DNA of 63,979 bases, the filler included, from Dugesia japonica (Eukaryota): the NCBI GenBank assembly GCA_001938525.1. It is 7 parts of 7 records of this genome, joined end to end, with 100 filler letters (N's around TTAATTAATTAA, not from the genome) between each part and the next. Parts side by side here need not be neighbours in the genome. Positions count along the whole stretch, not along the records: positions 9,419 to 18,928 come from MQRL01295054.1; 6 more parts are not named here. One strand, 5' to 3'. Position 1 is the first letter of the stretch, and every line of letters starts with the position of its first letter. The notes below the pieces were generated by a model that saw nothing but the letters and a program-made list of their open reading frames with translations, made no database searches and had not been told where the DNA came from. Made by a program: the position numbers and the translations under genes. Positions 1 through 63,979 of the stretch are shown one piece after another.

Positions 1-548
1 AGTCATTATCAGAGATAGCAATTCGAGTCAAAAGCTTTCGAAGAATTTTGTAAAGATATTTACATCGAACATAGAAGAGCGACAGTATATCATCCACAAT
101 CAAATGGTAAGTGTGAAAGATGGCACAGAACTCTAAAAAAAGCACTTCGGGCCTCGTCAATTAATGCAAACAAGGAGTGGATCCAAAGACTACTGAAGAC
201 ACTTTATTTTTAAGACACTGTATGAGTTCAGACAACAAAGAATCACCGTCACAACTAACGCTAGGTATGAAAACAAGATTAACAGGTGATATCAAAGACA
301 ACATCAAGAATGTAAAAGTTCTAAAAACCGATCAAAGCGTAAATAGAAAGTATCAAGTCAATAAAGATCTGTTGAACTGTGAAAAGGTTTGGTTGAGAGT
401 AGAGATTACTATTGTACTCAATACTCCATTCCAGGTCCTAAGTNNNNNNNNNNNNAATAAAACATTCGAAATCAATTTAGACGGTTCTCCAAAGATCGTT
501 TCAATAGACAGATTGAAGCCAGCAATTTTATTATGGCACTCAATTTAA
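1..548 (+). pseudogene. Ty3/Gypsy integrase C-terminal fragment (frameshifted)
   Basis: Manual translation from ~19 gives QFESKAFEEFC...VYHPQSNGKCERWHRTLK (integrase core). After a frameshift, ORF 177-548 ends ...KTFEINLDGSPKIVSIDRLKPA, a typical integrase tail. It is followed by a degenerate purine tract and TGTAGAA at 561 (probable 3' LTR start). Confidence 0.85.
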
Positions 549-2080
549 AATGTGGAGTGATGTAGAATTATTTTTAATAATTCTACATTAAAATTAAAAT
601 TGAAATTAAATGATATTTGTTTAAATATCATATTTGTAATAATAATAAATATTTCATAAGTGTTATTTAATTTAATCTATGAACATAACACTAACATAAA
701 AAACAACATTTTGATCTAAGCTTTTTAATTTATTGAAACTTTAACAAAGCGATTTATGGTTAAATTCAACAATTATTACAATAATTATAATTGAAAGGCT
801 TTAATTTGTTTAGCTTTATATAAAAATTTGTCAAAAAAAGTGTCATTGGGATAGTTTTGTTGAGTACTGTTTATATTGGCAAATAATAATAATTTTATTT
901 TATAACTAAATTNATTAAAATATTATATGGACATTATTGTAAAGAAATATCATTGGTTTGGTGATTATCATGTTAACCAAGTCATTATTTTAACTAAATT
1001 ATTCAATAATGATTATTATTTCAAATGGTTATTTAGAAAATTTACATCCTATTTAATTAGTCTAATCGAAAACTTAGAAAAATCTTTGATTGCATTTGAA
1101 ATCAATATTTTTCTCTAAAAATTTTCATACTTATAATATTTGTAACTTTTTGGAGGATTTTTTTATGAAAAATACTTATTTTTTAAGAAATATTTTAATA
1201 AAACAAATATTAAGTTTGTGTTTTAATAATTTTGTTTTTATTATATAAAATAATAATGATTTGAGAACAAAATTCATCTTAATATTATTTTGACGATATC
1301 AGTTAATCAATAATATTTTGTTAAATTGCTAAGGAACAGCAGTAGTCTTGTGGATATTACATTGATATGTGAGCCGTTAGGTGATGCGCTTGAATTCTAA
1401 ATTACATGTCCTATTTGACATTAATGAAAAGGATTTATGTTTGACTTGTTTTCAATTTACGTATCAAATAATTTAACTTGTTTAATGTCATGCAATTTTC
1501 AGAGTTTTTAATATTATTGTGAGAATAACATTTAATTAAGCATTGTTTACTTTGTGAAATAGCTTTTAAGTAAAGAAATTTGTATTTATTATGTAAAGTA
1601 AAAAAAAAGTAGTATAAATTTAATTCAAATGCGTCGCAAATTGAAACTAATTGAACGAATTAAAGATGTGATCAATTTTAATCAATCATGTATTTAAAAA
1701 CAAATTGTTAGACTGTACTGCCTATCAGTTATTTCAGAATAATCATTTTATTTTTTTTTCAAAAATAAAAGATAAACGATTTATTAAGAAAAAAATATTT
1801 ATTAATTTTTTTAATGGATTAATTTTGTCTGATTTTGATGATATTAATATTAATAAACTAAATCTATCTGCTGGACATTGATGGAGTAAAATTTAAAATT
1901 ACAATTTAATTGAATTTTTAAATATCCAATGAAATTAATATTTCATCTAGGAAATCTGAAAATATTTCATATTATAAAATTTTCAATAAAATTGAATTTA
2001 GCACACATAATTACAGTTAAGCTATTATCATTCAAATAAATATTATTTCCAGTTGTTTCAACGCATAATTTTTATTTCAG

Positions 2081-2208
2081 ATACAAATAATCCAAATAAA
2101 ATGCTCAATCACTACGGTTTATCTAAAGATTATGAATGGCCATTACCACCATTTCCTATGGGTTCTACTTTACAGTCCAGTACTGAAATGACAGTTATTC
2201 CAAAAAAT
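2081..2208 (+). other. Possible isolated exon of an unidentified gene
   Basis: tttttatttcag acceptor-like site before, GT after, and an open non-low-complexity frame (TNNPNKMLNHYGLSKDYEWPLPPFPMGS...). No recognisable family. Confidence 0.2.
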
Positions 2209-4749
2209 GTTAGACTTGATTTGTTATTATTTATTTGATTATTATTATTNNNNNNNNNNNNNNNNNNNNNNNNNNNNNNNNNNNNNNNNNNNNNNNNNNN
2301 NNNNNNNNNNNNNNNNNNNNNNNNNNNNNNNNNNNNNNNNNNNNNNNNNNNNNNNNNNNNNNNNNNNNNNNNNNNNNNNNNNNNNNNNNNNNNNNNNNNN
2401 NNNNNNNNNNNNNNNNNNNNNNNNNNNNNNNNNNNNNNNNNNNNNNNNNNNNNNNNNNNNNNNNNNNNNNNNNGGGTTCCATCTAGGCAGCTCAATATAA
2501 CCTTCAGTTCTGTATCTATATTATTATCGACGTCGGTTTTTAGTATTTTAATTATGTTTGATTAATATGATTATCTAATTTATTCTGCCTACCATTATGA
2601 TAAATACTACGTTATTATTAAAAGGTCAAGGGTATATTTATCATTAATATTATTAAAGCTAATAAATAAGGAAATAATCAAGCTCCAAAAGTTATATTAT
2701 AAGTTAGTATTACAAGTTACTTGTTACTCATCCTGTGGTTACATGTAATAAGCATGTAATTATATAATTAANTTGTAGCATAACCGACAGAGTAAAATAA
2801 TTTACTTACAACTGGTGCAAATTCGTTCTTCTAATCCTGGAACATATTTATTCATTCTCATGGCATTTCATATCTTGGAGGCATCCATTCGAGGATTAAT
2901 TTTACTTTTAAATGCAAGTTAATATGAAAGGTCTTTGCTGAAAATTTTCAGGATATTTTGTGAAATTTGCATTTGTATTTTCAAAGCTAATTTTAGTAAC
3001 GATNNNNNNNNNNNNNNNNNNNNNNNNNNNNNNNNNNNNNNNNNNNNNNNNNNNNNNNNNNNNNNNNNNNNNNNNNNNNNNNNNNNNNNNNNNNNNNNNN
3101 NNNNNNNNNNNNNNNNNNNNNNNNNNNNNNNNNNNNNNNNNNNNNNNNNNNNNNNNNNNNNNNNNNNNNNNNNNNNNNNNNNNNNNNNNNNNNNNNNNNN
3201 NNNNNNNNNNATCTGTTTTATTTTTTTAATAAATCATTTTGATTTCAATCGATTCATTTTATTTTTCTCAATTATTTTCTTTAATTAAATGATTAATTGG
3301 TTGACAATTCTTTATTCTAAGCTAAATATTTTGAAATTAATATATTTTCCATTTTCCATCTCGCAAATAATTCCTTTCATATATTTTCCTCTCCTGCTAA
3401 ATATTAGATTAATTGACATTTTTGTTCATAGTTTTTTTAATGAATTATTTTTCTCATATTGTCACTGATTGCTGCTTTAAATTCTCATTCTGCAATTTCT
3501 TTTCTCCATTTTAGCCCTCTGTTTTTATTCCTTATTTTACATTAGGTCATCTATGTTTTTGTGTTTCTTTGCTATTCTTACTTACTTCATTGCCGTCTAT
3601 TGATCATTTTGATCATCTAATATTATTTGTCTCATATTGCTGCTATGATACTTATCTGATCCATGGTTTAAAATTTGCAGTTGATTGTTTCCTTGGCATG
3701 GAATCTTCTTTACTGTATTTGTTAATACTTCGTACTTCTCAGTTTCCATATTCTTTTCCATTCTTAGCCTACTCATTATTTTTTGACGATTATTGCTTTT
3801 GAGGTGTACTACTCTAACATTTATTATAATAATAATATTACTAATAATTTTACTTTTAATTATTATTTTAAATTTTGAAATAACACTGTATTTGAAAAAT
3901 ATATATTGTAATGTAAAATAGTAATAATTAAATTTTATTATTATTAATTAAATTTTGGCATNNNNNNNNNNNNNNNNNNNNNNNNATGTACATTAACAAT
4001 AGTTATAAAACTCGTTTAATCTAAGATGCCGCTGACAATTAAATTTTGTCTCATTTTTTATGTTTTATCCTATTTAAATTACTTATTTATAAAGGCAATT
4101 TCCTTTGCAGGCATTAAAAAAATATTTCCTAATGTATTCGTTTTATTTTATTCAAATATTTCTCCTTGAGGTTTTTTATTCTTTTGTATAATAGATTCTT
4201 TATGTATTTCTTTCACTCTTTATAATATATTACTATTATAATTACTATTTTAATAATCTTACATATCAAGATATTTAAAAGAGTTTACACTTAAATTAGA
4301 TTAATTAGTAGGGCATGGTATTTAATGACATTTCATTTTTATTTAGAGAAGTTATAAATATTTGGTCAATATACGATATTNNNNNNNNNNNNNNNNNNNN
4401 NNNNNNNNNNNNNNNNNNNNNNNNNNNNNNNNNNNNNNNNNNNNNNNNNNNNNNNNNNNNNNNNNNNNNNNNNNNTATGTTTAACGCTTTTTATAATTAA
4501 AGCATAATCATATTTCTTTTATTTTGAAAATATTTTGTTTAATAAATAATCATATTATTGAATACTTGTTTTAACTGTGGACTTCCATAATATTAATCAA
4601 TCTAATAAATTAAAATATTTATAAAAAAATATAGTTATTTCAATTGTCGCGATAAAATATTTCGATTTTTAGTACGTATTTTTAATGCTAGAAATAAAAC
4701 CATCTGTACCGGCACATTTGCGAAATGTAGCTACTCAATTTTAAACTTA

Positions 4750-5712
4750 TATGTTTTCTACTAACGGAAGAATTTTATTCTGCAAAATTCGTGATATGAA
4801 TGTAGCAGGTGAAAAAGATTTACAGTGGATCAAGATGTTTCAACAAAGAAGCAATAATCTGGTTTAAACGGTTAAATGCTATGTATCTCTGTTACAACTT
4901 AAGGTCTTTGCGAATTTTCTACTGATTTATGTAAAGCATTGTTGTCTAAAAATATTCCGATGGGAAAGCTAAATAATTTGAAATTTCGAATATTATACTG
5001 TTAAATGTTTTCCTGATAAGTCCTCACTGTAAATGAGATATGTTAAAGTTTTCTATGAAAAGACTCTCAATAAAATACTTAATGTAATAAGAAAATATGG
5101 GTTTCAATTGACAAAACTACAAAAAGACAAATTGCTTGACAAACTACAAGCAGTGTCAAAAAGAGGATTTTAAAGGAACCTTCTCGAGGAGAATTTTTCA
5201 GAGTTCTTCCGCCAAATTTATTACTGATTTCACAATCGACAATTACACAATGGGAAACATGGTTGAATGCGATAAAAAAATGTTATAAAATGATTTAACT
5301 GTGAAAAATCTATCTGTGTAAAAATCGCATAAGAATGTTTTAAGGAAATTAGTATAGCAGGTGATCTTACCTATATTAAAGCAAATTTTTAATTATTTTA
5401 AAAACTGTAACAGAATTGAAAAATATAAAAGAACCATCATCCATAATAAACGATTCGTCAAATCATTAAAAGGATTTGTTGGTGAATCTATTTATTCTAA
5501 GTTTTCCAAAATATTAGAGAAAAATCCTGGGTTTACTACAATTACAAAGATTAATGATATTTTAATGNNNNNNNNNNNNNNNNNNNNNNNNTTTTTTTAA
5601 ATATGCACAAATAACATTTGTTGGCGTTGAAAGATCAATTTTAATGTATGAAATTCTTTTGGTTGTAAATCGTCAATCATTCACTTTAGAAAATTTTAAG
5701 TTGACTTTTGTT
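4750..5712 (+). pseudogene. Degraded CGGBP-like/hAT-related transposase
   Basis: N-terminal FSTNGRILFCKI..V..EK.FTV zinc-finger-like piece (~4750-4830), KILEKNPGFTTITKINDIL (ORF 5361-5600), and C-terminal FKYAQITFVGVERSILMYEILLVVNRQSFTLENFK (~5596-5700). The last matches the FKYAPITSVDVERSFS...NR.SF..EN dimerisation motif. Many stops and frameshifts. Confidence 0.7.
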
Positions 5713-5984
5713 TAGGATTTCTGGAAATATGCACTTTTCCAAAACCACGGTTTCGGTTTTGGATTCCGTTTTTAAGAACTTTTGGTATTATTGTTTGATA
5801 TTTGAATGAAGAGGGAACTAGAAAATTTGAATATATATTTTAAATTAATTGGAACAGTTTTGTTTCATTTCAATATTTCTAAACATTTGAAATTATTTAC
5901 TTCCTCAATAAAAATTCTAATTTAGTTTCTTGGCTATGATTCTCTTAAAGAATGCTCTAAACGTCATTCAATTGTATAACTAAT

Positions 5985-6960
5985 GGTGTCAGGACGAAAT
6001 TACACGGGTAAAAATTACACAGGAAAAAATTACGCAGAGAAAAAATTACACAAAAAAGTTAAATTATAAATTTATTAAATTTACTTATTAACATAAAATT
6101 ATAAAAAATTTAAAATTATAAAACAAAAAAAATTACACGTATCAGGACTACATGGAAATAATTCCTCAAGCACAACCACGAAAAATCTTGACAGATTTTG
6201 AAACTGCAGCAATGAAAGCCTTTTGTACTGTATTTGAAAATATCGAAGTTGGTGNATGGTTTTTCATCTATCCCAATCCATTCTCCGTAGAGTGTGGATT
6301 GAAAACTTTGTATGAATCTAATCAGTCTTTTGCTATACATACAAAAATGTTGTTATCCCTTGCTTTGTTACCAGAAGAAGTCGTGGAGTCATTTTTAGAA
6401 GTTTCTGAACTATTTTCTGATGTAAATGAATATAATGAACAAATTGACCAAATTCTCTCCTATTTTGAGCTTACATATATAAGAGGTAGGCAACTTAGAA
6501 ACGGAACTTACAAACAACCATTGTTTAATATTTCAATTTGGAACCATAAGGAATCAGCAGCAAACTGCATAGCACGAACTACAAATTGTACAGAAGGATG
6601 GCACTTCGGACTTCAGTCACTTTTTCACTGTTCCAATCCAACAATTTGGAAATTTCTGAATAACATCATAACATACAATCTATTTACAGCATTAAACTGG
6701 TCAAAAAAACCACGGAAGTATTCGTTACACAAACTTAAAACAACGTATTTCAAGGATTGTACAAAATTTTGTCTCTAATAGACGACACGAGTTCTTGTGG
6801 TCTATAGCTCATATTACTTAACTTTTAATATTTGATAATAAATTTAAAATTTAAATTTTATTAATTTATTAACTTTTTAAACTTTTTTTCTTAGTGTNAT
6901 TTCATCTCTGTGTAATTTTTTCCTGTGTAATTTTTACCCGTGTAATTTCATCATGTAACC
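5985..6960 (+). mobile_element. Internally deleted Mutator-like (MULE, Phantom-type) DNA transposon with sub-repeated TIRs
   Basis: Left end ggtgtcaggacgaaattacacgggtaaaaattacacaggaaaaaattac is the inverse of right end gtaattttttcctgtgtaatttttacccgtgtaatttcatcatgtaacc. The TIRs consist of tandem aaattacac units. No clean TSD seen. Confidence 0.85.
6152..6778 (+). pseudogene. MULE transposase, C-terminal half
   Basis: ILTDFETAAMKAF..VF (DFE motif), a damaged GCxFH site, YFELTYI, LFNISIWN, and RTTNCTEGWH (RTNNxxEGWH catalytic Glu motif). Confidence 0.85.
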
Positions 6961-8334
6961 ATATGGTAAGTAATTAAAAATACAGAATATATTCATACGC
7001 AAATATATTAGAATTTAAATAAAAGTATAACTAAGTGCAAGCTGAAATATTATATCTATGAATATAAATATAAATGTTTTGTATAATTATAAAACTAAAA
7101 ATAAAAACTGTTAATTCCAGATTTTCACGGGTCTCCAAACGTTCCATGATATTTTTGAAACATCGGACAATGGTGAAAAAATTTAATCCCTTACAGATGC
7201 GGATGATTATTTTCTTCCCGCACAGAAACTTTTCTTTTCCTACATATTTTCAAATAAATTCGAAAACCGCGGTTCTTTATGACGGTTAATCGGTTTCAGT
7301 TTTTTTAACATAAAACCACGCTTTTGCGGTTCGAATATTTCGTTTTGATCTTTGCAATTGAAAATAAATTTTACTTATTAAATTTGTTTTTCAAAATATT
7401 TGTTTAGATTAGACATTTGTTAAAAGAGCTATCCTTTTCATTCACCTTTTATTATCACAATGAATTTTTTATGTAATGTAGTTTGTTTTTATGTAGGAAT
7501 TTAATGGAAACATTTTTGTTATTGAATATCTCAAAATACTCAATTTTACAATCATTTTTCAAATATTTAAATAATAATAATTATTGAACTTAACCATTAA
7601 TATCATAAAATTTTCAATAATAGCGAAAAGAATATATAAAATTATTAATTTTTTAGTATTTTTCTAAATTTCGAACAGTCAAGATTGATATCTGAAATTT
7701 CAAAGTAATTAAAATAATTTTAGAGAAACAATTTTGACCTATTCTTTTTACTATTATTGAAAAATCTTATAATTTATGAGAATTGGTTATTTTAGTCTTG
7801 CTTTTAATACAGTAAACATTTTTAAGATNNNNNNNNNNNNNNNNNNNNNNNNNNNNNNNNNNNNNNNNNNNNNNNNNNNNNNNNNNNNNNNNNNNNNNNN
7901 TTTTTTTTCACGTTCACAATTGATTATTTTTAATTTGATAGTTTTTTAAATTCTTAAAAAGATGAATTTAGGAACAAATGTTAAAGTCTTAGAAGACAAT
8001 TGTTGAAAATTCGGATTACTACCAACAAAACAAAAACTGCATTTTGATCTAAGCTTTTTGATTTATTGTTATTTATATTAGTTATATAACTCCAGCGTTA
8101 CAGATCAATTCACATACATACAGACGTAGAATATAATGTAAATATAAATTTTCGAAATTTTAAAAAAANNNNNNNNNNNNNNNNNNNNTTTTAATTTTCA
8201 AAATTGAAATTATTACCTAATATAAAGCGTTACAAACAATTTCATGGGCGTAGAAAATAATTAATTTAATTCAATGAAAACTCAGATAAAACATTCAATA
8301 AATATAAATATTAACAATAAATATTAATTTATAA

Positions 8335-8500
8335 TTTTATAATTTTACGAAAAATAATTTAATATAATTATGAATAATAACTTTTCAACGACAATTTAAT
8401 TGTTAAATAATGAATTAATTATTTAATTTATTATTTAACAATTAAATTGTTCAAAAGTTATTCATAATTTTATTTAATTAATTTTCGTAACATTATAAAT
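8335..8500. repeat. AT-rich foldback palindrome (MITE-like)
   Basis: Nested inverted blocks: ttacgaaaa/ttttcgtaa, ttatgaataa/ttattcataa, acaatttaattgttaaataat/attatttaacaattaaattgt. Confidence 0.65.
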
Positions 8501-9250
8501 TAAACGTCAGACTATTTAATTAAAATTTTGTCGTTTTCGGACTTTTAATTTGAAGAAAAATTGATATGTATTTATTGCTTAATTTTTGTGATTCCACTTA
8601 TCATTTTAAATATTTTAGGAAATGAATTTAAACAATAATTACTTTTTTATTATTATGAACTGAAAATATTTCAAAATATATCAAAAACAAATATTTCAAT
8701 TGTTTCATAGGTCTAGATTATGATAGTTAAATCCTAAATTTTTGTTTAATATGCATTTGCTACACATAATAATTTAAACAATCTGGTTGTTAACTTAAAA
8801 CTTCAATGGTGATAAAGAATTGTGATTTTTCATAATTATTGCAGAAATAACATAATTTAATGTTTCAACGACATACATTAAGAAATTAGGAAATTAAAAA
8901 TAATTAAGAAATTAAAATAATTTTTTTTACAATTTTCAAATGAAAATCGTTTTATAAACGATTATCGAAATTTATGCCTATTTTTTAGTTATTTTTGTTT
9001 ATATGTCTTGAATTTTTTTCATAAGTTGCTAAATTTATAAAATATATAAATATCACTTTACAAAATTTGCATTTTTGTTTTAAAAAAATTATTCACTAAT
9101 TAAAATCATCAATTATAATTGATAATTATTATTATTCATCAATTGAATTGTTGCCTTTTTGCTACTATTTATTTTCATTCAATTCTTGGTCTCTGGTGCG
9201 GCCATTCAGCCTTCTCTCGTTTGAATTGTTTTAAAAAATACTTGTACTAC

Positions 9251-9252
<2 letters not shown>

Positions 9253-9318
<66 letters not shown>
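9253..9318. repeat. (TAA)n microsatellite
   Basis: Perfect trinucleotide run ending at the contig gap. Confidence 0.95.
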
Positions 9319-9362
9319 NNNNNNNNNNNNNNNNNNNNNNNNNNNNNNNNNNNNNNNNNNNN

Positions 9363-9374
9363 TTAATTAATTAA
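9363..9374. other. Artificial six-frame-stop contig spacer TTAATTAATTAA (also 18973, 29084, 37472, 46539, 55695)
   Basis: An identical palindromic 12-mer centred in ~100-nt N runs, six times. Confidence 0.95.
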
Positions 9375-10276
9375 NNNNNNNNNNNNNNNNNNNNNNNNNN
9401 NNNNNNNNNNNNNNNNNNACAAAATTAATTTAAATCAGTTTCTATTTTTCTTACAAAATTAAATTAATTAAAAACATATTTAAAATTAATTTTTATTAAA
9501 GAATTATTATCTAAAAAATTTCAACAAAAAAGAAATTAAGAAAATCGATTAAAACTTCAAAGAAATTTAAAAATACTTCATCCAATTATTATTGATTTTA
9601 TCAACTGTCAGTTTTTAAAATAAATTCTTTTTATTTTTAATACTTGTTTTTTTAATTGACAAAAATTTTGCAGAAATTAATACACTCTCTTAACTTTAAA
9701 AAAGAAACCAAAATTATTTAGAAATTTTTTAAAAAATCAAATTATTATCTGTAAAAATGTAAACAAGTCTTTTAAAAATTATCATGGAAATACAAATTTC
9801 GAGTAAGTAATTAAAGAAATAAAATAATTAATTAAACTCTCTGTCTCGATATCTCTTAATAAATTTATAATTTTGTTTAAATATTTTTTTAGACATCTAA
9901 ATGAAGCTTAATTATTAAACGATGTTTTCTATTAAGAAAATAAATATTTTTGGAAGAATTTAATTAAATGAAATAATATTAATGTTGTTGAATTTTAAAA
10001 AATATTTATGAGTCATAATAAAATTCTTAATAATACTAAATAGGCTTTATAAATCATTTAATGAATATTTATTTTCGTTTTGTTAAAGATTAATTAAATA
10101 AAGTTTAATTCATATTAAAGAATATTATTTAATAAAAATTTAAAATACATTAAAATTATATTATTTTCATTTCGTTGTAAATTAATAATTAATAAAATAA
10201 ATAAGACTATGTTATTATAAACCAAGATAATTATTTTGATAAAAACTGATAAATTTAATAATTCAAACAAATCTAG

Positions 10277-10314
<38 letters not shown>

Positions 10315-10317
<3 letters not shown>

Positions 10318-10488
10318 TGGGGTTTCACTAGAGTCGGGTGTAGAAAAATATGACTAGTGGAAAAGACAGCACTCAGGGGACCCGTCATAATATTAACCTA
10401 ATATCACTATTTAGGTTTTCGATGTGAAGCGGTTGACTTACATCACTTATTCGGAGAACACACTCGCACATCTTTCTATTCGGGTTCA
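10315..10488 (-). repeat. Conserved ~175-bp terminal module (putative short LTR), copy 1
   Basis: TGAACCCGAAT...CCCCAACA on the minus strand. Includes the perfect hairpin aacctaaata-gtga-tatttaggtt. Confidence 0.7.
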
Positions 10489-10579
10489 ATATTTCACCAC
10501 TGTTTTAATTCAACAAACGTAAAACAAAGGTAATAAGGACTTGTAAAAAAGTTTTATTTTACACAAATCCACATGTAAT

Positions 10580-10903
10580 TTAACGCCTCAGGGTCAAGTC
10601 ACTGGGCTGTCTCCCCATTCGCAAAATTGAAGGCGGTCTCATCATAATCACTGTTACACTGTACCCATGTATCAAGTTCAAGGTGGGTGGATACGTCGGC
10701 GATGGATTTCTGCAAAAACTCAATTTTATTTGCAAGGATTTGCTTTGTGCATTCAGCCAATTCTCCTTGTCTTTTACAATTATATCTAATTTATTGATCA
10801 ATAAATAGCATTCATTACTTTTAGCGTAGTGTCGTTCCGGTAATAGTTTCTGGATAAATCTATGACAGCGTCGCATGCTACTAGGAAGACGTATTCTGAC
10901 CAC
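10580..10903 (-). CDS. Hypothetical cargo protein (ORF-C), 107 aa
   Basis: Open frame starting directly at the acceptor-like site cttttctatttag|TG. No known motif. Confidence 0.4.
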   Translation of the reverse strand: MVRIRLPSSMRRCHRFIQKLLPERHYAKSNECYLLINKLDIIVKDKENWLNAQSKSLQIKLSFCRNPSPTYPPTLNLIHGYSVTVIMMRPPSILRMGRQPSDLTLRR

Positions 10904-11041
10904 TAAATAGAAAAGATCATTATCTTTTAATTTCCATTCTAGTGTGAGTAATGATTAAGTTAAACAGAGTAATCCACAAAGAAAAGAAAATATCACTAAT
11001 AGACTTCAATGCACAACAAATTTATTGCACATAAATCAAAA

Positions 11042-11407
11042 TTAATTTCGAGAATGAGAGGTCTGAGTTGCCTTATCAATCATAAGGTGCTCTAGAGGCA
11101 TGCGTTTACGCATCTTAACAAAATCAGTGACCAGTTTTTTTTTATGGTCATAGAGGGACCGGATAATATCTGCAAAAGACTCTAATTGGCGTTTCCAAAC
11201 GCGCTCCTGAGTATGGGAGGCCTTTGCTTCGAGCCTGTAATTGTAACATTTATTCTGATAATGCTTCACTTTGGCATTAACTCCAGCCGTCTCCACCTCC
11301 CACTTTCTTTTCGCTAACTTATTTAGATCCCAGGACATATCTACGTTTTTACTGTCTTCACGGACTTATTTAGCAGGAGCAAACGACCGATTGAGTGAGG
11401 AATGCAC
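11042..11407 (-). CDS. Hypothetical basic helical cargo protein (ORF-B) with C-terminal DKATQT
   Basis: ORF 11042-11338. The frame extends through one TAA to the acceptor-like site tttcttttag|TG at 11407. Confidence 0.5.
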
Positions 11408-11559
11408 TAAAAGAAATTATAATGGTTAATGGCTTAACAAGCACTGTGAATGAACTAGCTCTTAGGAGATGACACAATTAAGGGCATTAAACTTGATTAT
11501 TAACAATTCGGGATTCGGAGTTCTTAGAAAACAAAAAAAAATAATATCAACAACAAGGC

Positions 11560-11861
11560 TCTAATTCAACATTCTCACAGTTCTCACGGCTCTCTGGTTC
11601 TCTAGCTGGCCAAAATAAGTTGTTGATGGTCGCAAATACTCCAGGGTGAGCTGGGGGGTTCCCATATGAAAACTGAGTTACCAAGTTCTGTGAGAGAATG
11701 TGTCAGGAATGATAATTACGCCATTCAACAAAATCTGTATCCTTTCTACTGTCGCATCTACTAACGGTAAATTAATACAATCGATTAACACACCTGCGTC
11801 CCTATTATATGGGTTGTGGTGTCGTCTGACGTCCCAAAATTCGTTCCCATTGATTATCCAC
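11560..11861 (-). pseudogene. Degenerate homologue of ORF-A (HNPxNRDAG family)
   Basis: Manual translation across frameshifts: DNQWERILGR..HNPYNRDAGVLIDCINLPLVDATVERIQ/DFVEWRNYHS*HILSQNLVTQFSY../ATINNLFWPAREP. Collinear with 31219-31540. Confidence 0.8.
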
Positions 11862-12573
11862 TAAAAATAAAATGAACTTTAAACCAGAACGCGTAAAATT
11901 TCAAAATCAAGATTTTTAACAAAATATTGGTTTGGTGAATCAATAACGAAATATTGCACGGAAACAAATATAAAAGTCATTTTAGTATAATTTTGTGGTT
12001 TTAGACTATTAAATTAATTTGAGTGAACGATAATAAGTAATGATAATTGTGTTTCTGTGTAAAAAGAAACAGAAATGAATTAAAGATTTCTCGAAAATTA
12101 ATTGCATATTAAAGAAACAGTCATTAATAAAGTATGAAGAATATAGAAGCCAATTGGAAAACAATTATGAAAAATTCTAAATTAATTGCAATCAGAAAGA
12201 GCAAATTATAACGATGAATAAATCGTTGAAAGTTAGAAGGTATTTAGAAAGAAGTAATGAATAAAGTGTGAATTAAAAATACTGAAATTAAATGCAAGTA
12301 GCAAAGAGTAAATTGTGACTTTGAAATGGTAATGAATACTTATTACAGATTTGATCCAGGTTGACAAACAACAATGACTTAAATTACTAAAAGCAGAAAG
12401 CACTTTGTATGGACTAGATTAATGCCTAGTTGAGCTATCAAAACTAAATATATTTTCACTCTGGTTCTTTCTTTCGAATTTTTATAGAATTTTTAAATTT
12501 TGTTTTGATTTTTTTATTATTTTCTAATTTTTTTTTTAAAAGTATTATGATTTTACACGTCTAAATAGTAGCA

Positions 12574-15500
12574 AGTAGGTAGATAGATATGCACCGCAAC
12601 AAATCCCCCTTTCCGGGGTAGATTTGTTTTTGTGGCACAAATTTGATTGGCCCCATACATGTTTCCTGTGATTTGCTTGGTAGAATTTTTTGTATGTGAT
12701 TACAAAAGTCAACACATAATTTCTAGTTTTTCACATAAAATTTCTTAGTCAACACATAAACATTTAACCAACAAGTTATACTTATAATCTGTCACACTAA
12801 AAATATAGTTAACCACATTGAAATTTCTATGTCAACGCTTTAAAATTATAATCCATTTCACAAAAGTCTAATTCATCCCATAAAAATTAACACTGAACAA
12901 GTAAATTTCTAAGTCGAGACATACAATCTTTAAGCCAACACATAAAAGTATAATATATCACACTAAAATTAAAATTCATCAGACAGAATTGTAACACACT
13001 ACACTAAAATTACATTCTATTTCACAAAATTTCATTCCATCACAGAAAAATTCTTATTATTCATAAGAAACGTTTTAACCAGTACATACAAAATTATAAT
13101 TTATTGTGCTAAAGTTATTAGAATTACTTAAAAATATATATAAGTCAATAAAACATATCAATCATTGTATATTTATATTAAAAGTTTTATAAATTACACA
13201 GAAGTATTCAATAACAATCAGAGATTACATAGAACATGATAAACTTTCTTAGTCAGCAGATAATAATTCAAACCAACTAAAAAACTTAAAATCCATCACA
13301 CTAAAAATATAGTTCTTTACATTGAAATTTCTAAATCAGCACTTTAAAATTACATTTCATCACACACAATTCTAAAACAACACATTACATCTTTAAGTTA
13401 CCATGTAAAATATAAGATTCATTATTGAAAATAAAGACTTAAACATGGAAAATAATCACCTTATCATAGAAAATTATAGTTTCATCACAAAACATAGACG
13501 TTTCATCATCGAATATACATGTATAATCAGGGTAAATACACGAGTCATCATAGAAAATTAGAGACAACTATATATAAAGTGTAGACCTTTTCATTAAGAA
13601 AACAACTTTCATCGTAAACCTTGAAATTCATGAGATTTTAAGATAAGAATTTAAAATGAATCAAATTTTATCGACTTAAAATTGATATGAATCAAACTTT
13701 AACAGCTTAAAATTTACAAGTTTAAAATTAAACAGTTTATAATTATCAAGTTTAAAGTTCATAAGTTTTAGATTCTTAAGTTAAAATTTCTTCTGCTTTT
13801 AATTAATAGGATTTTAAATTTATAACACCAGATTATAGTTTATTAATTATTTTGATTTTACAATTAATTTTTGTTTAACCATATTGATTAAAATATGGTT
13901 GATAATTATTATTTAATATTTGTTTTACTATTTCGATTTCAAATATGACATACACTTATTATTAAAAATTAAAAGTTATAAGTAATATTTATTTTATTTG
14001 TTGTTAATTAACATTTATATTTAGACATTATGAACAATTATAATATGAAGAATTTAAATATGTTAAATAAACAGAGGAATTTATTACAATCATATAAATT
14101 TTAATATGCCAAATGAAAATTATAACTTTGAATCAGGTATCAATTTATTTCACAAGTTAATGTATAAGTCATGAATTTAAAAAGTTTACATTTTTAATTT
14201 AAATTAGTTTTTTTAATTAAAAATCAAGTTATTTTTCAAGTTAATATTTTTATGTTTTTCTTTATTGATTTGGATAATTATTTTAAAGTTAAATGCTTTA
14301 CTTATTGTTCTTATTTAATAATAATTTCATATTAGGAATTCTTTTAATAAGTGTTGAATTATAAGATGACAACAAAAATAAGTGATGGATTTTAATTAAT
14401 ACCCATGACTTATTGATTTTAATTAATACCCATGACTTATTGATTGTAATAAATATCTATGACTTATTTATTGATTTAAATTAAATATCAAGAATTAAAT
14501 TTAGTGATTTTAATAAATGAACATTATTTTTTAATTGTAATTAATGATAATGGTTTAATTTAAATATTTATTTAATATCATGTATTGAATTTATAACAGG
14601 TAACTTTGAATTCTTTGCCATTTTGTGGATTTGTGTCTAGCCAAATATTGGCGTTGACGACTAACTCTTGTTATCTTATAAAGGTTATACATTTATAGCA
14701 ATGTATATTTGAAACCGGATGTGAACGACCGGAAGCATTGCTGCCAGAGATGCACATACTATAATCGAGCTTAGTCTAGTTAAAACTGATTGATAAGTTC
14801 AATTATAAACGGAATCAATTGGATGCTAACGGACCTTGATGGAATTGCTTCGTGGGACTGTACATTTTGGAGGAGGTCATTTATAAGGATGGATTTCAAA
14901 CAAAACTCTTAATATAGCAATGCATGAAAATAATTTTAATGATACTATTTATAACAAATTTAGTTAAAATACAAATAATATACTGATTATATTAATTTTA
15001 AACTATATTTTACTTAAACTTAAATATTAAGAATGATTTTCCTTCAGATAGTAATCGTTACTTTGGGTGAGCATTTAATATTGGTGAAACTTGGAACATC
15101 TTATGTCAGGAGCATTGAATAGTTTGTTCAAGGAGTACATAATGTTGGTTACAGTCTGGAGTGCGTACTCATAGACATCTCATAGTTTGCAGCATGTAAC
15201 AACTAATGTTTCCAACGAACATCTTATAGAATGAATCCTGAAACATTTAATATCTAAGTCGTTGAATGAATGTTAATATTGATAGGTTTAGCCCTGAATA
15301 GTTTATTCAGAGATCGTCTAATGTCTGAGCATATAATATGATGAGTTATGGAACATCTAATGTTGAGTGTGAACCCATAGACATCTTTTAATATGAGCCC
15401 TGGAGCAATTAATAGTATGAGCGATTGAACATTTAATAGTAAGAAACCTGAGCAACTAATTTTAGTATTTCCTGGGGAGAACCTTATGTTAGTATTATTA

Positions 15501-15866
15501 TTTCTCGTGAAACAATTAATCTTAATTTTAATATTGCCCGGGAAAAATTTAATGTTTATGTTAATATTACTAGTGAGGAAATTTACTTTAAAAGAGTCTT
15601 TCATTTTACTTTATTTAAATAAGATATCATTAATTTTATTTAAATTAAACCAAAACTTCTTAATTCCTCTTAATTTAAACAAAAATCAATAATTTCACTT
15701 AATTTACACATAAATAAATTATTTCACATAATTTAAACAAACAAATCATAAAAATCTATCAATTAAAACGAAAACTAATTGATACGTAATCGTTAAGTAA
15801 CCATGGAGTCATCAATACACAATCATGACGGGGGATTGTGGCGATGCGCACCACTATATATCTACT
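12574..15866. mobile_element. Non-autonomous Polinton-like element (AGTAG termini, 6-bp TSD)
   Basis: Left end agtaggtagatagatatgcaccgcaacaaatccccc; right end (reverse complement) agtagatatatagtggtgcgcatcgccacaatccccc. Flanks gtagca/gtaaca match 5 of 6. The interior is degenerate tandem repeats with no credible ORF. Confidence 0.7.
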
Positions 15867-16613
15867 GTAACACAGCAGATGGATTTATTTTCCAGTTAAA
15901 ATAATCAGTTAAAAATAATAAAACAGTACTCAAAACTAGACAAACTAATGAAATATGGAGTGCCAATCAATCGAAATTAAGTGTACTGTACCAATAAAAG
16001 TAGAGGATACTAAAATAATTTGACAAATAAAAATGGCAGACCGCCAGGGGTAATGGTCATTTCCTTCACTGTTGTATTATCTCTATACTCATATTTTATT
16101 TTTTAATTACAAAAAATAACAAAGAGAAAAAGAAAGTTAAGTAGGTTTAGTAACTTTTCTTTAAGAATGAAATATATATAAAATATATATAACTAGATTT
16201 TTTGTTTGATATATTTTATATTTTAACAAACAAGTCACTGAAATATAAATAAATTCGTTCTACAACAATTTTTACCAATTGTTGTAATTGTTGTGCAAAG
16301 AGTACTTTAATAAAATCACTTTTAAATAATTTTAATATTTAAGTTATTTTTAAATATAATTAATAAGCACAATTAAAAAATTTACAACACCAATTAATTT
16401 CTAAACAAAANNNNNNNNNNNNNNNNNNNNNNNNNNNNNNNNNNNNNNNNNNNNNNNNNNNNNNNNNNNNNNNNNNNNNNNNNNAAAAATTAATTTTTCT
16501 GTTTTTTAAAATTAGTTAATAAGAGAATTTTGATTTATTAGACAAAAAAACACAATTAATAATACTAGAAATATATTGAAATATGACAAAAATACTTAAA
16601 ACTAAATAATATT

Positions 16614-16930
16614 TGTTGGATGTAATCATTGATCGTTTATTAGAACTGATTAGAATAAAAGCTTCGGTCAATTTTCTTTTAAAAAGTCAATTCATGGCGA
16701 AGAAAAGATTGAAAATTCTAATTATTATCAAAAACAAAAAAAATTTTGATCGAAGCTTTTATTTTTATTTTAATGCATTCTGAAAAACAATCAATGGTTA
16801 CTGCCAAAAACTATGATATTCTCCAATAATTGCCATTGTTAAACAATTCTTTTTTGTTTTTGTTATAATTTCCAATTTTCAACTAAATCTTCGTCAGGAA
16901 TTGACTTTTTTGATTTATTCAAGATTTATA
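16614..16930. repeat. Penelope-associated palindromic repeat / pseudo-LTR with degenerate hammerhead
   Basis: Inverted arms gtaatcattgatcg..aaagcttcggtcaa / ttgatcgaagcttt..aatcaatggttac. Minus-strand aattcCTGACGAagatttagttGAAA at 16902-16867 lies just 3' of the GIY-YIG frame. Confidence 0.65.
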
Positions 16931-16974
16931 ATCGAAATATTTTTGATTTATTGAATTTTAATTGTTCAATTTTT

Positions 16975-17232
16975 TTAAAGTTTAATTATTTTATTAATAT
17001 AAATTGCAGTGATTATAAAATTATCTTCTTTAATTACTGATTCTTCATGTTTTTTCTTATGAAGTTTAGAAATGTAGCCTGTTCCTAGAGTTTTCAATGT
17101 TATGTGATGTTGTTTTGTTGAAATTTTATGTTTGTGTTGAAAGTGTTTGAAGACTTCACTTTCTGTTTTTTTGAAATCATCTTTAATTCGTGTTCGGATG
17201 ATTCTGCATGTTTCACCTATACATGTTTCTGA
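16975..17232 (-). pseudogene. Penelope-like element GIY-YIG endonuclease remnant
   Basis: ETCIGETCRIIRTRIKDD...SEVFKHFQHKH...KKKHEESVIKE follows the PLE pattern YIGETxRxLxxRxKEH...SxVxxH...H...RKxxExxxI. Confidence 0.75.
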
Positions 17233-17239
17233 CGAAGAC

Positions 17240-17696
17240 AGTAGATAGATACTAGCGCACTGGAATAGTACTTCCCCACCGCCAACTATTTTCGACCTTA
17301 TGATTGTTTTAGTGTTTCTGAATTGCACCATTTTGATTAGTCATTACGTATATATGAATTAACTTTTGACTTTGGGTTGAAATGGTCGATATAATTAATT
17401 ATTATATAATTAAGTTTGAAAATTCAAATATTGGGTTCAAATTTTTAAAATATTTTTATACTATTCAACTAAAAATAGAAAGTTACATTTTTTTATGAGA
17501 ATATATGGTTGAGGAAATAATATATAATCATATAATTAATTATAAATTATAATTAATTTGTGCTACTAGCTGCCCTTCCTTTTCTTTCATATATGCGCGA
17601 TGACCATTACCACAACTTTTAGCACAGGTGATCTGTTCTCACAATGAGTGAGGCTCGATAACTAATAGTGAACCAGTGCGCTCACATCTACTTACT
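17240..17696. mobile_element. ~460-bp mini-element with AGTAG-type TIRs
   Basis: Left agtagatagatactagcgcactgg; right (reverse complement) agtaagtagatgtgagcgcactgg. No TSD evident. Confidence 0.6.
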
Positions 17697-18395
17697 AAAT
17701 AGTAACAAATTAATTCAAAATTTTCCATACTTAAAAAATTTGCTATTATGATTTTAATTTATCCATAAAAATTTTAAGTTTATTTTCAAAATTGACTTTA
17801 GAAATTTATTCAAAACATAATTCACTTTACCCACAAAAGAATAGTTTTAATTAAATTAATCAATCCATCATACTTAATTTATTTAATAAATTATATAATT
17901 TATTTTCAATAAATGTTTAGAATTAATTTGAATGAATGAATTTAATAATAAAAAACTCATTGTATAAATTAAACTTTAATCAGAATTTTACGATAAAAAT
18001 AAAACAATTTATTAAAAAATGCACAAAATCTAATTTAATTTTCAAAATTTTAAGTAAAATATCGAACAGATAAAATAATTAAATATTACAAAGGAAAATA
18101 TCACCTGTGTAAATAAACTAGAGATGACTTTTGTTGTTTCCTTTGAGAATTATTTGATTTACATTGAAATTCATAAAAATTGTTAACAGAATGGAGATAA
18201 ATTGTTCTTCATTGCAAGACCACTTTCCGTATAAAACGTTGTTCACCAATGAAAATACTATAAGAGTATCGACACAAATTATTAAGACATTTAAAATTAT
18301 TTTTTTCTTGGTTTTTAATTTTTGCAAAATTTATTTTTAATGGAATTGAGTAATTATATATTGATCATACCATAATTATACCAGTAATTATACTA

Positions 18396-18597
18396 TTGAT
18401 CGTATTTCAGAATTCATTTAAAATAAATAAAAACTTTAATCAAAATTTTGTTTTTTTTGTTTTTGAATTTTGTTTATTGAACAATTCAATATTTCAGGAA
18501 TTCACTTCCTGAAGAAGACAAAGTTAAAATATTGAATTGTTATCAGAAACCAAAAAAAACAAAATTTTGATCGAGGCTTTTATTTATTTTAAATGAA
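18396..18597. repeat. Palindromic repeat with hammerhead-like core (same family as 16614 and 56390)
   Basis: Arms ttcatttaaaataaataaaa..atcaaaattttg / caaaattttgat..ttttatttattttaaatgaa. Centre caggaa-ttcac-ttcCTGAAGAagacaaagttaaaatattgaatt. Confidence 0.7.
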
Positions 18598-19028
18598 AAT
18601 ATGCTTAAGTCACATTATACAAATAAATTATTCATACTCTAAATATTAAAATATAAAAATATGCTTTAATATATATTTTAAATTATATCAAACATATTTT
18701 GATAATATCAATTTTTAAAAGAAATGCGTACAATACAATTGACTAATTTTNNNNNNNNNNNNNNNNNNNNNNNNNNNNNNNNNNNNNNNNNNNNNNNNNN
18801 NNNNNNNNNNNNNNNNNNNNNNNNNNNNNNNNNNNNNNNNNNNNNNNNNNNNNNNNNNNNNNNNNNNNNNNNNNNNNNNNNNNNNNNNNNNNNNNTATAA
18901 CATGTTATAGATAATATATAATAAATTANNNNNNNNNNNNNNNNNNNNNNNNNNNNNNNNNNNNNNNNNNNNTTAATTAATTAANNNNNNNNNNNNNNNN
19001 NNNNNNNNNNNNNNNNNNNNNNNNNNNN

Positions 19029-19426
19029 AAGATAGTTTTCAGAATATAAGAATTTTGTTTGATATTTGTGGAACCTTTCTAGCGTCGAGTGATAATTGTG
19101 AAAGAGGCTTTAGTATGATGAATTTGGCAATGACAAAATTTAGAAACAGATTTGACGTAAATCAGTTGAGTAACTTAATAAAAATAAAGTCACACTTAAT
19201 GTCCAAAAATGTTATTGACTTGGATAAAGCATACCATTACTGGAAGCACGCCAAATACAGGCGAGGAAAAAATAATCATTTAATTAATTTAAATATGTAT
19301 AATATTGAAAGAAAAAAGATTTTCCACTAATAAAATACATAATTTACGTAATTTTGGTTTAATATTTTAATCATGGCACAATTTATTTTTTTTCCTGCTC
19401 AGCTAAAGAAATTAGAGGGAACGTTG
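19029..19426 (+). mobile_element. hAT transposon 3' end (dimerisation domain plus right TIR)
   Basis: DICGTFLASSDNCERGFSMMNLAMTKFRNRF..QLSNLIKI is the hAT C-terminal motif. The terminus aaattagagggaacgttg reads caacgttccctctaattt on the other strand, an hAT-type TIR. Confidence 0.85.
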
Positions 19427-20719
19427 CATGTGATATATATATATATATATATATTTACTAACTGAAATATGAACGAATATATTTTTGAACAAGGCTCTTG
19501 TCTCTTATCTCTCCCGCAGTATTGATTACAGGTAATAAATTGTCGCGCACCTTAAACTGTCCATGGTGCAAAAATAAACGTTCTGTTTCATGAAGCCATT
19601 TAATGGTGTCTGACGGCTTGTGAATATAAACTTCATTTTCTTCTGATCCGGATGATTGCACTCCGTCTATTGATTCCAGCCGTGGCTGATTGCTTTAAAC
19701 GTCATTTAAAATTTAATTTCCTTCATCAGGTTCATGGCAGACAAGTTATGAAACGGTTAAGTATTTAATGTACTTATTTGTACCATAGTTATTATGCATG
19801 AAAATCATTGTTTGTTTCAGTTAACATATTTAGATTTATGTATAATCCTGTGAAATATGTATATATTCTGTTACAGTTAATGCATATTTTCATGGAATTT
19901 CTATAGAAAATATATTATTGTATTGAAAATAGGTTATATTATATGAAAATATTTATATAAAATTATGAAATTACTGTTTAAGTAAGAAATTTATGTGTAT
20001 GACGGATTGAAAATTTTGTATTATTTATGGAAGTTAGGCATTTTAAATATGATTTAATGAAAATAAAATGTGTTAATGAAATCAGTCTATATTTATATGA
20101 AAGTTGGTTATATTTAGAAGAAATTAATGTACAACAACCAGAATAGTACATGTTATGTATGGAAGTGTTATATACTTGCATGAAGTAAGTATTCTAATAA
20201 AATTACTATAATATTTAAAAACATTTTGTATGAGTTAATGTAATTAGATTAATTTTAAAACATTTTCATGTTTTAGTGTAAATGATATAATAATTTTTAC
20301 AATTTGTGAGTAAATCAATTAACTTAAAGTATTTGTCTTAATAAAATCTATAGAACACTTAATAAATCGAGTAAACTAAATACACCCAATGATTGGAATA
20401 CACTCAATACACCTACCAAACCAAGTAAATTCATTAAATCTCTAACATCTGATGAATATAATGAAACAAGTACAACAAAATACTTCTGATGAACTATATA
20501 AATCCATTAAACATATAACATATGATGAAACCAATACAACAATACAATTTCTAAATTTCTATACAACTCTACAAAATGTCATTGAAATGATAGATTTAAG
20601 AATGTTCGTTAAGAAGACAAAAGTCAAAATTTTGAATATCTATAAAACAGTAATTTGATCGAAGAATGAAATCTCAAATGCGATCAATGTTTAAGTCCAA
20701 CAATTATTCTCGCAATAAT

Positions 20720-21090
20720 TGTAATTATAAAACCTTATAAAACCTTGTTAAACCTTAGAAATTCCTACAAAACATAATAAAAACCCTAGAAAAACTCGAA
20801 TTGTAACAATATATAACCCTTATTGAAACCCTAAAACCCATATTGATACCCAATAAAACCTAATAAATATTCTAAAAAAAATTCTATAAAACATTATGAA
20901 AACACTATAAGCCATAACATCTAACCCAATAAAAATTGATAGAAACCCAAATAAAACAATGTAGAAACCATACAAAAACCCTATAGAAATCCTTGAGACC
21001 TCCTACAAATACCTATAGAAACACAAGAAAACACTATAGGCACCCAAAAGAAACTATAGTGAATCACTATTGAACCCTATAAAACGTTAA
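20720..21090. repeat. Degenerate short-period tandem array (aaaaccctatag-like); similar arrays at ~35000-36720
   Basis: Recurrent aaaccct/aaacact/tatagaaa units with strong strand skew. Confidence 0.55.
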
Positions 21091-23734
21091 CTCTCGTACG
21101 AACCAACAAAACAATGAACTATATACAATCTTTAATGATAGGTGAAAAACTCGCATTAAGGGATTATTGTTTTGTTGAAGATTCCCAATATTTATTACAA
21201 GAAAAATCAAATTTAAACCAATACGTTAAAAATATTTGTTTATAACATTTTCTATCAATAATGCAATTTGAAATATTGATTAATAATATTCAACAAGGAT
21301 ACTTCTGTTTTTAAATATCAATATTTCCAATCTAATCCTAAATATAGTTCACCATAACTTTTATAAAATGTTTCCTGAAAAATAAAAATTATAAACCAAA
21401 TAAACACATGTAAATAGAAATAAATTAGAGTGAGTATTTTGCAATAAAAATTAATTTAAAATCTTTTTTCATTATTTTGAAACATTAATATAATTATTTT
21501 CTTCGTAAGAGGCTTTTCGTTGACAATTTTTCCATTCCATTCGATAAAACACAATCCATTAATTAAAATTTATTCTGTCTAATAGGTGATAATTTTAAAT
21601 AATAACTTTATAGCAGTTATAAGCCTCTATTCATATGTCTAATTTTCAACTCGACTAATTATTATTATTATTTTAATGTATATTATTATAAAATAATAAA
21701 AGAATTATTTACCAATTTAAATATTTTAAAAATAAACTGCATTATTTTTTAAAATTAAAGAATAGAATAATGAAGATAATTATTTTTAATATACATAACT
21801 TTTGTTTATAAATGCTATGAAAATAAATTTGTAAAATCATTGAGGAAGTAATTTAATCCATCAACTTCGGTTTTCATTATTTTTTTAATAATATCTTTTC
21901 CTACATAAATTCTCTATGTGGCAGTGACAAATTTGCTACAACTTTCTGTATTATTATTTCATATTTTATATATTCTATTAAAATAACATAATGATTATTT
22001 TTACTTTCATTATTGCTCATTTCATATACTTATAGAACACGTTTAGATAAACTGATAATAAAAATATTGATATTCAACTTGGAAAAAGTGTTTTTTCTCA
22101 ATTTTTCTTTGTAAAATTTAGAGACTTGTAGTGATAAATAACAATATTATCTGCTATTGATTGATATTTATCTTTTCTTATAAATTTTTTACCTCACTAC
22201 AGACGCTCGATTTCTAGTACTTATTTTTATTCTCTTTTGGTGTCTTCTTTGTATTTTTAGTTCAAGCATAATGGGTGAAAATCCAAACTTTATTGATACT
22301 TTTAAATGAATTTATAAATTTGGAATTTTCATATCTTTAATTACAAGATTTCTTTTCTAAATAGTTACATTTTCAAAACAAAATTTAGATTTTGAATATT
22401 GGAATTTTATAATATTACTTTACTATATTATTAAATTGATAAGAAACATAATTAATTAAAGATTTTAATTGAAAATATTACAACTCCCTTTTCATGTTCT
22501 GAGTTTAGAAAAGATTAAATTTACGTTATATTTAAAATGATCTTATTATCATAAAATTGATAAAATGTGAATTTATTTAAAAAATGCTCGACAGTTTTCT
22601 AAATTTGATAATTATAAATTAGCAATTTGCATTTATTTTCTTTTTATAGCTGGCACAATAAAATATCAATTCATATATAAAACCCTGGTGGTGTATGTTT
22701 GTTTGCGCGTGATGCTGAAAATTTTAAACTAAAGCTAAAAAACAAAATAATCGCAGACTGAACATGATCGGCCAACTTCATAAAATAATTGATGTTCCAA
22801 ATAAGATGAGTGATGGGTGAGAAAATCAAAGTGAAGATGAGGTCCGTTGGACAATAGGAAGAAAGAGAGCAGGCGATAGACACTGATGTCAAGAAAAAAA
22901 AGATCTCTTGAGCAATTCCTGAGCACACAAAACAAAATGACAAAAATGAAGTGACTTAAAAGTTGAGTAGTTGGTAGGAATTTAATGATCCATAAATAAA
23001 ATTTTATTCAAAAAAGTTCTGTGAAGGTTTTTTACTACGCGCATTCTTTGATCACAGGACGGCTTTTCGCTCATATACCACCCAGTATAATTAGAAATAA
23101 TTATAATATTATTGTCACAGATGAAAATTGAACCATCTGATAAAAAGATTGTGCCCAACACATATTCCATTATTATTAGTTAATATCTTAAAATTTATGA
23201 ATTTACAAGTGGAATAAAAATTCAAAAGTACAAAACACATATTATAAGAAACAATATAAAAATATGAATATCAAAACGTAAATATGTGAAAAATAAAATA
23301 CAATATACATATATATATATATATAATTGACTAGAAATTTCATTTGATAATCTAATTCTGAAGATCTTAATTTTTCTGCATAACTACCTATTAAAAAGAA
23401 CTCGCGCGATTTGCACATCATAGACCAACTTTCCAGAAACTATAAGATGTTATATTTTTCGTTATTGAACATTCAAATGGTTGTCACTAATCAAACAGAC
23501 TATTACTCAGTCAAAGCTATCATGTTTATAATAACGAGGTTGGGGTGATTGATTTTCCGAGTTAGGATATAACCACCTATTTTAATAACCAATAAAAACA
23601 AATCTTAAGGTCTGAATCACAACTTTGAACCTCCAATACCAAAATCCTTAATTCGAAATCATTAAGTAGTGCTCATTTGCAAATTAATTAATAATACGAA
23701 TTATCATTTTTCAAATTAACATATTAAGAAAAAA

Positions 23735-23814
23735 GCTGATGATTTAAGACCAACTAGAAATTAAGACAAAGCAAGAATCAACTCTTAATCTTTGGTTGGT
23801 CTTTATTCATCAGC
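23735..23814. other. 80-nt hairpin (32-bp stem, 16-nt loop)
   Basis: gctgatgatttaagaccaactagaaattaaga pairs with tcttaatctttggttggtctttattcatcagc, with three mismatches and two G-U pairs. Confidence 0.7.
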
Positions 23815-26800
23815 CATGTTTAACAAAGAATCTTTTTGTAAACAATCTTTAAAGAAAAGGAAAAAATATCTTGATTCTTGTCTGGTTTTTATTCTATAAC
23901 CTTAATAAAATCGTTGAATTAGAATAAAAAGGTTTAAAAATTATTTTGAAAAAACATAACTATTCATTAAATTAGAAATAAAATATTCAAATGTATAAAA
24001 TTAGCTAGAAAACTTTTCCAACATCGAAGAAATTTATTTTCATTTCCCAATCTACCATTTAAAACATTAGAATATCTACTTTAGATTATCTAATAATAAT
24101 AAGCATTCGAATTTAAAAAAATCAAGTTTAACTATGAATATTTACAATACTATCTGAATATTACATCAATGTTTCAGTTCGTGTAAAAATGGTTTGGTAG
24201 ATTAATTTTTCTGATAACTGCTGAAAAGTATTTTAAGAAAATAATACATTAATTTGTCTAATTGGAATTGCTTTAATTTAATATAAAAAAATTGATTGCA
24301 TTTAATTCTTGAATCTGTAAAAATTATTGAAAAAATCTCAACCAAACCTGGTAAATCATGAGTGTCAGTAATATTTCAACGAGCAATAAATTTTAATTTA
24401 GAAACCAATGATAATAATATATGAAAATATTTCACTGAAACAGGAATATTGGAAATGATTTATGAAAATAGTCTAAAATTGAAAATTACATTATTTTTAT
24501 AATGCTAAAAGCAGACATTAGGAAATTTCCTAATATTTTATGTATGAAATTGATTATTAAACAATATGACAAAGAATAAATTTTGCAATTTTTGAGAAAT
24601 ATATAAAAAATTTGTGCCAATTTTTAAAGAAAAATATCAATTTGTTTATATTTATTTACAAATATCAATTTTTGAGATTAAAATCATTTGGATGTAATTT
24701 ATTAATTATTTCGAAAGTTCAAATTAACTAATTTTTGTAACTAACAATTTCACGACAATCTTAAAGAATAAATTTAATAATAATAAAAATGATGATTAAA
24801 ATTAAATTTGTTAGTTACATAATAATTAAATTATTTATTAATTGAATTATTTATTGATTAAGTTATCGAATGCTTAATTGTTGGATGAAATATTTTTGAT
24901 ACATTTAAAAATTATAATTACTAAGACAATATCATAAATAATTAGAAAAATTGTTAAGAAAATGTTATATTTAATTATTGTTTTTAAAAGTACAATCATT
25001 TTTTTATGAACACTGTAAAATTGATCAATATTGAAATAATAATAATAATAATAATAATAGGAATACTAAAAGAAATTGCGAAAATCTTTTATGAATTAGA
25101 ATTCTGTGTAGTATCTGTCATAAGATTATAGTTGTCAGTGAAATCTTCAAATGATAATTTATTTTCGAAATCATAACTATTACTTATTCATTTATTTCAC
25201 TATTAACTGAAATAATTGATTTAAATAAATATAGAGTAAATAGAAATAATTCTGTAAAATTAATTATTTTAATCCATTTCAACTGGATGAAGTTATTCCC
25301 TTATAACTGTAATTTTAAACTGATATTTNATTTGAAAGAAAACTAATTATTAGAGATATTAAGTAAAATGTTATCGGATGTGTTTAGAGTTTATTAAAGA
25401 AACTTATTATTTTTTCTGCAAAGATTTTTTAATTTATTTATTAAAAATTTAAATTTTCAACTTGTTATTGGTTCAAATTATGGTTTTAATCTTAATAATT
25501 GATATACATATTTTGTTTTGAAAATTGAAAATTATAATTCATTTAATTATCTAAAAAGGTAAAACAAGTTTTACTCTCCAAAAAAACTGACTGATAAAAA
25601 CTGACACCAAAGAGCATAATTTTATTATTCAAACAGAATAGACCAAATTCTTTATTATAATTTATAAAAAAACAAAAGCAGCAGCCCAGGAATATGTACC
25701 GCAACATGGATACAATCAATGCTATGAGTTGACAGAACAAGTTTTATACATTTTCGTTAATTGCATAATCGATATAAAGGAAATTTTGAATAGGTGCCAA
25801 ATATTTAAAACGATATTAATATCAAAACTAGATTAAGATATCAAATTAGCGATATATCTCTTCTATAACGTTTAAAAATATATATATACATCTTGCTTTA
25901 CGAAACAGCTTGAAAATTGTACAAACCAAAATAATTTACTTTACCTACCAAAAAATGCACTACAATTTCAGAAGAATGTATAGAAAACAAGGACGTCATT
26001 AGAACAATTTTCAAAAGAATAAATTGAAAAATCCACAATTATTTTCATACAATTATTTTCTCTGATACTTTTTGTTCCATCCAAATTAAACATATAACTG
26101 GTATTCTCAAACATATGGATATGTAAATGCAATCATTAAACCTAACTGAATCCATATACAGCAACTATATACACCTGTTGTAATATTAAAACTTCAACCA
26201 ATGCAATTAATGGATGAAATAGACAATGATGCCTTCTCTCCGTGCTTATTTTTAAAACAGGCATAAGTCCGGTACCAGAAAAATGTAATTTAATTTAACA
26301 AAGTAGAAATAGAGAAATAAATAAATGGCACTGTTTTAAAAGGATAAAACTTCAAAATCCTAAAAACAATGGTAAACACAACAAATTGCTGGACTAAATG
26401 GAGTGGGATGAACCCCACTCTAATAACCCTAATAAATGGGACTAACAATATGCACATTGCATCATCGACAAAGATACAAAAACAGACCATAATTCAATAA
26501 TAGACACTAACCAATATGAAACATATAGATACCTTGAGGTTACTNTATGTAAAAATATCAAACAAAAGACAAAAATGTTTTTGAGAAATTACAAACAGAT
26601 TAGATAAAATACAACATTCTCTTCCCTAGAAAAATACTAACGCATACAGCACGTTTTTACACCCAGTCCTTGTTTTGTAAAATTTAATAAGAAAGGACCA
26701 AATTGAAATTGAATCGATAACAGGAAAAGAATATGACGTCCGAAAATGCATAAAAAATGTGTAGCATTTCTGCATAACATACTGACTTTAAGATATATAC

Positions 26801-52233: not shown

Positions 52234-53108
52234 TTAAGATTTAAAATATTTAGATTTATATTTTTTATAAATCTTGTTAGATAATAAACCTTGAGATTTT
52301 AATTTTTTACATATACTTTTGATTTCTTTAGATAAATTATTATGTCCAGATTTTGCTGCTGAAATTAATAATGTTAAATTTTCAAATAATGCAATTGGAT
52401 TTGTTTTTGCCTTTATGTGTTGTGCCTTTATGGTTTTTGTTCCTTTTCCTTCCTTTTCTGTTACATATTCTGATTCTGATTCTGGTTCTGGTTTAGATGT
52501 AGTAGTAGTAGTTTTCTTTTTTCTTTTAGGTCTAACATCAATATCTACTTTTCTAAATTTATTTTTTAATTTATTAACATAATCACAATTAGTTGGAATA
52601 GGGGAAATAAATTTTAAATAAACCTCAATATCTTCAGGTGTTTCTGTGTTATCTTTATTTCCTAAAATTAATCTAAATATTCCGTCAGTGTATGGTATAA
52701 TTTCAGATTTAAAAAAGAAATATCTATTATCGAGTTCTGAGAATAAATAAATTTTATTTTCTTTTAAAGTTATTTCCATAAAACTTTTTATTTTATCAAT
52801 TCCAGCAATATCTAATCTTGAAAATTTAGGAATAATTGTTTGAGTTAATTTTCTAGCTGCGTTGACATTATCAATTGATATTTCAGGATTAAATGGAATT
52901 ACTTTTTCATTTAAAAAGAATTTTGTTATATCTTTAGTTTCTAATGATTTNNNAAATTGACTATTTTGTAATGCATTTATTGTTGGTTGTTGTAAAATTG
53001 ATAAGTTAGTTTGTAAATTATTATAATCAAGAACTTTACTACAAAAAAGTTATTATAATTTTCTTGAGCATTAATTAATTTTTTTAATTCTTCAATTCTA
53101 GCATCCAT
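52234..53108 (-). CDS. Conserved Polinton protein of unknown function (frameshift near 53045)
   Basis: C-terminal NPIALFENLTLLISAAKSGHNNLSKEIKSICKKL resembles the DPNELxxRLxLL..S..AGN...NEI motif common in Polintons. It has a GKG site, and the frame extends upstream to MDARIEELKKLI at 53108. Confidence 0.7.
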
Positions 53109-53217
53109 TTTCGTTTTTATATATCTTTCTTTATAGATTTTTTTGACTTTCTTTCTTTATGGATTTTTCTTCCTTTCTTCCTTTCTTCCTTTATGGATTT
53201 TATGTATTTTTCTTATT

Positions 53218-53789
53218 TTATGGTTCTTCTTCAGTTTCAGTTTCAGTTTCATCATCTTCATCATCATCATCTTCATCTTCAATTGTACCACCTTTATTTA
53301 CACTATAAGGATTTAAATAAATACCTTTTCCTTTGTGAATTATTTTGAGTCGTTTTTTAAATTTTTTTGTTACATCTTTCATGTTAGGATTTATATATTT
53401 TAAATATTTATGAATTGCTGAACCTTGATATGGATTTAAATATATTCCTTGTCCTGTATTTAATTGTGGAGCAGTTGGAGCAGTTGTTTGTGCACTTTGT
53501 AATTTTTAAGTTCATTTTGTTTCTGTAATTCAACTAACTCAGTTTCTTTTTGTTTTTTAATAGCATCTCTAGATTCTGTAACAGTTTTTGCAATTCCAGC
53601 GGCTAATCCAGATGTAGTTGCTAATCCAGCAATAATAGCCGGAATTGCTGNNNNNNNNNNNNNNNNNNNNNNNNNNNNNNNNNNNNNNNNNNNNNNNNNN
53701 NNNNNNNNNNNNNNNNNNNNNNNNNNNNNNNNNNNNNNNNNNNNNNNNNNNNNNNNNNNNNNNNNNNNNNNNNNNNNNNNNNNATTCAT
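53218..53789 (-). CDS. Virion core/membrane-lytic-like protein with GxGIYLNPY repeats and acidic tail (frameshift ~53505, gap inside)
   Basis: AIPAIIAGLATTSGLAAGIAKTV amphipathic segment. Adding one A in an A-run gives ...TGQGIYLNPY...KGKGIYLNPY...NKGGTIEDEDDDDEDDETETETEEEP*. Confidence 0.7.
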
Positions 53790-53807
53790 CTCTGTCTTTT
53801 TTATATA

Positions 53808-55649
53808 TTAACAATTTAAAACTTTATTTATTAAATCTAATCTTAAATGCCACATGTTACATTTTACACATTTACATTGATTTCCATGAGGCCAAGTTCT
53901 AGTTGCATTATCTTCTATGATTCTTTTATCACTAAATGCTGTTAATGCTATTTTCTTTTGACTTATAAATTTAATTTCATGACAATCAGATTTTAATGAA
54001 TAATTTGTTCCATAAATTATTTTCTTTGGATTTTCTAAAACACTGTCGAATTCTTCCATTCCAATTTTATTGAAAGATTGAACACCTTTATGTTTTTTAT
54101 TTAATCCTATTTTACCTGTGTGGGTCGCTGTGCTTGCTTTGTGGGTTTCGTTAGTCTCTTTATTGTTATTTTTATATTCATAAGCATAAGATTTTGGTTT
54201 TATAAAATCACATTTAAGTATTTCAGAATCTGGCATTTCATCTTTCATCTGAAATAAATCATTTCCAGTTAAACTATTTAATTTTTCAATGTTATCATTT
54301 CCTGTAATTTCTACAAATACGGAATCGGTATCGCTGTAATGAATTTTATAATTTTCTTGTCCAACTGCTGGTTCTAATTGGTTATATACAAAATTGTACA
54401 TTACTTCTTTCGCGTATTCAAGAATTGTAAAACCTAAATATGGAAATTTATTATAATTTAAATTTGTTTTCATTAAATGAACTGCTCCAATGAAAGATTC
54501 AATTCCTGAATCTAATTTGAAACTTTTACAACTTAAATATGTTAGTTTAGATGTAAGATTTTGATAATCTTTATCAGTTCCTACAATTCGCACGTTACAT
54601 CTATTTCTAATATTTTCAAGTGTCTTACCATAAAATGAATTATTCATATCTTTAAAGAAAGATACGCCAAATTCATCTTTATTGCTTTTTGCTATATTTC
54701 TTTGAGAAATATTGAAATCTATATAATCTTTTAACCATGTAGATGTTGGCATTTTATATTTTACATCTATCTTTTTTAATAGCATTCCTAATTGTAAATA
54801 GAGATCTAATGTTGAACCTAGGATTATATAATTTTTCTTGTCAAATTGATTCATTGTAAGTTTAATATTTTTATTTGATAAATTTTTATTAAATGATTTT
54901 TGATAATTACTTAACATGTCATTTGTAATAAGTAATCTGTCAGGTGCTAGTGGAAAATATTTAGTTCTATCATGTAATTCTGGTGGATAATCAAGATCAA
55001 CTTCATATAAATAATTCATTTCTGGAGTTGAGATTTCATAAATTAAATCTTCGCATTCGGTGAATTCACCTGTAGGTAGTGGTTTTGTCATACATGATGC
55101 ATATAAAGAATTTGCATCAAGATATTTTATATAAGCATCTTTAAAATAATAATCTGGAATTTCTTCTCCTGAATTCATAATTTTTATGAGATCTTCAAAC
55201 TGTGCATTATTTATTCGTCTGTAAGGTTCTGAATAATTATAGCTAAAAACTTGACGTTCACCTTCTTCACCTGAATATTCACCTCTAACTCCACGTTCAA
55301 ATTTTAGAAATGTATCATAAGTTTCTGATTTTGCAAATTTAAGTTTTACTTGTGTATATCTCATTCCAGGTTGCCATGTTAAACCTGATGCTATAAAACA
55401 ATAACTTGGATCTATGTTATAAAAGTTTAAACATATCTTTCTAAAATTTTCTACGTAATCTGCTAAAATTAAAACATCTAATTTCATATAGTGTAACATG
55501 TAATTCCAAAGATTTTTAAAGTTAGTTAGATCATTTAAAAATTCTTGATATTCTTCGTCAGATATTCCTTTTTGTCTTAGTTTACTAAAGAAATCATCTT
55601 TTCCTGGTATTTGGTTGGATTTTAATAATTCTTTAACTTCTTTGATATT
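53808..55649 (-). CDS. Protein-primed DNA polymerase B (Polinton), 5'-truncated at contig end
   Basis: DVLILADYVENFR (ExoIII region), YLDANSLY, KDMNNSFYGK, YSDTDS, KSYAY, KHKGV, KIALTAFSDKR. The frame stays open upstream of 55499 (IPGKDDFFSKL...ISDEEY). Confidence 0.95.
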   Translation of the reverse strand, partial: NIKEVKELLKSNQIPGKDDFFSKLRQKGISDEEYQEFLNDLTNFKNLWNYMLHYMKLDVLILADYVENFRKICLNFYNIDPSYCFIASGLTWQPGMRYTQVKLKFAKSETYDTFLKFERGVRGEYSGEEGERQVFSYNYSEPYRRINNAQFEDLIKIMNSGEEIPDYYFKDAYIKYLDANSLYASCMTKPLPTGEFTECEDLIYEISTPEMNYLYEVDLDYPPELHDRTKYFPLAPDRLLITNDMLSNYQKSFNKNLSNKNIKLTMNQFDKKNYIILGSTLDLYLQLGMLLKKIDVKYKMPTSTWLKDYIDFNISQRNIAKSNKDEFGVSFFKDMNNSFYGKTLENIRNRCNVRIVGTDKDYQNLTSKLTYLSCKSFKLDSGIESFIGAVHLMKTNLNYNKFPYLGFTILEYAKEVMYNFVYNQLEPAVGQENYKIHYSDTDSVFVEITGNDNIEKLNSLTGNDLFQMKDEMPDSEILKCDFIKPKSYAYEYKNNNKETNETHKASTATHTGKIGLNKKHKGVQSFNKIGMEEFDSVLENPKKIIYGTNYSLKSDCHEIKFISQKKIALTAFSDKRIIEDNATRTWPHGNQCKCVKCNMWHLRLDLINKVLNC

Positions 55650-55930
55650 ANNNNNNNNNNNNNNNNNNNNNNNNNNNNNNNNNNNNNNNNNNNNTTAATT
55701 AATTAANNNNNNNNNNNNNNNNNNNNNNNNNNNNNNNNNNNNNNNNNNNNACTATTAAATTATGTTATTTTAAGTGAAATTTAAATCATAATATATTTTT
55801 CACTTACAAATTCTGTTTTTTTTTTAAATAGCTAGTAAGATTATAATCAATTATAGGGTAACGGAAAATTATTAACGGATAATTGTAGAAGCTAATTTTG
55901 ATTAGAAAATTAAGCGAGTATCGTGTGAAC

Positions 55931-56137
55931 GAACCCGAACTAAAGGAATGCGAGTCTGTACTNNNNNNNNNNNNNNNNNNNNNNNNNNNNNNNNNNNNNN
56001 NNNNNNNNNNNNNNNNNNNNNNNNNNNNNNNNNNNNNNNNNNNNNNNNNNNNNNNCTAGACTTGATTTTATATAAAGATCGACCCCCCTAGATTTAATCA
56101 CATAAATCATCGACGTAAAAAGGGTAAAAACCCAACA
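55931..56137 (+). repeat. Third, more diverged copy of the terminal module (gap inside)
   Basis: gaacccgaactaaaggaatgcgagtctg at the start and aaaacccaaca at the end. Confidence 0.5.
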
Positions 56138-56389
56138 CAACTATAAATTTTTTGATATTATTGTACAGAGAATTAAAAACTGTCTATGCATTGTCCATAG
56201 GACTAGTATCGATTTATTTTGTTTAAATGCCGCAATTTTTCAAAACAATTTGTGAGCTCATTATATGCGTAAAGCATGTATATGGCATGCGTATGTCATA
56301 TTTTATGCATGTATATAACATGCATATAGCATGAGTAATAAACATTTTGTTCAAGATATAAGAATTTTACAATTGCAATTATTGCGAGA

Positions 56390-56591
56390 ATAATTGTTGG
56401 GCGTAATCATTGATCGTTTTTTAGAATTCATTTAAAATAAAAGCTTCGATCAACATTTTTTTTTGTTTTTTGAGATTGATTCGATATTTTGACTTTGTCT
56501 AAGTCAGGAATTGACTGACGAAGACAACGTCGAAAAATCGAAATATTATCAAAAACAAAAAACATTTGATCGAAGCTTTTATTTTAATGAA
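56390..56591. repeat. Palindromic repeat carrying two back-to-back hammerhead-like motifs
   Basis: Arms ttcatttaaaataaaagcttcgatcaa / ttgatcgaagcttttattttaatgaa. Confidence 0.75.
56515..56544 (+). ncRNA. Minimal Penelope-type hammerhead ribozyme motif (probably inactive copy)
   Basis: CTGACGA-A-GAC-aac-GTC-GAAA-aa-TC. Mirror copy on the minus strand: aattc-CTGACtt-agac-aaa-gtc-aAAA-ta-TC-gaatc. Confidence 0.6.
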
Positions 56592-57879
56592 AAAAATGTT
56601 GTAAAAAAAAGTTTGTGTCAAATATCCGGGTTCCGTGTATGAAAATAATAAAAACTAATTAGTCATAAATTAAAATTGTTTTCATATTTTTGTGTTATAA
56701 TAACATAATACACTCAGTTATGGAAATAACAAAGACAACAATTTAATTTGCAATTAAGATATATTTGGAAGGAATAGAATAACAAATGGATTTTAATACA
56801 TCTATGAATAATTTTTAATATATTCATACATGACCTTATCCTTTCAAATATTTTGAGAATCCAATTATGTGAAATATTTAAACTTTTTAATGATAAAAAC
56901 TTTACTGAAATTAAACTGATGTAATAACTTAAGGATAAAAAATTTTAAAAATTAAATAACTTAGATTTTACTGATAATTAAATATATAATACAAATATAT
57001 GTTATTTCAAATTTAAATTGGCTATAAATTTCTAGTGAATACATATTTTCATGTTTATTTTGAACAATCAGTTCATAATCTTTGTTGATTTGATACTCAG
57101 GTTCACACTTTATATATTTTTGTAATTTCAGTCAGAGAAACTGATGAATCTCGGAGAAAATGTAAGTCAAATTTATTCAGATATTGAAGGTTAATTAAAA
57201 GTTTTCCAATTACTCAAATAATTTATATATGTAATCAGTCAAATTTTCCAAATTAATTTATTTTAGAATAAAACAGTCACTTTGATTCAACCTTTAAAAA
57301 TGCTCAAAATTTTCATAACTTATAATAAAGTTTTTAATAAATTATAAAATTTCATTAAATATTACGAAGATGAAAAATGTGTAAAAATATTAAATTTTTC
57401 TTCTAATCGTATTTCGTGTTAATCAAGAAAAATGTTTTAATTTATTTTTTAGTGAAAATTTATTTTAAATTTACGTCTGTGAGAACTTTAATTAAAACGG
57501 TTATTATTATTTTGAGAAAAATTAAAGAAATATTTAGGTTTCATTAAATCAGTAAAAATTGAAATAATAACTCTAGTGAATAGAAAATTTTAATTATCAA
57601 TAGTTTTGTGTTTGCACTAAAACTATAATTGTCGTAAACAGCAACATCTTGTTTAGATAACAAGTCATTTCGTTTAAATAGAAAACTATCCAACACTTAT
57701 AATTTAATTGAACCAAAAATAATTTTATTTATATATTCACCATATACAAAAGTAGCAAATATTAAGAAAAAAACATTTTGTTTAAATATCATTTTCTCTC
57801 TCTTTCTCAGTCTTTACATTGTTGACTTTACTTTTATGAAATTTACAAAAACTTATCCTTTTTTATATAAGTAGGAGGT

Positions 57880-58195
57880 TTTGTCTATAAGCATTTATGG
57901 TTTCATTCTACCATTTGCTAAAAGCAATCCGCATAAAACGCAAAGTAGCCTCTGGCAATCGTTTTCTTTTGTAAATGAAAATCCATATTTCAAGTACTGT
58001 GCAGTATATTTTCTTCACTTAAGTAGAACGATGTTTCATACTCCTTTAGAACTAGCATCACCATCTCCATCTGCAGTATTTGACATTTCTTGCTGGTACC
58101 CTTGAAAAACGTCAGATTGCTTTGAAGTACTTGCGTCGATTAAATCATTATTGCTTACTCGAGTGCTTTTAAAAGTTGCCCTTTTTAGCCATTTT
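57880..58195 (-). pseudogene. Buster/Charlie (ZBED5-like) hAT transposase N-terminal remnant
   Basis: WLKR...RKYTAQYLKYGFSF....RLLCVLCGLLLANGRMKP matches the RKY..YL..GF...CVxC...L.N..MKP BED finger. Internal stops. Confidence 0.8.
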
Positions 58196-58425
58196 TATAT
58201 TTTAAGATTGTACAAATATTAAAAAATTACGAATAAAACATAATTATCAAAAATGTCTTTTAAACATACAAAGACATTTTCTGTCTATCAATGTCGCTTT
58301 TTTATAAAGAAAATTAAACAAGACCAGTAGTCAGTGGCATAGCGAGCATAATTGACGCCCAAAGCACAATATTTTTTATGGTAATCCCTTACCCCCCGAA
58401 AGATATATAGTAATATAATATATAG

Positions 58426-58500
58426 CAGTGGTTCCCCATCTTTATCGGTCACAGACTCCTTGTCCAAAAAACTATTAAAGCCGTTGACCACCTCGAATTT
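58426..58500 (+). repeat. Charlie/Buster-type TIR
   Basis: cagtggttccccatcttt resembles the CAGTGGTTCCCAAACTTT terminus and follows a TA-rich site. Confidence 0.5.
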
Positions 58501-58628
58501 ATTTTACTTGTACAAACTAATAAAGTACANNNNNNNNNNNNNNNNNNNNNNNNNNNNNNNNNNNNNNNNNNNNNNNNNNNNNNNNNNNNNNNNNNNNATT
58601 TTGTAGTCAAATTTTATGTAATAAATAG

Positions 58629-58817
58629 TATAAGAAAAAAGCTATTAATTAATATTTTTAGCCAATAGAAAGTGAGTAAATTCGATAATAAGTTTTAATC
58701 AGTTCTTTTCATTATAATTATTTCCAAATAGCAGAGTTGTAGTAGTAAAATAAATGATGTCTCAAAATATTAATTATGATTTGGAAAATGAATTAACAAT
58801 CGAAGGTTTACCTAGCA
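58629..58817 (+). repeat. 5' LTR
   Basis: Matches 62716-62905 with scattered substitutions and ends in CA before the PBS. Confidence 0.9.
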
Positions 58818-59755
58818 TGGTGGAAACGGTAAATACCGATTCTATTACACAGAGGTTATTGCCGAAAATATTCTGCAGAGGAGATGATATTGAGAAATTT
58901 CTCAAGCACTGTGAATTGTGTTTTGAAGCTAAAAACATCACACATGTGAAACAACAGTAGAAATTAGTCTCTTGTTGGTTAGATGAAGATTTGTTGGAAG
59001 AATATGTAAAGAAGTTGAAAAAAAATTGAATTTTTTCATGCTAGTTTACGATTTGAGAATGAGAAAAATATAATCAAAGATTTTCCAAATTTTATTAACT
59101 ACAGACGTGAAAATGAAAAGATTCAAGTTTATTTTAAAAATGTAAAAGATTTAGTAAAAAGATTATTTACATACAAAAATTTTACTGAGGAAAGAATGGT
59201 AACAAATATGCTAGGATATTGTTCAGATAACAAAAAAGTTGAAGAAGAAGTGACTTTGCGGATACGACAAAATATAGAAAAATTTGTAAAAACAATGACG
59301 TTAGTAGATAAAGTAGAGAAAAACAGAAATCAAGTTTATGCAGTTAGAAGTTACGCAAGAGTTACAAGTCGAAATTTTCAGAAAACCATAAATCATACAG
59401 TGAATAGATATGTGAATCAAAGAAAAGAAAAACAAAATATCGAATGTTTGTTATGTCATAAGATCGGTCGTACTAAAGCAAAAGTGGTAGTCCAACTAAA
59501 TAAAATGGTAGCCTGCTGGCGTTGTCATAAAACAGGACATATAAGTCGAGATTGTCCAAATAAAAAACCAACAAAATGTTTTGGCTGTGGAAAGGTTAGC
59601 CATATTAGAAGGTGTGAAGTGGAAACGATGTGGTAATGGTGAACATAGGACAGAGGACTGCTACACAAATTTTAAAATGAAAAGAACAAGTGAGAAATGT
59701 ATGAATTCAGAAAGATCAAGAAACGGATATAATCGAGTACACGCGATTGAAGATT
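58754..59755 (+). pseudogene. gag: Gypsy gag with multiple CCHC knuckles
   Basis: GDDIEKFL, CWRCHKTGHISRDC, CFGCGKVSH, CGNGEHRTEDC; broken by stops and frameshifts. Confidence 0.85.
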
Positions 59756-59868
59756 AAAATGTCAATAAAAACGATGGATTTGAAGTGAAAGTGATTCTGA
59801 AAGACAGTACTTAAAAATCAGGACTCTATCCTTAGTTGGTTTGAGCCATCAATTATTAAATGAAGTGA

Positions 59869-62700
59869 TTGATTTATCTTCAAGGGGTCGATATATGGGA
59901 AGATATCGGAAACGTTTCAGAAAAAGTATACAGGTTTTTAAATTGGAAAAATTTTGCAGATGATAGAAAAGTAGAATGGGTTGGAACAATTGAAACAGAA
60001 AAGAAAACAAATATTTCGTACCATAAATTGGAAGGCAGACCAAGTGTTACGATGTCAATTCAAGGAAATAAAGTTGAATATCTATTAGACACAGGGGTTG
60101 GAGTTTGAGTTGTTTTAATAAATTTCGAGAAGTAAAATTAGAAATGATTGATGAAAGATTGCGTTGTGCAAATAATAGTACACTTGAAATTGTTGGAAAA
60201 TTTAGAACTGGAGTGATAATTGTTGAAGTTTGCAAAGAGATTACTTTCTTAGTAATTACTTAATTAGAGATTACTTTCTGGATACTAACTTATGCGATAG
60301 GTTGATAGCAAAACGGATGAAAATGTTGAAAATTACATTTGCAATATTGAAACGAAATTTGGAAGACAAATGGGATGTTAGACGCACTCATCTGACAAAT
60401 CACAAAAAAAAACAATCAATGTAAAACCGTAAAGGTAACCAATGAACTTAGAATATAAAATTGAAGAAGCTATCCAAAACCTTTTCGAGAATAATATTAT
60501 CCGGAAATACAACTCTCCATTGATTTGTGTTTGGAAAAAAGGAAAAGAAGGACATAATAAATATACTTAGATTTTAGACAATTGAATGCAGTAACGGGTA
60601 GACAAGCCTTTTTGATGCTTATATCAATGAAATAATGAACAAGTTAGATGGAGAAAAATATTCAAGTTCAATAGATTTAAGAAATGAGTACTATCAAGTA
60701 AACCTTGAAGAAGAATCTCAAGAAAGAACAGAATTTTCAACTAAGCATGGTCAATATTGTTTTAAAAGAATGCCATTTGGCATCGAAGAGGCTCCAGGGA
60801 CATTTCAAGAGATGATGACAGAAGTAGTAAGCGGAATCAATAGAGCCCTGATTAATCTTGATGACATCTTGATATTTATGAACAAGTAATTGAAAATGTA
60901 TTGTCGGAAATAATGAAGGCTGCTCTAAGAATTAATTGAGAAAAGTGTTAGTTTCTTCAAAGCAAAATCAAATTCCTTTGGACACATAATTAGCAGACAG
61001 AACTGATCCGTCTATAATAGAAGCAATAAGAATGCTTGGCAAGTCTAAATGTGTGAAGACGTTATGAGGTTTCTTAGAAATTTGTAATTATTACAAAAGG
61101 TTTATGGAAAATTATTCAAGAAAAGTTTAGAACAGTTGAGTAGTAGACCAAGCAACGAGAAATTAGAAAAGACAGATGAAATAAACAATACTTTTGATGG
61201 TCTGGAGAAAACCGTGTGACTGCAACAATATTGTGTTTTTCAGACATAAATAAAGAATTAATATTAGATACACATGCCAGTTTTGATACGATTAGAGCAG
61301 TATTGTCACAAAGAGATAAGGAAGGAAGAGAAAGAGTTGTTACCTATGGATCACACTCAATGACGAGTCATGAAAATGGATATTGCATCACACGAAAGGA
61401 ATTATTGGCTGTGTATTATTTCTGCATGCACTTCAAACACCATTTGTACGGTAGAAGATTTACTCTTAGAACAGATCATAAAGCTCTAACTTTCATGATG
61501 ACTACGAAGAAACCAATTACATTGCAATTTCAGACATGGATTAATCATCTGAGTAGTCTAGACATGGTTTTGGAATATAGAAAAGGAATTCAACATGCTA
61601 ATGCAGATATGTTATCTAGACCAAGATGTGAGGTATGTGAACAATGTCAAATGTTACATGAAAATGCCAAGAAAGGGAAGATTAAAACGAGAATTTTGAA
61701 CATAATTGAAAAGAAAAAAGAAGAGCATTTAAAAATTTCTGAGGAAACAGACTTGATCAATAAAATGAAAATTTTGGATGACAAAATACATGAGATAATA
61801 GAAGAAATACATAAGTTATTATGTCATGCAGGAGTTGAGAAGCTGTGTGAATATTTGAGAAACTAATACATTGCGAAGAATTTGTGGAGTCAAATATAGA
61901 AGATAGTTCGTAGTCATGAAATTTGTCTGAAGATCAAAGTAGTGACGACAGCAACTAAAAAGAAGACAAAGACATTAGAAGCTACCAATTTGTTTGAAGT
62001 CATATTTACAGATATTTGTTGGCAAATGCGTGAAACAAGTGGACGAAAAAAATACATTCTTGGAATAATCGACCAGTACAGTAAATATCTGGTTTTTATA
62101 GACGAGACAAGACGAGGAAAAAATACAAAAAGCTATTTTTGAAAAGTGGATATTGAGATTTAAATTTCCAAGAGAAATAAGACTCGATTGTGGAAAAGCT
62201 TTGGAATCCAGAGTTATGAGAGAGTTTGCACTGAAGTTAGATATTAAACTTTGTTTTTCGAGTCACTATCACCATAATGCAAATGGAAAAATTGAAAGAC
62301 AGTTCAGGACAATTTGAGATTTGGTTAATGCAACACCTCAGGAAAGAAAGACAACAGATTGGGCAGACCTTTTACCAGAAATAGAATTTACAATGAACGC
62401 AACAAAGCAGAAGACGACTGCAAAGAGCCCAGCTGAGATCATATTTTGAAAAACGATTAGCAGAGAAAAATGGTATGAGTCAGACGTTTCAGATAAAACC
62501 AAAAAAAACACTTCAAATGGGAATACAAATAGAGAATTCAAAGTGGGCGATTTTGTACTCAAGATAGAAACAAAAAATAAAAGTCAAGACAGATTTGAAG
62601 GACATTATCGAATAATTGATAGAATTTAACGAAAGGCGGTATGCGTTACAATGAGAAAATGGACAGCGATTAGAAAGAAATGTGGAAAAACTTAGAAGTT
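59869..62700 (+). pseudogene. pol: Gypsy pol (protease, RT, RNase H, integrase)
   Basis: LLDTG; IDLRNEYYQV, RMPFG, NLDD (from YLDD); LDTHAS, TDHKAL, NADMLSR; HKLLCHAG, IIDQYSKY, YHHNANGKIERQFRTI. Confidence 0.93.
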
Positions 62701-62715
62701 TATTAAGAAGGAGGA

Positions 62716-62905
62716 TATAAGGAAATAATTATTATTTAATATTTTTAGCCAATAGAAAGTGAGTTAATTCGGTAATAAGTTTCAATAAGTTCTTTTGAAT
62801 TATAATTATTTCCAAATAGCAGAGTTGTAGTAGTAAAATAAATGATGTCTCAAAATATTAGTTTTGATTTGGAAAATGAATTACCAATTGAAGATATACT
62901 TAACA
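62716..62905 (+). repeat. 3' LTR
   Basis: Follows the PPT and is a direct repeat of 58629-58817. Confidence 0.9.
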
Positions 62906-63239
62906 ACCTTGACCTAGAATAATTTGACCTTGACCGACTTTGATTCAACCTTGAAAAATACCACCAATTTGAATTCAGAATACTAGATCAATTTGACCTT
63001 GAAATTTGCCGCCAATCAGAATTACGTATACTATATCACTGACCTTGAAATGTTTCAATCAATCAGAATCGAGTATACAAAATCACAAACCTTGAAAATT
63101 CGACTTTGAATTATTTAAGTCAATCAGAATGAAGTATACTAAATCATAGACCAATTAGAATCGAGTATTCTAGATCACTGACCTTGAAAAAATTTGACCT
63201 TAACTGGGGTGCGATATAGTCCGCTACTACCTGCCTACT
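62906..63239 (-). repeat. Polinton-type terminus with gaccttgaaa / ccaatcagaat sub-repeats
   Basis: Reverse complement starts agtaggcaggtagtagcgg, with modular repeats of gaccttgaaa and caatcagaat..gtatac. Confidence 0.65.
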
Positions 63240-63289
63240 GGCTACTACATTATCTGACAGCTTATCAATGTATTGTAAGAATACAGTTT

Positions 63290-63955
63290 GTACCGGAAAA
63301 NGAATAGTACTTGCATTTAATTGTTGTATCTAATAATGGAATCAATTAAAGTTCTACAGCTATAGTCACATGGTTTACTAAACTACTATCTTTTTCTGGT
63401 ACAAGAGCAATCTTAATATCTGCATATATTACGAAAGACGGTGTTATTATTTTTTCATAATTTTTGAATTTCAATTCTTTTTCCTCACGCATTTTATATA
63501 AGGTTGTCTTCTCTGTATTTGATCTACATAGAGATACATGACGATCAATTGTGGAATGAGTCTTGAAATCATGTAAGGGCTTGATACGACATTTTCTTCT
63601 AATTTTAATTTTCAGTGTTCGATCATCTAGATTCAGTAATTGATCCAAATTTACAACTGCAGTATAATGAAAGTCTTGTTGATTTTCCAAAACAAGTAAA
63701 ATTATATGGCGTCCATTTGGGTGTTTTGTTCTGAAAATGATATCCACATATGGATTTTTGCATAAAATTTCATTTCCTTCTTTATCAATAGTTATATTAT
63801 ATTTAAACACTGTTATTTATAAATTATTTTTCTTCTCACATTCTGGAATGTTGATGAGCTTCATCAGCATCTTCTACTTATCATATACTAATTCATTTCG
63901 GAAACTGTTATATTTTTGCGGTTGATATGGGTTATTCGTAACGATATCATATTTA
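63290..63955 (-). pseudogene. Polinton pPolB N-terminal/exonuclease-I region, degraded
   Basis: EKKNNL*ITVFKY, HIILLVL....HYTAV.NLDQLL, a damaged zinc finger, and LKFKNYEK...PSFVIYADI (FKNY..PFVxYADFE). Confidence 0.8.
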
Positions 63956-63979
63956 AGTACAGCAAGTATGATATATATA

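Follow-up and report, generated by a model that had tools for sequence, protein, structure and literature searches.

Two GC-rich islands on separate contigs of the Dugesia japonica window (the whole stretch of DNA analysed, 63,979 nucleotides in length) represent a genuine and old family of mobile elements that encodes an unnamed protein, and they are probably the tail end of a retroelement of LTR type. On balance we favour the reading in which both pieces are the 3' end of such an element, carrying a soluble, non-env accessory ORF. The first-pass annotation had suggested an accessory-gene cassette terminating an element of LTR or unclassified type: an accessory ORF in this position fits the evidence, whereas the proposed rearrangement of the cassette is unsupported and the LTR assignment is unproven.

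The window has a G+C content of 25%, and its contigs are joined by N44-TTAATTAATTAA-N44 linkers (positions 9319, 18929, 29040 and 37428). Copy 1 (10315..11861) and copy 2 (30889-31964) are real homologues, far beyond chance, with DNA alignments of 427 nt (62% identical, E 1e-29) and 120 nt (67% identical). Both are islands of 1.2-1.6 kb with a fixed 3' end and without a left end, and both are now broken: copy 2 by two in-frame stops, copy 1 by two frame breaks and two internal stops. The features of the two copies are as follows.

10277..10314, no strand: copy 1 outer flank, a (CA)n(TA)n microsatellite directly adjoining the CA end
10315..10488, minus strand: terminal module of copy 1, TGAACCCG...CCCCAACA (174 bp), a candidate for a short 3' LTR (or a TIR)
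10421..10472, minus strand: copy 1 stem, 11 bp with one bulge, arms 10472-10461 and 10431-10421
10554..10748, minus strand: block C of copy 1, matching the C-terminal portion of the copy 2 A-C frame at 45% identity over 56 aa
10739..10954, minus strand: copy 1 pre-C open frame, 72 codons, entering block C in another frame
11042..11338, minus strand: ORF B, intact, 98 aa from Met, copy 1 only
11547..11858, minus strand: copy 1 ORF A remnant, with peptide homology to copy 2
30889..31110, plus strand: copy 2 frame upstream of ORF A (the "B" of the first-pass annotation), 73 aa, Met start
31219..31722, plus strand: copy 2 A-C frame, Met-started and 167 codons long, interrupted by in-frame stops at 31519 and 31633
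31778..31789, plus strand: copy 2 purine tract, 11/12 purines, directly before the TG of the module, candidate polypurine tract
31790..31964, plus strand: terminal module of copy 2 (175 bp), whose stem has its arms at 31805-31816 and 31845-31855
31964..33126, plus strand: copy 2 target, a decayed Maverick/Polinton-type PolB outside the element (PF03175)

In both copies the ORFs are oriented in sense towards the module and stop approximately 65-70 nt before it. The left edge of copy 1 is placed by a change point in GC content at 11849 (11832-11903). Its ORF A has frame breaks near 11830 and 11735, a stop at 11705 and a final stop at 11549, and its block C has an internal stop at 10601 and a final stop at 10556. 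The pre-C frame is perhaps the N-terminal part of block C itself; no convincing homologue of it was obtained in the searches run. ORF B is basic (net charge +11), with an AATAAA 16 nt after its stop. In copy 2 the first 100 codons of the A-C frame are open, and an in-frame 12-bp tandem repeat of 3.9 copies (31445-31491, plus strand) lengthens a Pro/Ala/Thr linker that is also Pro-rich in copy 1 and in the outside relative P0003 (discussed below). The 73-aa frame at 30889..31110 may belong to the element, judging by its GC content. Further upstream of copy 2, beyond a (TTA)n run, lies a GC-raised, stop-ridden stretch (29850-30440) with no match in the window, which may be either a further portion of the element or a separate repeat.

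The peptides quoted for the two copies in the first-pass annotation are present where it placed them. Comparison of copies 1 and 2 by tblastn and tblastx yields blocks of 31 aa (61% identical), 24 aa (46%), 26 aa (46%) and 56 aa (45%), and the DNA score of the ORF A region (z 12.3) is reached by none of 200 surrogates. The excess of third-position differences reported earlier is borne out by the mismatches, which number 50, 37 and 85 at the first, second and third positions of 132 codons (p=2e-5 by chi-square). The 128 scored codons have a pN of 0.32 and a saturated pS of 0.83, giving a pN/pS of 0.39 (bootstrap 0.30-0.50); a dN/dS near 1 had been named as grounds for rejection, and the ratio is far below that value. 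A pN/pS this low occurs in none of 3000 column shuffles and is also seen in the two blocks recovered by frame-blind blastn. Block by block, the proposed frame gives 0.33-0.44 and the other two sense frames 0.67-1.87; one antisense frame, which mirrors the third positions, gives 0.42-0.72. The A-C protein has thus clearly been under purifying selection in the past. As synonymous sites are saturated, the two copies are old subfamilies, and the 70% identity of the terminal module is itself a sign of constraint.

The order of genes was originally described as A-B-C in copy 1 versus B-A in copy 2. This difference finds no support, because A and C of copy 2 form a single frame (31219-31722), and C is therefore present in copy 2, and because the sharing of ORF B is not significant. 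When B of copy 1 was compared with the region upstream of A in copy 2, the DNA score was no better than background (z=-0.3) and the best single-frame comparison gave p=0.11. A frameshift-aware score was reached by 71/1000 nulls and 43/736 window tiles at the lower penalty and by 221/1000 nulls and 155/736 tiles at the higher; the positive control of this test scored 133 against a null maximum of 43. By eye, the upstream frame and B have a few short motifs in common, significant in no test. What does distinguish the copies is that copy 1 has approximately 830 additional bp separating A from C. This stretch contains the intact 98-aa ORF B and the 72-codon frame entering C. Two open frames of 107 and at least 72 codons are found in 0.3% of 3000 surrogates. 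Paralogy of B with A is unproven (P0003 versus B reached by 7/500 nulls, among 8 comparisons), as is a relationship between the pre-C frame and the copy 2 upstream region (6/500 nulls, among the same 8). A profile of A run against 1754 window ORFs returned A itself and one other at E 9.9. The sequence KWEVE within ORF B (11295-11320, minus strand) is also found at the start of P0003, with a nominal p of approximately 0.016 that is not significant after several tests.

Outside the window the protein is almost without relatives. A HMMER scan of 1,835,955,588 representatives with the open 100-aa part of copy 2 returned two matches, of which one, P0003 (E 9e-8), is the sole outside homologue in that set: an unnamed protein of 94 aa on a 512-nt contig, 35% identical to the copy 2 ORF over 99 columns, from Met to Met, and with NP.NRDAG and N.P in common with both copies. 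P0003 being a true relative, the family exists beyond the two loci, although it is almost absent from protein sets. The other match, P0002 (a stick-insect hypothetical protein, E 7e-14), was rejected, its score being summed over 13 stretches of a repeat protein, and L001 (Propionicimonas, 22 residues) was set aside as chance, being one of 69 pattern matches and lying off-frame inside an unrelated long ORF. Word searches returned nothing for the A-C read-through among proteins of 91-293 aa, nothing for ORF B among proteins of 58-188 aa, and P0003 alone for the A profile among proteins of 17-175 aa; beyond these lengths A alone was compared, in the HMMER scan.

Pfam matches no gag, pol, env or transposase family in the ORFs, in agreement with the first-pass annotation, and ORF A, which a match to a known TE or host domain would have reclassified, has no match in Pfam or among PDB sequences. 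Searches of NCBIfam, PHROGs, PDB sequences, phages and plasmids returned nothing meaningful. In the Atlas there was no usable match for P0003, and B was placed in unnamed clusters only, at 0.91, recognition being below the reliable level. The structure model of protein A is poor (pLDDT 50), with no Foldseek match at E<=0.001 and a best Z of 3.6; ORF B is predicted to form two long helices (pLDDT 77, pTM 0.37). Neither a zinc knuckle nor a capsid is matched by the proteins. There is no transmembrane-like segment in the 8 pieces examined (highest 19-residue hydropathy 0.73), which together with the lack of a Pfam match argues against env. The N-terminal hairpin of A has what we take to be a WW-like look, and NRDAG/NRDxG, situated near the N-terminus, presumably only resembles a GIY-YIG tail; Pfam supports neither at E<=10. 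No remnant of RT, RNase H or integrase was found beside either of these truncated copies in 98 open stretches (a chosen subset of 130 listed, plus others) or by tblastn with the frames of the window's Gypsy element.

The terminal module, also noted in the first pass, is shared on different contigs with 126/179 columns identical (z=27.5, reached by 0/200 shuffles). Identity jumps at its TG, from 37/74 columns in the preceding AT-rich spacer to 70% inside, compared with 39% at the third codon positions of block C. Its outer edge is an insertion junction. In copy 2, PolB homology begins at 31964, at most a base or two from the CA end (CCCCAACA): PolB 31964..33126 aligns to 55442-54236 with 62% identity over 1247 nt (E 2e-77), starting from residue 69 of the other PolB. 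Since PolB resumes mid-gene at this CA end, this is a true junction and the element a mobile one; to the left of copy 2, its contig does not contain the upstream portion of the PolB gene that was interrupted. The corresponding CA end of copy 1 adjoins the (CA)n(TA)n run. The bases flanking the outer end are CACA and GAAA. In both copies this end, CCCAACA, fits YNYAACA, which is reported as the 3' integrase-site consensus of animal Gypsy-type and retroviral LTRs (PMC3601003); by itself the motif is common, with 221 sites in 127,959 nt.

At the inner edge the signals are mixed. The inner end, TGAACCC in both copies, agrees with the 5' attachment consensus TGTTRNR in its TG only, and the true LTR start could lie elsewhere. 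AATAAA is not conserved in the module: copy 2 has one ATTAAA (at position 10) and copy 1 has none. A tract like the one preceding the TG in copy 2 occurs at 13/6612 TG sites in the window, by a criterion chosen after copy 2 had been seen; the copy 1 tract is unremarkable (8/12 purines, with 8 or more at 1461/6612 TG sites). An 11-bp stem is present in both copies, with five variable pairs and none broken (two compensatory and three G-U-type changes). A helix of this length arises in 3/600 class-preserving shuffles, and the best helix of the opposite strand is 8 bp, with no compensatory change. The folding energy of the whole module is not exceptional (z -1.35 in sense, -1.97 in antisense), and a shuffle of the stem pairs (120/500) is uninformative with two sequences. 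No ribozyme or tRNA was found in the element (no hammerhead core, no Rfam match at gathering score). Neither contig contains a second copy of the module, direct or inverted, and a 5' repeat is missing from the 2 kb upstream of copy 2 and from the 7 kb upstream of copy 1.

The LTR reading gains support from the PolB insertion junction, the YNYAACA end, the copy 2 purine tract and the conserved stem. The length of the module is within the range of short animal LTRs, given as 159-551 bp in the families described in PMC5408684 and approximately 198 bp for the ta-TRIM account in PMC4558846; the repeats of the window's Gypsy element are approximately 190 bp. Against it, the left end is absent in both copies, a loss that LTR integration does not itself produce. 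We have not filed the family as a member of the LTR class, because two LTR features are wanting and none of the defining ones (paired LTRs, RT, integrase, a 4-6-bp target-site duplication) is seen in the window.

Under the LTR reading, a single retroelement lineage would have split into two subfamilies, now deeply diverged, and the pieces would be the 3' end of each; the 175-bp module would be either an entire short 3' LTR or the outer, conserved portion of a longer LTR. The CCCAACA end would be an attachment site recognised by a DDE integrase, the purine tract before the module would prime plus-strand synthesis, and the stem may act at the RNA level. A small soluble A-C (approximately 170 aa in copy 2) would be encoded in sense just upstream, in the usual env/ORF3 position, and one subfamily would also have carried the basic, putatively helical ORF B. 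With RT and integrase supplied by the missing upstream part or by a helper element, the element would be copied through RNA and then inserted by integrase, A-C (and B) serving as accessory proteins from its 3' part. The purine tract and the stem suggest the RNA route; the position of the ORFs and the absence of enzyme or membrane features suggest the accessory role. We tentatively raise the possibility, itself rather doubtful, that these proteins are non-enzymatic helpers of the element's cycle that bind RNA or protein (for packaging, export or anti-silencing) and are not an envelope.

Several features of the module would also suit a TIR, in which case the element would be an integrase-type DNA transposon, Ginger-like or otherwise, seen at its right end, and A, B and C would be its passenger genes or exons. 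Read inwards, the outer end is TGTTG in both copies and fits TGTNR; Ginger TIRs span 40-270 bp in the account of PMC2836005; a TIR needs neither an inner TG motif nor an AATAAA; and copy 1 adjoins a TA-rich repeat, RTATAY being the preference described there for Ginger2. This origin is nonetheless unlikely, since the flanks are CACA and GAAA and not CCGG, CCGT or TATA (the copy 1 target is maskable by microsatellite slippage), no zinc-finger, DDE, OTU or Ulp1 match was obtained, and a purine tract with TG at the inner edge and a strand-biased stem point to RNA. An inverted second repeat and a DDE transposase are absent from the window, in which both copies are truncated. Short copies with a fixed 3' end and no left end, one of them in a microsatellite, recall a 5'-truncated Penelope-like or other target-primed retroelement, of which the module would be the pseudo-LTR or structured 3' end; the Naiads, as described in PMC8557442, are 5'-truncated, favour (TA)n and are without hammerheads. 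Such an element is expected to end in an RT tail or a GIY-YIG nuclease, but the ORF here has its own Met and matches neither. With no hammerhead core or Rfam match at gathering score, no tandem or inverted partial copies in the contigs and a clean YNYAACA end, we consider this somewhat less probable again.

That the pieces are a short non-autonomous LTR element whose sole gene is a highly diverged gag-like protein (TR-GAG-like) is improbable. At approximately 170 aa the protein is short for a Gag, zinc knuckle and capsid matches are absent, and the 2 kb before copy 2 and the 7 kb before copy 1 contain no 5' repeat; on the other hand, a single ORF does stand directly before the TG..CA repeat in copy 2, and PMC4558846 mentions a flatworm element whose putative Gag resembles no outside sequence. 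A fragment of a small DNA virus, or a satellite associated with Mavericks that has small genes and a terminal sequence of its own, is very improbable: the proteins bear no similarity to the window's Maverick genes and have no viral fold match at E<=0.001 (from a poor model), copy 1 lies away from Maverick DNA, and the position of copy 2 inside a Maverick PolB gene is one target in a repeat-rich genome, hence weak evidence. In its favour, the layout of copy 1 is reminiscent of consecutive short genes that bear AATAAA signals and are separated by AT-rich spacers, and frames like these are rare (0.3% of 3000 surrogates). Least probable of all, and put forward as speculation, is a new class of small integrase-dependent satellite without a pol of its own, in which a structured 175-nt end, a core A-C and variable extra genes borrow the integrase of a Maverick/Polinton or Gypsy element, maybe with a preference for Mavericks; A would then be a host- or helper-interaction protein of a new family, and the whole an animal counterpart of virus-parasitising satellites.

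For the preferred reading, the 3' end of an LTR-type retroelement with an accessory ORF, the cargo is new and the architecture is familiar, known systems having been compared by concept and description and not by sequence. Additional ORFs in the interval from pol to the 3' LTR are well known from the literature (PMC5408684, PMC11963269, PMC6431247). As described in PMC5408684, the bdelloid elements Vesta and Juno likewise have short TG..CA LTRs (159-551 bp) and a family-specific ORF of approximately 200 aa between pol and the 3' LTR, the content of which varies by family; the ORF3s reported there are GDSL, DEDDy or transmembrane proteins, whereas A-C has no Pfam match or transmembrane segment and gag-pol is not seen here. 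The Retand plant Gypsy elements, in the description of PMC11963269, resemble the present family in having conserved proteins of unknown function, thought to be regulatory, and tandem repeats in the region from pol to the 3' LTR, but they are plant elements with antisense ORFs and long internal regions, and the ORFs here are in sense to the presumed 3' LTR. The giant Gypsy-like Burro elements of planarians (PMC6431247) are alike, by description, in their accessory ORFs, which are separate or within the polyprotein; they exceed 30 kb and are described with known domains (MATH, BIR, ankyrin, env), none of which was matched here. Ginger1 and Ginger2, as presented in PMC2836005, have a similar TGTNR terminus and a terminal repeat of similar length, but also inverted repeats of their own, a DDE transposase and CCGG/CCGT or RTATAY targets, none of which is shown here. 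The ta-TRIM elements of taeniid cestodes (PMC4558846) have a comparable TG..CA LTR of approximately 198 bp with a polypurine tract just upstream; their interior is described as non-coding with both LTRs within 1 kb, while here one repeat accompanies a selected protein. A TRIM, taken as a non-coding interior between two close LTRs, is thus not what is found, the interior being under purifying selection on the protein. Troyka, with CG..CG ends in the account of PMC12440569, does not fit.

If the pieces are the end of an LTR element, an unnamed protein family conserved past synonymous saturation joins the accessory genes of animal retroelements. The module and the NP.NRDAG motif provide a marker for locating the parent element, which helps repeat annotation and the question of what extra ORFs do and changes no model; a parent without RT and dependent on Mavericks would be a new kind of satellite.

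The window is rich in mobile DNA, with a Gypsy element (zf-CCHC, RT, RNase H and rve matches at 59-62 kb) and a Maverick/Polinton-type region. The decayed Gypsy element (58629-62905, plus strand) has direct repeats of approximately 190 bp that are 90% identical, with a purine tract before the second; the terminal module is unrelated to these repeats. The Maverick/Polinton-type element (46595-55650, minus strand) encodes PolB (PF03175, E 1e-8), an adenovirus-type protease in two tandem pieces (50565-51464) and long unannotated ORFs of 585, 347, 271, 224 and 198 aa. Because the PolB at 31964-33126 (plus strand) is decayed and just 62% identical to this one, at least two Maverick-type families are present. 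A small intronless TBP-like ORF (37101-37427, minus strand; PF00352, E 8e-10) lies at a contig edge and is possibly carried by a virus-like element. By eye, and without a Pfam match in any case, we take a 121-aa frame (16975-17340, minus strand) to resemble a degenerate Penelope-type GIY-YIG nuclease, 6122-6778 and 18977-19330 (both plus strand) to resemble MULE-type and hAT C-terminal transposase pieces, and a 156-aa frame (63346-63816, minus strand) to resemble the region upstream of Maverick PolB. Dispersed non-coding repeats, 69-80% identical, pair 33127-33411 with 43669-44055 and 17707-18078 with 45646-46046, and a further family with the same range of identity comprises 16608-16843, 18395-18597 and 56357-56588.
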